64,000 nt of DNA from a bacterium (GTDB lineage: Bacteria > Lernaellota > Lernaellaia > Lernaellales > Lernaellaceae): NCBI GenBank assembly GCA_036725605.1, contig DAIMDW010000001.1, positions 545,045 through 609,044 on the forward strand. Direction: 5' to 3'. Positions within the stretch are counted from its first letter, which is position 1. Each line of letters opens with the position of its first letter. Positions 1-64,000 of this stretch are shown in pieces. The translations under genes were made by a program, and so were the position numbers. The notes under the pieces were generated by a model. That model was not told where the DNA came from and did not search any database. It saw only the letters and a list, made by a program, of their open reading frames with translations.

Positions 1-40
1 GATGTTTTGCGATGACGACAATGAACAAACAAAGACCGGA

Positions 41-1648
41 TTACGATTCTTTATTGTCCTTGCGAGTAACATTAGGTTCACATCCTTTCTCAATCGACCA
101 GTTCCCGGATTTATTAGCAATCAATTGATTTTCTTCATATGTGCCTTTGCCCGCTTTATATACACGGATGCCATAATACCGATTCTCTTTGATCCGATTG
201 CGACGCACTATCGGATCGCCATTTTCACTTGTAATTATTCCCGACGATTCATTGCCAAATATTTCATTATCTTCGAACGTGCCCCTGCCGTTCTTGTATA
301 CATAAACACCGCTCTGTTTGCCATTATAAATTCGGTTTCGTCGCACCGTTGGATCGCCATTTTCACTCGTTGCTATTCCCGATAATGCATTGCCAAATAT
401 TTCATTGTCTTCGAACGTGCCCTTGCCGCTCTCGTATACATAAACACCGCTCTGTTTGCCATCATGAATTCGATTGCGGCGCACTATTGGATCGCCGTTT
501 TCCCTCGTTGCTATTCCCGATAATCCATTGCCGAATATTTCGTTATCTTCGAACGTGCCCTTGCCTCTCTCATAAATGAAAACGCCGCTGTAACGACCAT
601 CGTGAATTCGATTTCGCCGAACACGCGGGTCTGCTCCTCCATGTACGGCTAAACAGGCTTGACTTTGACTGGAAATATCACATCCTTCCAGTTCCAAGCA
701 TCCTTGTACAATGTTTACTGAATACCAATTTCCTTCACCGCATTGCCGTAATGTCAAGTTGATCAATCGGCCAAATTCCGTTTGAAATTTCACTACATTC
801 GCTTCGTACGACTCAACAATGATCTCTTCCAATAAACCGTCGCCGATGATTTCCAACGGTTTGTCGATTATCAAACTTTCCTTATACAATCCCGGTCGCA
901 CTAGAATCCTAGTTCCCGGTTCCGCTTGGCGAATGGCTGCACTGATTTTATTGTGGTCCCCTCGTCCGCGCATCGGATCGACAATCAATGTTGGTGGTTC
1001 TTTTCGTTTGACCGGCGCCACATTCGGTTTTTCCTTTTGGATTGTTGAGATTGAAGAGACTTCAGACTGTTCTATATTAACCTTTTTTACCTTTTTCCCA
1101 GTACTTTTCGCTTTTGCTTTCTTCTTGGGAGGCTCAATTCCCGCCTCCACAGCGTCACGGATTTTGATCGCCATTTCGGCCAGTCGTTTGCCTACTTCCG
1201 GACTGGTAAATGGTTCAAAGCGCAGGTTAATCCAATCGATCCACTGTCGCTTGGCGATATCCTCGGCAATCGGATCTTGCTTCCGTTTGGCTTCATCCGT
1301 CAGAGCAGGTGTGTCCACATACAAAATCGGGAAAATCAGGTCGTCGCGTCCAATACTCTTTTCCCATTTCCAGAAAAGTTGGTATTCATTGCGGCATTCC
1401 GGGCGTTTCAAATAGCCTGGAGTAACGACAACAATTAATACAGTTGAGGCATCCAAACCTTCTTCAATACGTTTTCTCCATTGTTTTCCCCATTCGATAT
1501 CTCGTCGATCTTGAAAGATAACAAACGGGTCGCCGCTTTGTACAATAACTTCCTTTTCAAGACGTTCGCGCATAGTGGAAAGCCTGCCACCGTCCTGATC
1601 ATCATTCTGATGGGCATAGCTGAAAAATGCCGCAGGTTTTCTGTCCAT
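41..1648 (-). CDS. TIR-domain protein fused to C-terminal parallel beta-helix (PbH1-like) repeats; candidate NADase/defence effector
   Basis: The N-terminus (FFSYAHQND...IFQD..DIEWG..W...I......VLIVVVTPGYLKRPECRNEYQLF) matches the TIR/TIR_2 fold, including the alphaC Glu in RNEY. A Lys-rich linker follows. Then come about 4.5 tandem repeats of roughly 41 aa (NRIHDGKQSGVYVYESGKGTFEDNEIFGNALSGIATSENGDP) typical of right-handed beta-helix proteins. The ATG at 1648 is preferred over the TTG at 1693. Local GC is lower than in the rest of the window. Confidence 0.6.
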   Translation of the reverse strand: MDRKPAAFFSYAHQNDDQDGGRLSTMRERLEKEVIVQSGDPFVIFQDRRDIEWGKQWRKRIEEGLDASTVLIVVVTPGYLKRPECRNEYQLFWKWEKSIGRDDLIFPILYVDTPALTDEAKRKQDPIAEDIAKRQWIDWINLRFEPFTSPEVGKRLAEMAIKIRDAVEAGIEPPKKKAKAKSTGKKVKKVNIEQSEVSSISTIQKEKPNVAPVKRKEPPTLIVDPMRGRGDHNKISAAIRQAEPGTRILVRPGLYKESLIIDKPLEIIGDGLLEEIIVESYEANVVKFQTEFGRLINLTLRQCGEGNWYSVNIVQGCLELEGCDISSQSQACLAVHGGADPRVRRNRIHDGRYSGVFIYERGKGTFEDNEIFGNGLSGIATRENGDPIVRRNRIHDGKQSGVYVYESGKGTFEDNEIFGNALSGIATSENGDPTVRRNRIYNGKQSGVYVYKNGRGTFEDNEIFGNESSGIITSENGDPIVRRNRIKENRYYGIRVYKAGKGTYEENQLIANKSGNWSIEKGCEPNVTRKDNKES

Positions 1649-1739
1649 AGGGTTAATAACCTTTGGTTGAATTAGGTTGATAACATTTATCAACGTTAAT
1701 AGGAGAGTGTCAATGTGATAAGCCGTCTGTGTTGCTTGC

Positions 1740-3053
1740 TCAATACCCCGCGAACCGCTTTTCGAGCATGATTTTGAGGATCGTCCGGTCCGCTTCGATC
1801 ATCCCCTGGCGGCTGAGCGTGCCGATGTTCTGCGAGGTTTTCTGGAACGACGTACCGATGATCCCCTCGGCCGAATGCACCGTCACTCCCTGCAGCGCGA
1901 ACAGCGCCGCCTGCACCGCCGTGCCCGCCGCCGTCGCCAGCTTGAGCGCGCACGAACCCTTCGCCCCGTCGCAGATCACCCCCGCCAGATCCTCGATCAG
2001 ATTCGAAATCGACCCGGCGATGTGGTGGATGTCGCCGCCCAACAGGTAGGTCACCCCGGCCGCCGCGCCGGCTCCGGCGGCGATCGAACAACCACACACC
2101 GCCGACAGCCGCCCGGTGTGCGCCTTCACATAGGCCGTCACCAGGTGCGAAAAGGCGATCGCCTCCAGCAGCGTTTTCTGCTCGTATTCGATGAAATTCT
2201 TGACCGCGTAAATCGGCAGCACCGCCGTCAGACCGTGGTTGCCGCTGCCCGCCGAGGACATCGCCGGCAGTTTGACGCCCGCCATGCGCGCATCGGAAGC
2301 CGCCGAGGCCAGAATGCGCGCTTCGAGGATCATGTCGCGCTTGAGCAACCGTTGTTTGGCCAGCCGGTCGAAGGTCTTGCCCACGCCCAGCCCCGGCCCG
2401 TGCTTGAGGCCGTACTCGGCCAGGCGCAGATTGAGCGTGATGCTCTCCTGCAAAAAGGTGAAGTCGTCCTCGCTGAGATCGTCGAGCATCTCCAGCAGCG
2501 TTTCGAGCGTGACCGTGCGCAGCCATTCCTCCAGGCGCGCCAACTCGCCGTCGCCTTCCGCTTCGGTACTCACCCCCAGCGCCGTTGCGGCCGGCTGCCC
2601 GTCGAGCGTGAGGGAAACGAGATTGTCATGCACGTCGCGGATGATCGCCTCGCCGACGGACGATCCGTTGCGCACCGTCGCGCGGATGAACAAGCCGATC
2701 TGGTTTTCCAGCAGGTTGACCTTCACGCCTCCCTGCTTGATCAGCCCCTTGGCCAGCCGCACGGTCTGTTCGTCGATCGGATCGAGCACCTCGAGCCGGC
2801 GCGTCGCATCGCCGCCGACCGCGCCCAACGCGGCCGCCATGTCCAGGCCGGTCAGGCCCGGCGCGCCCGGGATCGACACCGCGATGCCGTTTTTATAGAT
2901 GTTGCCGTCGACCCACACTTCGATCGCCTCGATCGTTTTATCCGGCAGCACCAAGGCGGCCGCCGCCGCGCAATAGGCGATCGCCGCCGGCTCGGTGCAA
3001 CCCAACGCCGGCGCCACTTCCATCCGCAGAATGTCTTGTACGCTGAAGGTCAT
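1740..3053 (-). CDS. L-cysteine desulfidase family protein (YhaM/CyuA, serine-dehydratase-like UPF0597)
   Basis: N-terminal VAPALGCTEPAAIAY and the central SAASDARMAGVKLPAMSSAGSGNHGLTAVLP block closely resemble E. coli YhaM, as I recall its sequence. Confidence 0.8.
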   Translation of the reverse strand: MTFSVQDILRMEVAPALGCTEPAAIAYCAAAAALVLPDKTIEAIEVWVDGNIYKNGIAVSIPGAPGLTGLDMAAALGAVGGDATRRLEVLDPIDEQTVRLAKGLIKQGGVKVNLLENQIGLFIRATVRNGSSVGEAIIRDVHDNLVSLTLDGQPAATALGVSTEAEGDGELARLEEWLRTVTLETLLEMLDDLSEDDFTFLQESITLNLRLAEYGLKHGPGLGVGKTFDRLAKQRLLKRDMILEARILASAASDARMAGVKLPAMSSAGSGNHGLTAVLPIYAVKNFIEYEQKTLLEAIAFSHLVTAYVKAHTGRLSAVCGCSIAAGAGAAAGVTYLLGGDIHHIAGSISNLIEDLAGVICDGAKGSCALKLATAAGTAVQAALFALQGVTVHSAEGIIGTSFQKTSQNIGTLSRQGMIEADRTILKIMLEKRFAGY

Positions 3054-3155
3054 TGTCGTTTGTTCCCCGCGCTGTGTGTTTTCAAATTATACGTGGCCCT
3101 TGCCCGGTTGCAACGTGGGCTGCCTTTTGCGATTATTCGATCTTGTGAGGGAACC

Positions 3156-3986
3156 ATGGATAAATACTTAAATGCCAATCGCCGTATGTGGGACGAGCGG
3201 GTTCGAGTGCACCAGAACGATTCCGAGTGCTACCCGGTTTCCGCCTTCAAAGCCGGCGACGAAAAAGCCGTGCCGCCCCTGCCCGACGATATCGGACCGG
3301 TGAACGGAAAATCGATTCTCCATCTGCAATGCCACTTCGGAATGGACAGCCTGGGATGGACGCGCAAAGGAGCGAAGGTCACCGGCGTCGACTTCAGCCC
3401 CGTGGCCATTGCCCAGGCGCGGCAACTCAACGACGAGTTGGGGCTCGATGCGCGTTTCATCGAGACCGACATCGCCGATCTGCCCGCTCATCTGACCGGC
3501 CAATTCGATATCGTCATGACCTATTACGGCACGATTATCTGGCTGCCGGATCTGCGCCGTTGGGCCAAGGTGATCGCCCATTTCCTCAAGCCGGGCGGTT
3601 TTTTCTATCTCGCCGACACGCACCCGACCGCGCTTTGCTTTGATGTGTACGACGACGATGCCGGCCTGCAACTACATTATGATTACTTCACCGACGGTCG
3701 TCCGCTGAAGTTCGAAGACGAAAGCGGATCATACGCCGATCCGACCGCAAAAACCGAAGCCAATCTTTCCTACGAATGGCAGCATTCGCTCGACGAGATC
3801 ATCAACTCGCTGCTCGCCGCCGGTCTGCGCCTCAAATACATCCACGAGTTCCCGTACGCCTTTTTCAATTTGTATTACAAGACGAAACCGGAGTTGATGT
3901 TCAAAGATGAAGCCGGTTGGTGGCGCTTGCGGGAAAAGGCGAACAGCCTGCCCTTGATGTTCTCCCTCTGCGTCGAAAAACCGTAA
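3156..3986 (+). CDS. Class I SAM-dependent methyltransferase
   Basis: Methyltransferase motif I (ILHLQCHFGMDSLGW..GAKVTGVDFS) and later Rossmann-fold motifs are present. The ATG at 3156 is the real start; the upstream part of ORF 1875..3986 is antisense to the desulfidase gene. Confidence 0.7.
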   Translation: MDKYLNANRRMWDERVRVHQNDSECYPVSAFKAGDEKAVPPLPDDIGPVNGKSILHLQCHFGMDSLGWTRKGAKVTGVDFSPVAIAQARQLNDELGLDARFIETDIADLPAHLTGQFDIVMTYYGTIIWLPDLRRWAKVIAHFLKPGGFFYLADTHPTALCFDVYDDDAGLQLHYDYFTDGRPLKFEDESGSYADPTAKTEANLSYEWQHSLDEIINSLLAAGLRLKYIHEFPYAFFNLYYKTKPELMFKDEAGWWRLREKANSLPLMFSLCVEKP

Positions 3987-3990
3987 AAAA

Positions 3991-4017
3991 AGCCCCCGCG
4001 AACAACGGGGGCTTTTT
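3991..4017. terminator. Bidirectional rho-independent terminator between convergent genes
   Basis: AGCCCCCG-cgaacaa-CGGGGGCT hairpin flanked by an A-run and a T-run (aaaaaaAGCCCCCGcgaacaaCGGGGGCTttttt). Confidence 0.65.
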
Positions 4018-4040
4018 CATTCTTTCTCAAGATCGGCGAA

Positions 4041-5891
4041 TTACTCTTCCACCTCGATCTGATCCGGATAGGTGATCTTGATGTACATGTTGTCGCCGAA
4101 ATCCTGCTGGCAGGCGAATTCGGCTTCCTCGCCGTCGGGCCACACGACGCGCAAGGTGCACTCGCAGCTCATCGCGCCCAGGCCGAAGTGCTGTACGCGC
4201 GTGCTTTCCGAGTTGTAGTGGCCCTTGCTCGATTTCTTTTCGCGCATCAGCGTTACGTCGTCGGATTCAAGGTACAGCCGCGCGCCGATCGCGTCGCGGT
4301 TGATGTTCTCGCCGTCGCCTTCCAGCCGCACGGCCAACCAGCGGTTTTCCTGCCCGATGTCGTTGCGCAGCAGGAAATTCGGCCGTCCGCCGCCCAGGTC
4401 GCCCGCGCCGGTGAACAGGTCGAGGTCGCCGTCGTGGTCGATGTCGATCCAGATGTTGTTGCTGGTGCTCTTTGCGCGAATCCACACCGTATCGTCCGGA
4501 TCGTTGATGCCGCTGGCTTCGCCGAAGGATTGGAACGTGCCGTCATCGAGCTGCCGCCACAGGCCGAACCAACCTTTCATATCCCACTCGTAGTAGCGGT
4601 CCTCGTACTTTTTGTCGCGCGACAGGGAAAGGTCGAGTCGACCGTCGTTGTCGAAATCGACCATCGCGCCGTCAATGTCGCCTTCGTTGAAGATCAGGCC
4701 GCGCTCGAGGAACTCGTTGGTGAAGTAAAAGTCCTCGTCGTCGCCGCCGTTGATCAACAGTTGCGTCGGGTCCGACCATTTGCGCAGTTCGTCGGTGTTG
4801 GTCGCGTGCGAAATGGTGGTCAGGAAGATATCCAGGTCGCCGTCGTTGTCCACGTCGCCGCAGTCGATGCCGAAGCCGTTGCTGCCCACGTAGGTGCCCG
4901 GTTCCGCGCCGGGTTCGGGCGCGGTGCCGTGATCGGTGGTCACCAGGTAGTAGTTGCCGGTCGCCAGGCTGGCGAAGCCGCGCTCGACGGCCACGTTGGT
5001 GAAGTTGCCCTCGCCGTCGTTTTCCCACAGATGGTTCAGACCGTTGAGCGTCGAGACGCTGTAGGTCGACACGAAAATATCCAGGTCGCCGTCGTTGTCG
5101 TAATCGGCCGTGATGCACCCGTTGGTCGGCTGGGCAGTCTGGTCGGCCAGGCGGTCGGAGACGTCCTCGAACGTGCCGTCGCCGTTGCCGAAGTACAGCA
5201 GGTCGGTCGCGGCGTACATCGTGTGGCCGTTGCCGACGAACAGGTCGAGGTTCGCGTCGCCGTTGAAGTCGGCGAACAACGCGTTGCCCGCGTAGGTTTT
5301 GTAATTGCCGTCGACGCCCGAGTCGTCCAGGACGGTGAAATGTCCCTCGCCGTCGTTGAGCAATATTTCGCTGCGGTAATCCTCGTAGCGGAAGATATCC
5401 AACCCGGCGAACGCGTCCTGGTCGCCGTCGTTGTCCACGTCGCCGAAGGCGAAGAAGCCGGCCTGAATGTCGCGCAGGCCCGACTCGTCGCTGAAATCGG
5501 TGAACGTGCCGTCGCCGTTGTTGAGGAAAACGAGGTGTTCGAAGGGCACGCCGTTTTGCGCATTGGGGAACAGGCTGTGCATCAACAGGTCGTCGTAACC
5601 GTCGCCGTTGATGTCCGCGCTTTCCACCCGGGCGTGGTCGTTGCGCTGAATGTCTTCGGGCGGATCTTCATAGTAATTGTCCACCCGCATGCCGCTTTGG
5701 TCGGAGATGTCGACGAAGAAATCCGCTTCCGGCTCGACCGGATCGCTCGGATCGCATTCATAGTTGTCGTCGTCATCATCGTCGTCGTCATCGTCGTCAT
5801 CGTCGTCGTCATCGCACGAGCAGGCTCCGATGGCCAGCGACAGCGCGCCGCACAGCAACAACACCAAAAACAGTCGGCTCCAGATTTTCAT
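4041..5891 (-). CDS. Secreted FG-GAP/VCBS repeat lipoprotein with ASPIC/UnbV-like C-terminal domain (CRTAC1-like) and poly-Asp linker
   Basis: Signal peptide with LAIGAC lipobox, followed by a run of about 20 Asp. Multiple D-x-D-x-DG-x-x-D calcium-binding FG-GAP motifs occur (DVDNDGDLDIF, DYDNDGDLDIFV, DFNGDANLDLFV). The C-terminus (RDAIGARLYL...GHYNSES..FGLG) resembles ASPIC/UnbV. Confidence 0.75.
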   Translation of the reverse strand: MKIWSRLFLVLLLCGALSLAIGACSCDDDDDDDDDDDDDDDDNYECDPSDPVEPEADFFVDISDQSGMRVDNYYEDPPEDIQRNDHARVESADINGDGYDDLLMHSLFPNAQNGVPFEHLVFLNNGDGTFTDFSDESGLRDIQAGFFAFGDVDNDGDQDAFAGLDIFRYEDYRSEILLNDGEGHFTVLDDSGVDGNYKTYAGNALFADFNGDANLDLFVGNGHTMYAATDLLYFGNGDGTFEDVSDRLADQTAQPTNGCITADYDNDGDLDIFVSTYSVSTLNGLNHLWENDGEGNFTNVAVERGFASLATGNYYLVTTDHGTAPEPGAEPGTYVGSNGFGIDCGDVDNDGDLDIFLTTISHATNTDELRKWSDPTQLLINGGDDEDFYFTNEFLERGLIFNEGDIDGAMVDFDNDGRLDLSLSRDKKYEDRYYEWDMKGWFGLWRQLDDGTFQSFGEASGINDPDDTVWIRAKSTSNNIWIDIDHDGDLDLFTGAGDLGGGRPNFLLRNDIGQENRWLAVRLEGDGENINRDAIGARLYLESDDVTLMREKKSSKGHYNSESTRVQHFGLGAMSCECTLRVVWPDGEEAEFACQQDFGDNMYIKITYPDQIEVEE

Positions 5892-6001
5892 GTCCTTCTC
5901 CCGTCAATTCAGGTCGCATCCTCTTTAACATTCAATTTTGAATAGAGCAAACCCCTAGCCACGGCCGGTTGACTCGCCTGAATTTCGAAAAAAATGGAAA
6001 A

Positions 6002-6799
6002 CTACTCGATCGCCTGCAAGCCGTATGGCGGCGCGGCGTTGACCAGCACGCCCGGGCGACACTTGAGGCGCGCCTCGGTAAACTGCCGGTCTTCCATATG
6101 TGCCGAGAGCGTGTACTCACCCGGCGGAACGTTGATGAATACGACGCCGCCGTCGCCGGTCGTCTCTTCCAACGTACGCACCGGAATGTCGATGATCGTG
6201 CCGTTGGGCAACTCGAAAATCTGAAAGTAGAACGGCCCCTGCGTCGGCGGCAGTGGCGGATCGATCGTCACCGTCGCCCCGGCGATGCCGCTGGAAAACG
6301 GATTGCCGCCCGCTTCGGTCACCGTCGAGGCGATCTGGCACATGTTCGGATCCAGCGTCTCGAACAGGACCAGCGCCAACGCCCAGACGATCGGTCGCGG
6401 CGGCGCCTGCAAATGAAAATCGTCGATCGTCTCTTCGGTCAGTTCCACCGTGGCCGATTGCGTGGGATAAAAATCGCGATGTTGCGAAATCAGTGTCAGG
6501 TCGTCGCCGACCGCCAGGTTGTCGAAGGAAAATCGTCCTTGTTCATCGGTCGTCACCGCCGGGATTCTCGGCCGCTCGACGATCGAGATTTCCGCTTCCG
6601 GCAGCATGGCGAACGACCAATCGAAGCGCCAGACCGCACCGCCGGCCGCGGTCGTTTCGATAGATGAATGATGTCCGGATTTGCTTGTGGTTTGGCTCAG
6701 CGCAATATCGGCCCACTCGTCGCCGCCTTCGTTTTCGCCGCCGCACGCCGTCAGCAACAACATCGTGACAATCAAAATAAGTATCTTCGCCCGGTCCAC
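6002..6799 (-). CDS. Lipoprotein with carboxypeptidase-regulatory-like beta-sandwich domains (hypothetical)
   Basis: Signal peptide plus LLTACGG lipobox. PGEYTLSA-type strand motifs occur in two roughly 100-aa modules. Confidence 0.5.
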   Translation of the reverse strand: MDRAKILILIVTMLLLTACGGENEGGDEWADIALSQTTSKSGHHSSIETTAAGGAVWRFDWSFAMLPEAEISIVERPRIPAVTTDEQGRFSFDNLAVGDDLTLISQHRDFYPTQSATVELTEETIDDFHLQAPPRPIVWALALVLFETLDPNMCQIASTVTEAGGNPFSSGIAGATVTIDPPLPPTQGPFYFQIFELPNGTIIDIPVRTLEETTGDGGVVFINVPPGEYTLSAHMEDRQFTEARLKCRPGVLVNAAPPYGLQAIE

Positions 6800-6929
6800 T
6801 GCACACCCCTTTCCGGAACAACGGCGGTTCGCCTAAGGTACAAAATCCAAGCAAAGTCAGTCAAGAAAGATCGCACCCGCCGGCGGAAATTCCGGTATGA
6901 TGCGACCACAAACCGACGGAAAAGCGATC

Positions 6930-7412
6930 ATGAGCGATTATCCCATCACCCAGGCGGTGCGCGCGTTGCGACAGTACAAAATCGACTTCACGCCCACGCC
7001 GTACCCCTACGAGGAGCACGGCGGCACCCGGCGCGCGTCGCAGATGCTGCACGTGCCCGAGCACGTCGTCATCAAGACTCTGGTCATGCAGGATGAGAAC
7101 AAAAAACCGCTACTGGTGCTCATGCACGGTGATCGTGAAGTGTCGACCAAGCAACTGGCGCGCGAACTGGGCGTGAAGGCGGTCTCTCCCTGCGAAGAGA
7201 AAATCGCCGAGCGCCTGACCGGCTATAAGGTCGGCGGCATCAGCCCCTTCGGCGTGCGCGCCCAAATGCCCGTGTGCGCCGAAGCGACGATCTTCGAACT
7301 CGAGGCGATCCACATCAACGGCGGCAAACGCGGCTTCCTGGTGCGCATCGACCCGCGCGACATTGAAAAGGCGATGACCGTCCGCCGCGTCAACGTCGCC
7401 GTCGAACCGTAA
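6930..7412 (+). CDS. ybaK: YbaK/ProX-type aminoacyl-tRNA deacylase (Cys-tRNA(Pro) deacylase family)
   Basis: Conserved T.A...L......F........Y pattern at the N-terminus, with KTLV...........L.LMHGDREV..K.L.......K and GY.VGGISPFG typical of the YbaK domain. RBS GGAAAAG lies upstream of the ATG at 6930. Confidence 0.7.
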   Translation: MSDYPITQAVRALRQYKIDFTPTPYPYEEHGGTRRASQMLHVPEHVVIKTLVMQDENKKPLLVLMHGDREVSTKQLARELGVKAVSPCEEKIAERLTGYKVGGISPFGVRAQMPVCAEATIFELEAIHINGGKRGFLVRIDPRDIEKAMTVRRVNVAVEP

Positions 7413-7467
7413 GCTTTTCTCCAACCTCGCCTTTCGCTACACTAGCGAAAAATCCCAAAGGATGCGG

Positions 7468-9288
7468 ATGGAATCGGTCGGCGAAATGTTGGCGCGTTAC
7501 GGCCACCTGTTGGCGCAGGGTTGGTGGTTGCCGCTCGTGTGCTTTGCCGTCGGTCTGATATTGCCCTTCGCGCGCCGTCCCCGCGTCACGCGCTGGGCGC
7601 TGCCTTTGTTGATCGTCGGACTCGGCATCGCGTTCGCGCATCTAAAAACGGCGATGTACGACGACGCCTATTATTCCTTCCGCTGCGCGCACAACCTGAT
7701 CGCCGGCAACGGTCTGGTGTACAACATCGGCGAACGCCTGGAGGTCTACACCAACTTTCTCTGGACGATCTGGCTGGCGCTGTGGATGCGCCTGACCGGG
7801 TTCAACGCGCCGTTCGTTTCCATCGTCTTTACCCTCGCCTGCTTCCTCGGCAATTTGCTGATCGTTTATCGCCTCGGCCTGTTGCTGAGCGCCACGAACA
7901 AAATCGTTCACTATTGGCCGCTGGCCGCATTGTTGCTCGCCGGGCAAAATTCCTTCGCGTCCTTCGCGTCCACCGGGTTGGAAACGATGGCCGGCAGCCT
8001 GTTGGTCAATGTGGGCTTGTTGTTTCTGCTGACCGCCGCCGATACGCGCCGGGCGTTTTTGGCCGGATTCTTTTTCATCCTGGCGACGCTCAACCGCCTC
8101 GACCACAGCCTGTTTTACGTCGCCGGCGCATTCGCTCTGCTCTGGATGAACCGCGGCGCGCTGACCGCCCTTTTGCGCGGCCGCTGGTCGGCCGCCCGCG
8201 CACAGGGGCTCGATCGTTTGCTCGCCTACGCCCTCGCGCTCGTGCCGCTGCTGGCCTACCTGGGCTGGAAACTCGCCTACTACGGCTCGCTGCTGCCCAA
8301 CACCTTTTTCGCCAAGTCGGCGTACATTCCCTATGCCTACCAGGGCTTGCGCTACCTCGCCGCCTTTTACCTGGGCAGCCATTTGTGGGTGGCGCTGCTC
8401 TTGATGCTCGTCTGGTTCCTGCGCCCCACCGACGACGACCGCGTGCGCACGATGAAGACCTTCACCCTCGCCGCGTTCGTTTTGTGGCACGCGTATATTC
8501 TCTGGGTCGGCGGTGACTACCTTTACGGTCGCTTCATGGTCGTGTTCATGCCCTTGGCGCTGCTGGCGGCGGAAAATCTCACCTTCACCGGCCTGCGGCG
8601 CAAATGGGTGATGCACCTGACGGCCGCGTTGCTGGCGGCGACCGCCTGCGGTGTGCAACTGATCACCCCCGGCACCGGCGACTGGTGCATGATGGACGAA
8701 ACCACGCACTCGCCCGACAGCGTGATGCATCTGTACCGGGAACGCGACCAACACGAACTTCGTTTCGCCTGTCTGCTCGGCGCCGGCTTCGCCCCGAAAA
8801 TCCTGGTCGATGGGCGCGACGGCTACACGGTCGCCTTGCCGGCCGTCGATCGCTGGGGGCTGACCGATCCGCAACTCGGCCGGCGACCGCTGACGCAACG
8901 CACTTGCCCGGGCCACGAGAAATACGCATCGCTGGAAGACCTCGTCGCGCGCGACGTGCGCCTGTCGGCCCTGCCGCTGGAGATATTCACCGACCGGCAC
9001 CAAACGGTGAACGATCTGCACCTGCCCTGCGGCGAAGTGAAGATGCTCTTCTATGACCGCGCCTGGCTCGATCGTCTGCAGGCGGCGCTGCCGGAAGTGC
9101 GCTTCGTCGACTTCCCGGCGTTTCTCGACGAATACATCGCGGCCCTGCCCGGCAAAACGCCGCCGGAAGTGGCACAGGATTTGCGCGATTTCCGCCGGTA
9201 CTATTTCGCCGTCAACGACGATCCGCCGCGGCTGCAGGTGTTAATTGATTATCTGACCGCGAAAAATGTTTTGACGCCGTCACCGTAA
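7468..9288 (+). CDS. Polytopic membrane protein, putative GT-C fold glycosyltransferase (ArnT/PMT-like), paralog 1
   Basis: About 12 predicted TM helices. A DDAYYSFRCAHNL..GNG motif sits in the first extracytoplasmic loop, comparable to the DE/DD..RYA catalytic loop of GT-C enzymes. A roughly 200-aa soluble C-terminal domain carries a conserved CPGHEKY motif. Confidence 0.45.
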   Translation: MESVGEMLARYGHLLAQGWWLPLVCFAVGLILPFARRPRVTRWALPLLIVGLGIAFAHLKTAMYDDAYYSFRCAHNLIAGNGLVYNIGERLEVYTNFLWTIWLALWMRLTGFNAPFVSIVFTLACFLGNLLIVYRLGLLLSATNKIVHYWPLAALLLAGQNSFASFASTGLETMAGSLLVNVGLLFLLTAADTRRAFLAGFFFILATLNRLDHSLFYVAGAFALLWMNRGALTALLRGRWSAARAQGLDRLLAYALALVPLLAYLGWKLAYYGSLLPNTFFAKSAYIPYAYQGLRYLAAFYLGSHLWVALLLMLVWFLRPTDDDRVRTMKTFTLAAFVLWHAYILWVGGDYLYGRFMVVFMPLALLAAENLTFTGLRRKWVMHLTAALLAATACGVQLITPGTGDWCMMDETTHSPDSVMHLYRERDQHELRFACLLGAGFAPKILVDGRDGYTVALPAVDRWGLTDPQLGRRPLTQRTCPGHEKYASLEDLVARDVRLSALPLEIFTDRHQTVNDLHLPCGEVKMLFYDRAWLDRLQAALPEVRFVDFPAFLDEYIAALPGKTPPEVAQDLRDFRRYYFAVNDDPPRLQVLIDYLTAKNVLTPSP

Positions 9289-9322
9289 CGCATACAATCC
9301 GTCCGAAGGGGATCACGTCGGC

Positions 9323-11170
9323 ATGCAACAGCCTTTGCACGAAATCGCAGCCATCGCCGCACGGTTCAGCATCCAGCATTGGTGGTTGCTGGTTCTACCG
9401 GCGTTGGCCGGTTTTTTCGCCGCCGGCTGGTCGCGGCCGAAAGAGCGCCGCTGGTTTCATCACCTGCCGACCGTCGTTTTGCTCGTCGCCGGACTGGCGC
9501 TGGTCGTGCGCAACACGGCGATTTTCGACGACGCGTATTACTCCTTCCGTTGCGCGCGCAATCTGGCCGACGGTTACGGCCTGGTGTTCAATCCCGGGCA
9601 GTATTTCGAAATCTACACCAACTTTCTCTGGACGATCTGGCTGGCGCTGTGCCTCAAGCTCAGCGGCCTGAACCTGGAGATCCTCGCCGTTCTCTCCAAT
9701 TACGCCTGTTGGCTCGCCAACATGATCGTCATTTACAAAATCGGCCTCGCCCTCAACGCCAAAAGCAAACATTACTTCCCGCTGGCGGTGCTCGTGTTGG
9801 CGCTGCAGTACTATTTCATGTCCTTCGGCACCTCCGGCCTGGAAACGATGGCCGGCAGTCTGCTGGTGAACCTCGGCGCGTATTTTCTGCTCAGCGAGCG
9901 CACGTATGGTCGCTCGTTCCTGGCCGGATCGTTTTTCATCCTCGCCGTGTTCAACCGGATGGACCACGCGCTGTTTTTCCTCTGCGGCACGGCGGCGCTG
10001 TTGTGGCGCGATCGCTCCCATTGGTCGGCGCTTGTCAGGCGCGATTGGCCGGGCGGCCGCGCCGCCTTGTATCACTTGCTCACCTTCGCCTCACCGCTGC
10101 TGCCGTACGGCGCGTACCTGTTGTGGAAGGTGCACTACTACGGCTCGCTTTTCCCCAGTGCGTTTTACGCCAAGTCGGCCGCCGCGTCGTATTACCATCA
10201 GGGGTTGATCTACACGCTGATGTTCTACCTGGGCTCGCATTTTTACGTGTTGCTGCCGTTGTTGCTGCTGTGGCTGTCGGCCGGCCGTCTGAAAAAGACG
10301 GATGAAACGCCGGGCGCCTCGGTGTTTCGCCTGTTCGCCCTCGCGTCGATCGCCGTCTGGCATTTCTACGTGATCCGCGTCGGCGGCGATTACCTGATCG
10401 GCCGCTTCTACGTCGTCCTGATGCCGTTGATGATCCTCGGCGGCGAGCACTTCATTTTTTCGCAACTGACCAACCGCATGGCGCAGCGGATTCTCGCGGC
10501 CCTGGTCGCCGCCGCCGCGTTCGGCGTACCCTTGCTCGCCGGCATGGAAGGCGCTTATTGCCAGATGGACGGGCACAACCATTACCAGAAATACATTCCG
10601 ACGATCTGGGAAAACCGCAACAATCACGAGCGCACGTTCCCCTGTTTCGCCGAGAAAAGCCTTTCGCCGCTGGTGTTGGCCGACGCGAAATACGGATACG
10701 ACTCAGCGCTGCCGATCATCGATCGCTGGGGCATCACCGATCCGCAATTCAGCCGGAGAAAGGTCGAACATCGCGGCTGCCCCGGCCACGAAAAATATGT
10801 TTCGTTGCAGGAACTGGTCGACCGCGGCATTCGTCTGTCGTTGATTCCCACCGAGCTGTTCGACAATCGCCATCAGGACATCAACGATCTGGTCACGCCC
10901 TGCGGGACGATCGACCTGCTGGTGTACGACCTTACTTTCGTCGACGATCTGCGTGAACATTTGTCTGACGTGACGCTGCCCGACTTCCCCCAATTCCTCG
11001 ACGGCTACCTGGCCGAGTTGACGCAAAAATCGCGCCCCGAAGTGGCCGAGGATTTAAAGAACTTCCAGTTTTATTATTTTAATCTTCATCCGGATCCGGC
11101 GCGCCTGCAGCCGATCCTCGATTACCTCGCGGAGGGTTCGACGGCCAGCGCGGTCAACGCCGCTCCCTGA
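9323..11170 (+). CDS. Polytopic membrane protein, putative GT-C fold glycosyltransferase, paralog 2 (tandem duplicate of 7468..9288)
   Basis: Same architecture and motifs as paralog 1 (DDAYYSFRCARNLADGYG, YTNFLWTIWLAL, CPGHEKYVSLQELVDRGIRLS), about 45% identity by eye. Confidence 0.45.
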   Translation: MQQPLHEIAAIAARFSIQHWWLLVLPALAGFFAAGWSRPKERRWFHHLPTVVLLVAGLALVVRNTAIFDDAYYSFRCARNLADGYGLVFNPGQYFEIYTNFLWTIWLALCLKLSGLNLEILAVLSNYACWLANMIVIYKIGLALNAKSKHYFPLAVLVLALQYYFMSFGTSGLETMAGSLLVNLGAYFLLSERTYGRSFLAGSFFILAVFNRMDHALFFLCGTAALLWRDRSHWSALVRRDWPGGRAALYHLLTFASPLLPYGAYLLWKVHYYGSLFPSAFYAKSAAASYYHQGLIYTLMFYLGSHFYVLLPLLLLWLSAGRLKKTDETPGASVFRLFALASIAVWHFYVIRVGGDYLIGRFYVVLMPLMILGGEHFIFSQLTNRMAQRILAALVAAAAFGVPLLAGMEGAYCQMDGHNHYQKYIPTIWENRNNHERTFPCFAEKSLSPLVLADAKYGYDSALPIIDRWGITDPQFSRRKVEHRGCPGHEKYVSLQELVDRGIRLSLIPTELFDNRHQDINDLVTPCGTIDLLVYDLTFVDDLREHLSDVTLPDFPQFLDGYLAELTQKSRPEVAEDLKNFQFYYFNLHPDPARLQPILDYLAEGSTASAVNAAP

Positions 11171-11613
11171 AGCTCGTAGTGCCGCCATTCATCCTTCGAT
11201 TGTGCGCCGAGGCGGTGGTAGAAATCGATGGCGTTTTCGTTCCACGTCAGCACGCTCCACTCCAACCGGTTGCCGCCGCGCCGCACGGTTTCGCGCGCCA
11301 GACAAGCCAGCATTTTCGTGCCGATCGACAACCGGCGACGCGTCGGATCGACGAACAGGTCTTCGATGTACAAGCCCATCCGCCCCTGGAACGTCGAATA
11401 GATGGAAAAAAACAACGCGAAGCCGACCGGCGTTTCGTCGAGATAGGCGAAGATCACCTCGGCCAACGGACGCTCGCCGAACAGGTGCTCGGCCAACGTT
11501 TCCTCGGTGGCGACCACCGTCTCCAACCGCTTTTCATAGTCCGCCAGCTTGCGGACGAACTCCAGAATCAGCCCGGTTTGCGTGGGTTGAGCCGGACGAA
11601 TGTCGATGTTCAT
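11122..11613 (-). CDS. GNAT family N-acetyltransferase (diamine/spermidine acetyltransferase-like)
   Basis: GNAT motif A region (LYIEDLFVDPTRRRLSIGTKML), about 160 aa. Confidence 0.7.
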   Translation of the reverse strand: MNIDIRPAQPTQTGLILEFVRKLADYEKRLETVVATEETLAEHLFGERPLAEVIFAYLDETPVGFALFFSIYSTFQGRMGLYIEDLFVDPTRRRLSIGTKMLACLARETVRRGGNRLEWSVLTWNENAIDFYHRLGAQSKDEWRHYELQGAALTALAVEPSAR

Positions 11614-11627
11614 CGCTTCCCTTCTCT

Positions 11628-12791
11628 TCAGCGACCGACCAACGAGTCGTGATAGCGACAGCCGCCGGTGTCCAGAATTTCGCGAATCAACCGCGCGGTG
11701 GTCGGCCCCACGCCGCGCAATTCGCGCAGCCGGTTGCGATAGCCGGCGATCGGTTCGGTCAGTTGCGCCACGGAACGTGCCGCGCCGCGATAGGTCGACT
11801 GCCTTCCCTCCGCGGTCAGCATGTAATCGAGGTTTTCCAAAAAGGCGACCACCCGGTCGTTTTCGTCGAGCACGTCGGCGAACAAGGAGGCGGGCATGCG
11901 CCGCGGCATTTCAAGCTTCTTCGCCGCCAGGTTGAACTCCTCGGTGATCGCCGTGTAATACTCGAAGGTCGCCGCGCCCCATTTGTTGCCCGGATAGATG
12001 TTCGCGTATTCCAACTCCAGCTCGGGCCGCACCTCGCGCAGGCGCGATAGAAAGTACTCCTTCTGCCGCCCTTCCTTGAGGGTCATGCCCGAGAAAATCA
12101 CGAAGCGCACGCCGGCCCGTTTCGCCTGGCGCAGCATGGCATCCATCGCCGGCAGCGTGTCGGTGATGAACGGGATGACCGGCATGAGAAAAACGCCCGT
12201 GGCGATGCCCGCCTCGCGCAGGCGGCGCAGCGTGGCCAGGCGTTCCGAAGGCGGCGAAGCGTGCGGCTCGAACTGTTGCGCGGTTTCGTCATCGACGCCG
12301 GAAAAGCTCATGCTGACCACCACCCGGCTGCGGCGGTTGATCTTCTGCAGCAGATCCACGTCGCGCTCGACCAACGACGATTTGGTCAGTACGTGCACCG
12401 GCAATTCCAGATGGGCCAGCAGGTGCAGCACGCGTCGGGTCAAGCCATAGGTTTCCTCCAGCGGCTGGTAGCTGTCGCCGACCCCGCCGCCGAGCAGAAA
12501 AAAAGAACGCTTCAGCGGCGTGCGGCGGCGGCGAACATCCAACTCCCGCGCAAGCACCTCGTCGGCGTTGACCTTGATTTGCACGTCGCGCCCGAAATCG
12601 CAGTCCACGTAATACGATTCGGCGCGACCGTCGCAATAGACGCAGTCATGCGTACAACCGCGATACAGATTCATGCCGTAGCGCGACATGAACCACGAAT
12701 CGAAACGTTTGCGTTTGATCAACACACTCTTGGCTTGCAGTTCGCGTACCACCGCCGTTTCCCATTTTGTATGCCGCCCATCATCGTCCAT
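11628..12791 (-). CDS. Radical SAM protein (SplB-like, COG1533 family) with C-terminal helix-hairpin-helix region
   Basis: CxxxCxxC cluster (CTHDCVYC) near the N-terminus. C-terminal LRELRGVGPTTARLIREIL resembles an HhH. The start is uncertain: ATG at 12791 or 12887. Confidence 0.65.
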   Translation of the reverse strand: MDDDGRHTKWETAVVRELQAKSVLIKRKRFDSWFMSRYGMNLYRGCTHDCVYCDGRAESYYVDCDFGRDVQIKVNADEVLARELDVRRRRTPLKRSFFLLGGGVGDSYQPLEETYGLTRRVLHLLAHLELPVHVLTKSSLVERDVDLLQKINRRSRVVVSMSFSGVDDETAQQFEPHASPPSERLATLRRLREAGIATGVFLMPVIPFITDTLPAMDAMLRQAKRAGVRFVIFSGMTLKEGRQKEYFLSRLREVRPELELEYANIYPGNKWGAATFEYYTAITEEFNLAAKKLEMPRRMPASLFADVLDENDRVVAFLENLDYMLTAEGRQSTYRGAARSVAQLTEPIAGYRNRLRELRGVGPTTARLIREILDTGGCRYHDSLVGR

Positions 12792-12885
12792 TTTGCCGGT
12801 CGACAAAAGATGAAAAACCTCATTGCGGCAGGCGCGCGTCGATGATAGATTTCGCGTCCAGCGACTGAGAACCGACGGGGGCACC

Positions 12886-13638
12886 ATGGATGATCAGCTG
12901 ATGTGGCAGACGTTCATCGAAATCTACACCGATCTGCCGCAACAGGGACCGGGTAACGATGAAAATACGTTAAAAGCGCTGGCCAAACTGCCGTTGCCGC
13001 CGGCGCCGCATATTCTGGACGTCGGCTGCGGCACCGGTCGCCAAACCTTGCAACTGGCGCACGTGACCGGCGGAACGGTCATCGCGGTCGACAATCTCCA
13101 ATCGTATCTTTTCGAATTGCAGGCCAAAGCCAAGCAGGCCGGGCTCGACGAACGCGTGGTCGTGCGGCAGGGAGATATGAACAACCTGCCTTTCGCCCGC
13201 AACTCCTTCGATTTGATCTGGTCCGAGGGCGCGATTTACATCATGGGCTTCGGCAACGGTCTGCAGAAATGGCGCAAACTGCTCAAGCCCGGCGGCTGCC
13301 TGGTGGTGACCGAAATTTCCTGGCTGCGCGAGGACGCGCCGCTGGAGTGCCACAGGTTCTGGCAGCAGGAATATCCGGCCATGGCCACGGTGAAAGAAAA
13401 CCTGCGCACGATCCGGGCCAATGGTTACGAGTTGATCGATCATTTCACGTTGCCGGAAGACGCCTGGTGGGGACCGTATTACCTTCCGCTGGAAGCGCGC
13501 CTGAACATGTTCCGCGAAAAGTACGCGGGCGATAAAGAGCGGTTGCAGGTTGTCGAGATGTCGCAAACCGAAATCGAGCAATACCGCAAGTACAGCGCCT
13601 ATTACGGCTACGTGTTTTACCTGCTGCGCCGGCATTGA
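12886..13638 (+). CDS. Class I SAM-dependent methyltransferase
   Basis: ILDVGCGTGRQT motif I, VIAVD motif II, and an acidic loop after RQGDM. Confidence 0.7.
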   Translation: MDDQLMWQTFIEIYTDLPQQGPGNDENTLKALAKLPLPPAPHILDVGCGTGRQTLQLAHVTGGTVIAVDNLQSYLFELQAKAKQAGLDERVVVRQGDMNNLPFARNSFDLIWSEGAIYIMGFGNGLQKWRKLLKPGGCLVVTEISWLREDAPLECHRFWQQEYPAMATVKENLRTIRANGYELIDHFTLPEDAWWGPYYLPLEARLNMFREKYAGDKERLQVVEMSQTEIEQYRKYSAYYGYVFYLLRRH

Positions 13639-13706
13639 AACAACGATCCGTTGCAAGGCGCAAACGTTCCCTTAAACTTATTCCAATAATATGTTAAGGT
13701 AACGGC

Positions 13707-14234
13707 ATGACGTTTCCCCTGATCACACCTCGTTTACAGTTGCGCCCGCCTACGGTCGACGATTTCGAGGAACTGTATGCCATCATCTGGTCCGACCCGG
13801 CCGTCATGCGGTTCGTGGCCGACGGGCAAACGCGTTCGCGTGAGCGCGCTTGGACCGGCTTTGAAAAAATGTTGGCGATTTACAACGAGAGACGCATGGG
13901 CCCGCTGATGATCGTGGAAGCGACCAACGGACGGCTGGCCGGCGAATGCGGCGTCATGCCGGTCCCCGGCGCCGATGGGGACATCGAACTCTTCTACACC
14001 CTGGGGAAGGATTTTTGGGGGCGCGGCCTGGCCACCGAAGCCGCCCGGGCCGTTTTGGCCTACGCCATGTCGCCCATGGAAGACGGCGGCCTGGGCCTCG
14101 ACCGCCTGATCGGCATCACCTATCCGAACAATCTCGCTTCCCAACGGGTGTTGAGCAAAATCGGCATGCGGCAAGTGGGGCTGACCGACAAGTTCTACGA
14201 CATCCAAAGCGTCTGGTTCGTCATCGAACGATAG
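13707..14234 (+). CDS. GNAT family N-acetyltransferase (RimJ/RimL-like)
   Basis: LRPPTVDDFEELYAI at the N-terminus and a Q/R-x-x-G-x-G/A-like segment (GRGLATEAARAVLAYA). Confidence 0.7.
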   Translation: MTFPLITPRLQLRPPTVDDFEELYAIIWSDPAVMRFVADGQTRSRERAWTGFEKMLAIYNERRMGPLMIVEATNGRLAGECGVMPVPGADGDIELFYTLGKDFWGRGLATEAARAVLAYAMSPMEDGGLGLDRLIGITYPNNLASQRVLSKIGMRQVGLTDKFYDIQSVWFVIER

Positions 14235-14246
14235 GCGCGACGGCCA

Positions 14247-15863
<1,617 letters not shown>

Positions 15864-16279
15864 AGTCCTCCCCGTGCAACAAAACAGTATAAGCGTTCCA
15901 TTTCAAGTTAGTATCGGCTTTTTTCCGGAAAGATTACACTTGTTTTTTGCATCTTCATTCCTTTCTGGAAGAAAAGGTCCATTGCTTTTATCTCGCTGAC
16001 AATCATTTTCGTTTGCCATATATTATCATATGGTTATCGTTTTTTGCCACCCTTGGATTGAAATCGTCGCTCATCGGCTGACGTCGCCCGCCGATCGACG
16101 CGGTCCTTGTCGATGATCGAAGATTTTCATCCCCTCGCTCCCCCTTCTGTCGCAACCATTCCCGCCTCAAATTCCCAAAAAATTAAATCCAGGTACAATG
16201 GCGCTTTTCCGATAAATATCACGAGGGGGATCGTATAGCTCGATTGAGCCCAAAAAAAAATTTCCCAGGGGAAGTGCTA

Positions 16280-18172
16280 ATGAAACTTCGCAATCGGTTA
16301 TTGATATATATCATTTGCAGCATGACTCTTGCCACGCTCCTGTACTATGGGGTTTTTTACTTCTTCGTCTACTACAGCTACCAGAATCTGGAAGATGAAC
16401 TGGCGATTCGAAATTTAAATCGAAGCGCAGCGGCATTGCAGCGCGAAATTGAACAGTTGAGCATTTTCGTTCGAGATTGGGCGACCTGGGACGATTCATG
16501 CCAGTTTCTTATCGATAAAAATGAGAACTTTATAAAATCCAACCTTAGCCAGGTTACCTTTGCGAACAATAAAATTGTATCAATATATTATTATGATAAT
16601 AATGGAAAGCTTGTATGGGGCAGATCCTACGATAGTGAATTCAAAATGGAAATCCCGTTGCCGATGTTGGACGCCCCCGACCAACGGGCGATAGCCCCTC
16701 TGCTTCGTCATAATGATATCGATGACTTCACTTTGGGATTGATGCGGGTTGGCGATAGTATTCTGATGATTGCCTCCTTGCCCATTATCACTTCCGATCG
16801 TAAGGGACCCGTCCGCGGTACGCTGGTTATGGGTCGCCTCCTGACCGATCAGGTCGTGGAACAGCTACGAAAACAAACAGAAGTTCAACTCTTGTACTGG
16901 CCGATCAACTCGACGCTTCTCCCGCAAGACAAGCAATTCATTCTCTCTCAGCTAACCGAGGCAAATTCCATTCACGTGGAACGCAAAAGCAGTTCCATCC
17001 TCAACGCTTATACCGTGCTCAATGACATCTACGGAAAACCCCTGCTGTTGTTGGAAGCGACCACTCCTCGGCACATCACGGCTCAGGGGCGCAATACCTT
17101 ATATTATACGCTTGGTTTCTTGCTCGCTTTCAGCGTTGTGATCATTGCCATTTTCATCCGCATGACCGATCGCCTGGTCACCAAGCCGCTGGAACAATTG
17201 ACGCAATCGGTGTTGACCATCGGCAAAACGGCCGATTTGTCCCTGCCCGTCGCCATGGACCGCGCCGACGAAATGGGCGTGCTGTCGCGCGAATTCGACG
17301 CCATGAACCACAAACTTTATGAAGCGCAAAGGCGTCTGCTGGATCAGTCCTACTATGCCGGCATGTCCGAACTGGCCACGGAGATCCTGCACAACGTCGG
17401 CAACATCCTCACCAGCATCAACACGTCGGTGAACCTGGTGGAGGAAAAACTGGATCAAAGTTCCATCAAAACGCTGCCTAAGGCGGTGGACCTGCTCAAC
17501 GAACACAAAAACGATCTGGCCGATTTCCTCACCAACGACCCCAAGGGACAACGACTGATAGATTATTTTAATAGCCTTGTCGAGCAAACCGAAGTGGAAT
17601 TGCTCATTCTCGAGGAAAACATCGACTCGCTGCAGAAAAACCTGGATCACTCGCAGACGATCATGCAATTGCAGCAGGACCACGCGAAAGCGCCGGGATT
17701 CACCGAACGGATTTCCCTGGAAGAGCTGGTGGAAAACGCGATTAAAATAAACGAGCACGTATTGGCGCGTGAGGCGATCGACGTCGAGCGTAATTACGAA
17801 TCGTTTCCGCCCATGCTGGCTGAAAAGCACCGGATTCAGATGATCCTGATCAACCTGACGCGCAATGCCATCTCGGCCTTGATGGAAAAGAAAAACGGCG
17901 ACCGAACGATTTTATATCGTATCTATCGTCAGTCGCCACAAAGTGTTTCTATTGAAGTCAAGGATACGGGAATTGGTATTGCGAAGCAGAATCTTTCCAA
18001 TATATTCTCCTATGGTTTTACAACCAAGGAACATGGACACGGTTTTGGCTTGCACAGTTCCGCCAACGCCGCAAAAGCCATGGGAGGCAAACTTAAAGTT
18101 GCCAGTGAGGGGATCGACAAGGGCGCTACATTCATTCTTGAAATACCCATTGAGCCTAAATCAAATGAGTAG
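16280..18172 (+). CDS. Sensor histidine kinase with CHASE4-like periplasmic domain paralogous to the neighbouring cyclase sensor
   Basis: The sensor segment aligns with the cyclase sensor (DWATWDDSCQF..KNENFIKSNL versus DWAAWNDTVQF..RNENYINGNL). A HAMP domain follows, then a HisKA-like H-box and an HATPase_c region with N, G1 and G2 boxes (DTGIGI...GFGLHSS). Confidence 0.8.
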   Translation: MKLRNRLLIYIICSMTLATLLYYGVFYFFVYYSYQNLEDELAIRNLNRSAAALQREIEQLSIFVRDWATWDDSCQFLIDKNENFIKSNLSQVTFANNKIVSIYYYDNNGKLVWGRSYDSEFKMEIPLPMLDAPDQRAIAPLLRHNDIDDFTLGLMRVGDSILMIASLPIITSDRKGPVRGTLVMGRLLTDQVVEQLRKQTEVQLLYWPINSTLLPQDKQFILSQLTEANSIHVERKSSSILNAYTVLNDIYGKPLLLLEATTPRHITAQGRNTLYYTLGFLLAFSVVIIAIFIRMTDRLVTKPLEQLTQSVLTIGKTADLSLPVAMDRADEMGVLSREFDAMNHKLYEAQRRLLDQSYYAGMSELATEILHNVGNILTSINTSVNLVEEKLDQSSIKTLPKAVDLLNEHKNDLADFLTNDPKGQRLIDYFNSLVEQTEVELLILEENIDSLQKNLDHSQTIMQLQQDHAKAPGFTERISLEELVENAIKINEHVLAREAIDVERNYESFPPMLAEKHRIQMILINLTRNAISALMEKKNGDRTILYRIYRQSPQSVSIEVKDTGIGIAKQNLSNIFSYGFTTKEHGHGFGLHSSANAAKAMGGKLKVASEGIDKGATFILEIPIEPKSNE

Positions 18173-18184
18173 AGAGGCGATTCA

Positions 18185-21100
18185 ATGAATCGCAGAATTT
18201 TATTGATCGACGATAATCAAAACATTCATTTCGATTTTCGTAAGATCTTTGCTTCCGAGCAGGCGAACCCGGAATTGTCAAAGCTTTCTCAACTGTTGTT
18301 CGACGATTTTCCCCTGCCCGTCAGCAGCATCGAATTTACCATCGATTCCGCTTATCAGGGGATGGAGGGCGCCGAGCTGGCGCGCCAGGCCCGGGCGGAT
18401 AACAATCCCTATGCGATGGCCTTCGTCGACGTGCGGATGCCGCCGGGCTGGGACGGCGTGGAAACCGCAAAACATCTCTGGGAAATCGATCCGGATTTGC
18501 AGCTCGTGCTGTGCACGGCATTTTCCGATTATTCGTTTCGTCAGATCATTCAGCAATTGGGCGTCACCGACCGTCTGTTGATCCTGAAAAAGCCGTTCGA
18601 TTTGATGGAAGTTCGCCAACTGGCCATCTCCATTACCGAGAAATGGAATTTGCAACAAACGGCCAGACAAGCGACCATGGAACTGGAGGCGCATCGCGAT
18701 CGCCTCGATTCTCTGGTGCACGAGCGCACGTCTGAACTTGAACGCACCTACGACGAACTGAAAAAAGAAACCTCGGAACGCGAGCAGATAACCCACCAAC
18801 TGCACAACAACGAATTGCTCTTCCGGTTGTTGACCGACAACATGAACGACCTGGTCGCCATCACCGACGCCAAGGCGGTATTCACCTACGTTAGTCCGTC
18901 CTACGTCGCCGTCCTCGGACATGAGCCCCGGCAGTTGTTGGGAAAATCCTTTTACTCGCTGATTCATCCGGACGACCGCCAGCAGGTCTTCGAAAAGCTG
19001 CAGGACGGCGACCATCTGCGCGATTCTTCCTCCGCCGTCTATCGCATGCAACATCGGGAAGGACACTACCTGTGGTTTGAAACCATCGGGCGTATCGTCG
19101 GGCATGAAGGCGATCTGATGTTCGGCGCCGTTTTCAACACGCGCGAGATCACCGATCGGATTCTGGCCGAGGAAAAAGCCGCATTCACCCGCCAGCGCAT
19201 TCAGCGACAGCAACGGGCCATCGTGAAGATTCTGACCGGCCAGTCGCAGTTCGAAGTGGGATTCCTCGATTCGGTGCGCAAAACGTTGGAAATCGCCACC
19301 AAAGCCTTGCAGGTCGAGCGCAGCGGGATTCTGTTGTTCACCGAAAACCGGGAAGAATTGCAATGCATCAATCTTTTCGATTCCGCGACCAACAGCCATT
19401 CCAAGGGACTGACGATCAACGTTCACGATTGTCCCAATTACTTCGCGGCGGTGCAGAGCAGCCGGGCGATCGACGCCACCAACGCCCGTGAGGATTCGCG
19501 AACCAGGGAGTTATTGGAAAGTCTGTTGATCCCCAATAATATATCCTCGCTCTTGGATGCCGCGATTCGCTCGCACGGCGACGTGGCCGGCGTCGTCTGT
19601 TTTCAGCACACCGGGACGCCGCGCAAATGGGAACCAGATGAAGTCACCTTCGCCGGCGAAGTGGCCGACTACTTGTCGCAAATCCTCATCATCAACAAAC
19701 GAAAACAGGCGGAAAACGCGCTCCGGGAAAGCGAGGAAAGGTTCCGCACGCTGCACGAGGCGTCGTTCGGGGGCATCGGCATTCACGACAATTTCATCTT
19801 GCTCGACGCCAATCGTTCGCTGTGCCGGATGATGGGCTACTCCTATCGGGAGTTGATCAATACCAACGTCCTGCGTTTGATCGCGCCCGAATGGCGGGAA
19901 ATCGTTTCTCAACACATCGAAGAAAAATTACAGAAACCCTACGAAGCGACCGGCATGCGCAAGGACGGTTCACTGTTCCCGTTGGAAATTCAGGGCCGCT
20001 CGTTGCCGTACCAGGGGCGCATCGTCAATGTTACCGAATTCCGCGACATCACCGAACGGGTCGAGGCGGAAAACGAACGCACGCACCTCGAAGCGCAGTT
20101 GCTGCAATCGCAAAAAATGGAAGCCATCGGGCGTCTGGCCGGCGGCGTGGCGCACGATTTCAACAACATCCTGACCGGCATCAACGGCTACGCCGAAATT
20201 CTCCTGGCCAATCTCGACCCCAACGATCCGCTGTACAGCGACATCGAGGAAATCCTCCGCGCCGGCAAGCGGGCCACGGAATTGACCAACCAACTGCTCG
20301 CCTTCAGCCGCAAACAAGTCACGCATCCGAAGATCATTCAAGCCAACCAGATCATCGCCAACGCGCAAAAAATGCTCGCCCGCATCATCGGCGAGGACAT
20401 CGACCTGGTTTTCCGCGAGGATCCGGAACTCTGGCCGATCATGATGGACCCCTCGCAGCTCGACCAGATTCTGGTGAACCTGTCGGTCAATGCGCGCGAC
20501 GCCATGCTGCACGGCGGTAAACTGATTATTGAGACGAAAAATATTGTCATTCCGCCGCAGGATGCGCGTTTTCATGACAGCCGGGAGAACGGGCAATACA
20601 TCTGTCTCAGCGTCATCGACACCGGCCACGGCATGGACGAGGAAACCAAACAGCACCTCTTCGAGCCCTTTTTCACGACCAAGCCCAAAGGCAAAGGCAC
20701 CGGCCTGGGCCTGGCCACCGTGTACGGCATCGTCGAGCAGAACGACGGCATCATCGAGGTCGAATCGACGATCGACAAAGGCACCGAGTTTCACCTCTAC
20801 CTGCCCCGCGCCGGCGAAGCCGTCGAAGACGATTATGTCGAAAAGCCATCGCTCACCATTCCCACCGGCAACGAAACGATCCTGCTCGTCGAGGACGAGG
20901 ATATGGTGCGCAGCCTGGCGAAAAAGATTCTCGAAATGCACAACTACAAAGTGCTGGAGGCGTCCGGAGCGGGCGAAGCGCATTTCATCTGCCAGAACGA
21001 ATTGGAGAATATCGACCTGCTGCTCTCCGACGTGGTCATGCCGCGCATGAGCGGACAGGATTTGTATCACATGCTGCGCAAGAACAAACCGCAATTGAAG

Positions 21101-21235
21101 GCGGTGTTCATGTCTGGCTACACCGAAGACGCCATCGCCAGCCACGGCTCGATGGAACCGGGGACCTGGTTCATCCAAAAGCCGTTCACCATTGAGTCGC
21201 TCGCCCGGAAGGTGCGTGAAGCGCTCGACACTTGA
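18185..21235 (+). CDS. Hybrid sensor histidine kinase/response regulator (REC-PAS-GAF-PAS-HisKA-HATPase-REC)
   Basis: N-terminal receiver (LLIDDN...VDVRMPPGWDG). PAS and GAF segments. H-box HDFNNILTGINGYAEIL. HATPase G-boxes (DTGHGMD, GTGLGLA). C-terminal receiver (LLVEDEDMV...DVVMPRMSG). Confidence 0.85.
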   Translation: MNRRILLIDDNQNIHFDFRKIFASEQANPELSKLSQLLFDDFPLPVSSIEFTIDSAYQGMEGAELARQARADNNPYAMAFVDVRMPPGWDGVETAKHLWEIDPDLQLVLCTAFSDYSFRQIIQQLGVTDRLLILKKPFDLMEVRQLAISITEKWNLQQTARQATMELEAHRDRLDSLVHERTSELERTYDELKKETSEREQITHQLHNNELLFRLLTDNMNDLVAITDAKAVFTYVSPSYVAVLGHEPRQLLGKSFYSLIHPDDRQQVFEKLQDGDHLRDSSSAVYRMQHREGHYLWFETIGRIVGHEGDLMFGAVFNTREITDRILAEEKAAFTRQRIQRQQRAIVKILTGQSQFEVGFLDSVRKTLEIATKALQVERSGILLFTENREELQCINLFDSATNSHSKGLTINVHDCPNYFAAVQSSRAIDATNAREDSRTRELLESLLIPNNISSLLDAAIRSHGDVAGVVCFQHTGTPRKWEPDEVTFAGEVADYLSQILIINKRKQAENALRESEERFRTLHEASFGGIGIHDNFILLDANRSLCRMMGYSYRELINTNVLRLIAPEWREIVSQHIEEKLQKPYEATGMRKDGSLFPLEIQGRSLPYQGRIVNVTEFRDITERVEAENERTHLEAQLLQSQKMEAIGRLAGGVAHDFNNILTGINGYAEILLANLDPNDPLYSDIEEILRAGKRATELTNQLLAFSRKQVTHPKIIQANQIIANAQKMLARIIGEDIDLVFREDPELWPIMMDPSQLDQILVNLSVNARDAMLHGGKLIIETKNIVIPPQDARFHDSRENGQYICLSVIDTGHGMDEETKQHLFEPFFTTKPKGKGTGLGLATVYGIVEQNDGIIEVESTIDKGTEFHLYLPRAGEAVEDDYVEKPSLTIPTGNETILLVEDEDMVRSLAKKILEMHNYKVLEASGAGEAHFICQNELENIDLLLSDVVMPRMSGQDLYHMLRKNKPQLKAVFMSGYTEDAIASHGSMEPGTWFIQKPFTIESLARKVREALDT

Positions 21236-21244
21236 CCGGCGCCG

Positions 21245-22366
21245 TCAATCGCCGGCGACCGCATCCCGCACCGCAAACAGCAACGCGCTCCAGTCCTCGG
21301 TCGATAATTGCCCTTTGTGCTCGCCCAAACGCAGAATCACCAAATCCCTGCTCGGGCTGATGAACAGATACTGCCCCAAGTGGCCCGAGGCGCGGTAATC
21401 CCCCGTCTCCCGATCCATGATCCACCAGCCGTACTGATAGAACCACGCGCTGCCTTGCGTTTCGTCGATTTTCGTGGAGTCGCGCACCCACTGCCGGGGG
21501 ACGAGCTGTCGCCCGTTCCATTCGCCTTCGTGCAGGTACAAGCGGCCGAATTTTAGAAAGTCGATCGCCCGCGCGCTGAGGCAACAGAACGTCTTCTCGA
21601 CGCCCCCGGGTCGATCCGTGCTGTACAGGCCGCCGTATTGCATGCCCAGCGGTTCCCACAACCGCTCCTGCATGTAGGCGGTAATCGTCTTTCCGCCCAA
21701 CGCCCGCGTCAGCGCCAATCCCAATAACTCGTTTTCGCCGCTTTTGTAAGAATAGCGGACGCCCGGTTTTTCCCGTAGCGTCAGGGCGAGGCAATCCTTC
21801 ACCAGATGCTCCGAGTAATAAAAATGCGGGTGCAGGCCGAAGGGATTGTCCGACTCGAAATAGTCCATGCCCGAGGTCATCTGCAATAGATGGCGGATCG
21901 TCACCTGGTCGTATCCGGCGTCGCGTAGCTCGGGCACGAAGTCGGTTACCGGCTGTTCGACCGATTCGATCAGCCCGTCGGCGATGGCGCAACCGATCAG
22001 AATGGACAAAAACGACTTGGCCATTGAAAACGACATCGACGGCGTTTCGCGGCTGTGGCCGTTGTAGTAGCGTTCGGCGATCAACCGATCGTGATGCAGC
22101 ACCAAAAACGCCAGCGTGCCGTTGTCGGCCAGCACCCGATCCAGTTCGACATCGCGATGGGCGGCGAAGGAAATCGTCTTGGGCATCCGCTCGGGATTCT
22201 CCGTCGTCAGCGCAAAGGGTTGCGGCGACGCAAACAACGGACGCGACGAGAAAATGTTGAAGTCGTAAACGCCGGATTCCCCATATTTGACGATCCGCCA
22301 AAACGTGCATCCGGCGATCAGGAGAAGAAGCGCGGCTAAGAAAATCAGAGCGATCTTGCGTTTCAT
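21245..22366 (-). CDS. Beta-lactamase-family serine hydrolase lipoprotein
   Basis: Signal peptide with LIAGC lipobox. S-x-x-K motif (SFSMAKSF). YSN-like YSYKSG. Confidence 0.7.
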   Translation of the reverse strand: MKRKIALIFLAALLLLIAGCTFWRIVKYGESGVYDFNIFSSRPLFASPQPFALTTENPERMPKTISFAAHRDVELDRVLADNGTLAFLVLHHDRLIAERYYNGHSRETPSMSFSMAKSFLSILIGCAIADGLIESVEQPVTDFVPELRDAGYDQVTIRHLLQMTSGMDYFESDNPFGLHPHFYYSEHLVKDCLALTLREKPGVRYSYKSGENELLGLALTRALGGKTITAYMQERLWEPLGMQYGGLYSTDRPGGVEKTFCCLSARAIDFLKFGRLYLHEGEWNGRQLVPRQWVRDSTKIDETQGSAWFYQYGWWIMDRETGDYRASGHLGQYLFISPSRDLVILRLGEHKGQLSTEDWSALLFAVRDAVAGD

Positions 22367-22459
22367 ACCCCTGCTCCCTTGGTGAATCGGCGGAAATTTA
22401 CCACAAAAAAACGGACCGCAGGCAAATACCTTGCGGCCCGTCGTTTCGTTGACGAATGG

Positions 22460-23995
22460 TTACGCGGTAGCCTTGTGATCGTTCTTGTGCGCGTTCTCGG
22501 CGGCGTGGAACAACTTGCGGAAGATGATCAAACCCAACGGCGACAGCGCCGCCATGCCGCCGATCCAGATCCACACCCAATAGTGGTTCGGATACGAGGC
22601 CGCGCCCTCCGGCGTGTAGGTGGCCACCAGCCAACCCGACATCGGACCGGCGATGAACTTGGCGCCGAAATACGGCAGGTACGACAGCGCGATGTAAGAA
22701 CCCTCGCGACCGACCGGCGCGATTTCGGCGGTAAACTGCATCAGCCGCGGCGACCAGATCGACTCGCCCACCGTAAAGGTGAAGATGAACACGATCAGCG
22801 TGAAGAACACCGGCTGCTGCATTTCCGCCGGCACTTTCAGCCAGCGGTTGAAGATCAATTCGGCGAACCAGGTGTTCATCCACGGCGAGAAAATCTCCGC
22901 CGGCATCGTGGCGATAAACACCGACACCGCCGAAATGGTGGTGCCCACCACCATCATTTTGTACGAGCTGATTTTCCGCGTCAGGTAACCGACCAGCGGC
23001 ACCAGGAAGACGATCATCGTCGGGTTGAGCACGCCGTAAATGTTGCCGATCTTCACGCCCTCGCCCAGCACGCGGATGCCGTATTTCGGGAACGTGTAGT
23101 GGAAGTGATAAAACACGAGCCGTACGAAAACCAGAATTCCCAACATGAACAGGAAGTACCAAAAAGCCTTCTCCCGCACGGCCTGTCCGAAAATATTGCC
23201 CGTGTCGCGGACGGCGTTTTTGATCGTCTGCGTCGCCACCGAAAAGGTCGAACCGTGCAATTCTTCCCCTTTCGGATCGATCACGACGCCCTGTTCCTCG
23301 GTCATGCGCACGCGATCGCGCATCAAAATAATGAGAATCAGGTTGGGAATCGAAAGGAAAAAGCCGACCAGGAAGATGATCTGATAGGTCGAGAAGTGAA
23401 CGGCCCCGAACGAGGCGCCGGCATGCTCGCCGAAAATCCCGCGGACCGTATCGAAAATGATGCCGCCCAGCGCCCAACCGACGTTCATCAGCGTGTAGAA
23501 CAGGGCGAAGCCCATCGCCGTTCCTTCTTTGGTTGTAAAGCGCTTGATGCCGACCGAGAGCACCGGACCCATGATGCCCACGCCCAACGCCAACGGAATG
23601 AACCCGAAGATAAAAGCGATCCAGAAATTGCTGGTGAACGGCATGACGATACGCGAAATGATCAACACGATCGTGCCGATCAACAGCGTTTTTTTGATGC
23701 CGATCGCATCGCAAACCGCGCCGACGAAAATGGTCGTCAGCGTCAGGCCCATCGACCAGAAGCCGATGAACGAACCGGCCTCGATGTCGCTCAGCCCCAC
23801 GTCCGAAGACAAATACAGCACGAAGCACATGTTCGTCGCGCCATAGGCCGCATACTCGATGATCTTGGTGATGAACAAGATAAACAATTCGCGCGGACTG
23901 CCCCAGAGCCCGCGAATATAGTTGTACAACAAGTAGACGAATGCGCCCCCGAGGGCGATGCCCACGACCCAAATTGCCAGATTGAGTTTGTCCAT
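22460..23995 (-). CDS. MFS transporter
   Basis: Twelve or more hydrophobic helices, a D-R/K loop motif between TM2 and TM3, and a long central loop. The start is taken at MDKLN (23995). Confidence 0.6.
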   Translation of the reverse strand: MDKLNLAIWVVGIALGGAFVYLLYNYIRGLWGSPRELFILFITKIIEYAAYGATNMCFVLYLSSDVGLSDIEAGSFIGFWSMGLTLTTIFVGAVCDAIGIKKTLLIGTIVLIISRIVMPFTSNFWIAFIFGFIPLALGVGIMGPVLSVGIKRFTTKEGTAMGFALFYTLMNVGWALGGIIFDTVRGIFGEHAGASFGAVHFSTYQIIFLVGFFLSIPNLILIILMRDRVRMTEEQGVVIDPKGEELHGSTFSVATQTIKNAVRDTGNIFGQAVREKAFWYFLFMLGILVFVRLVFYHFHYTFPKYGIRVLGEGVKIGNIYGVLNPTMIVFLVPLVGYLTRKISSYKMMVVGTTISAVSVFIATMPAEIFSPWMNTWFAELIFNRWLKVPAEMQQPVFFTLIVFIFTFTVGESIWSPRLMQFTAEIAPVGREGSYIALSYLPYFGAKFIAGPMSGWLVATYTPEGAASYPNHYWVWIWIGGMAALSPLGLIIFRKLFHAAENAHKNDHKATA

Positions 23996-24321
23996 GTGCA
24001 GTCCCGTGTGATGGTTGGCGGTGGATGGTTTTCTTCCAGCCCCGAATTTGCCAAACCTTAACATAGAACTATCGAAAGAAAAACACCTTTTTTCTTCGAG
24101 GGTTCCGGTCAAATCGAAAATAAAAAGCCGTTGCGCCGTCGGCAATCAAACCGTGTTTTCCGCCGTTCATCGTTGGAATTGTACCTGCGAAGATTCAATG
24201 TGTGACATGCGATCCCGGCTCGACTCAAGTATCGCTATGAATCTCGTCTTCAATAATATCATTGTTATCGTCTTTCTATTTGTTTATAAATATATCATCA
24301 TTCGAAAATCGGAGGCGGGCA

Positions 24322-24942
24322 ATGACACTATTCAACTTTTTAATCTACATCGTACTGCCGGGTGGCTTCGGTGGTTTTGTTTTCGGCCTTTTTTCAAAAA
24401 CGCAGCTCATTCTGAAACTCCCCTGTAAAAAGAAAAGCAAGAAAAACACGGAGAATGGGGAAATCGAATGCAGCGCAACCTGGCCCACCGGATTCCTGGG
24501 GGATATTTCTGTCGGCATCGCGGCGGCGATCGCGATTATCCTTTTTTACCGACTGTTTGGGCTGGAGAATATCTTCGTGGTAAAAAGTCTCGACACCAAT
24601 ACATTGATGATGATCATGTCCATTTCGGTAATCGCCGGATTCGCCGGTAAAAAAATTCTCGATGCGCTGCTCAACAAAATTCTCAAGCAAGTCGAAGATT
24701 TGAATATGAAGATATCCGAGGTTAAAACCGAAAACGAAAAGCAGATGCAAAAAAACGAGAAAGTCTTGCTGGGCAAGATGTTCATGGATTACGGCAAACA
24801 CCTGGGAACGACTCAAGCGGCGCAGGAGCCATTTTCCCTGGCGCGCAAGGCATTCAATGAAGCGTTGTCGATCGATCCCAACTTCGAGGTTTCCCAAAAA
24901 GGCTTGGAATTGATCGAAAAGCTGGAGAGTTCCCCGAAATAA
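24322..24942 (+). CDS. Small membrane protein with C-terminal coiled-coil (hypothetical), in a low-GC island
   Basis: GGAGG RBS 7 nt upstream of the ATG. Two TM helices, then a Lys/Glu-rich helical tail. Local GC is far below the window average. Confidence 0.4.
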   Translation: MTLFNFLIYIVLPGGFGGFVFGLFSKTQLILKLPCKKKSKKNTENGEIECSATWPTGFLGDISVGIAAAIAIILFYRLFGLENIFVVKSLDTNTLMMIMSISVIAGFAGKKILDALLNKILKQVEDLNMKISEVKTENEKQMQKNEKVLLGKMFMDYGKHLGTTQAAQEPFSLARKAFNEALSIDPNFEVSQKGLELIEKLESSPK

Positions 24943-24963
24943 AATACCGGAGCATTGTCGCCG

Positions 24964-25392
24964 CTACGCTCCCTCGATTTCCATCACCCATTCCGGCAGA
25001 CCGAAATACTCGCTGATTTGCTCGCGCACAAAGGCAAAGCCCACTCCCTCGTAAAACGCGATGCCGTTGCGGTTGTCGCGAAACACGTTGACCGTCAGCC
25101 GCTCGTACATGCCCCGCGCGTGATTCACCAGCGCCCGGCCGATGCCCTGGCGATGATACGCCGGATCGACGAACAGTCCGCCGATGTGCTCGCCGATCAG
25201 CGCGATGAATCCGACGATCTCCCCCTCGTTTTCATACAACCACTGCCGCGCCTCGGGGATGGCGTGCTCGATGATTTCCTGCCGGTCCTTCGCCAGTTGC
25301 TCCTCCGATAAAAACGGATGCCCCACCCGCGATGCGGCCAGCCAGATGTCCATCACACGCCCCAAATCCTCGTCCCGATAATCGCGAATCAT
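24964..25392 (-). CDS. GNAT family N-acetyltransferase
   Basis: GGLFVDPAYHRQGIGRALV motif A. Confidence 0.7.
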   Translation of the reverse strand: MIRDYRDEDLGRVMDIWLAASRVGHPFLSEEQLAKDRQEIIEHAIPEARQWLYENEGEIVGFIALIGEHIGGLFVDPAYHRQGIGRALVNHARGMYERLTVNVFRDNRNGIAFYEGVGFAFVREQISEYFGLPEWVMEIEGA

Positions 25393-25522
25393 TTGTATTC
25401 TCCGTCAGTTGTGGGCCGATTATGCACACTTTCGGTAAAATCGGCAAGAAACCTTGCAATTTGGTTGTCAGTCGTTAAGATGCCCGCACGCGAAAACGAC
25501 CTTTACGGAAAGGAAACCGAAA

Positions 25523-25951
25523 ATGTTGAAAAAGAGTTCCTTGATCTTGTTCACGTTGCTCGCTTTTACCTTGTCGCTGCATCTGATCGCTTGCGAAGAG
25601 GACTGCGAGGATTGTGACTGCGATTGTGACGACGACGACGATAGCGCCGACGATGACGATGATGACAACAACTACAACTCGTGCGATCCCAACCAGGAAT
25701 GCGTCAACTGGTACGTCTCCTGCTGGGGCGAAGCCTTCTCCAGCTACGCGGCCGATTTCTGCGGCGTCTACCAGACTCAATTCAACCAGTATTGGGATAC
25801 CAGCAACGCTTGCGTCATCAACGCCGAATGTGAATTTTTCGGCTGCCTGCAAGCCAACCTCACCGATTGCATCGGCACGGATCAGACGCAGGTGCAAACC
25901 GAAATCGACGCCTGTTGGATGGTCTTCGAAGCGACCGCCAACGCCTGCTGA
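25523..25951 (+). CDS. Small secreted Cys- and Asp-rich lipoprotein (hypothetical)
   Basis: Signal peptide with LIAC lipobox, an acidic Cys/Asp tract CEEDCEDCDCDCDDDDDSADDDDDD, then a roughly 90-aa domain with 8 Cys. Confidence 0.5.
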   Translation: MLKKSSLILFTLLAFTLSLHLIACEEDCEDCDCDCDDDDDSADDDDDDNNYNSCDPNQECVNWYVSCWGEAFSSYAADFCGVYQTQFNQYWDTSNACVINAECEFFGCLQANLTDCIGTDQTQVQTEIDACWMVFEATANAC

Positions 25952-26207
25952 TATCGGGATGTTCGTACGGCGTCGGATTCCTCTTGAGGTCCGGCGCCGT
26001 TTCCGGTATACGAAATGACGTACCATCATTCGAATAACGGGAAAACGGAGAAAGCAATGTCTGCCTTTCACCGCCATAACTGAGCGTTGATCCGTAAGGC
26101 CGGTCCGGTCTTTCGGTCAGATTTTGCTCGGCTTCCCGTTCCCTCCGCTTAGGGCGCTTCCCGATCGGACGGCGGCGGGGGCCGTCAACCGATCAAGGAG
26201 GTGCTCG

Positions 26208-27488
26208 ATGTCCGCTGATTATCGTCCGATGTGGCAGCAACTGGGACTGGACCTGAACGCGCACGACGCGCTGCTTGGCGTGCTCGGCCAGGCATACCAG
26301 GAGATATTCCTTTCCCAGGAAAATCGCCCCGAGAACATGGCCTATTTCGATTTCGTTATGAGCGAAGTGCACGGCCTGCGCATCAAGGAACTGATGGACG
26401 CCAAGGCGGAAGGCCGCAAGGTGTTCGGCAGTTTCTGCGTTTTCGTGCCCGAGGAATTCGTGCTCGCCGTCGACGGCGTCTTGGTCGGCCTGTGCGCCGG
26501 CGCGGAATTCGGCTTCGCCGAGGCCGAAAAACTGCTGCCCACCAACACCTGCGCGTTGATCAAAAGCTTCCTGGGCTTCGGCCTGACCAAGGTGTGCCCC
26601 TACCTCGCGGCTTCGGATCTCGTTGTCGGTGAAACGACCTGTGACGGCAAAAAGAAGGCCTATGAAATTTTCGCCGATTACGTCAATCAACTCTACGTCA
26701 TGGATCTGCCGCAGAAGAAAACCGGTGAAGGACGAGCCCTGCTGCGCGGCGAATATCGCAAGTTCATTACCCAGGTCGAAGAGGTTAGCGGCAAAAAAAT
26801 CACCGTCGACAACCTGCGCGAAGCGATCAAAACGGTCAACGCCAAACGACGGGCGATGCAGCGCCTGGCGAAACTGCGCGCCGCCGATCCGACGCCGATT
26901 TCCGGCCTCGACGCGCTGCTGGCCAATCAGGTGTTCTTCTACGACAATCCCCAGCGTTTCACCGCCTCGGTCGAAAAAATCTGCGACGAATTGCAGGCGC
27001 GAATCAAAGACAAAGTCGGCGTTTCCACCAACGGCGCGCCGCGCATTCTGGTTTCCGGCTGCCCGATGGCCGTGCCGAACTGGAAAACCTACATGCTGGT
27101 CGAGCAATCCGGCGCGGTGATCGTCGGCGAGGAATCGTGCGTCGGCGAACGCGGCACGCAGTTCCTGGTCTATGAAAACGCCACGACGATGGACGAGATG
27201 ATCGAAGCGATCGTCGATCGCTACTTCGCCCTCGACTGCGCCGTGTTCACGCCCAATCCCACGCGGCTGGATCATATCAAACAAATGGCGGCCGACTACA
27301 AAGCCGACGGCGTGATCCATTACAACCTGCAGTTCTGCGGTCCCTACCAGGTGGAATCCGGCCCGGTGGCGGCGCAACTGCTGGATGCCGACATTCCCGT
27401 CCTGCGCATTGATACCGATTACGGCATGGGCGACGGCGAACAGCTCAAAACGCGTATCCAGGCGTTCCTTGAGCAAATCGGCAAATAA
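26208..27488 (+). CDS. 2-hydroxyacyl-CoA dehydratase family protein (HgdB/HadC/BadD-like, double-cubane-cluster family)
   Basis: AAGGAGG RBS 7 nt upstream of the ATG at 26208. Conserved Cys positions (TTCDGKKK, SGCPMAV, ESCVGERG, LQFCGPY) fit the HGD-D family. No activator (HgdC-like ATPase) partner is visible in the window. Confidence 0.6.
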   Translation: MSADYRPMWQQLGLDLNAHDALLGVLGQAYQEIFLSQENRPENMAYFDFVMSEVHGLRIKELMDAKAEGRKVFGSFCVFVPEEFVLAVDGVLVGLCAGAEFGFAEAEKLLPTNTCALIKSFLGFGLTKVCPYLAASDLVVGETTCDGKKKAYEIFADYVNQLYVMDLPQKKTGEGRALLRGEYRKFITQVEEVSGKKITVDNLREAIKTVNAKRRAMQRLAKLRAADPTPISGLDALLANQVFFYDNPQRFTASVEKICDELQARIKDKVGVSTNGAPRILVSGCPMAVPNWKTYMLVEQSGAVIVGEESCVGERGTQFLVYENATTMDEMIEAIVDRYFALDCAVFTPNPTRLDHIKQMAADYKADGVIHYNLQFCGPYQVESGPVAAQLLDADIPVLRIDTDYGMGDGEQLKTRIQAFLEQIGK

Positions 27489-27510
27489 TCGATCCTTCCT
27501 TTCCGAGGCC

Positions 27511-27545
27511 AACCCCGTGTCTGTCCGGCGCGGGGTTTTTCTTTA
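27511..27545 (+). terminator. Putative rho-independent terminator
   Basis: aaCCCCG-13 nt-CGGGGttttt located 25 nt after the stop of the HgdB-like gene. Confidence 0.4.
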
Positions 27546-27593
27546 CATTTTCCGTCACTGGATTAATATGCCCCGCAACAGGAGGAACACATC

Positions 27594-28040
27594 ATGGCCG
27601 TCAATAAAGAGATGATCGCTCCCTGCGGCATTTTTTGCGAACCGTGTCCCATGTACCTCGCCCAATTCGACGAAGCGATGCGCCTGACGCTCAGCGAACG
27701 ATTGCAGCGCGATCCGGAATTGTGCTCCTGCGCCGGCTGCCGTCCCACTGCGGGCAGCCCGGCCCCGCTGCTGGGCAAAGTGTGCCCTACCTTTTCCTGT
27801 GCCGAAAACAAAGGGCACGAAACCTGCGGCGAATGCGCCGACTTCCCGTGCAACATGCTGCATCCTGCCGCCGATCGCGCCGCGCAATTGCCGCACAACT
27901 GCAAGGTTTTCAGCCTGCTCGTCCTGCGCCGTGACGGCGTCGAGCGTTGGGCCGAGCAATATCCCCAGATCGGGCGGCGTTATTATCAGGGGCAAATGGT
28001 CATCGGCAGCGGACCGGCGTTGCCCGACGACGAAAAATAA
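27594..28040 (+). CDS. Small Cys-rich metal-binding protein (DUF3795-like)
   Basis: CGIFCEPCP, CSCAGC and CPTFSC..CGECADFPC clusters in 148 aa. Confidence 0.45.
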   Translation: MAVNKEMIAPCGIFCEPCPMYLAQFDEAMRLTLSERLQRDPELCSCAGCRPTAGSPAPLLGKVCPTFSCAENKGHETCGECADFPCNMLHPAADRAAQLPHNCKVFSLLVLRRDGVERWAEQYPQIGRRYYQGQMVIGSGPALPDDEK

Positions 28041-28060
28041 ACCTCCCACTCGGAGGAACG

Positions 28061-28798
28061 TTGAAACTCAAAGACGTTCGCGCGGCGTTGCTGGCCATGC
28101 CGTCGCCCGCATACCCGACCGAGGGGCGGATCGACCTGCCCGCTCCCGCACAACGATATTTCGCTTATGCGCTTCACGGATCGGCCTGCCCGCGTGCGGT
28201 CGGCCTGCACATGCACGGTGAAATTCGCCCCAATCCCAAGGGCGCTTGGCTGCCGTTCACCGCGCGGCAAATCATCGCGCCCGGTCGCGGCTTCGCCTGG
28301 GAGGCGTCGGCCGGTCGCGGCCTGCCGCGGCTGGTCGGTGGAGATTATTACTTCAACAACGAAGCGTGTGTCGCCTTTCGCCTGTGGAACATCCTTCCTG
28401 TCGTGCGCGCCGGCGGGCCGGACATCGCCCGTTCCGCGCGCGGTCGTTTGGCGATGGAATCGATTTTTCTTCCCTCCTCCCTGCGGCACGCCGCGTGGGA
28501 AACGCTCGATGAACATTGCGCGCGCTGCATTCAGCAAATCGACGGAGAGACGATCGCTTTCGATTTGACGGTCGACGAGCGCGGCGTTCCCCGCCACGTC
28601 GACATGCTGCGCTGGAGCGACCAGACCGACGACAAACGTTTCGCCCCGGTGCCCTTTGGCGTGAACATTATCGCTATGCAGCGTTTCGGTGATTGGGAAC
28701 TTCCCGCGCTAGTCAGCGTCGGCTGGCATCGCGGCGAGGAACGTTATGCGACGGGCGAATTTTTCCGCGCCCGCATCACGGCGGCTGAATTTTTCTGA
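28061..28798 (+). CDS. Hypothetical protein (TTG start)
   Basis: GGAGGA RBS 4 nt upstream of the TTG at 28061. The rest of ORF 27947..28798 upstream of this is out-of-frame overlap with the previous gene. Confidence 0.4.
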   Translation: MKLKDVRAALLAMPSPAYPTEGRIDLPAPAQRYFAYALHGSACPRAVGLHMHGEIRPNPKGAWLPFTARQIIAPGRGFAWEASAGRGLPRLVGGDYYFNNEACVAFRLWNILPVVRAGGPDIARSARGRLAMESIFLPSSLRHAAWETLDEHCARCIQQIDGETIAFDLTVDERGVPRHVDMLRWSDQTDDKRFAPVPFGVNIIAMQRFGDWELPALVSVGWHRGEERYATGEFFRARITAAEFF

Positions 28799-28801
28799 AC
28801 G

Positions 28802-29329
28802 TTATTGTTCGCTTTTAAGCAAGCGCAGATCGTCGAGCCAGACATTCCCCTGTCCGTTGATCACCAGGTTGAGTTTAACCCGCCCCAGTATTTTGCCTTG
28901 TGGGACAGTGTAATGCGTTTGCACCGTTTCCCAGTCACTGTTGCCGCTGACGGCATCTTTCTGCCCGCGCGTGACATACTCGCCTTTGGGGCCGAAGTCG
29001 CACCACATTTCCAAGTACGCATTCCCCTTCAGGTCATTTGATTTCATTTTCGCCTGATAGATCAGGATGGTCTTTCCCTTGATCGTCGGTTCGGGCTGCA
29101 CCTCGAACAGCTCGACCGTCATCGGCAGTTTCGCTTCGATCAACAACGCGCCGTTGCCGTCGCTGGAATCCGCCGACACGAAACGCACCACCTCGGGCGT
29201 GATCATGCCCTGCGTATTGTCCAGGGGAAAATGTGCGATTTCGACCGAATCGCTCATGCGGTTGCTTTGACAGGCGAGCGCCGCCATCGCCAGCAGCACG
29301 ATCAGAAAGATCGTCGCGACATGCCTCAT
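28802..29329 (-). CDS. Lipoprotein, hypothetical
   Basis: GGAGG RBS 8 nt upstream of the ATG (MRHV...). Signal peptide with LACQ lipobox. Confidence 0.5.
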   Translation of the reverse strand: MRHVATIFLIVLLAMAALACQSNRMSDSVEIAHFPLDNTQGMITPEVVRFVSADSSDGNGALLIEAKLPMTVELFEVQPEPTIKGKTILIYQAKMKSNDLKGNAYLEMWCDFGPKGEYVTRGQKDAVSGNSDWETVQTHYTVPQGKILGRVKLNLVINGQGNVWLDDLRLLKSEQ

Positions 29330-29345
29330 GCGATCCACCTCCGGT

Positions 29346-30233
29346 TTACAGCGAGGCGGCGAACGCCTCCCGCATGCTTCGTTGCACGTGGAGAAAATCG
29401 TAATCGATGCGATCGTCCCACACGGTGACCTTGTCCTTGCGCTTGAGCATGAGCTTGGGCGCTTCGACCATCAACGCGGTCAGGTTGCGGATCCACAAAA
29501 TGCCGTCGGTGCCGGTGATCTCGATGGAATCGTCCGTCGGCGCACCTTCGCTCATCACTTCCAACTCCGGCGAAAACACCATTTCGTGCACGCCGTAACG
29601 GCTGTCGGCCTTGAATTTATAGGCCTCCATGCGCGCCCGCGGCCCCTCGTAGGTTTTCACCGCGACGATCGGGCCCATCAAATACTCGATCACTTCGCGC
29701 TTGGCGAAGGCCGGATGCGTATCGAACGCCGCCGGTGAAAATTCCCCCGGTTCCAGCCCTGGCCCGAAGCCGCCTTTGCCGCCCAGGTTCGATTTGATGC
29801 GGATCACCTGGATCTCGCCGACCTGGTCGTCGTCGAGCAGCTCTTTCGCCTGCCGCGTGAACGGATGCCGCAACAGCGTGTCCATCACGACCAGCTTGAC
29901 GCCCGATTTCGCGGCCAGACGACGCAACTCCTCGGCTTCCTTTGCGGTCGCCGCCAACGGCGGATTGATCGCGATGTGCTTTTTCCGCGCACACGCCGCT
30001 TCGACGATCGGCCGGTGCATCGACAAGGGCATGTGCACGTCGATCGCCTCGACCTCGTCGGCGGCCAGCATCTCCCGCCAATCCTCAAACGTCTTCGCAC
30101 CGTCAACCTTCTGCCGGTACGCGGCGGTCAGCTCGACGTACTTGAGTTCGCGATAGGCCGCGGCCAGCATCTTCGCCCACGGCTCGACGGCAATCAGTCC
30201 CACGCGTACGATTCGTTTTTGTTTGGCTGCCAT
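29346..30233 (-). CDS. Gfo/Idh/MocA-like protein with degenerate Rossmann motif (possible non-catalytic partner subunit)
   Basis: AGGAGG RBS 4 nt upstream of the ATG. Overall Gfo/Idh/MocA topology (N-terminal Rossmann-like half and C-terminal alpha/beta half), but VGLIAVEPWAKM replaces the GxGxxG motif. Confidence 0.5.
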   Translation of the reverse strand: MAAKQKRIVRVGLIAVEPWAKMLAAAYRELKYVELTAAYRQKVDGAKTFEDWREMLAADEVEAIDVHMPLSMHRPIVEAACARKKHIAINPPLAATAKEAEELRRLAAKSGVKLVVMDTLLRHPFTRQAKELLDDDQVGEIQVIRIKSNLGGKGGFGPGLEPGEFSPAAFDTHPAFAKREVIEYLMGPIVAVKTYEGPRARMEAYKFKADSRYGVHEMVFSPELEVMSEGAPTDDSIEITGTDGILWIRNLTALMVEAPKLMLKRKDKVTVWDDRIDYDFLHVQRSMREAFAASL

Positions 30234-30241
30234 CGTGCCTC

Positions 30242-30514
30242 CTACCACAGCGCGCCGCGCACCAGCGCCTTGAACTGCGCGGGCCGCGCCTCGATGATCA
30301 TCCGGCGCGCCAGCATCGAGCTTTCCGGATCGAGAAAGATTTTCTTCGCATCGCCAAGCACGACGATGTTGAAGTCGTCGGGATTGCGTCGCTCCAAAAA
30401 CCGGATAATGCGGTTGAGCAGCGCGACGAACCGCGCGTCGGACAAATGCGTGATCAGAAAACGCGCCAGCGGCCAGGCCAGCGCGGCAACGATATTGGCA
30501 AATGTTTTCTTCAT
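30242..30514 (-). CDS. Small hypothetical protein (90 aa)
   Basis: Sits between the two oxidoreductase genes with an 8-nt gap downstream and a 4-nt gap upstream, consistent with operon membership. Confidence 0.4.
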   Translation of the reverse strand: MKKTFANIVAALAWPLARFLITHLSDARFVALLNRIIRFLERRNPDDFNIVVLGDAKKIFLDPESSMLARRMIIEARPAQFKALVRGALW

Positions 30515-30518
30515 GATC

Positions 30519-31574
30519 TCACTCGTCGATTTCCGGCGGAGTCACTTCCCGCCCTTCTTTAGCCGAGCGAATGGCCGCGAAGCAGAACTGCTGCACCGCC
30601 TTGGCCTGCTCGCCGGTCAGGAACGGCTCCGTGTCGTTGATGATGCAATCGATGAAATGCCGCGTGGAGTCGATGAAGCTCTGCAGCCAGTCGGACTGCA
30701 TTTTCTCGTAACAGGTTTTCACTCCGTCGCGGTACAGAATCAGCGAAGCCTCGTCGAGCAGTTGCCCAGTGCAGCGCGTCACCCAGATCACGCCCTTGCT
30801 GCCGGTGATCTCCACCCGCTCGTCGGCCGCATAATATTTCGACTTGACGTACAGATGCGGCGAGAACGTCGCGTCGATGCAGCCGACCACGCCGTTTTTC
30901 GCCTGCCAGGTGACGATCGCCGGCGAATCGTTGAGTCCGAAGGACCGGTCGATCCACGCGTGCACGCGCTCGACTTCGCCGCCGTAAAACATGCCGATGG
31001 AAAATTTATGGTAGCCGTCGTCGTAGATCGTCGGCCCGCCGCCCTTGTCGATTTCCGCCAGCCGCCACAGCCAGGTATTCAGCGGCACGTACCATCCGCC
31101 GGCACCGCCCGCGCCCAGGCGAATGCGGATCGACTGTACCTCGCCGATTTCCCCGGCGTCGATCAGTTCCTTCGCCTTGCGATACGGAGGGTAGAACACG
31201 AAGTTCTCGATCACCTTGAACTTCACGCCGGCCTTGCGCGTCGCCGCGATCATCTCGTCGCATTCGCGGATGTTCATGCCCATCGGCTTTTGCAACTGAA
31301 TGTGCTTGCCCGCCGCGGCCGCCTCCAGCACCATCGGATAATGCAGATGATGCGGCGTGTTGATCTCGACCATGTCGATGTCGGGATCGGCGAACACCTC
31401 GCGGTAATCCGTCGTCCACTTGGGCACGCCCCATTCGGCGGCGCGTTTTTTCGCCGTCGCCTGCGAATTGGCGCAAACCATGGCCAACTCGGCCCGCTCG
31501 AAATCTCGATAGGCCGGGTAATGCAGATCGGTGATGCGCCCCGCGCCGATCATGCCGACTCGCACTTTCTTCAA
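30519..31574 (-). CDS. Gfo/Idh/MocA family NAD(P)-dependent oxidoreductase (TTG start)
   Basis: VGMIGAGRI Rossmann motif and an EKP-like catalytic region (QLQKPMGMN). GGGAGA RBS upstream of the TTG at 31574. Confidence 0.75.
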   Translation of the reverse strand: MKKVRVGMIGAGRITDLHYPAYRDFERAELAMVCANSQATAKKRAAEWGVPKWTTDYREVFADPDIDMVEINTPHHLHYPMVLEAAAAGKHIQLQKPMGMNIRECDEMIAATRKAGVKFKVIENFVFYPPYRKAKELIDAGEIGEVQSIRIRLGAGGAGGWYVPLNTWLWRLAEIDKGGGPTIYDDGYHKFSIGMFYGGEVERVHAWIDRSFGLNDSPAIVTWQAKNGVVGCIDATFSPHLYVKSKYYAADERVEITGSKGVIWVTRCTGQLLDEASLILYRDGVKTCYEKMQSDWLQSFIDSTRHFIDCIINDTEPFLTGEQAKAVQQFCFAAIRSAKEGREVTPPEIDE

Positions 31575-31626
31575 GATGTGTCTCCCTGGAAAATTCGCCG
31601 TATTGTCGCGATTAAATAAGTGACCG

Positions 31627-32580
31627 TCAAGCAAAGGGCAGCCGCGCCAAATCGACGTTGCCGCCCGACAAAATAATGCCCACGCGCAAGCCGTTTGCGC
31701 CGATTTTCTTCTTCCACAGCGCGGCCAGCGGCACCGCCGCCGAAGGCTCGATGATGATCTTCATCCGCTCCCACACCAGACGCATCGCCGTAACGATCGC
31801 CTCTTCGCCGACGGTGACGATATCGTCGACGTTTTGCCGGATCGCCGCGAAGGTCAGTTCGCCCAGCGAGGTGCGCAGCCCGTCGGCGATCGTCGCCGGA
31901 TTCTCCACCGGCAACAGCGTCCCAATGTGAAACGACCGGCAGGCATCGTCAGCCCCCGCCGGTTCGCAGCCGATGATCCGCGCCGACGGCGCCAGCGCGC
32001 GACAGGCGATCGCGGTGCCCGAGAGCAATCCGCCGCCGCCCACCGGCGCGAGCACCAGGTCGAGATCCTCCGCCTCCTCCAGCAATTCCACCGCCGCCGT
32101 GCCCTGCCCGGCGATCACCCGCGCGTCGTTGTACGGATGCACGAAATGCGCGCCCGTGCGCGCCACGACCTCGCGCAAACCCTCCTCGCGCGCCGCCAGC
32201 GTCGGCCGGCAAAAGGTGATCACCGCCCCGTACCCGGCCACCGCCGCCTTTTTGCTGGCCGGCGAATTGTCGGGCATGACGATGTACGCGGGCACGCCGC
32301 GATTGCGCGCCGCCAGCGCCAGCGCCTGTGCGTGATTGCCCGACGAATGCGTTGCCACGCCGCGCGCGGCTTGGTCGTCGGTGAGCAGTTGCACCGCGTT
32401 GGTCGCCCCGCGCATCTTGAACGCGCCGACCTTCTGCAGGTTCTCGCATTTGAAAAACAGACTCGCGCCCAGTAGGTCGTCGAGGCTTTGGCAGGTCAGC
32501 ACCGGCGTGCGGTGGATGAACGGTTTGATTCGCTCATGCGCTTGCCGAATGTCATCGACGGTCGGGATCGCCGCATTCAT
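31627..32580 (-). CDS. PLP-dependent threonine/serine dehydratase family enzyme (fold type II)
   Basis: PLP-lysine motif FKMRGA, SGNHAQ, and the Gly-rich GGGGLLSG loop. Confidence 0.75.
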   Translation of the reverse strand: MNAAIPTVDDIRQAHERIKPFIHRTPVLTCQSLDDLLGASLFFKCENLQKVGAFKMRGATNAVQLLTDDQAARGVATHSSGNHAQALALAARNRGVPAYIVMPDNSPASKKAAVAGYGAVITFCRPTLAAREEGLREVVARTGAHFVHPYNDARVIAGQGTAAVELLEEAEDLDLVLAPVGGGGLLSGTAIACRALAPSARIIGCEPAGADDACRSFHIGTLLPVENPATIADGLRTSLGELTFAAIRQNVDDIVTVGEEAIVTAMRLVWERMKIIIEPSAAVPLAALWKKKIGANGLRVGIILSGGNVDLARLPFA

Positions 32581-32583
32581 CGC

Positions 32584-34074
32584 TCAGCAACCACACCCGT
32601 CGTCGTCATTGTCATCGTCATCATCATCATCATCGTCGTCGTCATCGTCATCATCGTCCGTCGCGTCGTCATCGATGGCGTCGTCATCGACGATATCATC
32701 GTCGACGACATCGTCGTCGCTCGCATCGTCGTCGACGGTGTCGTCATCGACCGGCACTTCCATCCATCCGGCGGTGGCCCGTTCCATCGTCACGCAATGC
32801 ACCGCCCCAAGCAGTTCGATGAGCACCTCGGAGTCGATGGGAATCACCTGCACATCGCGTCCCTTGGCGGCGTAAAAGTCCTCGTAGACCTGCAACGCGG
32901 CATCGTCCATGTCGATGTTGTAAATCGGCACCAGCACCTTGTCATTGAGAATCAGCGAATTGGTGTAGCTGCGAAACACCGTCAACTCGCCATAAATGCT
33001 GGAAACCGTGTACTCCGGCGGCATCGGAATACGAATGACGTTGAACGAATTGCCGTCCAGGTTGGTTTCGCCGGCGATCTGCGCGGCCATTTCCTCCAGC
33101 GCCGTGTAGTTGTGCGCCCCGGCCTGATACTGCCCGACGATCACATTTGTCTCGTCCAGCAACTTGGCGGACATATCGATGTGCGTGGTCGCTTCATCCT
33201 CCAGATGCGTAACCATAATATGCTTGGCGCAGCCCATATAATCGTCGAGCGCTTGCGCCAGATTGGCATAGGGCGTGGTGTGGTTGTGCAGCGCCAAACC
33301 GTCCGAGGTGAAACACGTTCCCTCGCCGTCACTCATGTAGTTGCCGCCCTCGAAATTCACGTTCCAGTCATAGGCCGCAATGCCGAACTGCGTAGCCAGC
33401 AACCCGGGCACGGCGTCGTCAATCGGTCGCCCCTGGTAGGTCAGATCGACCAACGATTGCACGGTGTCCTCGCCGGCTTCCTCCTCCAGGAAGATCGGAC
33501 CGTAATCGCGCGTCCAGATCGTCTGGGTGGCCACGGTCAGAATCTCGAAGTTGTCGCCGGTAATGCCCAGCGCATTGAGCGTATTGTTCAGTTGATTTTG
33601 TTGCCAGGCGTTATTAACCAACAGAAAAACGGTCACCGCCGGATCGCCGTCAAGCGTCTGGAGCATCTGGTTGAAAGTAACGCGCTCCCGGTCGTATCCC
33701 AACTCCACCGGATAATGGATGATCACGCCGCTCATGTGCTCGAACTCGGCCGGCGTGCGCACGGCAGCCGTGGGCGGCGTCTGCGGAAGCAGCGGCCGCA
33801 ACGGCGGCTCAAACGGTTGGACGCCCTGCTTCCTCAGCACGGCCGCGGCATAGACGAGTCCTTCGTCGTAGGTCAGACCGAGTTCGGCCAGATGTCCGTT
33901 GCGCTCCATCAAATTCGCATACACCGCCGGATACGCGGGCAGCGCCAACGGCAGGCCGACTTCGCTTTTATTCAAAGAAGACAAGGCACGCTCCAACGAC
34001 TGCTGGTCGGCCAGCGCGGGCACCGTCAACAAAGCGAAAATCAAGACGCAAACGACAAGGCGCAAAGGTTTCAT
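32584..34074 (-). CDS. Secreted agmatine deiminase / porphyromonas-type peptidylarginine deiminase family protein with C-terminal poly-Asp tail ending in GCGC
   Basis: GGAG RBS upstream. Signal peptide. TRDYGPIF, the DWNVNFEGGNYMSDGEGTCF block and the catalytic Cys region GAVHCVTM are all present. The C-terminus has about 60 aa of (DDDxV/A) repeats and then a D-run ending in DDDGCGC. Confidence 0.65.
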   Translation of the reverse strand: MKPLRLVVCVLIFALLTVPALADQQSLERALSSLNKSEVGLPLALPAYPAVYANLMERNGHLAELGLTYDEGLVYAAAVLRKQGVQPFEPPLRPLLPQTPPTAAVRTPAEFEHMSGVIIHYPVELGYDRERVTFNQMLQTLDGDPAVTVFLLVNNAWQQNQLNNTLNALGITGDNFEILTVATQTIWTRDYGPIFLEEEAGEDTVQSLVDLTYQGRPIDDAVPGLLATQFGIAAYDWNVNFEGGNYMSDGEGTCFTSDGLALHNHTTPYANLAQALDDYMGCAKHIMVTHLEDEATTHIDMSAKLLDETNVIVGQYQAGAHNYTALEEMAAQIAGETNLDGNSFNVIRIPMPPEYTVSSIYGELTVFRSYTNSLILNDKVLVPIYNIDMDDAALQVYEDFYAAKGRDVQVIPIDSEVLIELLGAVHCVTMERATAGWMEVPVDDDTVDDDASDDDVVDDDIVDDDAIDDDATDDDDDDDDDDDDDDDDNDDDGCGC

Positions 34075-34137
34075 TCCACTCCCCCGGCAAATGGTGTGGA
34101 GCCAATGGTAGCAGACTTTCACAAACAATGAATAGCG

Positions 34138-34659
34138 TCAGGGCAGGATCTCGATCGGCGTACCTTCGTTCACCCTGGCCCATAACTGGGCCATCTCGAC
34201 GTCGGTCAACGCGATGCAGCCGTGCGTCCAGTCGTACCAACGATGGAAGCGCCCGATCCACCCCAGGCCGTTGGACATGCCGTGAATCATGATATCCCCG
34301 CCCGGGCTGCATCCCCGCTCGGCCGCCGCGGCCACGTCCCCCGCATCGGGATACGACACGTGAAACGAGCGATAGCAACAACTGTCCGGATTGCGCCAAT
34401 CCAGCACGTAACTGCCCTCCGGCGTTTTGCTGTCGCCTTGGCATACCTTGTCGCCGCGCGGCCGGCGTCCCAGCGAAATGGGATAGCGCACCAATTCGCG
34501 CTCGTCGCTCATCACCGCCAAACGCCGCGCGGACTTGTACACGATCAAATGAGTGACCGGCGCATCGGCGGGAATCGGCCGTACCGGCCAAAAGTAATAG
34601 ACGATCGCCGCTGCCGGACAGGCCAGCAACACGCCGACGATAATGGCCAATCGTTTCAT
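34138..34659 (-). CDS. L,D-transpeptidase (YkuD domain) with N-terminal membrane anchor
   Basis: IMIHG...........WTHGCIAL with a catalytic His/Cys pair. N-terminal hydrophobic helix. Confidence 0.65.
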   Translation of the reverse strand: MKRLAIIVGVLLACPAAAIVYYFWPVRPIPADAPVTHLIVYKSARRLAVMSDERELVRYPISLGRRPRGDKVCQGDSKTPEGSYVLDWRNPDSCCYRSFHVSYPDAGDVAAAAERGCSPGGDIMIHGMSNGLGWIGRFHRWYDWTHGCIALTDVEMAQLWARVNEGTPIEILP

Positions 34660-34722
34660 TGGAGCTTCCCGCGTTGAGTGTCGCTGATGTTTAGGACCGA
34701 CACGGCGCGAAGAATGTTCCGA

Positions 34723-35925
34723 CTATTTAACATTTCGCAGGCAACGATACACCGCCAGGCGCAGATCGTGCTGACGCGGATCCTCCCAAACGTCGATGCT
34801 CATTTTGTTCATCACATAGGCGAAGCCAAGCTGCCGGTCGGGATCGGCGAAACCGAACGAGCCGCCGCAGCCCGGCGTGCCGAAGGCGCGGGGGCTGCTA
34901 CCGAAGTTGAACGAGGGAAACGGCCGCAGATAGCCGAGTGAATACGCCGCCTCGACGAACATCACGCGATCGCGCGTGCCCAACACCGGCGTGATCGGCG
35001 GGGCGGTCAGCACGCGCATTGTCTCCTCTTTCAATCCCAGTTCCTTACCGCCCATGGCGAGACAACCGTACGCCTTGGCCAGCGAGCGCGCCGTGCCGAA
35101 GCCGTTGGACGCGGGCATCTGCACGTGACGCCACACCGGCGTAGCGAACTCGACGGGATTATTGATATCGGGATTGCGGAAGGTGCGCGAGGTGATCGAC
35201 TGCGGATCGATAAACGCCAACACCATGCGCAACGACAAGCGGAACGGTTCAAGGACGGTTTCCAGCGGCTTAAAGCCTTTCATTGCCGCGAGGCGCCGCT
35301 CGGGAATGTCGCGCGGCAGACCGATGTAAAAGTCCAGTCCCAGCGGCGCGGCGATTTCCTCCTGAAAAAACTGCCCCAATGTGCGGTGCTCCGGATCAAC
35401 CCGCCGCAACAACTCGCCTTCGTAGAAACCCAGCGACACCGCGTGATAGCCGTGCCGCGCGCCGGGCTGCCACGCCGGTTTTTGCGCGGCGAGAATCTCG
35501 GCGAGCCAATCGTGATCGGCAAGAATCTCCGGCGTCAGCGGCGTGTCGAGACAACACAGCCCGGCCTGATGCGACAGCAGTTGCCGCACGGTGACCTCGG
35601 CCTTGCCGTTCTGGGCAAACTCCGGCCAATACTTGGCTACCTTCGCGTCGTAATCGAGCCGGCCGCGCGAATGCGCCAGCGCCAACGTCGCCGCCGCCAT
35701 GCCCTTGCTCGAGGAAAACACGATCGTCAGCGTGTCCTCTTCCCAGGGCGCTCTGGTCGTTTCGTCGCGCAGCCCGCCCCACAGGTCGACGACCTTCACG
35801 CCGCGATGGTACACCGCCACGGCCGCGCCGATTTCGCGCCCCTTGGCAATGTTGTCGATAAACACATCACGCACTTCGGCAAAAGCCGGATGAACCTCGC
35901 CATGAACCGCCGCTTCGTGCATCAA
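34723..35925 (-). CDS. Beta-lactamase/esterase family serine hydrolase (class C-like)
   Basis: S-x-x-K motif (FSSSKGMAA). The family's usual Tyr motif was not checked. Confidence 0.65.
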   Translation of the reverse strand: MMHEAAVHGEVHPAFAEVRDVFIDNIAKGREIGAAVAVYHRGVKVVDLWGGLRDETTRAPWEEDTLTIVFSSSKGMAAATLALAHSRGRLDYDAKVAKYWPEFAQNGKAEVTVRQLLSHQAGLCCLDTPLTPEILADHDWLAEILAAQKPAWQPGARHGYHAVSLGFYEGELLRRVDPEHRTLGQFFQEEIAAPLGLDFYIGLPRDIPERRLAAMKGFKPLETVLEPFRLSLRMVLAFIDPQSITSRTFRNPDINNPVEFATPVWRHVQMPASNGFGTARSLAKAYGCLAMGGKELGLKEETMRVLTAPPITPVLGTRDRVMFVEAAYSLGYLRPFPSFNFGSSPRAFGTPGCGGSFGFADPDRQLGFAYVMNKMSIDVWEDPRQHDLRLAVYRCLRNVK

Positions 35926-35959
35926 TCTCTCCCGCTCGTTTTGTGCTTGGTAAGGAAAG

Positions 35960-36598
35960 TCATTCGAAAATCAGATAAAAATTGTTCAGCCAGTCGTCGA
36001 AATTAAAGGAGCCCGGCATCGGGGCGAAAGGACTGGGCGGTCCGGTGATGTCGGCGTCGTTGGCCATGCCCAAGTCACGCGACACTAAATAACCGTAGGT
36101 GTAGCCCACGCCGACGCCCTTGTAAACCACCTCGACGCCCAACTCCGAATAGGCATAGCCGGAATAGATGTCGTTGTAGCCGTGAAAACCGACGCCGGAC
36201 AGCGGCAGCGGAGTTTGCCCCGCGCCCACCGTGAAACGCGCCACCGGCCGCACCACGCCGCCCAGCAGACCGTGGTAGCGATAGGTGATCGACTGGCGCA
36301 TCATCGCCGTGCCCAGTTCATCGCCGAACAACGCATCCTGCGAGCCGGCATCGAGTACGCCGACGGTCTGCAGCGTATTCGCCCCCCACGCCAATTGATT
36401 GTAGTAAATGGTCCATTGCAGCGGTTGGTTCGACCACGGGGGCAGCACAGGCTGCGGCGCATTCGTGGTAATCGCCTGCGTTTCGAACGGATTGTTGGTG
36501 AGGGTGATATCCTCGTCGCCGCCGTCGTCATCCTCGGCCAGCGCGACGGTCAAGGGAAGCATCGTCAGCATCAACAAAATGGGGAGCGTTCGCCACAT
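35960..36598 (-). CDS. Secreted hypothetical protein
   Basis: Signal peptide (LTVALAEDDDGGDED) and a Gly/Tyr-rich C-terminal half. No recognisable catalytic motif. Confidence 0.4.
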   Translation of the reverse strand: MWRTLPILLMLTMLPLTVALAEDDDGGDEDITLTNNPFETQAITTNAPQPVLPPWSNQPLQWTIYYNQLAWGANTLQTVGVLDAGSQDALFGDELGTAMMRQSITYRYHGLLGGVVRPVARFTVGAGQTPLPLSGVGFHGYNDIYSGYAYSELGVEVVYKGVGVGYTYGYLVSRDLGMANDADITGPPSPFAPMPGSFNFDDWLNNFYLIFE

Positions 36599-36653
36599 CG
36601 CCTCTTCCCGTTTTAGTCTCCAATTGGAACGGTATGAAAAGACGATGCCGCCG

Positions 36654-37739
36654 TCAAGAAGCGTCGTCAGGCGAGCCTTCGGGCTTCGGCTCCGCCTTCA
36701 CCACCTTTTTTCGTTTCGGCATGCCCAGAATCTGCGGGAAAAAGCGGTTGATGATCTCGACCATCGGCCAAACGACCAACAGCGTGCCGGCGGTGTAAAA
36801 AACCGCCCACAGCGGATCGTGGAAGGTTTCCTTGACGTTGATGCCCAATACCTGTTTGCAGATGGGCAGGAAAATGCCGATTGCCATCACGTGCAAACCC
36901 AGGATGGGTAGCGAGTTGACGCCTACCCACTTGATGACCGGCACGCGGTCAATCAACTGCGAGAAGAGAATGAAAAAGCCCACCGCCGCCAATGCCGCCG
37001 GGTGGAACAGGAAAAACCGGCCGATGTTGTTGTCCATCATGTGGATCTCGGGATTGATCCAGACGAACACCACGCTGATGGCGAACAGCGCCGCCGCCAG
37101 CGGTATCTTTTGCCATAACTTCAGATCCCAGCCCGCGCCCCAGCGTTTATAAAACAAATGCCCCAGACCGTAGTACACGACGATGGTCAGCGCGATGTCC
37201 ATGTTCCACGGCAGGCGGAACGGCAGGATACGCCCGAGAATAAAGCCGATGAACGAAATGACGAACATCCAGGTGATCAGCTTTTTGTTCGACTTGTACT
37301 TCAGGCGCAGCCAATAAAACAGTTGATCGGCGCTGAACAACGCGGTCAAAAACCACAGCGGAATGTTATGCGGAATCAGCGGCGCGGTGCCCCAGAACGT
37401 TCCCAGAATCGGAATGAAAATCAGAATGCAATAACCGCCGCGCTGAAACTCCTGGTTCAACGAGACGAAACCACCGGCGAACACCACCCAGAACGCCAGG
37501 CTGATGAACGAAAAAGCGAAGTACGGCACGACCAGCCGGCGCACGCGTTTTCTGAAGAAATCCTTGTGCGAGGCGTATTTGCCCGCGTCGAAGAAAAAAC
37601 CGGAGGCGAAAAAGAACACCGGAATCAGCACCAACTGCAGGTACTTGGAAACCGTGTCGCCCGGTTTGTTGTGCGCATACATGACCATCAACAAAGCCAG
37701 ACCGCGCATCGTGTCCAGCCAGTCGATTCGCTTTTTCAT
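36654..37739 (-). CDS. Acyltransferase family 3 membrane protein (O-acyltransferase)
   Basis: N-terminal WLDTMRGLALLMV motif and about 10 TM helices. Confidence 0.6.
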   Translation of the reverse strand: MKKRIDWLDTMRGLALLMVMYAHNKPGDTVSKYLQLVLIPVFFFASGFFFDAGKYASHKDFFRKRVRRLVVPYFAFSFISLAFWVVFAGGFVSLNQEFQRGGYCILIFIPILGTFWGTAPLIPHNIPLWFLTALFSADQLFYWLRLKYKSNKKLITWMFVISFIGFILGRILPFRLPWNMDIALTIVVYYGLGHLFYKRWGAGWDLKLWQKIPLAAALFAISVVFVWINPEIHMMDNNIGRFFLFHPAALAAVGFFILFSQLIDRVPVIKWVGVNSLPILGLHVMAIGIFLPICKQVLGINVKETFHDPLWAVFYTAGTLLVVWPMVEIINRFFPQILGMPKRKKVVKAEPKPEGSPDDAS

Positions 37740-37885
37740 CGCCCCTCACTTGAACTGCCGACTTCGAATCCGCATAAAGAAATCGCATCCGGTCCCGGAA
37801 GTCAAGCAGGAACCGCCCCGCCCCTGGCAACCGGATACACTTTTGCTATGATGTGAATAACCATGATCTTTCCCGGAGGGAACCG

Positions 37886-38206
37886 ATGAACATCACCTGT
37901 GTGCATGTCCATGTCAAAGAGGAACGCATCGACGATTTTATCGCCGCCACCATCGCCAATCACGAAGGCGCGATCAAGGAGCCGGGCAACCTGCGCTTCG
38001 ACGCGCTGCAAAGCGCGGACGATCCCACGAAGTTCATGCTCTATGAAGTGTATGAATCCGACGAGGCGGCACAGGCGCACAAGCAAACGGCGCATTATCT
38101 GACCTGGCGTTCGACCGTTGCCGACTGGATGGCCGAACCGCGCGTGGGCAAACCCTACGAGGCGTTGCGCCCGCTGCATCCGGCCGATTGGAAAAGCGGC
38201 AAGTAG
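37886..38206 (+). CDS. Antibiotic-biosynthesis-monooxygenase (ABM) family protein
   Basis: GGAGG RBS 5 nt upstream. Roughly 100-aa ferredoxin-like fold with a conserved T/S-x-x-H-x-x-F region. Confidence 0.55.
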   Translation: MNITCVHVHVKEERIDDFIAATIANHEGAIKEPGNLRFDALQSADDPTKFMLYEVYESDEAAQAHKQTAHYLTWRSTVADWMAEPRVGKPYEALRPLHPADWKSGK

Positions 38207-38333
38207 ATATTGCCGACATATAAAATCATGTTAGAATTCCTTTCGGTGCGGGAATAAACCAATCATCTTTGCTTGCGCATCCGCGAAAAGAATCATTGGT
38301 AAAGAAATACCTTCATTTGGTGGGGAGTATAAA

Positions 38334-39800
38334 ATGAAGCGTATCCATTCAATTACGGCTTTAATTTCCATCGTTCTTCTTGTCGGCGTAATCCTGGCGA
38401 CGCAATTATCGGCCGACGACCTCGAACTGCCTTTCCGGGATTTCGAAAGCGACGGCACGTCCGAAAACCTGATCGAGGATGACGGCGGCTTCGAGCAAAC
38501 GCTGCCGGTGGTTCCCGACAGCTACATCGTTTCGTGCATCGCGCCGAGCCATTACCCGTCGTTTCTGACCGAAATTACGGTCCGTGTCTCCAACTACTTC
38601 GGGCAGAACACGCAGATGGCCGTCTTCACCGACGTCGACGGCGACGGCCCCGACGGCGCGCCGGTGTGGACGTCCTCGACGCTGCAACTGCCTCACCGTC
38701 AGTGGTACAGCCGCAGCCTGATCGGCCAGCCGGGCATGGACATCCCCATCACCGAAGGTTCCTGGTGCATGGGCTTCAAGCAGCTCGATTTCCTGGTTTT
38801 CGAATTGCACGACAGTTCCAGTTCGCATGAACACACGTGGTCGGGCTCGCCGTCGGCGGGATGGCTGAAGCTCGACGCCATTTTCTTTCCCGGCAACGGC
38901 GCCTTCCGTGGCGTGGCCTATTACGCGCCCGAGTTGTGCGGCTGCTACATCGACGACGTTTGCTATGCCGAGGGCGATCTGCATCCCGACAACGACTGCC
39001 TGGTCTGCGATCCCGACGAGTCGGTCACCGACTGGACGCTCAACGACGGCGCGGCCTGCGACGACAACATCTTCTGCAACGGCGAAGACACCTGTCTGTC
39101 GGGCGTGTGCTCGCAACATGCCGGCAATCCGTGCCCGCTCGACGACGGCCTCTACTGCAACGGAACCGAAACCTTCGAGTGCATCGAAGCCACCGACGAG
39201 TGCGGTCACACGGGCAATCCCTGCCCGGTCGACGACGGCCTGTTCTGCAACGGCGATGAAACCGCGCAATGTTTCGAAGCCACCGACGAATGCGGCCACA
39301 CGGGCGATCCCTGCGAAGAGTGGGAAGAATGCATCGAAGCCACCGACGAATGCGTGGAACTCGCCGATGACGACACAGTCGACGACGACACGACCGATGA
39401 TGATACCGCCGATGACGACACGGCTGACGATGACACCGCCGATGACGACACGACCGATGATGATACCGTCGACGACGATACGGTCGACGATGATACCACC
39501 GACGACGATACGGCCGATGACGATACCGTCGATGATGATACCGCCGATGACGACACGGCCGACGACGACACCACTGATGACGACACCGCCGATGACGACA
39601 CGGCCGATGACGATATCACTGACGACGACACCGCCGATGACGATATCACTGACGACGACACCGTCGATGACGATTCCGCCGATGACGACGAAGATATCGA
39701 CGACGATGACGACGGCAGCGATTCGATCCTCGATGACGACGACGATGACGACCTGGATCGCGGCGGCGACGACGATGATGGCGGCGGCTGCGCCTGCTGA
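38334..39800 (+). CDS. Secreted protein with Cys-rich CNG-x-E-TC repeat modules and a long C-terminal DDDTx pentapeptide repeat tail ending in GGGCAC
   Basis: Signal peptide. Five repeats of C-x-DG-x-x-C-N-G-x-E-x-C (DDNIFCNGEDTC, DDGLYCNGTETFEC, DDGLFCNGDETAQC). About 22 tandem DDDTx units. Confidence 0.6.
   Translation: MKRIHSITALISIVLLVGVILATQLSADDLELPFRDFESDGTSENLIEDDGGFEQTLPVVPDSYIVSCIAPSHYPSFLTEITVRVSNYFGQNTQMAVFTDVDGDGPDGAPVWTSSTLQLPHRQWYSRSLIGQPGMDIPITEGSWCMGFKQLDFLVFELHDSSSSHEHTWSGSPSAGWLKLDAIFFPGNGAFRGVAYYAPELCGCYIDDVCYAEGDLHPDNDCLVCDPDESVTDWTLNDGAACDDNIFCNGEDTCLSGVCSQHAGNPCPLDDGLYCNGTETFECIEATDECGHTGNPCPVDDGLFCNGDETAQCFEATDECGHTGDPCEEWEECIEATDECVELADDDTVDDDTTDDDTADDDTADDDTADDDTTDDDTVDDDTVDDDTTDDDTADDDTVDDDTADDDTADDDTTDDDTADDDTADDDITDDDTADDDITDDDTVDDDSADDDEDIDDDDDGSDSILDDDDDDDLDRGGDDDDGGGCAC
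39367..39696 (+). repeat. 15-nt tandem coding repeat (gac gac gac acc gcc variants), about 22 copies, encoding DDDTx
   Basis: Periodic GATGACGACACSRCC units are visible directly in the sequence. Confidence 0.85.
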
Positions 39801-39814
39801 CCGATTAAAAAGAA

Positions 39815-39846
39815 ACGGCCGGCTCGCGATGAGTCGGCCATTTTTC
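39815..39846. terminator. Putative bidirectional rho-independent terminator
   Basis: aaaaagaaacGGCCGg-12 nt-CGGCCattttt between convergent genes. Confidence 0.45.
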
Positions 39847-39862
39847 TATCCGCGAAATTCGC

Positions 39863-41110
39863 TTACCAGGTGGCGGTGACCCTATTGCCGTAGTGGTCCG
39901 ACAGCCGCGACTCCACCTCGTCATCGTCCACCGTCAGCATGATCGGCTCGGTAAAAACACGCTCCGCCGCGAAATCCGGCGTACCGAATCCGCCGAAGAA
40001 CAGGTGGTCGATGATCGTATCGTTCGTGTCCTCGTCGTTGAGCGGATTTTCCGAACAGTATGTGCACAGATCCGGATGCTGCGCCACGTACGGATCGGTC
40101 ATCCCGGCGGCGATCAACGCGGCGTAGTTGGCCGGAAATTCATCCGGATCGCCCCCGACGCCCGGTCCGTTGTTGAAATCGCCCATCAACACCACCGGCT
40201 CGCCGTCCGACGTATCCTCGACCCAATCCAGCAACGCGTCGATCTGCGCCGCCTGTTCGGCCTCATAGGACGGATAATCGCCGTTGTAAGGCAAAATACT
40301 GATCGCCGCGGTCAGGTGCGTGCAATACAAATGAACCGGCCCGGATTCAGTCTGCACCTTGGCGTGCAGCGCCACGCGCACGGTGAGGAAGAAATCGAGT
40401 TGCAGCATTTCGGTGTCGGTCAGTTCCAGATTCGACGCCAGAATCAATCCGTTGGACCCGGTGTACGACAACGGCGGCGGATTCGGATTGGTGCAGTAAT
40501 CGACCATGTCGTCGAAGGGCTGGTCGATCTGGCTGGCCAGACACTCGATGCAGTCGAAGCCGGTCAAGATCAGCGGCAACAGGCAATTGTCGATCACGCA
40601 ATCCAGGAGACCCTCGACCTCGTTGACGTCGCAATTGGTTTCCGCACAGGAAATCAGGTTGTCCAGATCGCCGCAGCGCGCTTCGCTTTCCGGCGGCTGG
40701 TCGGCGAAATCCTCGATGCTGTTGTGCTTGTAAATGTACGGCAGCACGTCGGCCAGCGCGTCAACCATGCCGTCACGATCGTCCTCGTACCAGACCTCCT
40801 GCAGGCACAGCGCGTCGACGTCAAGTTCCGGCACCGCCTCGTAAAGCTCGGGCAGGCGCTCCTCGGCCAGCGGCACGAAACCGTAGGCCAGCCCCGCGTT
40901 GTAAGTGGCGAAGGACATCGTTGTGCTCGTCGGCGTCGTATCGTCATCGTCGTCGTCGATGTCGTCGTCGGCCGTGTCATCGTCGGTGGTATCGTCATCG
41001 ACCGGCGTGCCGTCGTCGTTGTCGTCATCGTCATCGTCGCCGCAGGCGAGCGGCATCATTGCCATTATAATAACTAAAATTAACAGAACAAAACCATGGT
41101 TAGTTTTCAT
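39863..41110 (-). CDS. Endonuclease/exonuclease/phosphatase (EEP) family lipoprotein with N-terminal D/T-rich acidic linker
   Basis: GGAGGAGG RBS upstream. Signal peptide with LAC lipobox followed by GDDDDDDNDDGTPVDDDTTDDDTADDDIDDDDDD. EEP motifs: LCLQEVW (N-terminal Mg-binding Glu), GDFNNGP, and C-terminal SDHYGN. Confidence 0.65.
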   Translation of the reverse strand: MKTNHGFVLLILVIIMAMMPLACGDDDDDDNDDGTPVDDDTTDDDTADDDIDDDDDDTTPTSTTMSFATYNAGLAYGFVPLAEERLPELYEAVPELDVDALCLQEVWYEDDRDGMVDALADVLPYIYKHNSIEDFADQPPESEARCGDLDNLISCAETNCDVNEVEGLLDCVIDNCLLPLILTGFDCIECLASQIDQPFDDMVDYCTNPNPPPLSYTGSNGLILASNLELTDTEMLQLDFFLTVRVALHAKVQTESGPVHLYCTHLTAAISILPYNGDYPSYEAEQAAQIDALLDWVEDTSDGEPVVLMGDFNNGPGVGGDPDEFPANYAALIAAGMTDPYVAQHPDLCTYCSENPLNDEDTNDTIIDHLFFGGFGTPDFAAERVFTEPIMLTVDDDEVESRLSDHYGNRVTATW

Positions 41111-41276
41111 GACCTCCTCCCATTTTTTATGTTCTTCGGATTCCTGCCCCTTTACTCTCCGACAAATCACGGCGCTTGGCAACTGGGCAAGCGAAAACGA
41201 GCTGTCCGATTCCTGTTGAAATTGAACCAGTTATGCATTAAAAATGCGCGAAACCGATCACCCGTGGAAGGGAAAA

Positions 41277-42581
41277 ATGGCGAGCGTACACACCACCGAA
41301 CGAGACTACTACATCGATTTCGCCAAGGGCATCGCGGTGTTCATCATGGCCTGGGGCCACACCATGTATTACACGCAGTGGCTGCCCCATAACACCGTCG
41401 AATACGCCTTTCTATGGGCTTTTTCCGAACTGAGCATGCCGATCTTCGTCCTGGCCTCGGGGATGAACGTGGTCAGCCAGGTCAAGCGGATGAAGGCCGA
41501 TTCGTCGTGGCGGCCCACCCTGGCCTTCCTCGGCTCGATCGCCTGGCTGTTTATGCTCGGTTTCATTTACAACATCAACCGGCGCAGCCTGGGCCTGATG
41601 GACCTGTTCCACATGGTGGCCATGGGCACCGCGCTGGCGTTCATCGTGTCGCGTCGCGAGTGGCCGACCTGGTCGATCATCGGCCTTTCGGCGGGCATCT
41701 TCGGCGTTTCGGCCGTACTGAGCCTCGACGCCATTCCGATCAGCACGGAAATTCTGAAAAACTTCGACTACACGCGTTTCCTCAAACGGCCGAGCGATCC
41801 GTTTATCGCGCAGGCGGTGACCAACATCACCATGGGCGAATTGAAAAAGAAGGCGGTGCTCGAATTTCCCTTGTGGCGGCGTATCTTGCACATCCACTTC
41901 GCGCTGATTCCCTGGGCGGGATTTTTCCTGACGGGCGTGGTGCTCAAGCGCCTGCGCAACACCATGTGGGAATGGGTGCTGGTCGGCGTTTCCCTCGCTC
42001 TGTTCGTGGTAACGTTCCTCACGCTGCCCACCTTCGTGCCCGTCGACGATTTCGGCTTCTACCAGCGCAGCCGCGCCGATTACATCGCGCGTTTGCTGTT
42101 CACCGGCGTGCTGGCGATGGTCTTGCTGTCACGTTACTACCACCGGGCCAAAGGGGCTTTCGCCAAAGCGGCGGAACTGGCCGGGCGCGAATCGTTCATC
42201 TTTTTCGTCTGCCACTGGGGCGTGATCTGGATCTCCGCCAGCTTCTCGAACATCTTCTTGCACAACTTCAATTACTGGAAGGTCTGGGTGATCCAGATTC
42301 CGCTGAACCTGTTCCTGTCGTATAAATTTACGCAACTCATGGCCTGGTGGCGCGACAAGACGATCATCAATCCGGGCTATGCGAAAACCTGGCTGAGCAT
42401 CCTGATCATCTGCGCCCTGATCGCCGTGCGGGCCGACGCGCGCGGCAACATCTTTTTACTTAAAGTATTCAGCTTCCCCGCTTCGGTCGCCGTGGCGATG
42501 GTCTGGCCGGTCGGCCGCAACTTCATTCGCGGCCTGGTCTATCGTCGGCAGATCAACGCCGCTAAAAAGGCCGCCGAATAA
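41277..42581 (+). CDS. Polytopic membrane protein, putative acyltransferase-3/DUF1624-like, paralog A
   Basis: At least 10 TM helices, N-terminal ERDYYIDFAKGIAVFIMAWGH. Tandem duplicate of the next gene. Confidence 0.45.
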   Translation: MASVHTTERDYYIDFAKGIAVFIMAWGHTMYYTQWLPHNTVEYAFLWAFSELSMPIFVLASGMNVVSQVKRMKADSSWRPTLAFLGSIAWLFMLGFIYNINRRSLGLMDLFHMVAMGTALAFIVSRREWPTWSIIGLSAGIFGVSAVLSLDAIPISTEILKNFDYTRFLKRPSDPFIAQAVTNITMGELKKKAVLEFPLWRRILHIHFALIPWAGFFLTGVVLKRLRNTMWEWVLVGVSLALFVVTFLTLPTFVPVDDFGFYQRSRADYIARLLFTGVLAMVLLSRYYHRAKGAFAKAAELAGRESFIFFVCHWGVIWISASFSNIFLHNFNYWKVWVIQIPLNLFLSYKFTQLMAWWRDKTIINPGYAKTWLSILIICALIAVRADARGNIFLLKVFSFPASVAVAMVWPVGRNFIRGLVYRRQINAAKKAAE

Positions 42582-42672
42582 CCTGAAGTGTATCCAGCCC
42601 GCTTGTAAGTGATTGCATTAGTGATCCTTTTTGTGTAATCCTTCCCGAAATTTCTATGAGATGGAAGGATTC

Positions 42673-44001
42673 ATGGCTGCCGTTCACACTACCCAACGCG
42701 ACTACTATATCGACTACGCCAAGGGCGTCGCGGTTTTCTTCATGGCCTGGGGCCATACGATGTACTTCACGCAGTGGCTGCCGCATCAGACGCTCCATTA
42801 CGCCTTGCTCTGGGCGCTCACCGAATTGAGCATGCCGATCTTCGTGCTGGCCTCGGGCATCAACGTGGTCAACCAGGTCGAGCGGATGAAAAGCGACACC
42901 TCCGCCCGCCCCACCATCGCTTTTCTGGGGTCGATCGCCTGGCTCTTCCTGCTCGGCTTCGTCTACTGCATCAACCGGCGCAGCCTGGGCCTGATGGACC
43001 TGTTCCACACCGTCGCCATGGGCACCGCGCTGGCGTATATCGTCACGCGCCGCCAGTGGCCGACCTGGGCGATCGCCGCCGTGGCCTTCGGCATTTTCAG
43101 CGTGGGCGCGGTGTTGAGCGTCGACGCCATCCCGGTCAGCAGCGATCTGCTGAGGAACTTCGACTTCTCGGGCTTCCGGAATCGCCCGCAGAATCCGTTC
43201 TTCGCCGACGCGGTGACCTACCTCACCATCGGCGAGATCAAACGCCGGGCGGTGCTCGAATACCCGCTGTGGCGGCGTATTCTGCACGTTCACTTCGCGT
43301 TGATTCCCTGGTCGGGCTACTTCCTGCTGGGCGTGTTGCTCAAGCGCATCGAGCGCACCAAGTGGGAATACGTGCTGCTGGGCGGCACCTTCTTTTTGTT
43401 CGCCCTGACCTTCTTCGCCTTTCCGCGTTTCGTGCCGCTCGACGATTTCGGTTTCTTCCTGCGCAGCAAGCCCGATTACACCGCCCGGCACATTTTCACC
43501 GGCCCGCTGATGATGATTCTGCTGGCGCGCTATTACAAACAGGGCGTCTCCAAGCTGGCCGTGGCGGCGGAGCTGGCCGGCAAGGAATCGTTTCTTTTCT
43601 TCGTCTGTCACTGGCTGGTCATCTGGAGTTCGGCGACGATCTCCAATATCTTCCTGCACAACATCAGCTATTGGTACGTGTGGGCGGTGCAGATTCCGCT
43701 GAACATTTACCTTGCTTACAAACTCACTCAGCTCATGGCGCTCTGGCGCGACCGTACGATCAACAAGCGCTATTACATTCCAATGTGGTTCGGCATCATG
43801 TTCATCGGCGGATTCCTGGCTTTGCGGGCCGACGCACACGGCAACATCTTCCTGATGAAGGTGTTGAGCTTCCCCGCGTCGATCGCCGTGGCGATGGTCT
43901 GGCCGATCGGACGCAATTTCATTCGCGCCCTGGTCTATCGCAAGCAGATTGCCGCGATGAAAAAAGCGGCCAAAGCGAAAAAGGCGGCCGAAGCCGCCTG
44001 A
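42673..44001 (+). CDS. Polytopic membrane protein, putative acyltransferase-3/DUF1624-like, paralog B
   Basis: About 60% identical to paralog A over the full length (QRDYYIDYAKGVAVFFMAWGH...). Confidence 0.45.
   Translation: MAAVHTTQRDYYIDYAKGVAVFFMAWGHTMYFTQWLPHQTLHYALLWALTELSMPIFVLASGINVVNQVERMKSDTSARPTIAFLGSIAWLFLLGFVYCINRRSLGLMDLFHTVAMGTALAYIVTRRQWPTWAIAAVAFGIFSVGAVLSVDAIPVSSDLLRNFDFSGFRNRPQNPFFADAVTYLTIGEIKRRAVLEYPLWRRILHVHFALIPWSGYFLLGVLLKRIERTKWEYVLLGGTFFLFALTFFAFPRFVPLDDFGFFLRSKPDYTARHIFTGPLMMILLARYYKQGVSKLAVAAELAGKESFLFFVCHWLVIWSSATISNIFLHNISYWYVWAVQIPLNIYLAYKLTQLMALWRDRTINKRYYIPMWFGIMFIGGFLALRADAHGNIFLMKVLSFPASIAVAMVWPIGRNFIRALVYRKQIAAMKKAAKAKKAAEAA
43977..44001 (+). repeat. Direct repeat copy 1 (GAAAAAGGCGGCCGAAGCCGCCTGA), comprising the last 8 codons plus stop of paralog B
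   Basis: Exact 25-nt identity with 44194..44218. Contains a GGCGGC-cgaa-GCCGCC hairpin. Confidence 0.8.
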
Positions 44002-44056
44002 TGGACCGGGCACAACCAAAATGATTGTCCCTTTTCCGGATGTTGTATCCGCGATT

Positions 44057-44155
44057 CGGTGGCACTGATACGCCGAACGCAGTGAGGCTTATCAGTGCCT
44101 GCCATGAACACTGATAAACTCGTTCGCCTTGCTCGCTCGTGTATCAGTGCCACCG
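44057..44155. repeat. About 100-nt nested inverted-repeat element (candidate MITE core or structured sRNA)
   Basis: Three inverted-repeat pairs form one long interrupted stem: GGTGGCACTGATAC/GTATCAGTGCCACC, CCGAACG/CGTTCG, and GCTTATCAGTG/CACTGATAAAC. Confidence 0.45.
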
Positions 44156-44193
44156 CGTCTTGGTCAGGCTGTTTCGAGGAAACAACCAAAAAT

Positions 44194-44218
44194 GAAAAAG
44201 GCGGCCGAAGCCGCCTGA
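44194..44218 (+). repeat. Direct repeat copy 2 (GAAAAAGGCGGCCGAAGCCGCCTGA)
   Basis: Exact duplicate of 43977..44001. On the minus strand it reads TCAGGCGGCttcgGCCGCCTTTTTC, a canonical terminator placed 4 nt after the stop of the ArfB-like gene. Confidence 0.8.
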
Positions 44219-44222
44219 TTCA

Positions 44223-44576
44223 TCACCAAGCGCCGTCCGCCGGCTCGCGACGGACGGCTTTCTTGGCCGCTTGTTTTTTCTTCTCCTCCAACCGCTTTTC
44301 CTTGGCGGCGCGCGACGGCTTGGTCGGCTTGCGCTCGACCGGCACGAAGTTCAACTCTTCGAGCTTCGCCGCCAGGCGCTCGTACGCCACGTCCAGGTTG
44401 CGTGCCTGGCTGCGGCGTTCGACGGCCGTCACGATCACGCCGGACGGCAGATGGCGCAGCCGCACGGCCGTTTCCCGCTTGTTGCGATGCTGACCGCCCG
44501 GGCCGGTCGCCTTGAAAAACTCCACCTCGACTTCGCGTTCCAGCGTTTCACGGTCGGTGGCAAAGGGTTCGTTCAT
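44223..44576 (-). CDS. Peptidyl-tRNA hydrolase ArfB-like (RF-1 domain, GGQ motif) protein
   Basis: ATGPGGQHRNKRETAVRLRH GGQ loop and a basic C-terminal tail (KPTKPSRAAKEKRLEEKKKQAAKKA). Its ATG overlaps the stop of the upstream gene (TAATG). Confidence 0.65.
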   Translation of the reverse strand: MNEPFATDRETLEREVEVEFFKATGPGGQHRNKRETAVRLRHLPSGVIVTAVERRSQARNLDVAYERLAAKLEELNFVPVERKPTKPSRAAKEKRLEEKKKQAAKKAVRREPADGAW

Positions 44577-46711
44577 TATTTCGTTTCGCCATCCCAAGCG
44601 AAGACGAAGTCCAGTTCGGTATCGCCTTCGATCAAAATGTTGTTGCAATACTCCAGGTGGTCGTCGACGTTGATCATGGCCAGGTTCATCGAGCCTTCGT
44701 TCACCGGCAGACTGTAATAGCCCGTTGCATCCCAAATGATCGAAGTGATGAACATGAACGGTTCGCTTTGGTCGGAACTGGTGATGTGTTCCAGCGTGTT
44801 GGTTCCCATGATCGTCGTCGGCACCGCCGGGGTCACGCCGTCGCTCATGAAAATGTTGCCGGTCAGATGATGCATCGTCAGATTGAAATTCTGCGTCTGT
44901 TTGTCTTCGCTAAGGGTGATTTCGGCGAACTCCTCGTCCTCGATAAAGAAGTAGGTGTCAAAGCCGATGATGGCGTCCATCGACATGGTCAGCGTGTAGC
45001 TGCCCGGCAAGGCGGTGACCGAATAGCTGCCGTCCGAGTCCATTTCGCCGTAATACTCGATGCCGTACTGATCGACCAGATAAAGGTCGCCGAACACGAA
45101 CAGCGAACTGAAGAACAACAGCGGCGTCGTGTCGTTGATCGTGATCGTGCCTTCCAGCGTGGCCGTGGTGCCCACGAACTGGTAATCATGCGTCAGGGTC
45201 TCGCTCACGACAACGCCCGCTTCGCGTTCGCGAACCAGGTCTTCCTCGTAATACGGATTGTAGTACAGGTCATACGTGCCCGCCGGCAGCATCAAGTTAT
45301 AGACGCCGGTCTCGTCGGTGTAGTTGTACGCCTCGAAGGTCGCGCCGTCGGCCACCGATACGGCCTTGACCAGCACATCCTCCAGCGTCGCGCCCTCCGG
45401 ATCGGTGATCGTGCCGGTGACTTCGATCAACGGAACCTCGATCAACACATTCTCCTTGGTCGGTGCGGTCACTGTAATCTGCTGCGTGTCGTCGAAATAC
45501 TTGGTGTACTGATACACATTGTAAGAAATGGATCGATAATCGATGACCACATCGTAGGTGCCCGCCGGCAGCACGATGTCCACGAAGCTGTATCCGCCCT
45601 CGAATTCGGCGACATAGAAATCGCTGCCCGCGGTGAAGGTCATCGAGCCGCTGGCGCCCAAGCCCAGATCGTAGTACCAGGACGAGCCGTCGTTGGTCAA
45701 TTTCACCCGCGTTTCATAGCCGGTGACGGGGAACTGGAAGTCGTGATTCATGTGCGTGGTCACGGCCACCGGGTTCTCGCTCGCCTGCGGCAATGACGTG
45801 CTCAACAACGGCGAATAGCGGAACGTATAATTGTCGAAAGCTGGTAAAAAGACCATGTAGGCGTCGGCTTCCATGGTGAATTCGACTTCCAGGGCAAAGG
45901 TCGTCGGATCCTCTTTAACCTCATCGCCGCCGGTGATCAGAATGGTTGTTCCTTCCACCGGATTTTCTTCCGGATCGGTAATCGAACCATCAATTGAATA
46001 CAGTGTCAGGGCGATGTCCTGCGTCACCGTTTCGGCGCCGACCACCAGGTCCTCGACAATGTAGGAGTTGCGGTAGGTCCAGAAGAAGTCCTCGCCGTCG
46101 TAAACCAGAATTTCGATTTCGACGTTGTAGGTGCCCGCCATCACGTACGGTGCGCGATAGGAACCGTCGGTGTCGACGTTGGCCAGGAAGGAATCGCCTT
46201 TGCTTTCGCTCCAGAATTTCAGCATCACATCGGCTTGGTTGTAGGCGGCGAAATACGTCGTGATGGGCGTTTCGTTGACCGTCACCGCGCCGGTGACAAG
46301 CACGCCCTCGGGCTCGTGCAAAGTCGTATCGTCGTCGCCGGTGTCATCGTCGGTCGTATCGTCGTCGGTGGTGTCATCGTCGGTGGTGTCGTCGTCGGTC
46401 GTATCGTCGTCGGTTGTGTCATCGTCGGTGGTGTCATCGTCCGTGGTGTCATCGTCCGTGGTGTCGTCATCGGTCGTGTCATCATCGGTTGTATCATCAT
46501 CCGTTGTATCGTCGTCGGTCGTGTCGTCGTCCGTGGTGTCGTCATCAGTGGTGTCGTCGTCATCGTCGTCGCTCGCGTCGTCGTCGGCGTCATCGTCATC
46601 GGACGGGCAACGCGGACAGTCGTCGTCATCGTCGTCGCAGCCGAAAGCGCCCGCCAACAGCGGAATCAACAACAATGACAAACAAAGCATCAGGTAAACC
46701 GATTTCTTCAT
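44576..46711 (-). CDS. Large lipoprotein with N-terminal (DDDTT)n repeat linker and multiple carboxypeptidase-regulatory/Cna-B-like beta-sandwich domains
   Basis: AAGGAG RBS. Signal peptide ending LAGAFGC, then CDDDDDDCPRCP and about 17 DDDTT units. Downstream are repeated GTYxV/GSYTL strand motifs in roughly 90-aa modules. Confidence 0.55.
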   Translation of the reverse strand: MKKSVYLMLCLSLLLIPLLAGAFGCDDDDDDCPRCPSDDDDADDDASDDDDDDTTDDDTTDDDTTDDDTTDDDTTDDDTTDDDTTDDDTTDDDTTDDDTTDDDTTDDDTTDDDTTDDDTTDDDTGDDDTTLHEPEGVLVTGAVTVNETPITTYFAAYNQADVMLKFWSESKGDSFLANVDTDGSYRAPYVMAGTYNVEIEILVYDGEDFFWTYRNSYIVEDLVVGAETVTQDIALTLYSIDGSITDPEENPVEGTTILITGGDEVKEDPTTFALEVEFTMEADAYMVFLPAFDNYTFRYSPLLSTSLPQASENPVAVTTHMNHDFQFPVTGYETRVKLTNDGSSWYYDLGLGASGSMTFTAGSDFYVAEFEGGYSFVDIVLPAGTYDVVIDYRSISYNVYQYTKYFDDTQQITVTAPTKENVLIEVPLIEVTGTITDPEGATLEDVLVKAVSVADGATFEAYNYTDETGVYNLMLPAGTYDLYYNPYYEEDLVREREAGVVVSETLTHDYQFVGTTATLEGTITINDTTPLLFFSSLFVFGDLYLVDQYGIEYYGEMDSDGSYSVTALPGSYTLTMSMDAIIGFDTYFFIEDEEFAEITLSEDKQTQNFNLTMHHLTGNIFMSDGVTPAVPTTIMGTNTLEHITSSDQSEPFMFITSIIWDATGYYSLPVNEGSMNLAMINVDDHLEYCNNILIEGDTELDFVFAWDGETK
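46325..46575 (-). repeat. 15-nt tandem coding repeat encoding DDDTT, about 17 copies (plus strand shows GGTGGTGTCATCGTC units)
   Basis: Near-perfect periodicity is visible in the sequence. All three plus-strand frames give low-complexity ORFs, which are artefacts. Confidence 0.85.
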
Positions 46712-46763
46712 CTTCCCACTCCTTGCGAAGGTTTCCAAAAAATCTGGTTGGCCGTATTATTAT

Positions 46764-48467
46764 TTATTTATTGATGATAATCAAATCGATGCGCGTGTTT
46801 TTCAATTGCCCGTTCGGCGTGTCGTCGGCCGTGATCGGCACCGTGTCGCCCATCCCTTCGGCGGTCAGACGCGCCGCATCGATTTTTTGGCTCAGCAGAT
46901 AATTGCGCACCGCCTGCGCCCGCGCTTCGCTCAACGCCTGCGCCTCGGTCACCGCCGAGGAAACGTGCCCCTCGATCCGCACGGCCACGGTTGGATATTC
47001 CTGCAGCAATGCCGCCAGATCGGCGAGCATCGTTTTGTCGTAATCGGACAGGTTCGAGCCGCGCGGACCGTCGAAGGTCAGCGCCGCCGGCAGCACGAAC
47101 TGCCCCTCGAACATCATCACGCCGCTCGGCTTGCGCGCCAGCACCACTTCGGGCACGCCGTCGTCGTCGAGGTACCCGTTAAAGGTTTCCGGCTCCAGCG
47201 GCGCGCCGTCGAGGTTATCGGGCACCTGGTCCTCGTCGCTGTCGACGCTCAGCGGATTGGTGCGCAGCTCGCCGACTTCCTGCGCGTCCGAAAGCGTGTC
47301 GCCGTCGCTGTCGATCTGGCGCGGATTGGTGCCGTACAGACGCACTTCGGCCGCGTCCGACAAGCCGTCGCCGTCGCTGTCGGCCTGCGTGGGATCGGTG
47401 CCGTATTGTTTGACCTCGATGCCGTCGGACAAGCCGTCGCCGTCGCTGTCCGGGTTGGCCGGGTCGGTTTTGAACAGCCGCGTTTCGTCGTAGTTGGTCA
47501 GGCCGTCGCGGTCGGAGTCGTCGGTGCGGCTGTCGGCCCCGGCCATGGCCGAAACGGCCTTCGGCTCACGATCGAGTTCCGGCCAGGTGACGCCGATGGC
47601 CGCAAAGCCCCGATACACCGGATTGCCGATGCCCGCGTTGATGCCCATGCCGCCGCCGGCGGTGAAATGCATCGGTCCGGCAAACGCCCGCACGGCGACC
47701 AGCGCCTCGGCGGGGAATTCCGCATCCAGATTTTCCACCTGGTAATCGACCGTGCGCCCGTAAATCTCGGCCAGAATATCCAGGTGCTTGTGCGCCATGA
47801 TGCTCACGCCCGCACCGACCTCCGCCCGGCCGGACGGATCGAAGCCGCTTTCGTCGTCGCCCCGGTTTCCCATATACAGATAACCGCCATTAACGACGAT
47901 GTTCACGCGCTCGAACCGCTTGTCCACCGCCAGGCGCACGCCCGCGTTGGTCGCCTCCGTGCCGAAGTAATGATCCGGATCACCGCTGGGAAATTCGCCC
48001 AGGCCGATCAGCGCGATGCCGATCGAACCGGGCCGGTTTCGCAACAAACGGAACTTCATCGCGCCGCGCAGATCGCCCAGGCCCGCGCCGCTTTCATCGC
48101 CCGTGTCGGGGAAATCCAGGCCCGTGTCGATGTCCATGTCCTTGCCGGAAACCGAGTTGTAGCTGCCGGCGAAACCGAACTCGGCGAAATTGAACAGACC
48201 GATCGAGCCGCGCAATTCGGCGGTCAGCATCTGCTCGACGATCTTGAATTCCTCGTCGTTGCCGGCGAACTCGATGGTAAACGGATCCTGGGCGAAGTTG
48301 GCCGTCGTCGCGAAGCCGAATTGTCCGAAGGCCGGCACGTTGGAAGAATACAACGTCACCAGGTTGTCCACGCCGATCGCCGGCTGAAAGTTTTGCACGT
48401 CGATCGCCCAGGCGGCCGAACCGCCCGCTATCGTCAACAACGCCAGTATGATGATTAGTTTCTTCAC
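46764..48467 (-). CDS. OmpA-family outer-membrane protein with thrombospondin type-3 (Ca-binding) repeats (GTG start)
   Basis: AAAGGGGA RBS plus GTG. Signal peptide, N-terminal beta-barrel-like region, six D-x-D-x-DG-x-x-D TSP3 repeats (DSDGDGLSDGIE...), and a C-terminal OmpA_C domain (TVAVRIEGHVSS...NRRIDLIII). Confidence 0.75.
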   Translation of the reverse strand: MKKLIIILALLTIAGGSAAWAIDVQNFQPAIGVDNLVTLYSSNVPAFGQFGFATTANFAQDPFTIEFAGNDEEFKIVEQMLTAELRGSIGLFNFAEFGFAGSYNSVSGKDMDIDTGLDFPDTGDESGAGLGDLRGAMKFRLLRNRPGSIGIALIGLGEFPSGDPDHYFGTEATNAGVRLAVDKRFERVNIVVNGGYLYMGNRGDDESGFDPSGRAEVGAGVSIMAHKHLDILAEIYGRTVDYQVENLDAEFPAEALVAVRAFAGPMHFTAGGGMGINAGIGNPVYRGFAAIGVTWPELDREPKAVSAMAGADSRTDDSDRDGLTNYDETRLFKTDPANPDSDGDGLSDGIEVKQYGTDPTQADSDGDGLSDAAEVRLYGTNPRQIDSDGDTLSDAQEVGELRTNPLSVDSDEDQVPDNLDGAPLEPETFNGYLDDDGVPEVVLARKPSGVMMFEGQFVLPAALTFDGPRGSNLSDYDKTMLADLAALLQEYPTVAVRIEGHVSSAVTEAQALSEARAQAVRNYLLSQKIDAARLTAEGMGDTVPITADDTPNGQLKNTRIDLIIINK

Positions 48468-48486
48468 GCCAGTCCCCTTTTCCGGC

Positions 48487-49452
48487 TCACTCGCACGGAT
48501 CGTCCGGAATCTTGAAACCGTAGGCTTCCAACTCGGCAACCTCGAAACTGTACTTGCCGGTGAATACCGCGTTCGGCCGGTTGCTTTCATGCAGGAAAAG
48601 AAACACCCAGCGCCCTTCCACCGGAGCATCTTCCAGATCGATGCTGTTGTTTTGGATGTCCAGGTCCGCCGCCTGCTCGACGGTTTCCAACAACACGTAA
48701 CCGTAGTCGGCCGGGTCCTCGACTCCCAGTTCATGAGGCATCTTGGCCACGTTGTCGTTGGTGTTCAGATAAACGTCGAACTTGGTGCCGTACTCGTAAT
48801 CGCCGGACAGGGCATCGCGCCCCCAATGGATTTCGACGCGGTTGATCCAGTATTCCTGCTGCATCTTCACGCCGATCCACTGCGGCTGGTAATCGGCGCC
48901 CTCATTGATCGGATTGGTCGTGTTTTCCCACCAGGTGAGATAGTTGCCGTCGATCGCCTTGTCGGCGGTGTTGTTCGGCTTGGTGGAACTGGTACTACTG
49001 ACCTCGACCGTGGAACTCAACGAATAATTGTCGGTGTGTTGCTCGATGACGACCGATGAACTGTCGCTGCGATTGCCCGCGGCGTCCTCGGCGACGAACT
49101 GCAAGGTGTTCACCACCTCCGGCTGCAACGCGACCTTCACGCAAAATTCGCCGTCGGCGTTCGTCTGCGCTTCCGCGTCGGCCAGCCCGCCGGTCACGTA
49201 GATCAACGATCCGGCTTCGGCGGCGCCGTGAATGCTCTGATACGACAATCCCGTGGGGCTGGTCGGATCGTCCACCTCCGGCGCATCGGGCGGCGTGGTG
49301 TCGGGCGGACCGTCATCATCATCGTCGGGCGCGGCGGTGTCGTCATCATCGGCGATGGGGGCATCGACTGTGGAAGAAGTGTCGCAAAAGAAAAGCGGCG
49401 TGCACATCAGCAACACAAAAACCAGCAGAAGGATAGACCGGCCTGCGTGCAT
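48487..49452 (-). CDS. Secreted protein with acidic D/P/T linker, Ig-like domain and F5/8 type C (discoidin) domain
   Basis: Signal peptide, then DDDDTAAPDDDDDGPPDTTPP. C-terminal AIDGNYLTWWEN...WIGV...I.RVEIHW is typical of discoidin domains. Confidence 0.55.
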   Translation of the reverse strand: MHAGRSILLLVFVLLMCTPLFFCDTSSTVDAPIADDDDTAAPDDDDDGPPDTTPPDAPEVDDPTSPTGLSYQSIHGAAEAGSLIYVTGGLADAEAQTNADGEFCVKVALQPEVVNTLQFVAEDAAGNRSDSSSVVIEQHTDNYSLSSTVEVSSTSSTKPNNTADKAIDGNYLTWWENTTNPINEGADYQPQWIGVKMQQEYWINRVEIHWGRDALSGDYEYGTKFDVYLNTNDNVAKMPHELGVEDPADYGYVLLETVEQAADLDIQNNSIDLEDAPVEGRWVFLFLHESNRPNAVFTGKYSFEVAELEAYGFKIPDDPCE

Positions 49453-49581
49453 GCTCTCCCTCCTGATTGCGGCTCTGGTTCATTAACGCGGAATTATATT
49501 TCGATGGTAGGGCCAACCCTTGAGGGCGTCAAGGTTCTCTTGCGGTAACGCGACCGAATTTATGCAAATTAATATTGTCGT

Positions 49582-50532
49582 TCAGCCCAATTCGGGCGGC
49601 TCGGCGATCGATATGTGATGGTCGCGGCAGAAGGTCGGCCAGCCGATGACCGTGCCGCCCATGAAGGTCATGCGCACCGCCTCGGCCGGGCAATTGTTGA
49701 TGCACCCGCAACAGAGGATGCACCGTTCGCGGTCGATCAGCAGTTCCGCCGGATCGATCGCCCCCACCGGGCATGTCGCCGCGCACGTACCGCACTTGAT
49801 GCACACGTCGTGATCGACGTGGTGTTCGCCGGTCAATTTTTTCATCCACCACATCGGCTTGAAAGCCGTGAGCATCCCCGAAAAATCGCACTCGTGATCG
49901 ATCGCCGTGACCTGATTGGCGCGCACGTGCTCCAGCAGGTCGCGGGCGAATTGCCGACAGCGTTCGTAGGTTTCCGTATCGGGCAGATGCTTGAAGCGCA
50001 ACGTGCGTTTCGCGCCCGAGCCGGTCAGCGAAGGGGCGAAGGTGTTCATGTTGCTGAACGCGCTCATGCCCACCGGCACGCCGCCCTTGGCCGTCAGCAG
50101 TTCCACCAGATTCCAGCCGGTGTTGATCGGATTGGAACCCTTGTTGCCGTAGGTCACCCACGCGGCGACCGGCACTCGCGACAGCGACGGCAGCGTGGTC
50201 AGCCGGTCAACGACGTTGGGCGGCACGTCCATGTAATGCACCGGCACACCGATCACCACCAGGTCGAAATTCGCCGCCGTGCTCAAATCGAAATCGCGTA
50301 GCGGCGCGGCGGTTGTTTGCAGCCCTTCGGTTTCAAAGGTCTTGGCCAGCAAGCGCCCCAGACGCTGCGTGTGGCCGGTCTGGCCGTACCAGAGCACCAG
50401 CGCCGATTGCGGATCGTTGCTGCGCATCTTCACCGGCGCGATCGACCGGGCGTTGCACGTGTCGGCGCAACCGGCCGCTCCGCCCACCAGCGCGGCGCCG
50501 GCCCCGACGAGAAACTGACGACGATCAAGCAT
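49582..50532 (-). CDS. Tat-exported flavodoxin-like / 2x[4Fe-4S] ferredoxin fusion protein
   Basis: Twin-arginine motif RRQFLVGAGA. Flavodoxin-like LVLWYGQTGHT. Two ferredoxin Cys clusters: CIKCGTCAATCP and CILCCGCINNCP. Confidence 0.6.
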   Translation of the reverse strand: MLDRRQFLVGAGAALVGGAAGCADTCNARSIAPVKMRSNDPQSALVLWYGQTGHTQRLGRLLAKTFETEGLQTTAAPLRDFDLSTAANFDLVVIGVPVHYMDVPPNVVDRLTTLPSLSRVPVAAWVTYGNKGSNPINTGWNLVELLTAKGGVPVGMSAFSNMNTFAPSLTGSGAKRTLRFKHLPDTETYERCRQFARDLLEHVRANQVTAIDHECDFSGMLTAFKPMWWMKKLTGEHHVDHDVCIKCGTCAATCPVGAIDPAELLIDRERCILCCGCINNCPAEAVRMTFMGGTVIGWPTFCRDHHISIAEPPELG

Positions 50533-50657
50533 GGTGTATTCCCTTTCGTTGCCTGACTTTATGCCCATGAAACGTCGCTGGCAACCAGCGCGATGCTTTA
50601 CATCCGACGGCAATCCGGCTAAAGGAGAACGACAAAACCAATGATGAGGATGTCGCG

Positions 50658-52115
50658 ATGCCGCAACCGGTATATACACCTCGGGAAATTATCGAGATGG
50701 ACGCCACCGCCGTTCTGGCCGCCTATCGCGCCGGCACGCTGCTGCCCAGCCAGGCCGTCGACGCCTACATCGCCCATCAGCAGCGGTTCAACGGCAAGCT
50801 CAACGCGATCGTCGACGAGCGCTACGCGGCCGCGCGGGCCGATGCGGCGCGGTGCGACGAGTTGCTGGCGCAGGGAAAACCCGAGGGCGCGTTGTTCGGC
50901 GTGCCCATGTCGATCAAGGAAGGCTTTGACGTCGTGGGCATGCACACCACCGGAGGGCTGGTGGAAAACCGCAACCGCATCGCCCACACCGACGCCAACG
51001 CGGTGGTCCGGCTCAAACGCGCGGGCGCGATCATCCTGAACAAAACCAACACGCCGGAACTTTGCTTCTGCCAGGAGACCGACAACAACCTCTTCGGGCG
51101 CTCGAACAACCCGTGGAACCTCGCCCGCACCACCGGCGGTTCGTCGGGTGGCGAAGCGGCGCTGATGGCCGTGGGCGGCGCGGCGGTCGGCTTCGGCTCG
51201 GACATCGGCGGCTCGATCCGTCTGCCCGCGCATTTTTGCGGCGTGGTCGGCTTCAAACCCGGCGCCTTCGCCTACCCGTCCGGTGGTCATTACGCGGGCA
51301 AAACGGCCGAGCATCAGGAAATGCTCATCGGCTACGGACCGCTCGCCAAATCGGTGCGCGATGCGATGCTCGTGTACGCGGCCGTACATCCGTCGTTCCG
51401 GCCGCCGCGCGACGCATCGCTGCCGTCGCGCCTGCCGGTGATCAGCTTCGCTTCCTTCGAGCGGACAATCTGCTCGCGCGAAACGTCACGCATCCATTTT
51501 CAGGCGCAGGAACTGCTGCGTGAACGAGACGCGGCGATCGACACCCGCCCGCCGGTATTCATGCGCCGCGTCGCCGACGCCTGGCAATTGATCATGAGCG
51601 AAGACAAAGGCAGCGGCGTGGTCGACGAGGTGTACCCGGGACGGCCCCGCGCCTACCTGCACGATCTGTTGCGCGCCAAGCTCGGCCGGCGCGCCGACCA
51701 TCATCCGTTTCTGACCTGGGGCATTCTGGGCACGCAACTGTTTCCGCCCAACGACAAACAACTGCGCTGGGCGGTCGATTTCGCCAAGGACAGCACGCGG
51801 CAGTTGGCCGAAACGCTCGGTGAAACCGGCGTGCTGCTCACTCCGGCCTATCCGACGCCCGCGAAAAAACACGGGCAGGTGTACGGCGAGATTTTCAGCA
51901 TCACGATGTCGTTTCGCAAGGTGATGCCCTTCATGGCGCTGGGCAATGTGCTGGGGCTGGCCTCGCTGATCGTGCCGTGCGGATTTTCCGACGACGGTCT
52001 GCCCATCGGTCTGCAGGTGGCGACGCCGGTGGGCAATGAGGCGACGATGTTCCGCGTCGCTTTGTTGTTGGAAAAAGCGTTCGGCGGCTACCGACGCAAC
52101 ACACAGTACGATTAA
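50658..52115 (+). CDS. Amidase (amidase-signature family)
   Basis: GGSSGGEAA signature, with catalytic Lys/Ser context in KEGFDVVGMHTTGG and GSDIGGSIRLPA. Confidence 0.8.
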   Translation: MPQPVYTPREIIEMDATAVLAAYRAGTLLPSQAVDAYIAHQQRFNGKLNAIVDERYAAARADAARCDELLAQGKPEGALFGVPMSIKEGFDVVGMHTTGGLVENRNRIAHTDANAVVRLKRAGAIILNKTNTPELCFCQETDNNLFGRSNNPWNLARTTGGSSGGEAALMAVGGAAVGFGSDIGGSIRLPAHFCGVVGFKPGAFAYPSGGHYAGKTAEHQEMLIGYGPLAKSVRDAMLVYAAVHPSFRPPRDASLPSRLPVISFASFERTICSRETSRIHFQAQELLRERDAAIDTRPPVFMRRVADAWQLIMSEDKGSGVVDEVYPGRPRAYLHDLLRAKLGRRADHHPFLTWGILGTQLFPPNDKQLRWAVDFAKDSTRQLAETLGETGVLLTPAYPTPAKKHGQVYGEIFSITMSFRKVMPFMALGNVLGLASLIVPCGFSDDGLPIGLQVATPVGNEATMFRVALLLEKAFGGYRRNTQYD

Positions 52116-53224
52116 TCGAAGTCGAATCCGTCCTCATAAAACAGTTGCAGGCAGGCGTCGACGACCGCCGCGTCGTACTGCACGCCCTTTTTCGCCGAGA
52201 TGTCCTCCAGCGCCGACGCCAGTCCCTGCCCCGGCCGATAAGGTCGATGATAGGCCATCGCCTCGACCACGTCGGAGACCGAGATGATCTTCGTTTCCAA
52301 CAAAATCTTGCTGTCGCTCAATCCTTGCGGATACCCCGAGCCGTCGATGCGCTCATGATGCTGCAACACGATCTCGGCGATGTGCTTGGGTAGATTCGTT
52401 TTATGCAGAATATCATAACCGACCTGCGGATGCTTGCGCACCAACGCGAGTTCCTCGCTGGACAGCTCGCCCGGGCGCGCCAGGATTTCCGCCGGCACGG
52501 TCATCTTGCCCAGGTCGTGAATCAACCCGGCCATGTACAGCAGCCGAATGCGATCCTCCGCCAGGCCCATTTTCTCGGCGATGCGCCGGGCCAGTTTGGC
52601 CACCCGCAGTTGATGGCCGGCCGTGTACGGATCGCGTTTTTCGATCGTCTCGGACATGATATGAATGATGTCCTCGTTCGCTTTGGCCAACTCGTCCAGC
52701 GACCGTTGCAGTTCCTCCTGTACCTCGGCGCGCTCCTGAATTTCCAACTCCAACCGTTTGTTGGCCTCGATGAGCATGGCGGTGCGTTCGTCCACCAGCC
52801 GTTCCAGATGCTTCTGATAACGGAAATTTTCCTCTTCGAGCCGTTGCTTCTCGTCGCTGAGTTGCTTGATGCGGGCGGCGCCGACCACGACCTTGCGGAT
52901 GTCCCGCCCACTGACTGGCTTGGCCAGATAATCGAAGGCGCCGGCGCGCACCGCTTCGGAAGCCGTTTCCACCGTCGGCTCGCCGGTGATCATGATCACC
53001 TGGATGTTCTTCGATATCTTGCGGATCTCGCCAAGCAACTCGATACCGTTCATCCGCGGCAGAATGATGTCGCTGACCACCACGTCGAATTGGTCGGACT
53101 TGATCAACTCCAACGCACTGATGGCGTTGTCGGCCATGGACACGTCATGCATATCCTGTTTCAAAAAGGCATTGAACGTATGACGGATACTTTCTTCATC
53201 GTCGACAATGAGGACTTTAGCCAT
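52112..53224 (-). CDS. Response regulator with HD-GYP c-di-GMP phosphodiesterase domain
   Basis: GAGGAG RBS. REC domain (VLIVDDEES...VVSDIILPRMNG). The H..HD...K..HHER.DGSGYP signature is present as HHERIDGSGYP. Confidence 0.8.
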   Translation of the reverse strand: MAKVLIVDDEESIRHTFNAFLKQDMHDVSMADNAISALELIKSDQFDVVVSDIILPRMNGIELLGEIRKISKNIQVIMITGEPTVETASEAVRAGAFDYLAKPVSGRDIRKVVVGAARIKQLSDEKQRLEEENFRYQKHLERLVDERTAMLIEANKRLELEIQERAEVQEELQRSLDELAKANEDIIHIMSETIEKRDPYTAGHQLRVAKLARRIAEKMGLAEDRIRLLYMAGLIHDLGKMTVPAEILARPGELSSEELALVRKHPQVGYDILHKTNLPKHIAEIVLQHHERIDGSGYPQGLSDSKILLETKIISVSDVVEAMAYHRPYRPGQGLASALEDISAKKGVQYDAAVVDACLQLFYEDGFDFD

Positions 53225-56200
53225 GATTGGGCTCCTCGTGTTCGCTGCCGTTGTCGTCACCCTTCAATGACCAACCGGGGTCGATCGGCAGGTCTATATA
53301 AAAACGTGTAAATCTCATTTTTTCACTTTCAACCCGAATTCTTCCTTTATGTTCATTTATTATCCCATGACTGACCGAAAGTCCCAGTCCGGTGCCCGCA
53401 TCGCGCGTTTTGGTCGTGAAAAACGGATCGAAAATCCGGTGCCTGATTTCCTCGTCGATCCCCTCGCCGTGATCTTCGACCACCGTGCGAATCCACTTTC
53501 GTTCATCCTCTTCGAACAGATGGGCGTCGATCCTGAGCACTTTTTCTTCATTGAATGCCGGATAACGATGATTCAGCGAGTCGCGGGCGTTGGCGATCAG
53601 GTTGATGAACACCTGCTGCAATTGTTGGCTGCGGCATTTGATCGAGGGCAAATCGCGCGATACGTCGACCTGTAAGGTGATTTGATCCTTGCGCAAAACG
53701 GTTTCCATCAGCCCCAGGGAGGCCTCGATGATGTCGGCGAGCACCGCCGGGCTGTGCCGCTCCTTATCCTGCCGGGCAAAGGACAGCAAATTGTGAACGA
53801 TCTTGGCCACCCGTTTGCTTTCCTCGATGATTTTCTCCGTATAAACCATCGAGTCATCGCCGGAGGCGAGATGGTCCTGGATCAGCTCGGCGAAATTCAT
53901 GATGCCGTTGAGCGGATTGTTGATTTCGTGGGCGATGCCGCTGGCCAGGGTGCCGATCGATTCCAGTTTCTGTTGTTGCCGCAATTGCGCCTCCAGGTTT
54001 TCCCGCACCGCTTCATTGCGTTGATGCGCCAGAACGTGCGTGAACAAGTCGGCGACGGTTTTCAAAAATTCCACGTCCACCTCGAGCCAGCGCCGCGCTT
54101 CGACGATCGTCTCCAGGCCGAGGAAGCCCACCAGGTCGCCATGGTGGGCAACCGGCACAATCAGAATCGATTGAACGTCCTCACGGTCGAGTTCATCCCG
54201 CAGCGCGTTCGCCTCGGGAGGCAACGAGTCGACGTCGTCCACCATGATCGGCTGAAAAACGCGCAATTGTTTCAACAACCAGGAATGATCTTCATAAGGG
54301 AGGTTTTTTTGATTTTCTTTTCGCGTGGCGACACCCCCGCAACACCATTCATGCGTCGTGGCGAAGGTTTGTTTGGCCTCGTCGGTTTGGCAGAGGAAAG
54401 CACGCTCGACATCCTTGAATTGGCCGATTTTCGCCAGCGAGGATTCAATGGTCCGATCGATTTCCTCCAACGATCCGGCCACGAAATCGGCGGAGATCTC
54501 ACCGATCATCTGGTCGGTGCGCATCCGTTCCACCAACTCCCGACGCGCCTTTCTTCGTTCGGTGATGTCGTTGGCGTACACGGCGATGCGCGTGACCTCT
54601 TTCTGCTCGTCGAACACCGGATACAAACTCGTGTCCATGATCCGCGTTCGCCACGCCGTCTCCCAGCGTAACGGCCGACCGGATTCAATTACTTTGCGGA
54701 TTTCTTCCTCGGCGACGATCTCCTGTTCCGGCGCCAGGTGGTCGTAAATCGATTGGCCGATGATTTTCTCCGGCGTTCTTTCCAGGTATTCCGCCGCCAC
54801 GGAATTCAACGCCAATACGTCGCCTTGCGCATCGATCAACAAAGCGGCGTTCGTTGTTGCATTCAGTAGCGCGCGGGCGGTTTCCTCGCTCTCGCGCAAC
54901 GCCTTTTCCGCTCGCACGCGATCGGTGATGTCGGTCAACACGGCGATGACGCCGATCAGATTGTCCGCGCCGTCGCGCTTGTATCGCCAATCGACCTGCA
55001 CCTCCCGAATCAGCCCGTTCTTGTCTTTGATCCGGTCGAAATACACGGTTGGTTCAGGCTCGTTTGTGATTATATCGCTGAAATATTGTTCCGATTTACC
55101 ACGGATAATATCGTCGGCCGCGGTATCGAAAATCGTCATGCCGATCATCTCTTCCGGCGAATACTGGAAAATATTGCGGCAGGCCTGGTTGGTAAAAACA
55201 AAGCGTCCCTTCAAATCGATTTCCTGCACCACGTGGGGCAGCAACTGCAACAGATGGTGATATCTCTCCTCGCTGGCTTTGAGCGCCCGTTCGCTTTGTT
55301 GCAAATCGGTTACGTCCAGAATCATTCCGACCAGGCCGTTGATCTTGCCCGCCACATTATGAAAGGCCGCTTTATAAAAGATAACCTGACGCTCCTGCCC
55401 CTGGGCATTCATGACCGAGCCTTCGCGCACCAGTCGCCCGCCGCTTTCCAGCAAGCGGCGATCGTCCGCTTCCTTCTGGTCGATGTACTTGAGCGGAATG
55501 ACCTCATCGATGTTCCGGTTCGACAGTTCGTCCTTGCCAACGCCGATCAACCGTTCGAAGGCTTGATTGCAGCCCAAAAAGCGTCTCTCGATATCAACAT
55601 AATAAATGGGGTTGGGCATGTTGTTGATCAGTGTACTGAGAAACTCGACCGATTCTTTCAAGGAGATTTCCGCCTGCTTTTTTTCGGTCACCTGGTCGTA
55701 AACGGCGACGATTTCCCCGGAAGGCAATCTATAGACAAAATTCTTGTACCAGTTTTGCAGTTTATTGTCCGTATAAAAGGAAACCGGATGATGCTCCGGC
55801 TCGCCGGTTCGCCACACGCGTTTGAACACGTCGAGCAAACCGAACTCAACGATGCCGGGATGCACCTCCGTCACATTCCGGCCGATGATCTTCTCGCGCG
55901 TTGTGTTGTCGATGCGCAGCCCGGTCAGGTTGATGTCCTTGAAGAAAAACTGTTCGCCGTTCTCACGGACTTCGTAAACGGCCACGCCGCTGCTCATGTG
56001 GTCGAACAATCCCTTGTAGCGCCGTTCGCTATCGCGCACTCGCTCTTCCAGCCGTTTGCGGTCGTCGATATCCAATTGCATGCCGGCCATGCGCAACGGC
56101 TCGCCGTATTTGTCCCAATCAACGATCCGCCCCTGCACCGCCACCCATTTCCAGGCGCCGTCCCCGGTTTTCATCCGATGTTCCGAGCTGAAAAACTGCT

Positions 56201-57407
56201 TCATTCCCGCCAGATGACGATCGATTTTTCGCCGCACCTCCGGCAAGTCGTCCGGATGAATCAACGATGACCAAGGATTTTCGATGTGCTCGAGTTCCTC
56301 GTCGCTGTAATTGAGCAATTCCCCCCAATGATTGTTCAACGTGATGGAATCGGATTCGAGGTTCCAGTCCCACGAACCGAACCGGCCGCCCTTTTGAATC
56401 ATCGAAAGGTTCTCGTTGGTCGAACGCAGGGCCGTTTCAATACCGCGCCGCTCCAGGAAGGCCAACGCCGCGCCCAGCGTCGGAACGGCAATGATTGTCA
56501 AATAGATCGCCGTCAGAATCATTGTTTCCAAACCGGTCGGCAACAGCAGCGGTCCTTGCCCCGCCAGGGTGAAATAAACCGACAAACCGGCCGTGATCAC
56601 GATCGCCAACGACGCGCTGAACAAGTCGAAGCGTAGGGCGATGTAAATCAAAATCGGTATGACGACAAACTCGAAATGAAACAGCGGCGTATGACCGAAA
56701 AATCCGATCGAGTGCCGTAACAGGGAAACGTTGACGACAATCAAAACAATGAACGCAAGCAGTTGTTCAATCCGGCGCCAAGGGGTTCGTTTCACCACCG
56801 CCGGCGTTGACTGCGATAACAAAACGGGAGTGGTCACCAAAATGCCGCTGAAGGCGCTCAACCACCACGCCAGCCAGACGAACGGAACCTCGTTCAAGGA
56901 CGTCAGCCGTCCCCAGACGAAGCCGAACATACCGATCGTCGCCAAGATCGTCGCGCCGATAATCGCCCCGAAAAAGAGAAACCTGACCAGGAAAAACATC
57001 GAATCGAACCGGCGGCTTCCGGTCGTTTGCCGCAACAATGAGGCGCTGACGAGCGCCGCCAGCGCGGCTCCCAGGCCGATGGTCATCGCCGTCGGCAACG
57101 CGCCGTCCGTCAGGCGGCTTGTCCAGAGACTCGCCGTCGCCGCGCCGATAAAAATTCCCGGCAACAACCGGTAACCGAAGACCAAAACCGCGGCCAGCGC
57201 CAAGCCCGACAACACGCACGCCGGCGCCGCCAGTGAGAGGGGAATGGATAATTGCCTCGCCCCCATCGCGACAATCCAATAAGCGGCAATCAGCGCCGCA
57301 TTGGCGGCCGGCATAACCGGTTTGGATAATTTAATAACCTGGACGGATTTCATTCCCGCTTTTTTCCTCGGATTTTTTTGATCGCGTACTTTTTTTATGC
57401 GCTGCAC
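53217..57407 (-). CDS. Multi-sensor histidine kinase (N-terminal multi-TM MASE1-like region, four or more PAS/PAC modules, GAF, HisKA, HATPase_c)
   Basis: H-box HEINNPLNGIMNFAELI. N, G1 and G2 boxes (NLIANARDS, DHGEGID, GTGLGLS). The 3' end overlaps the downstream RR start by 8 nt. The exact start (57407 or 57353) is uncertain. Confidence 0.8.
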   Translation of the reverse strand: MQRIKKVRDQKNPRKKAGMKSVQVIKLSKPVMPAANAALIAAYWIVAMGARQLSIPLSLAAPACVLSGLALAAVLVFGYRLLPGIFIGAATASLWTSRLTDGALPTAMTIGLGAALAALVSASLLRQTTGSRRFDSMFFLVRFLFFGAIIGATILATIGMFGFVWGRLTSLNEVPFVWLAWWLSAFSGILVTTPVLLSQSTPAVVKRTPWRRIEQLLAFIVLIVVNVSLLRHSIGFFGHTPLFHFEFVVIPILIYIALRFDLFSASLAIVITAGLSVYFTLAGQGPLLLPTGLETMILTAIYLTIIAVPTLGAALAFLERRGIETALRSTNENLSMIQKGGRFGSWDWNLESDSITLNNHWGELLNYSDEELEHIENPWSSLIHPDDLPEVRRKIDRHLAGMKQFFSSEHRMKTGDGAWKWVAVQGRIVDWDKYGEPLRMAGMQLDIDDRKRLEERVRDSERRYKGLFDHMSSGVAVYEVRENGEQFFFKDINLTGLRIDNTTREKIIGRNVTEVHPGIVEFGLLDVFKRVWRTGEPEHHPVSFYTDNKLQNWYKNFVYRLPSGEIVAVYDQVTEKKQAEISLKESVEFLSTLINNMPNPIYYVDIERRFLGCNQAFERLIGVGKDELSNRNIDEVIPLKYIDQKEADDRRLLESGGRLVREGSVMNAQGQERQVIFYKAAFHNVAGKINGLVGMILDVTDLQQSERALKASEERYHHLLQLLPHVVQEIDLKGRFVFTNQACRNIFQYSPEEMIGMTIFDTAADDIIRGKSEQYFSDIITNEPEPTVYFDRIKDKNGLIREVQVDWRYKRDGADNLIGVIAVLTDITDRVRAEKALRESEETARALLNATTNAALLIDAQGDVLALNSVAAEYLERTPEKIIGQSIYDHLAPEQEIVAEEEIRKVIESGRPLRWETAWRTRIMDTSLYPVFDEQKEVTRIAVYANDITERRKARRELVERMRTDQMIGEISADFVAGSLEEIDRTIESSLAKIGQFKDVERAFLCQTDEAKQTFATTHEWCCGGVATRKENQKNLPYEDHSWLLKQLRVFQPIMVDDVDSLPPEANALRDELDREDVQSILIVPVAHHGDLVGFLGLETIVEARRWLEVDVEFLKTVADLFTHVLAHQRNEAVRENLEAQLRQQQKLESIGTLASGIAHEINNPLNGIMNFAELIQDHLASGDDSMVYTEKIIEESKRVAKIVHNLLSFARQDKERHSPAVLADIIEASLGLMETVLRKDQITLQVDVSRDLPSIKCRSQQLQQVFINLIANARDSLNHRYPAFNEEKVLRIDAHLFEEDERKWIRTVVEDHGEGIDEEIRHRIFDPFFTTKTRDAGTGLGLSVSHGIINEHKGRIRVESEKMRFTRFYIDLPIDPGWSLKGDDNGSEHEEPNHG

Positions 57408-57567
57408 TTCTTTATAAACTAATGATTTCCTCCAAACAAAACAACGAAGGATAATTTTTAATCCTCCGTCCGGCCGGTCCCTGCGGGAGTTATCCCACGC
57501 GGCGGTCTATACTTTTTTGTTGGGTAATGATAATCCTTTATGCTCAGTCGTTGCCGAAAGGAATTGT

Positions 57568-60342
57568 ATGTCGCAACCATCGCAGATGAACTGGCGCATG
57601 AAACTGCTCGCCAAATGGGGAGCTTTTTGTCACGATAACGCATGGTTACTGGTCATCGTCATCGTGGCGATTTCCTTGTTTTTCGCCTACTTCGCCATGA
57701 CCATCGAGCTTAACCTCGGTTATCTCGCCTTGCTCGACGACCGCGAACCGGTTGTGCAGCGCGTCAACGACGCCAATGAAAATTTCGGCGGACTCGATTA
57801 CCTGACCATCGCCCTGGTCACGCCCCGCGATCAGCCGCCCGACAAGGAACGGCTGATCCGCTACGCGTCAAAGCTCGCGCCGAAAATTCGCGACCACCCC
57901 GAGCTGGTCAGCCGCCTGGTCGAAAAAGTGGATCTGGATCAGATGATCCGCTGGGCGCCGCTGTTTTTGGACGACAAGGACCTCGATGATTTCATCGACG
58001 AATCCACCAAACGTAAAGACGATCTGGCGCGCGTATTCCGCGATCTGCATCTGCCGCGCTTCCTGACCGAATTCAACCGCATCATCGAAAACGAGATCAT
58101 CGAAGAGGACGAAATCGCCGACGAGAAAGAAGCGCTCGATCAACTGCGCTCCCTGGATAAATTCTTCACCACCGCCCAGTCCTTTCTGACCAGCGAGGAG
58201 GAATGGGACGCCGGTTCGGTCAAGCGGTCGATCCACCGTCTGATGCTGCCCGCCGGCGACGAGGACGATTTTCCCGAGGACGATTATTTTCTATTCGACG
58301 GCGGCCGCATGCTCATCCTGCGCCTGATGTCGGTCGATCCGGACATCGATTACGAGTATTGCCGGCAAGTACTGACCATGATCGAAAACGTCGCGGCCGA
58401 AGTCTCCCAGGAGGTGCCGGGCGTCCAAATGCTGCTGGCCGGCAACATTCCGGTCATGCACGACGAATACAACGCCCTGGTTTTCGACGTGCAACTGGCG
58501 ACGGTTCTTTCGATGATCGCCGTGCTGCTGATCTTCGTTTTCGTCTTTCGCAAATTCACCGACCTGCTGCTTATCGGTCTATGCCTGTTGTCCGGTCTGG
58601 CGATCACCTTCGGTCTGACCCAGTTCGTCATCGGCTACCTCAGCCTGCTGACCGCCTTCTTCGGCTCGATCATGATCGGTCTGGGCATCGACTTCGCCAT
58701 CCATTTCATCAGCCGCTATGGCGAAAACATCCGCCGGGGCGAAACCGTGCGCCAAAGCGTCATCAATTCGATGGCCGGCGCCGGCCCGGGCATCATCACC
58801 GGCGGCGCCACCACGGCGGCGGCGTTTCTGGTGCTGATGATCGCCCGCTTCAAGGGCCTGTCGGAACTGGGCTTCGTCTCCGGCGTCGGCATTTTGGTCA
58901 TGCTGGCCTTGATGTTCTCGTTGTTGCCCGCGATGGTTTGCCTGCGCGATCGGCGCAAGGTGGCCGCCGAACTGACCATCAAGAGCATCGGCGACTCGAT
59001 TCCCCTGGGGCGCCTCGCCGACTTCGCGGTCCACTCCCCGCGGCTCAGCGGCATTTTTATCGTCTTGATCAGCGCCGCCGCCCTGTACGGCACGCTGCAT
59101 ACGTCCTTCAATTATGACTATCGCAGCCTCGAACCGCGCAATTCGATCGCCATCAAGCACATCGAGGAGGTCGAGGCGCGCCTGGGCAAGGGCATCGACT
59201 ACGGTTTGTTCATCGCCGATTCGGTGGAAAAAAGCCGCCAATTGACCAACCAGGCGAAAAAGCTCTCCACCGTCGAGGACGCCGAATCGATCGCCGATTT
59301 CATCCCCGAAAATCAGGCCGACAAAAACGAACGCATTAAATCGTTGGCCCCGGTATTCAACGCCATTCAGGTGGAAAACCGGCCGGCCGGCGAGACGCCT
59401 TTTTCCGGCGACGAGCTGGCCGCCTACGCCGAAGCCGTGCGCGGCAGCGCCCGCGTAACGCGCGCCGTGCTGCAATTGGCCATCCTGGGCGGGCATTTCG
59501 AATTGATCGACCTGGCCCGGGCCGTCGCCGAACGCCTCGACGCTTTCGCCGCCTTGTTGACCGCCGAGCAGCCGCCCCAATTCGCCGCCCGCGCCGGACG
59601 CTACCAGCGCATCGTCGCCGACGAAATGAATCATTTGCTCGCCAGTCTGCAACTCGCGACCAAGGGCGAACAATTGACCGTCGATGCCCTGCCCGAAGCG
59701 ATCCGCGAAAACTACATCGGCAAAGACGGGCGGATGGTCGTGTACACCTACCCCAACGGCAACATCTGGAACGAACTGTTCATGCGCAAACACAACGCCG
59801 AGTTGTACTCCCTCGATCAATCGGCCATCTCCATTCCCATTTTGTTCGAGCGCGTGGTCGACAGCATCAAGGTGGATTTCCGCAGTTCGATCTGGTTTTC
59901 ACTGGCGGCCGTGTGCCTGTTGGTGCTGCTGGATTTCCGCCGGCCGTTGACGGCGTTGCTGGCGATGATTCCCCTGCTGGTCGGTTCGTTGTGGATGGTC
60001 GGGATCATGCCGCTGCTCGGCATGCAATTCAATTTGGTGAACGTGGCGATCGTGCCTTTGATTCTGGGCATCGGCATCGACAACGGGGTGCACATTCTGC
60101 ATCGCTACCGCATGGAAAAGTCGCGCCGCGTGCACTTCGCGGTCGAGCATACGGGCAAGGCGATTTTACTTTCCGCGCTCACGACCATGGCCGGCTTCGG
60201 CATGTTGGGCTTGGCCACTTATGTCGCCATCGGCACCCTGGGACAGTTGTTGCTGGTCGGTGTGGGGTTCTGCTTTTTCACGTCGGTTTTCGTTTTGCCG
60301 TTGATCCTGGCCATCTTCGAAAAAAACGATTGGAAAGTATAA
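57568..60342 (+). CDS. MMPL/RND-superfamily exporter (HpnN-like)
   Basis: Two 6-TM bundles, each followed by a large periplasmic domain. GLGIDFAIH and GIGIDNGVH pseudo-repeat motifs. Confidence 0.65.
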   Translation: MSQPSQMNWRMKLLAKWGAFCHDNAWLLVIVIVAISLFFAYFAMTIELNLGYLALLDDREPVVQRVNDANENFGGLDYLTIALVTPRDQPPDKERLIRYASKLAPKIRDHPELVSRLVEKVDLDQMIRWAPLFLDDKDLDDFIDESTKRKDDLARVFRDLHLPRFLTEFNRIIENEIIEEDEIADEKEALDQLRSLDKFFTTAQSFLTSEEEWDAGSVKRSIHRLMLPAGDEDDFPEDDYFLFDGGRMLILRLMSVDPDIDYEYCRQVLTMIENVAAEVSQEVPGVQMLLAGNIPVMHDEYNALVFDVQLATVLSMIAVLLIFVFVFRKFTDLLLIGLCLLSGLAITFGLTQFVIGYLSLLTAFFGSIMIGLGIDFAIHFISRYGENIRRGETVRQSVINSMAGAGPGIITGGATTAAAFLVLMIARFKGLSELGFVSGVGILVMLALMFSLLPAMVCLRDRRKVAAELTIKSIGDSIPLGRLADFAVHSPRLSGIFIVLISAAALYGTLHTSFNYDYRSLEPRNSIAIKHIEEVEARLGKGIDYGLFIADSVEKSRQLTNQAKKLSTVEDAESIADFIPENQADKNERIKSLAPVFNAIQVENRPAGETPFSGDELAAYAEAVRGSARVTRAVLQLAILGGHFELIDLARAVAERLDAFAALLTAEQPPQFAARAGRYQRIVADEMNHLLASLQLATKGEQLTVDALPEAIRENYIGKDGRMVVYTYPNGNIWNELFMRKHNAELYSLDQSAISIPILFERVVDSIKVDFRSSIWFSLAAVCLLVLLDFRRPLTALLAMIPLLVGSLWMVGIMPLLGMQFNLVNVAIVPLILGIGIDNGVHILHRYRMEKSRRVHFAVEHTGKAILLSALTTMAGFGMLGLATYVAIGTLGQLLLVGVGFCFFTSVFVLPLILAIFEKNDWKV

Positions 60343-60415
60343 GACAACTGCCCGCTTAAACGCATCGAGCCCGCCAACCGGCGGGCCCGAACGACCAGAC
60401 TCCTTGTGTTCAGGT

Positions 60416-61277
60416 TTACTGTTTCACATAGTTGTCCTGATCATAGGGATCCTCGGGATCGTCGGTGAATTCGCCTTCATCGCCACCGTCGATGATCTCG
60501 AGCTGCTCTTCCAGCATCTTCTTCTTGCTGGTGATGAAGAACGTATCGGGGTAGTAACCGTCGCCCGGGACCACCAGTTCGTTCTTGGAGGCCACTTCGT
60601 CGTCGTTGAACACGGTCGGGGCGCCGACGATGTTGTCTTCCCACAGCTCTTTCTTTTCCATCTCGATGTCTTTCACGTTTTCCGTGAAGTCCGAGCCGCC
60701 CTTCGAAGCGATCTCATCGTCGTTGAACATGGTCGGGGCGCCGACAATGTTGTCTTCCCACAGTTCTTTCTTTTCCATCTCGGCGTCTTTGATGCCTTCA
60801 TCGAAATCGCCGCCGCTTTCTTTCGAGGCGATTTCATCGTCGTTGAACAGCATCGGCGAGCCAACGACGTTCTCTTCCCACACTTCTTTCTTGGTCATTT
60901 CAGAGTCTTTGACGCTTTCGCCGAATTCGTCGCCGCCCTTCGAGGCGATTTCATCGTCGTTGAACATGGCCGGAGCGCCAACAATATTGTCTTCCCACAG
61001 CTCTTTTTTGTCCATGTCAGCGTCTTTGACGCCTTCGCCGAATTCACCGGCGCCGTCTTTCGAAGCTACTTCATCATTGTTGAACATGGTCGGAGCGCCA
61101 ACGATGTTTTCTTCCCACAGGCCTTTCTTGACCATCTCGACGTCCTTGAGTTCCTGATCGGAACCATCGGTGTACGCCGACAGGGAATCTTCATCGGTGT
61201 CGGTGTCTTCATATTCGCCGCAGCCGGCGGCCAGGAACAATAGAAAAATTACGGTGATGGAAAGTGCCAGTTTCTTC
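60416..61277 (-). CDS. Lipoprotein built from six tandem 33-aa repeats (hypothetical)
   Basis: Signal peptide with LAAGC lipobox. Repeat consensus KD-x-EM-x-KKELWEDNIVGAPTMFNDDEIASKGG-x-EF-x-E-x-V occurs six times. Confidence 0.55.
60548..61145 (-). repeat. 99-nt tandem coding repeat, 6 copies
   Basis: Periodic recurrence of GGCGCCGACAATGTTGTCTTCCCACAGCTCTTT-like units, about 80-90% nucleotide identity between copies. Confidence 0.7.
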
Positions 61278-61618
61278 ATGGTTAGTTCCCTCCAGTTTGC
61301 CAAATCGGTTAGCATTTTGAGGGAACGGTCTTGGCGAGACCGTTCCTTCGGCAGCTGAGCCATCTCCTTGCGGAGACCTCATGCTTTGCGCCACCGCCTC
61401 ACGACGGTTTTGCCTTTGTCACGGAACGTGCTTTCTAGGTTTTTCAATGAACTCATTTAAACGTTTCGTCAGATGTCTTACAATTCATAAGGATTTTTTT
61501 TCACAATTTCATTTTTTCCGATTTTTTATTATGTCTTTTTTTCCAGGTAGACAAAAAATAATAAGAGATGTATACAGTCCATCCGAAGTGAAACGTCAAA
61601 AAAGGGCCGGTTTTCGCC

Positions 61619-63469
61619 ATGTTAGCCGAATTGATTGTACGACTTGATGACAGCGGAATCGAAATTGTCCATCATGAACAATCCCCATGGTTCGGAAAAG
61701 CACTTGCCGCCCGACGGGTCATGCAATCCGAAAATCCCGATGCGACAATTTACCTATCCGGCTACACGCCATTAGCGGCCTCCGGGCTTGGTTTCGCTGG
61801 AAAATTGAATATTTACGGCACAAGCCTCCTGGGCAACAACCTGCAGGGAAGCCGGTCCGGCGGATTGATCACGCGGAATCTGACCCGTATGGGCATTTTA
61901 GGGATTCAGATCGAAGGACAATCCTCTTCCCCCCTGGTTTTGCACCTGGCGGCGGATGGCTCACCTCGCCTCATTCCTTTAAAGGAATATGGGGACGATC
62001 TTCGCGGAACCTACCGCTTCGCCGAGGCAATTTATCAAAAGCACGGTAAAAACATAGGGTTGGCGATTACCGATCCCGCCTCGACCGGTTTTTTGTTCAA
62101 TGCCATCGCCTGCAACGCCCAACCCGGCGAGCCGCCGCATCGAGTAGCCGGGCGCGGCACAAACCGTTTAGGTCACAACGGCCTGGTCGGCGTGGTGGTC
62201 GAGCGCTCCCCCGAACCGCTGCACGGACTTTCCTTTAATAAGAAGGCTGTGGCGGAGATATTACGCAAGTTGCACCAGACCAAGTGGAACAAAGGCCTGA
62301 CCGGCAGCGCCGATGAGCAGAATCCTTCGTTGGGCGGCACCTATGGCGCGGCGGCCAAGGGGCGGTTCGATGCCGGTCACGGTCTGACCAACCTTTTCCG
62401 CAGCGCGCACATTCCCGATGAGTATTATCAAACCGTACTGCCCGAAACCATCGTCCGCGACCAATTGCGCCTGGCGCAGGAAAACGATCTGGCCATCAGC
62501 CGCCACTCCTGCCTGCCCGGCTGTCCGAACAAATGCAGCCAGACGATCATCATGGCCGACGACGGCGAATACAAAATTTTCAAAGCCGGCGAATGGGAAA
62601 CCTATCAGGGAGCCATCAACCTGGGCATCTTCGAGCAGGCCGTGCCCTTCACCACCTGGGTGACGCGACACTCCAACGATTTCGCCTACGATCATATCGA
62701 AGGACTGGTCACCCTCGCCGCGCTGGCGTTGGTCACCGAAAGCAAGGTCGACACCGGCGTGCGTTACGGCGACGCCGAATCCATGAAACGCTGCCTGCGC
62801 GAGGCGGTCGCCGGCGATACGGACCTGGGACAATTGTTCCGGCGCGGCGCGGCGGCGGTCGAGCAACATTACGGCCTCGAACGCCACTTCACCGTCGGCG
62901 GACATGCTCTGGCCTTCCACAACGGACGCAGCATGGTCCAAACCGGCGTCGGCCTGAGTTGGACCTACGGCCGTCACGGCGAATGCTGCGCGGGACCGGG
63001 CCGCCTCAACTTCCTCGGCCTGCCCTACAATCCCGCCGACCATACGCTCGAAGCGCGCACCCACGTACTCAACAGCGTGCACGGGATGGTCATGTACGGC
63101 GCGGTCGACGAACACGGCATGTGTTTTTTCATCGGTCCCAGCCTCGACACCCTCGTCGACAGCGAGATGATCCTCAACACGATGGGCCTGCCGGGCGACG
63201 CTCGCGAGATGATCCGCCACTCCGCCGAGTTGATTTTGCGGATCCATGATTTCAACGAACAACGCGGCGTGCGCATCCAATCGCTGCCGAAAACCTTCTA
63301 CGACCAGCCTACGCGCGGCAATCGACAAACGGATGACGAGGCGGTGGCCTTCAACGTGCCCTTCGCCGAGGTGCGCGATTACGGCCGCGAGGTGTTCGCC
63401 GACGTCGCCTCGGGCCGCGTGACCGTTCCCGACGAATTGCTGGCCAAATCGCGCGGACGTTATCAATAA
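61619..63469 (+). CDS. Aldehyde:ferredoxin oxidoreductase (AOR) family tungsten/molybdopterin enzyme
   Basis: AOR N-terminal domain (IVRLDDSGIEIV...GGLITRNL...GILGIQIEG). Conserved C-terminal E..H and Cys motifs (GHALAFHNG, CAGPGRLNFLGL, and so on). Confidence 0.75.
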   Translation: MLAELIVRLDDSGIEIVHHEQSPWFGKALAARRVMQSENPDATIYLSGYTPLAASGLGFAGKLNIYGTSLLGNNLQGSRSGGLITRNLTRMGILGIQIEGQSSSPLVLHLAADGSPRLIPLKEYGDDLRGTYRFAEAIYQKHGKNIGLAITDPASTGFLFNAIACNAQPGEPPHRVAGRGTNRLGHNGLVGVVVERSPEPLHGLSFNKKAVAEILRKLHQTKWNKGLTGSADEQNPSLGGTYGAAAKGRFDAGHGLTNLFRSAHIPDEYYQTVLPETIVRDQLRLAQENDLAISRHSCLPGCPNKCSQTIIMADDGEYKIFKAGEWETYQGAINLGIFEQAVPFTTWVTRHSNDFAYDHIEGLVTLAALALVTESKVDTGVRYGDAESMKRCLREAVAGDTDLGQLFRRGAAAVEQHYGLERHFTVGGHALAFHNGRSMVQTGVGLSWTYGRHGECCAGPGRLNFLGLPYNPADHTLEARTHVLNSVHGMVMYGAVDEHGMCFFIGPSLDTLVDSEMILNTMGLPGDAREMIRHSAELILRIHDFNEQRGVRIQSLPKTFYDQPTRGNRQTDDEAVAFNVPFAEVRDYGREVFADVASGRVTVPDELLAKSRGRYQ

Positions 63470-63539
63470 CGTCGTCTTGCCATTCCGCCATCGACTTCGT
63501 AGTATGCTTTCATTCGGATAATCCATAAGGAGGCATGCC

Positions 63540-64000
63540 ATGAAAAAGCGATGGTTTTTCTATTTCATCGTTGTCCTCACCGTTGTGTCGATAGCCGGCG
63601 GCCTCTACGCCGCCCTCTCGCCGGCCGATGAATACCGGGCCGCGCGGGCGAAACTCACCGACGCCGACTGCGCCACGCGCCTGGGAGCGGACCTCTCCTT
63701 GACTGAGAAGGAACAGGCGGTCGATGAATATTTGTCCACGCTGCGTTCGCGCATTACCTTGGCTCACATGTTGGAACACAACTTTCCGCCGGCGAAAATG
63801 TTCTACCAGGTGAAAACCCAAATCGAGGAAGATTGGGTTTTCCAACTCCTCAAAACCATGCCCAAAGGCGGCGCGTTGCATGTGCATTCCAGCGCTTCAG
63901 GCACGGCCGAATGGGTCGTCGATACCGCGATGGAAACGGAAAACACTTGTTTGTGCTGGCAAAATAGCTGTACCTACAACGAGGATGACTATCCGAAGGG
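63540..64000 (+). CDS. Secreted adenosine deaminase-like protein (ADGF/ADA2 family), 5' partial in window
   Basis: AAGGAGG RBS. Signal peptide. MPKGGALHVHSSASGT resembles the ADGF metal-binding MPKGALLHVH motif. The gene runs off the window end. Confidence 0.45.
   Translation, partial: MKKRWFFYFIVVLTVVSIAGGLYAALSPADEYRAARAKLTDADCATRLGADLSLTEKEQAVDEYLSTLRSRITLAHMLEHNFPPAKMFYQVKTQIEEDWVFQLLKTMPKGGALHVHSSASGTAEWVVDTAMETENTCLCWQNSCTYNEDDYPK

Follow-up and report, generated by a model that had tools for sequence, protein, structure and literature searches.

The window analysed here, a 64-kb stretch of bacterial DNA, contains a long hairpin flanked by two exact direct repeats between the ends of two convergent genes. 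What kind of element is this hairpin, and how did it come to lie between two copies of one sequence? Comparison with related genomes and metagenome contigs indicates that the hairpin is probably one copy of a REP-doublet (REPIN-type) family of non-autonomous repeats of an uncultured bacterium, and that it arrived in a 191-nt insertion that duplicated a shared terminator. The element is of a known kind, combined with an unusually long target duplication. The nearest named homologues of the host are Myxococcota metagenome-assembled genomes (MAGs).

Organization of the locus

The hairpin and its surroundings are composed of the following features:

42661..44001, plus strand: gene B, membrane acyltransferase-3/HGSNAT-like protein (gene calls on the identical contig L001, weak Pfam hits)
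43977..44002, no strand: direct repeat copy 1, the original target (26 nt; single-copy homologue in the empty sites of L040, L038 and L044)
44003..44056, no strand: f1, left non-repeat part of the insert (54 nt; two small hairpins)
44057..44155, plus strand: 99-nt REP doublet (REPIN-like), the conserved multi-copy unit (copies, alignment, folding)
44156..44193, no strand: f2, right non-repeat part of the insert (38 nt; one small hairpin)
44194..44219, no strand: direct repeat copy 2, the duplicated target (26 nt; repeat and terminator scoring)
44223..44576, minus strand: arfB, RF-1 domain peptidyl-tRNA hydrolase with a GGQ motif (gene calls, Pfam)

Gene B is preceded by its tandem paralogue, gene A (41244-42581), with which it has 75.7% nucleotide identity. 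The start of gene B as called is at 42661, and an exact look-up from the TTG start gave no match. The convergent arfB closes a minus-strand operon; the gene before it codes for 720 aa, and the stop of that gene overlaps the arfB start.

Exactly two instances of the 25-mer GAAAAAGGCGGCCGAAGCCGCCTGA are present in the window (43977-44001 and 44194-44218), as reported in the preliminary description of the locus; no 25-mer match was found in shuffled sequences with three mismatches tolerated. Extended by one base, the repeat remains exact and is 26 nt long. Copy 1 encodes the last eight codons and the stop of gene B, in agreement with the earlier view that the repeat duplicates the 3' end of this gene. 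Each copy is scored as an intrinsic terminator when read on the minus strand (AGGCGGCTTCGGCCGCCT and then a T-run), which bears out another part of the same description. The predicted terminator stems span 43982-43999 in copy 1 and 44199-44216 in copy 2. Copy 2 is the arfB-proximal terminator and is separated from the arfB stop by 4 nt.

An eight-codon mini-ORF had been noticed at copy 2. It exists at 44192-44218, where copy 2 is preceded by AT. The mini-ORF is an incidental by-product of the insertion junction: the end of the insert contributes the first two bases of its ATG, and the first base of the duplicated 26-mer is the third.

Empty sites in sister lineages

Relatives that lack the insertion were sought, and three sister lineages display an empty site with a single copy of the 26-mer each: L040-43 (89.5-92.4% nucleotide identity over L040), L038/39/35 (~88%) and L044/45 (ArfB 84% identical). 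The junction in all three is ...GAAAAAGGCGGCCGA(A/G)GCCGCCTGATTCA..., and the stops of gene B and arfB are 4 nt apart (1 nt in L044/45). By BLAST, L040 is matched by both halves of the window, 40467-44002 and 44194-50000, which overlap on it by exactly 26 nt. The genome of L040 carries the repeat family at other sites (L028, L029). With single-copy empty sites in three sister lineages, it follows that the window lineage gained 217 nt, of which 191 nt are new and 26 nt duplicate the target.

Ancestrally, the two genes converged on a single 26-nt hairpin that was both the arfB terminator and the last codons of gene B. The window lineage then acquired, at this hairpin, a 191-nt segment with one doublet and a second copy of the 26-nt target. 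Because of the duplication, arfB kept a stop-proximal terminator, and gene B kept its C-terminus, stop and antisense hairpin. The insertion may have survived because, without a second copy of the hairpin, the two genes could not both have stayed undamaged.

Structure of the hairpin

The preliminary description had placed a nested hairpin at 44057..44155, and its inverted repeats are indeed present. The outer arms, 44057-71 and 44141-55, are perfect inverted repeats of 15 nt, and the inner arms are at 44089-97 and 44109-17. Four copies of CACTGATA alternate in orientation along the hairpin, which can be divided into two REP units and a spacer:

44058..44097, plus strand: left REP unit (40 nt), GGTGG head, stem CACTGATAC / TTATCAGTG, 17-nt loop
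44098..44108, no strand: apical loop (spacer) of the doublet, the sole hypervariable part among the copies (alignment A1)
44109..44154, minus strand: right REP unit (46 nt), minus-strand reading GGTGGCACTGATACACGAGCGAGCAAGGCGAACGAGTTTATCAGTG
Doublet termini: CGGTGGCACTGATAC
Repeat-family units: GGTGGCACTGATA

The folding z-score of the 99-nt hairpin as DNA is -8.0, and those of a 256-nt region as RNA are -7.9 and -8.8 for the two strands. The doublet folds into a long hairpin at -54.8 kcal/mol, versus -35.2 kcal/mol for two separate hairpins. In single-stranded DNA or RNA, either form can arise, the long hairpin or the pair of small ones. The consensus hairpin contains 36 pairs.

Both units, 40 and 46 nt long, are palindromic with stems of 9-11 bp, and they are inverted so that their GGTGG heads point outward. 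The head is found at both ends of every doublet aligned and is invariant at four of its five positions; position 3 is T in 21 of 22 units. Across the 22 units, 89% of the stem cells are paired. Two stem pairs differ on both sides between unit subtypes (A-U to U-A and A-U to G-C, seven sequences each). Covariance had been proposed as a check on the hairpin, and the alignment of the 99-nt family contains no compensatory change for any pair. The mean column identity of this alignment (A1) is ~91%, with columns 42-50, which belong to the loop, as the only variable ones. The family may be conserved because it spread recently or through gene conversion, and not because of selection.

Copies of the element elsewhere

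The 99-nt doublet occurs at at least 22 other, distinct sites with unrelated flanks, in metagenome contigs and in two MAGs of related uncultured bacteria, so the search for further copies suggested earlier was productive. Matches to the outer arms were found at 18 metagenome loci and 13 loci of GTDB genomes, and 28 of these 31 loci have the full 99 nt or a 90-nt deletion form. The fragmented MAG CTOTU18531 contains 10 intact copies on nine contigs, and the metagenome of sample Ga0116164 contains at least nine copies spread over at least seven large contigs. Diverged copies, half copies and tandem arrays were added by nhmmer. REP units are also present as singlets and mixed doublets, and they recombine with a second unit type. 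The window itself contains only one copy; the number per genome is probably modest, perhaps tens and not hundreds.

The copies occupy either strand of their carrier contigs. None of 22 copies is spanned by a plausible coding frame, and nine of the 22 have an intrinsic terminator within 60 nt. One orthologous pair from sister lineages (L012/L031) has a copy at the same site in both. The doublet is tandemly duplicated together with its flanks at L024 (period 218) and L020.

The sequences around the doublet behave differently from the doublet itself. No match to f1 was found in the window or in any of the loci compared, and f2 matches only L003, which has the same flank. Scans of viral contigs for the element and for f1 returned chance matches or nothing. 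The 26-nt repeat is 54 and 38 nt away from the element ends at the window locus. What is conserved and mobile is the REP doublet of 99 nt, and not all of the 192 nt between the repeats.

Exact flanking repeats at L022, L024, L020, L034 and L017 correspond to a recurring neighbour motif, tandem arrays or short matches of chance length. A 19-nt direct repeat at L022 was considered as a second long target duplication and was rejected, as it is a recurring AT-rich module that adjoins several copies. The DAO gene was rejected as a second pair of filled and empty sites: there the sister lineage has the element too, with a difference of one whole REP unit. In a relative with 80% identity, the spacer at the DAO locus is unalignable and lacks a REP. 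L003 has the appearance of a strain whose left neighbour differs, with the breakpoint exactly at the left end of the hairpin. The hairpin of L003 matches the DAO-locus copy (L008) without a difference, with a 32-nt run common to the two, and an assembly chimera at k=31 is the simplest explanation of L003; we set it aside and did not use it as evidence. Comparison of the loci indicates that the long duplication is specific to the window locus and is not a property of the family.

Origin of the insertion

One of the two readings offered in the preliminary description was a miniature mobile element inserted with target duplication. Mobility and duplication are upheld by the copies and the empty sites; the type of the element (REP/REPIN-like) and its unit (99 instead of 192 nt) had to be revised. 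By analogy to REPINs, the family might have been spread in trans by a single-copy HUH/Y1 transposase (RAYT) acting on a folded single strand. Such a RAYT (HUH/Y1, PF01797), encoded in the same genome and typically flanked by its REPs, is the defining partner of REPINs. No RAYT, IS200/IS605 or other HUH transposase was detected by tblastn or by an HUH/Y-motif scan in the ~300 kb searched, which comprise the window and all the loci. The tblastn queries were E. coli RAYT, IS200 TnpA and IS608 TnpA. A 219-aa ORF in L036 gave a weak tblastn match, and was rejected as a RAYT: it has no Pfam domain and belongs to a different organism.

A simple model in which the element transposed and generated a target-site duplication does not fit the sequences. 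The 191-nt insert exceeds the conserved unit of the family, and none of the other copies examined has a target duplication verified against an empty site. The long duplication may have arisen by template switching or staggered breaks to the left and right of the target hairpin.

The alternative that survives best is that the 191-nt block was copied into the locus by template switching, break repair or gene conversion at the hairpin-forming terminator, with the doublet as a passive passenger and the 26-nt repeat as a repair footprint. We regard this as possible, though not probable. The excess of the insert over the conserved unit, its unique flanks and the lack of verifiable target duplications at other copies are in line with block copying, as is a short direct repeat inside the insert, ACAACCAAAA(A)TGA, at 44013-44025 and 44183-44196. 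Tandem duplications of the doublet with its flanks, as at L024 and L020, are known for REPINs (PMC3116915), and long-target-duplication insertions without a transposase are documented (PMC2853133). Against it, a donor locus was not found in the small part of the genome that was covered. Block copying explains the arrival of the block but not the identity of the hairpin, so it complements the REP-doublet explanation and does not replace it.

We also speculate, with little confidence, that the family, or the composite of f1, doublet and f2, may insert in a hairpin-directed manner, by cuts on both sides of a target stem-loop that duplicate whole terminators. If true, this mode, not described for REPs or REPINs, would allow damage-free entry into tight convergent gene pairs.

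MITEs derive from insertion sequences with the same ends and produce a fixed short target duplication. A classical MITE, that is, a deletion derivative of a DDE-type insertion sequence with 15-nt terminal inverted repeats and cut-and-paste movement, is an unlikely identity for the doublet. The perfect 15-nt termini, the size of ~100 nt and the dispersal in many copies would all suit it. Furthermore, in 17 of 22 copies the GTGG...CCAC core has a CG dinucleotide on each side, which can be read as a 2-bp duplication. However, CG is self-complementary, so an extension of the palindrome explains it equally well, and the deviating copies lack the co-variation expected of a duplication. Apart from this ambiguous CG, the flanks at the element ends of the 22 copies have nothing in common beyond 2 bp. 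The two palindromic units of the doublet are autonomous and are also found alone and recombined, which is the behaviour of REPs and BIMEs, and at the loci examined there is neither an insertion sequence with these termini nor a DDE transposase beside any copy.

The preliminary description had also raised the possibility of a terminator-embedded structured RNA. An sRNA or cis-regulatory RNA gene between the two minus-strand terminators, which could delimit a transcript of ~200 nt, would agree with the very stable fold (z about -8), and is nevertheless very improbable. The region has no Rfam match at the gathering score; its best hits at a permissive E-value, CsrC (19.4 bits, threshold 61) and sX6 (17.9, threshold 40), are weak and owe their scores to the terminator hairpin. 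The locus, which is missing from the sister lineages, yielded no sigma-70-like promoter. The same 99 nt recur at the unrelated sites counted above, on either contig strand, with no compensatory changes within the family, and the apical loop, usually the functional part of an sRNA hairpin, is their least conserved part. The four alternately pairing segments were also considered as a leader-peptide or attenuator system; this was rejected, because the upstream 15-codon ORF lies in f1, a segment unique to the window locus. The Rfam scan of the whole window at the gathering score identified an unrelated c-di-GMP riboswitch.

A one-off local duplication by slippage, with a chance palindrome and no link to mobile DNA, would account for the single copy in the 64-kb window, but can be dismissed: the many copies at other sites refute it, and so do the 191 nt that the empty sites lack.

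Comparison with known systems

REP units are short imperfect palindromes of ~20-60 nt. REP and REPIN insertion is IS200/IS605-like and leaves no target-site duplication at the element ends, and classical REPs are present in hundreds of copies. The doublet family resembles REPINs in its inverted palindromic units, which are ~70-85 nt apart and give a ~100-nt hairpin, in the high conservation of the units next to a variable spacer, and in the alternative two-hairpin fold. Further similarities are the extragenic, often terminator-proximal position, the occurrence of singlets, mixed clusters and tandem arrays with flanks, and element ends without target duplication. The family differs from typical REPs in the longer loops of its units (17-23 nt) and in a copy number that is apparently in the tens, not hundreds. 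The window copy, in an uncultured host, is unlike a REPIN in that it brought 92 nt of additional sequence and duplicated 26 nt of its target. REPINs have been described as doublets with a less conserved spacer, with alternative hairpin and 'clover' folds and with tandem arrays that include flanks (PMC3116915).

Like the GTAG-tagged repeats, the units of the family are short stem-loops with a conserved tag at one end, here G-GTGG in every copy examined and in 21 of 22 aligned units. The GTAG-type tags that define REPs include a GTGG variant, present in most GTAG-20 elements of Opitutus terrae, and degenerate tags have been noted (PMC3733652). The stems of GTAG-tagged repeats are mostly 6-9 bp and the units 20-40 bp long (Di Nocera et al. 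2013, PMC3733652), whereas the stems here are 9-11 bp, the loops are large, and doublets dominate.

The similarity to MITEs such as Correia, ERIC and RUP is limited to size, terminal inverted repeats, intergenic dispersal and possible effects on neighbouring transcripts; the element here is modular, built of REP units, and has no fixed short target duplication.

Insertions with long target duplications in which the insert has no transposase form a documented class (Furuta et al. 2010, PMC2853133), and IS1630 of Mycoplasma fermentans is cited there as duplicating 19-26 bp. The window locus is comparable, as its filled and empty sites reveal a direct target duplication of 26 bp. It differs in that the insert is 191 nt of non-coding DNA with a REP doublet and not an insertion sequence or gene cassette, and no enzyme is implicated.

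Implications

The locus provides a clean before-and-after record of a REP-type repeat entering a genome. Before the insertion there was one hairpin, both terminator and coding sequence; afterwards the hairpin is duplicated, with one copy on each side of the insert. The present function of the doublet, if any, may be that of a generic REP: hairpins in 3' untranslated regions that act as a transcription barrier or mRNA stabilizer between convergent genes. For annotation, neither the hairpin nor the eight-codon ORF should be called an sRNA or a gene, and the repeat can mis-join contigs, as L003 illustrates.

The family extends REP-doublet repeats to an uncultured lineage represented by MAGs only, and the locus shows how an insertion can be tolerated even between genes that are almost contiguous. 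If the long duplication is mechanistic and not accidental, it would bear on the question of how REPINs insert.

Insertion into a shared terminator

The convergent genes gene B and arfB are separated by a 191-nt insert that is flanked by two direct repeats and contains a 99-nt hairpin doublet.

42661–44001, plus strand: gene B, Acyl_transf_3/HGSNAT-like membrane protein, with its 3′ end formed by repeat copy 1
44057–44155: hairpin doublet
44223–44576, minus strand: arfB, RF-1 domain, with its stop 4 nt from repeat copy 2

The sequence GAAAAAGGCGGCCGAAGCCGCCTGA is present exactly at 43977–44001 and 44194–44218 and nowhere else in the window, and shuffled sequence gave zero matches to it with up to three mismatches tolerated. 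The two exact repeats, the first ending gene B, are as the preliminary description had them; the 25-nt match is exact, but the full extent of the repeat is 26 nt. Both 26-mers score as intrinsic terminators on the minus strand, in agreement with the terminator assigned to each copy.

Gene B (42661–44001) and its tandem paralogue (41244–42581; both plus strand, 75.7% nucleotide identity) encode membrane acyltransferase-3/HGSNAT-like proteins with Lys/Ala-rich tails, and an extra 18-nt internal repeat (KKAAKA) is specific to gene B. Two large ORFs on the minus strand, 44576–46738, which is translationally coupled to arfB, and 39863–41182, are predicted to be secreted or lipoprotein-like and contain long stretches of low complexity rich in Asp and Thr (DDDTTDDD...). 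The window also contains a c-di-GMP-I-GGC riboswitch aptamer (RF03167; 61346–61423, minus strand; 63.3 bits, above the gathering score).

Corresponding gene pairs of sister lineages were recovered by exact-protein look-ups of ArfB and gene B homologues. Four loci (L040–L043) have an empty site, ...GCGAAAAAGGCGGCCGAAGCCGCCTGATTCATCACC.... The flanks of L040, from MAG CTOTU29523, which harbors the repeat family elsewhere (L028, L029), share 92.4% and 89.5% nucleotide identity with those of the window, and its ArfB is 97% identical. The same empty site, with one loop change, occurs in L038, L039, and L035 (~88% nucleotide identity). L044/L045, whose ArfB shares 84% identity, have a homologous hairpin over which the convergent gene stops, leaving 1 nt to arfB. 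Therefore, the empty site is the ancestral state. When the window halves (ending at 44002 and starting at 44194) are aligned to L040, the alignments overlap by 26 nt, the signature of a target duplication. The window lineage gained 217 nt, composed of 191 new nucleotides and the duplicated 26-mer; this allele is identical in L001 and L002 (JGI and ENA). The ancestral hairpin served both as the arfB terminator and as the last five codons and stop of gene B. After the insertion, each gene has a separate hairpin copy.

Structure of the doublet

At 44057–44155, a perfect inverted repeat of 15 nt encloses inner arms to form a nested hairpin, in which the CACTGATA core occurs four times in alternating orientation. 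The predicted folding is far better than that of shuffles, with z-scores of −7.9 and −8.8 for the two strands of the 256-nt region as RNA and −8.0 for the 99-nt element as DNA. No second structure of this kind is present in the 64-kb window. The doublet is built of two units, each palindromic by itself.

Left unit: GGTGG-CACTGATAC-(17 nt)-TTATCAGTG
Right unit, opposite strand: GGTGG-CACTGATAC-(23 nt)-TTTATCAGTG

Since either half is palindromic alone, the doublet has alternative folds, one long hairpin (−54.8 kcal/mol) or two hairpins (−35.2 kcal/mol).

Alignment of 21 distinct copies, in which the outer arms were imposed by the search pattern and the inner arms and mid-regions were left free, has a mean column identity of 91%. 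The apical loop of 9–11 nt is the sole hypervariable stretch. The consensus structure is a single hairpin of 36 pairs; the covariance check proposed earlier gave a negative result, with no compensatory change at any pair within the family. Across 22 units of two subtypes, four of the five GGTGG head positions are invariant, T occupies position 3 in 21, and 89% of stem cells are paired. The second subtype (seven units) has two stem pairs altered on both sides; the support from these changes is modest, because they probably represent one evolutionary event.

Units are also found as singlets or in combination with units of a second type, GGTGGCRCTGTTTTGC...GCATAACAGTG. This variant unit, which differs from that of the window by compensatory stem changes, builds a second doublet family (L017 933–1029; L018/L027 5668–5760; L026 7840–7935) and singlets (L007/L033, L011/L030, L014/L023, L019).

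Copies in other genomes

A scan for the outer arms separated by a 50–80-nt gap identified 18 loci in JGI metagenome contigs and 13 in GTDB species genomes. The whole 99-nt element, beyond mere arms, is present in 28 of the 31, among unrelated flanks; this count includes a 90-nt copy with a 9-nt deletion (L012). The fragmented MAG 'bacterium CTOTU18531' contains 10 copies on 9 contigs, CTOTU29523 two, and metagenome Ga0116164 has copies on at least seven large contigs. Together with the empty sites and the 26-nt overlap, the multi-copy family supports and sharpens the initial proposal of a mobile element with target duplication. L032 and L006 were rejected as family members, their interiors being unrelated or chance, as were both viral-contig matches (chance or unrelated inside).

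An 80-nt relative of the doublet in a Myxococcales MAG (CAYNVS01; L025 3028–3107) has the same four CACTGATAA cores with different sequence between them, which suggests that the unit type predates the genus-level group of the window. For the host of the window family, the nearest named homologues of a neighboring gene are from Myxococcota MAGs (≤76% identity), which makes its placement tentative.

Profile search of the collected loci added diverged and half copies, copies lying side by side, and tandem arrays whose repeats take in flanking sequence: L020 (1–403) has three copies spaced by 27 nt, and L024 (885–1201) has two identical ones with a period of 218. None of 22 copies is plausibly spanned by a coding frame, and two long frames crossing a copy were dismissed as antisense-type artefacts. 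An intrinsic terminator lies within 60 nt of 9 of the 22 copies, five of which have the T-run 9–16 nt upstream of the left end.

Exactly one unit distinguishes the sister lineages at the DAO locus: between L008 (6305–6402) and L048/L051 (DAO–DUF4434 spacer), the doublets differ by one whole extra REP unit and its spacer, ~63 nt, and a downstream half copy differs by a 13-nt indel. Single units are thus both gained and lost. In L003 (Logan SRR5007228; 1328–1430), the DAO-locus flank and doublet are joined to the arfB flank via a 32-nt identical run shared by the two copies. L003 is probably an assembly chimera; the alternative is a real recombination between two copies.

An AT-rich 19-mer, GTTATAAATTGATGKAATA, forms the loop of a separate hairpin module and is found repeatedly at 1–39 nt from doublet copies (L022 4266–4284 and 4457–4475; L009 6047–6065; L008 6566–6584; L017 1064–1082 and 7130–7148). 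It is absent from the window; in the repeat clusters it may play an accessory part, much as IHF sites do in the BIMEs of E. coli.

Relationship to REP sequences and route of insertion

REP/REPIN sequences are inverted doublets of tagged palindromic units with a variable spacer and two alternative folds; they are extragenic and terminator-proximal, occur as singlets, mixed clusters, and tandem arrays with flanks, show no duplication at element ends, and are inherited vertically (PMC3116915, PMC3337134, PMC3733652). The window family resembles them in its tagged inverted doublets, variable loop, two folds, extragenic and often terminator-proximal position, singlets, mixed unit combinations, and tandem arrays with flanks. 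The element ends have no duplication and share no flank beyond an ambiguous CG. Vertical inheritance is seen in L012 and L031, orthologous loci (90.6% nucleotide identity) with a copy at the same site. GTGG is a recorded variant of the GTAG tag (PMC3733652). A cognate RAYT is a further defining feature of REPINs; tblastn with RAYT, IS200, and IS608 transposases as queries and a HUH/Y-motif scan detected none in ~300 kb, a small fraction of the genome. The window hairpin is probably a member of a REP-doublet (REPIN-like) repeat family.

The absence of a fixed duplication and the modular build from units make a classical MITE the less likely identity. No Rfam family covers the element, no promoter was found, and sister lineages lack the locus; in addition, copies occur in numerous unrelated settings, and conservation is lowest in the loop. 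The sRNA-like or terminator-embedded structured RNA reading is therefore unlikely.

Simple transposition of the REP doublet fits poorly: the insert (191 nt) exceeds the conserved family unit (99–103 nt), its flanks are unmatched, and no comparable duplication could be demonstrated at another copy. The 54-nt left and 38-nt right insert flanks each contain small hairpins and have no match among the collected loci or viral contigs. A second short direct repeat, ACAACCAAAA(A)TGA, is located at 44013–44025 and 44183–44196. At the other copies, no flanking direct repeat is demonstrable as a target duplication. The 19-nt flanking repeat of L022 is the recurring AT-rich module, found beside several copies; the remaining exact matches between flanks reflect tandem arrays in L024 and L020 and are otherwise of chance length (10–12 nt). 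For none of these sites is an empty allele available for comparison.

Therefore, we only infer how the block arrived. It could have entered through staggered breaks flanking the target hairpin or through replication template switching at this hairpin, and selection would retain only events leaving gene B and arfB whole. Insertions that lack a transposase yet duplicate long targets have been documented as a class, and the duplications made by IS1630 measure 19–26 bp (PMC2853133). What is unusual here is limited to the 26-nt duplication, combined with 92 nt of additional sequence. The locus thus offers a well-documented case in which a probable REP-doublet repeat of an uncultured lineage arrived in an insert and the terminator common to both genes was duplicated.
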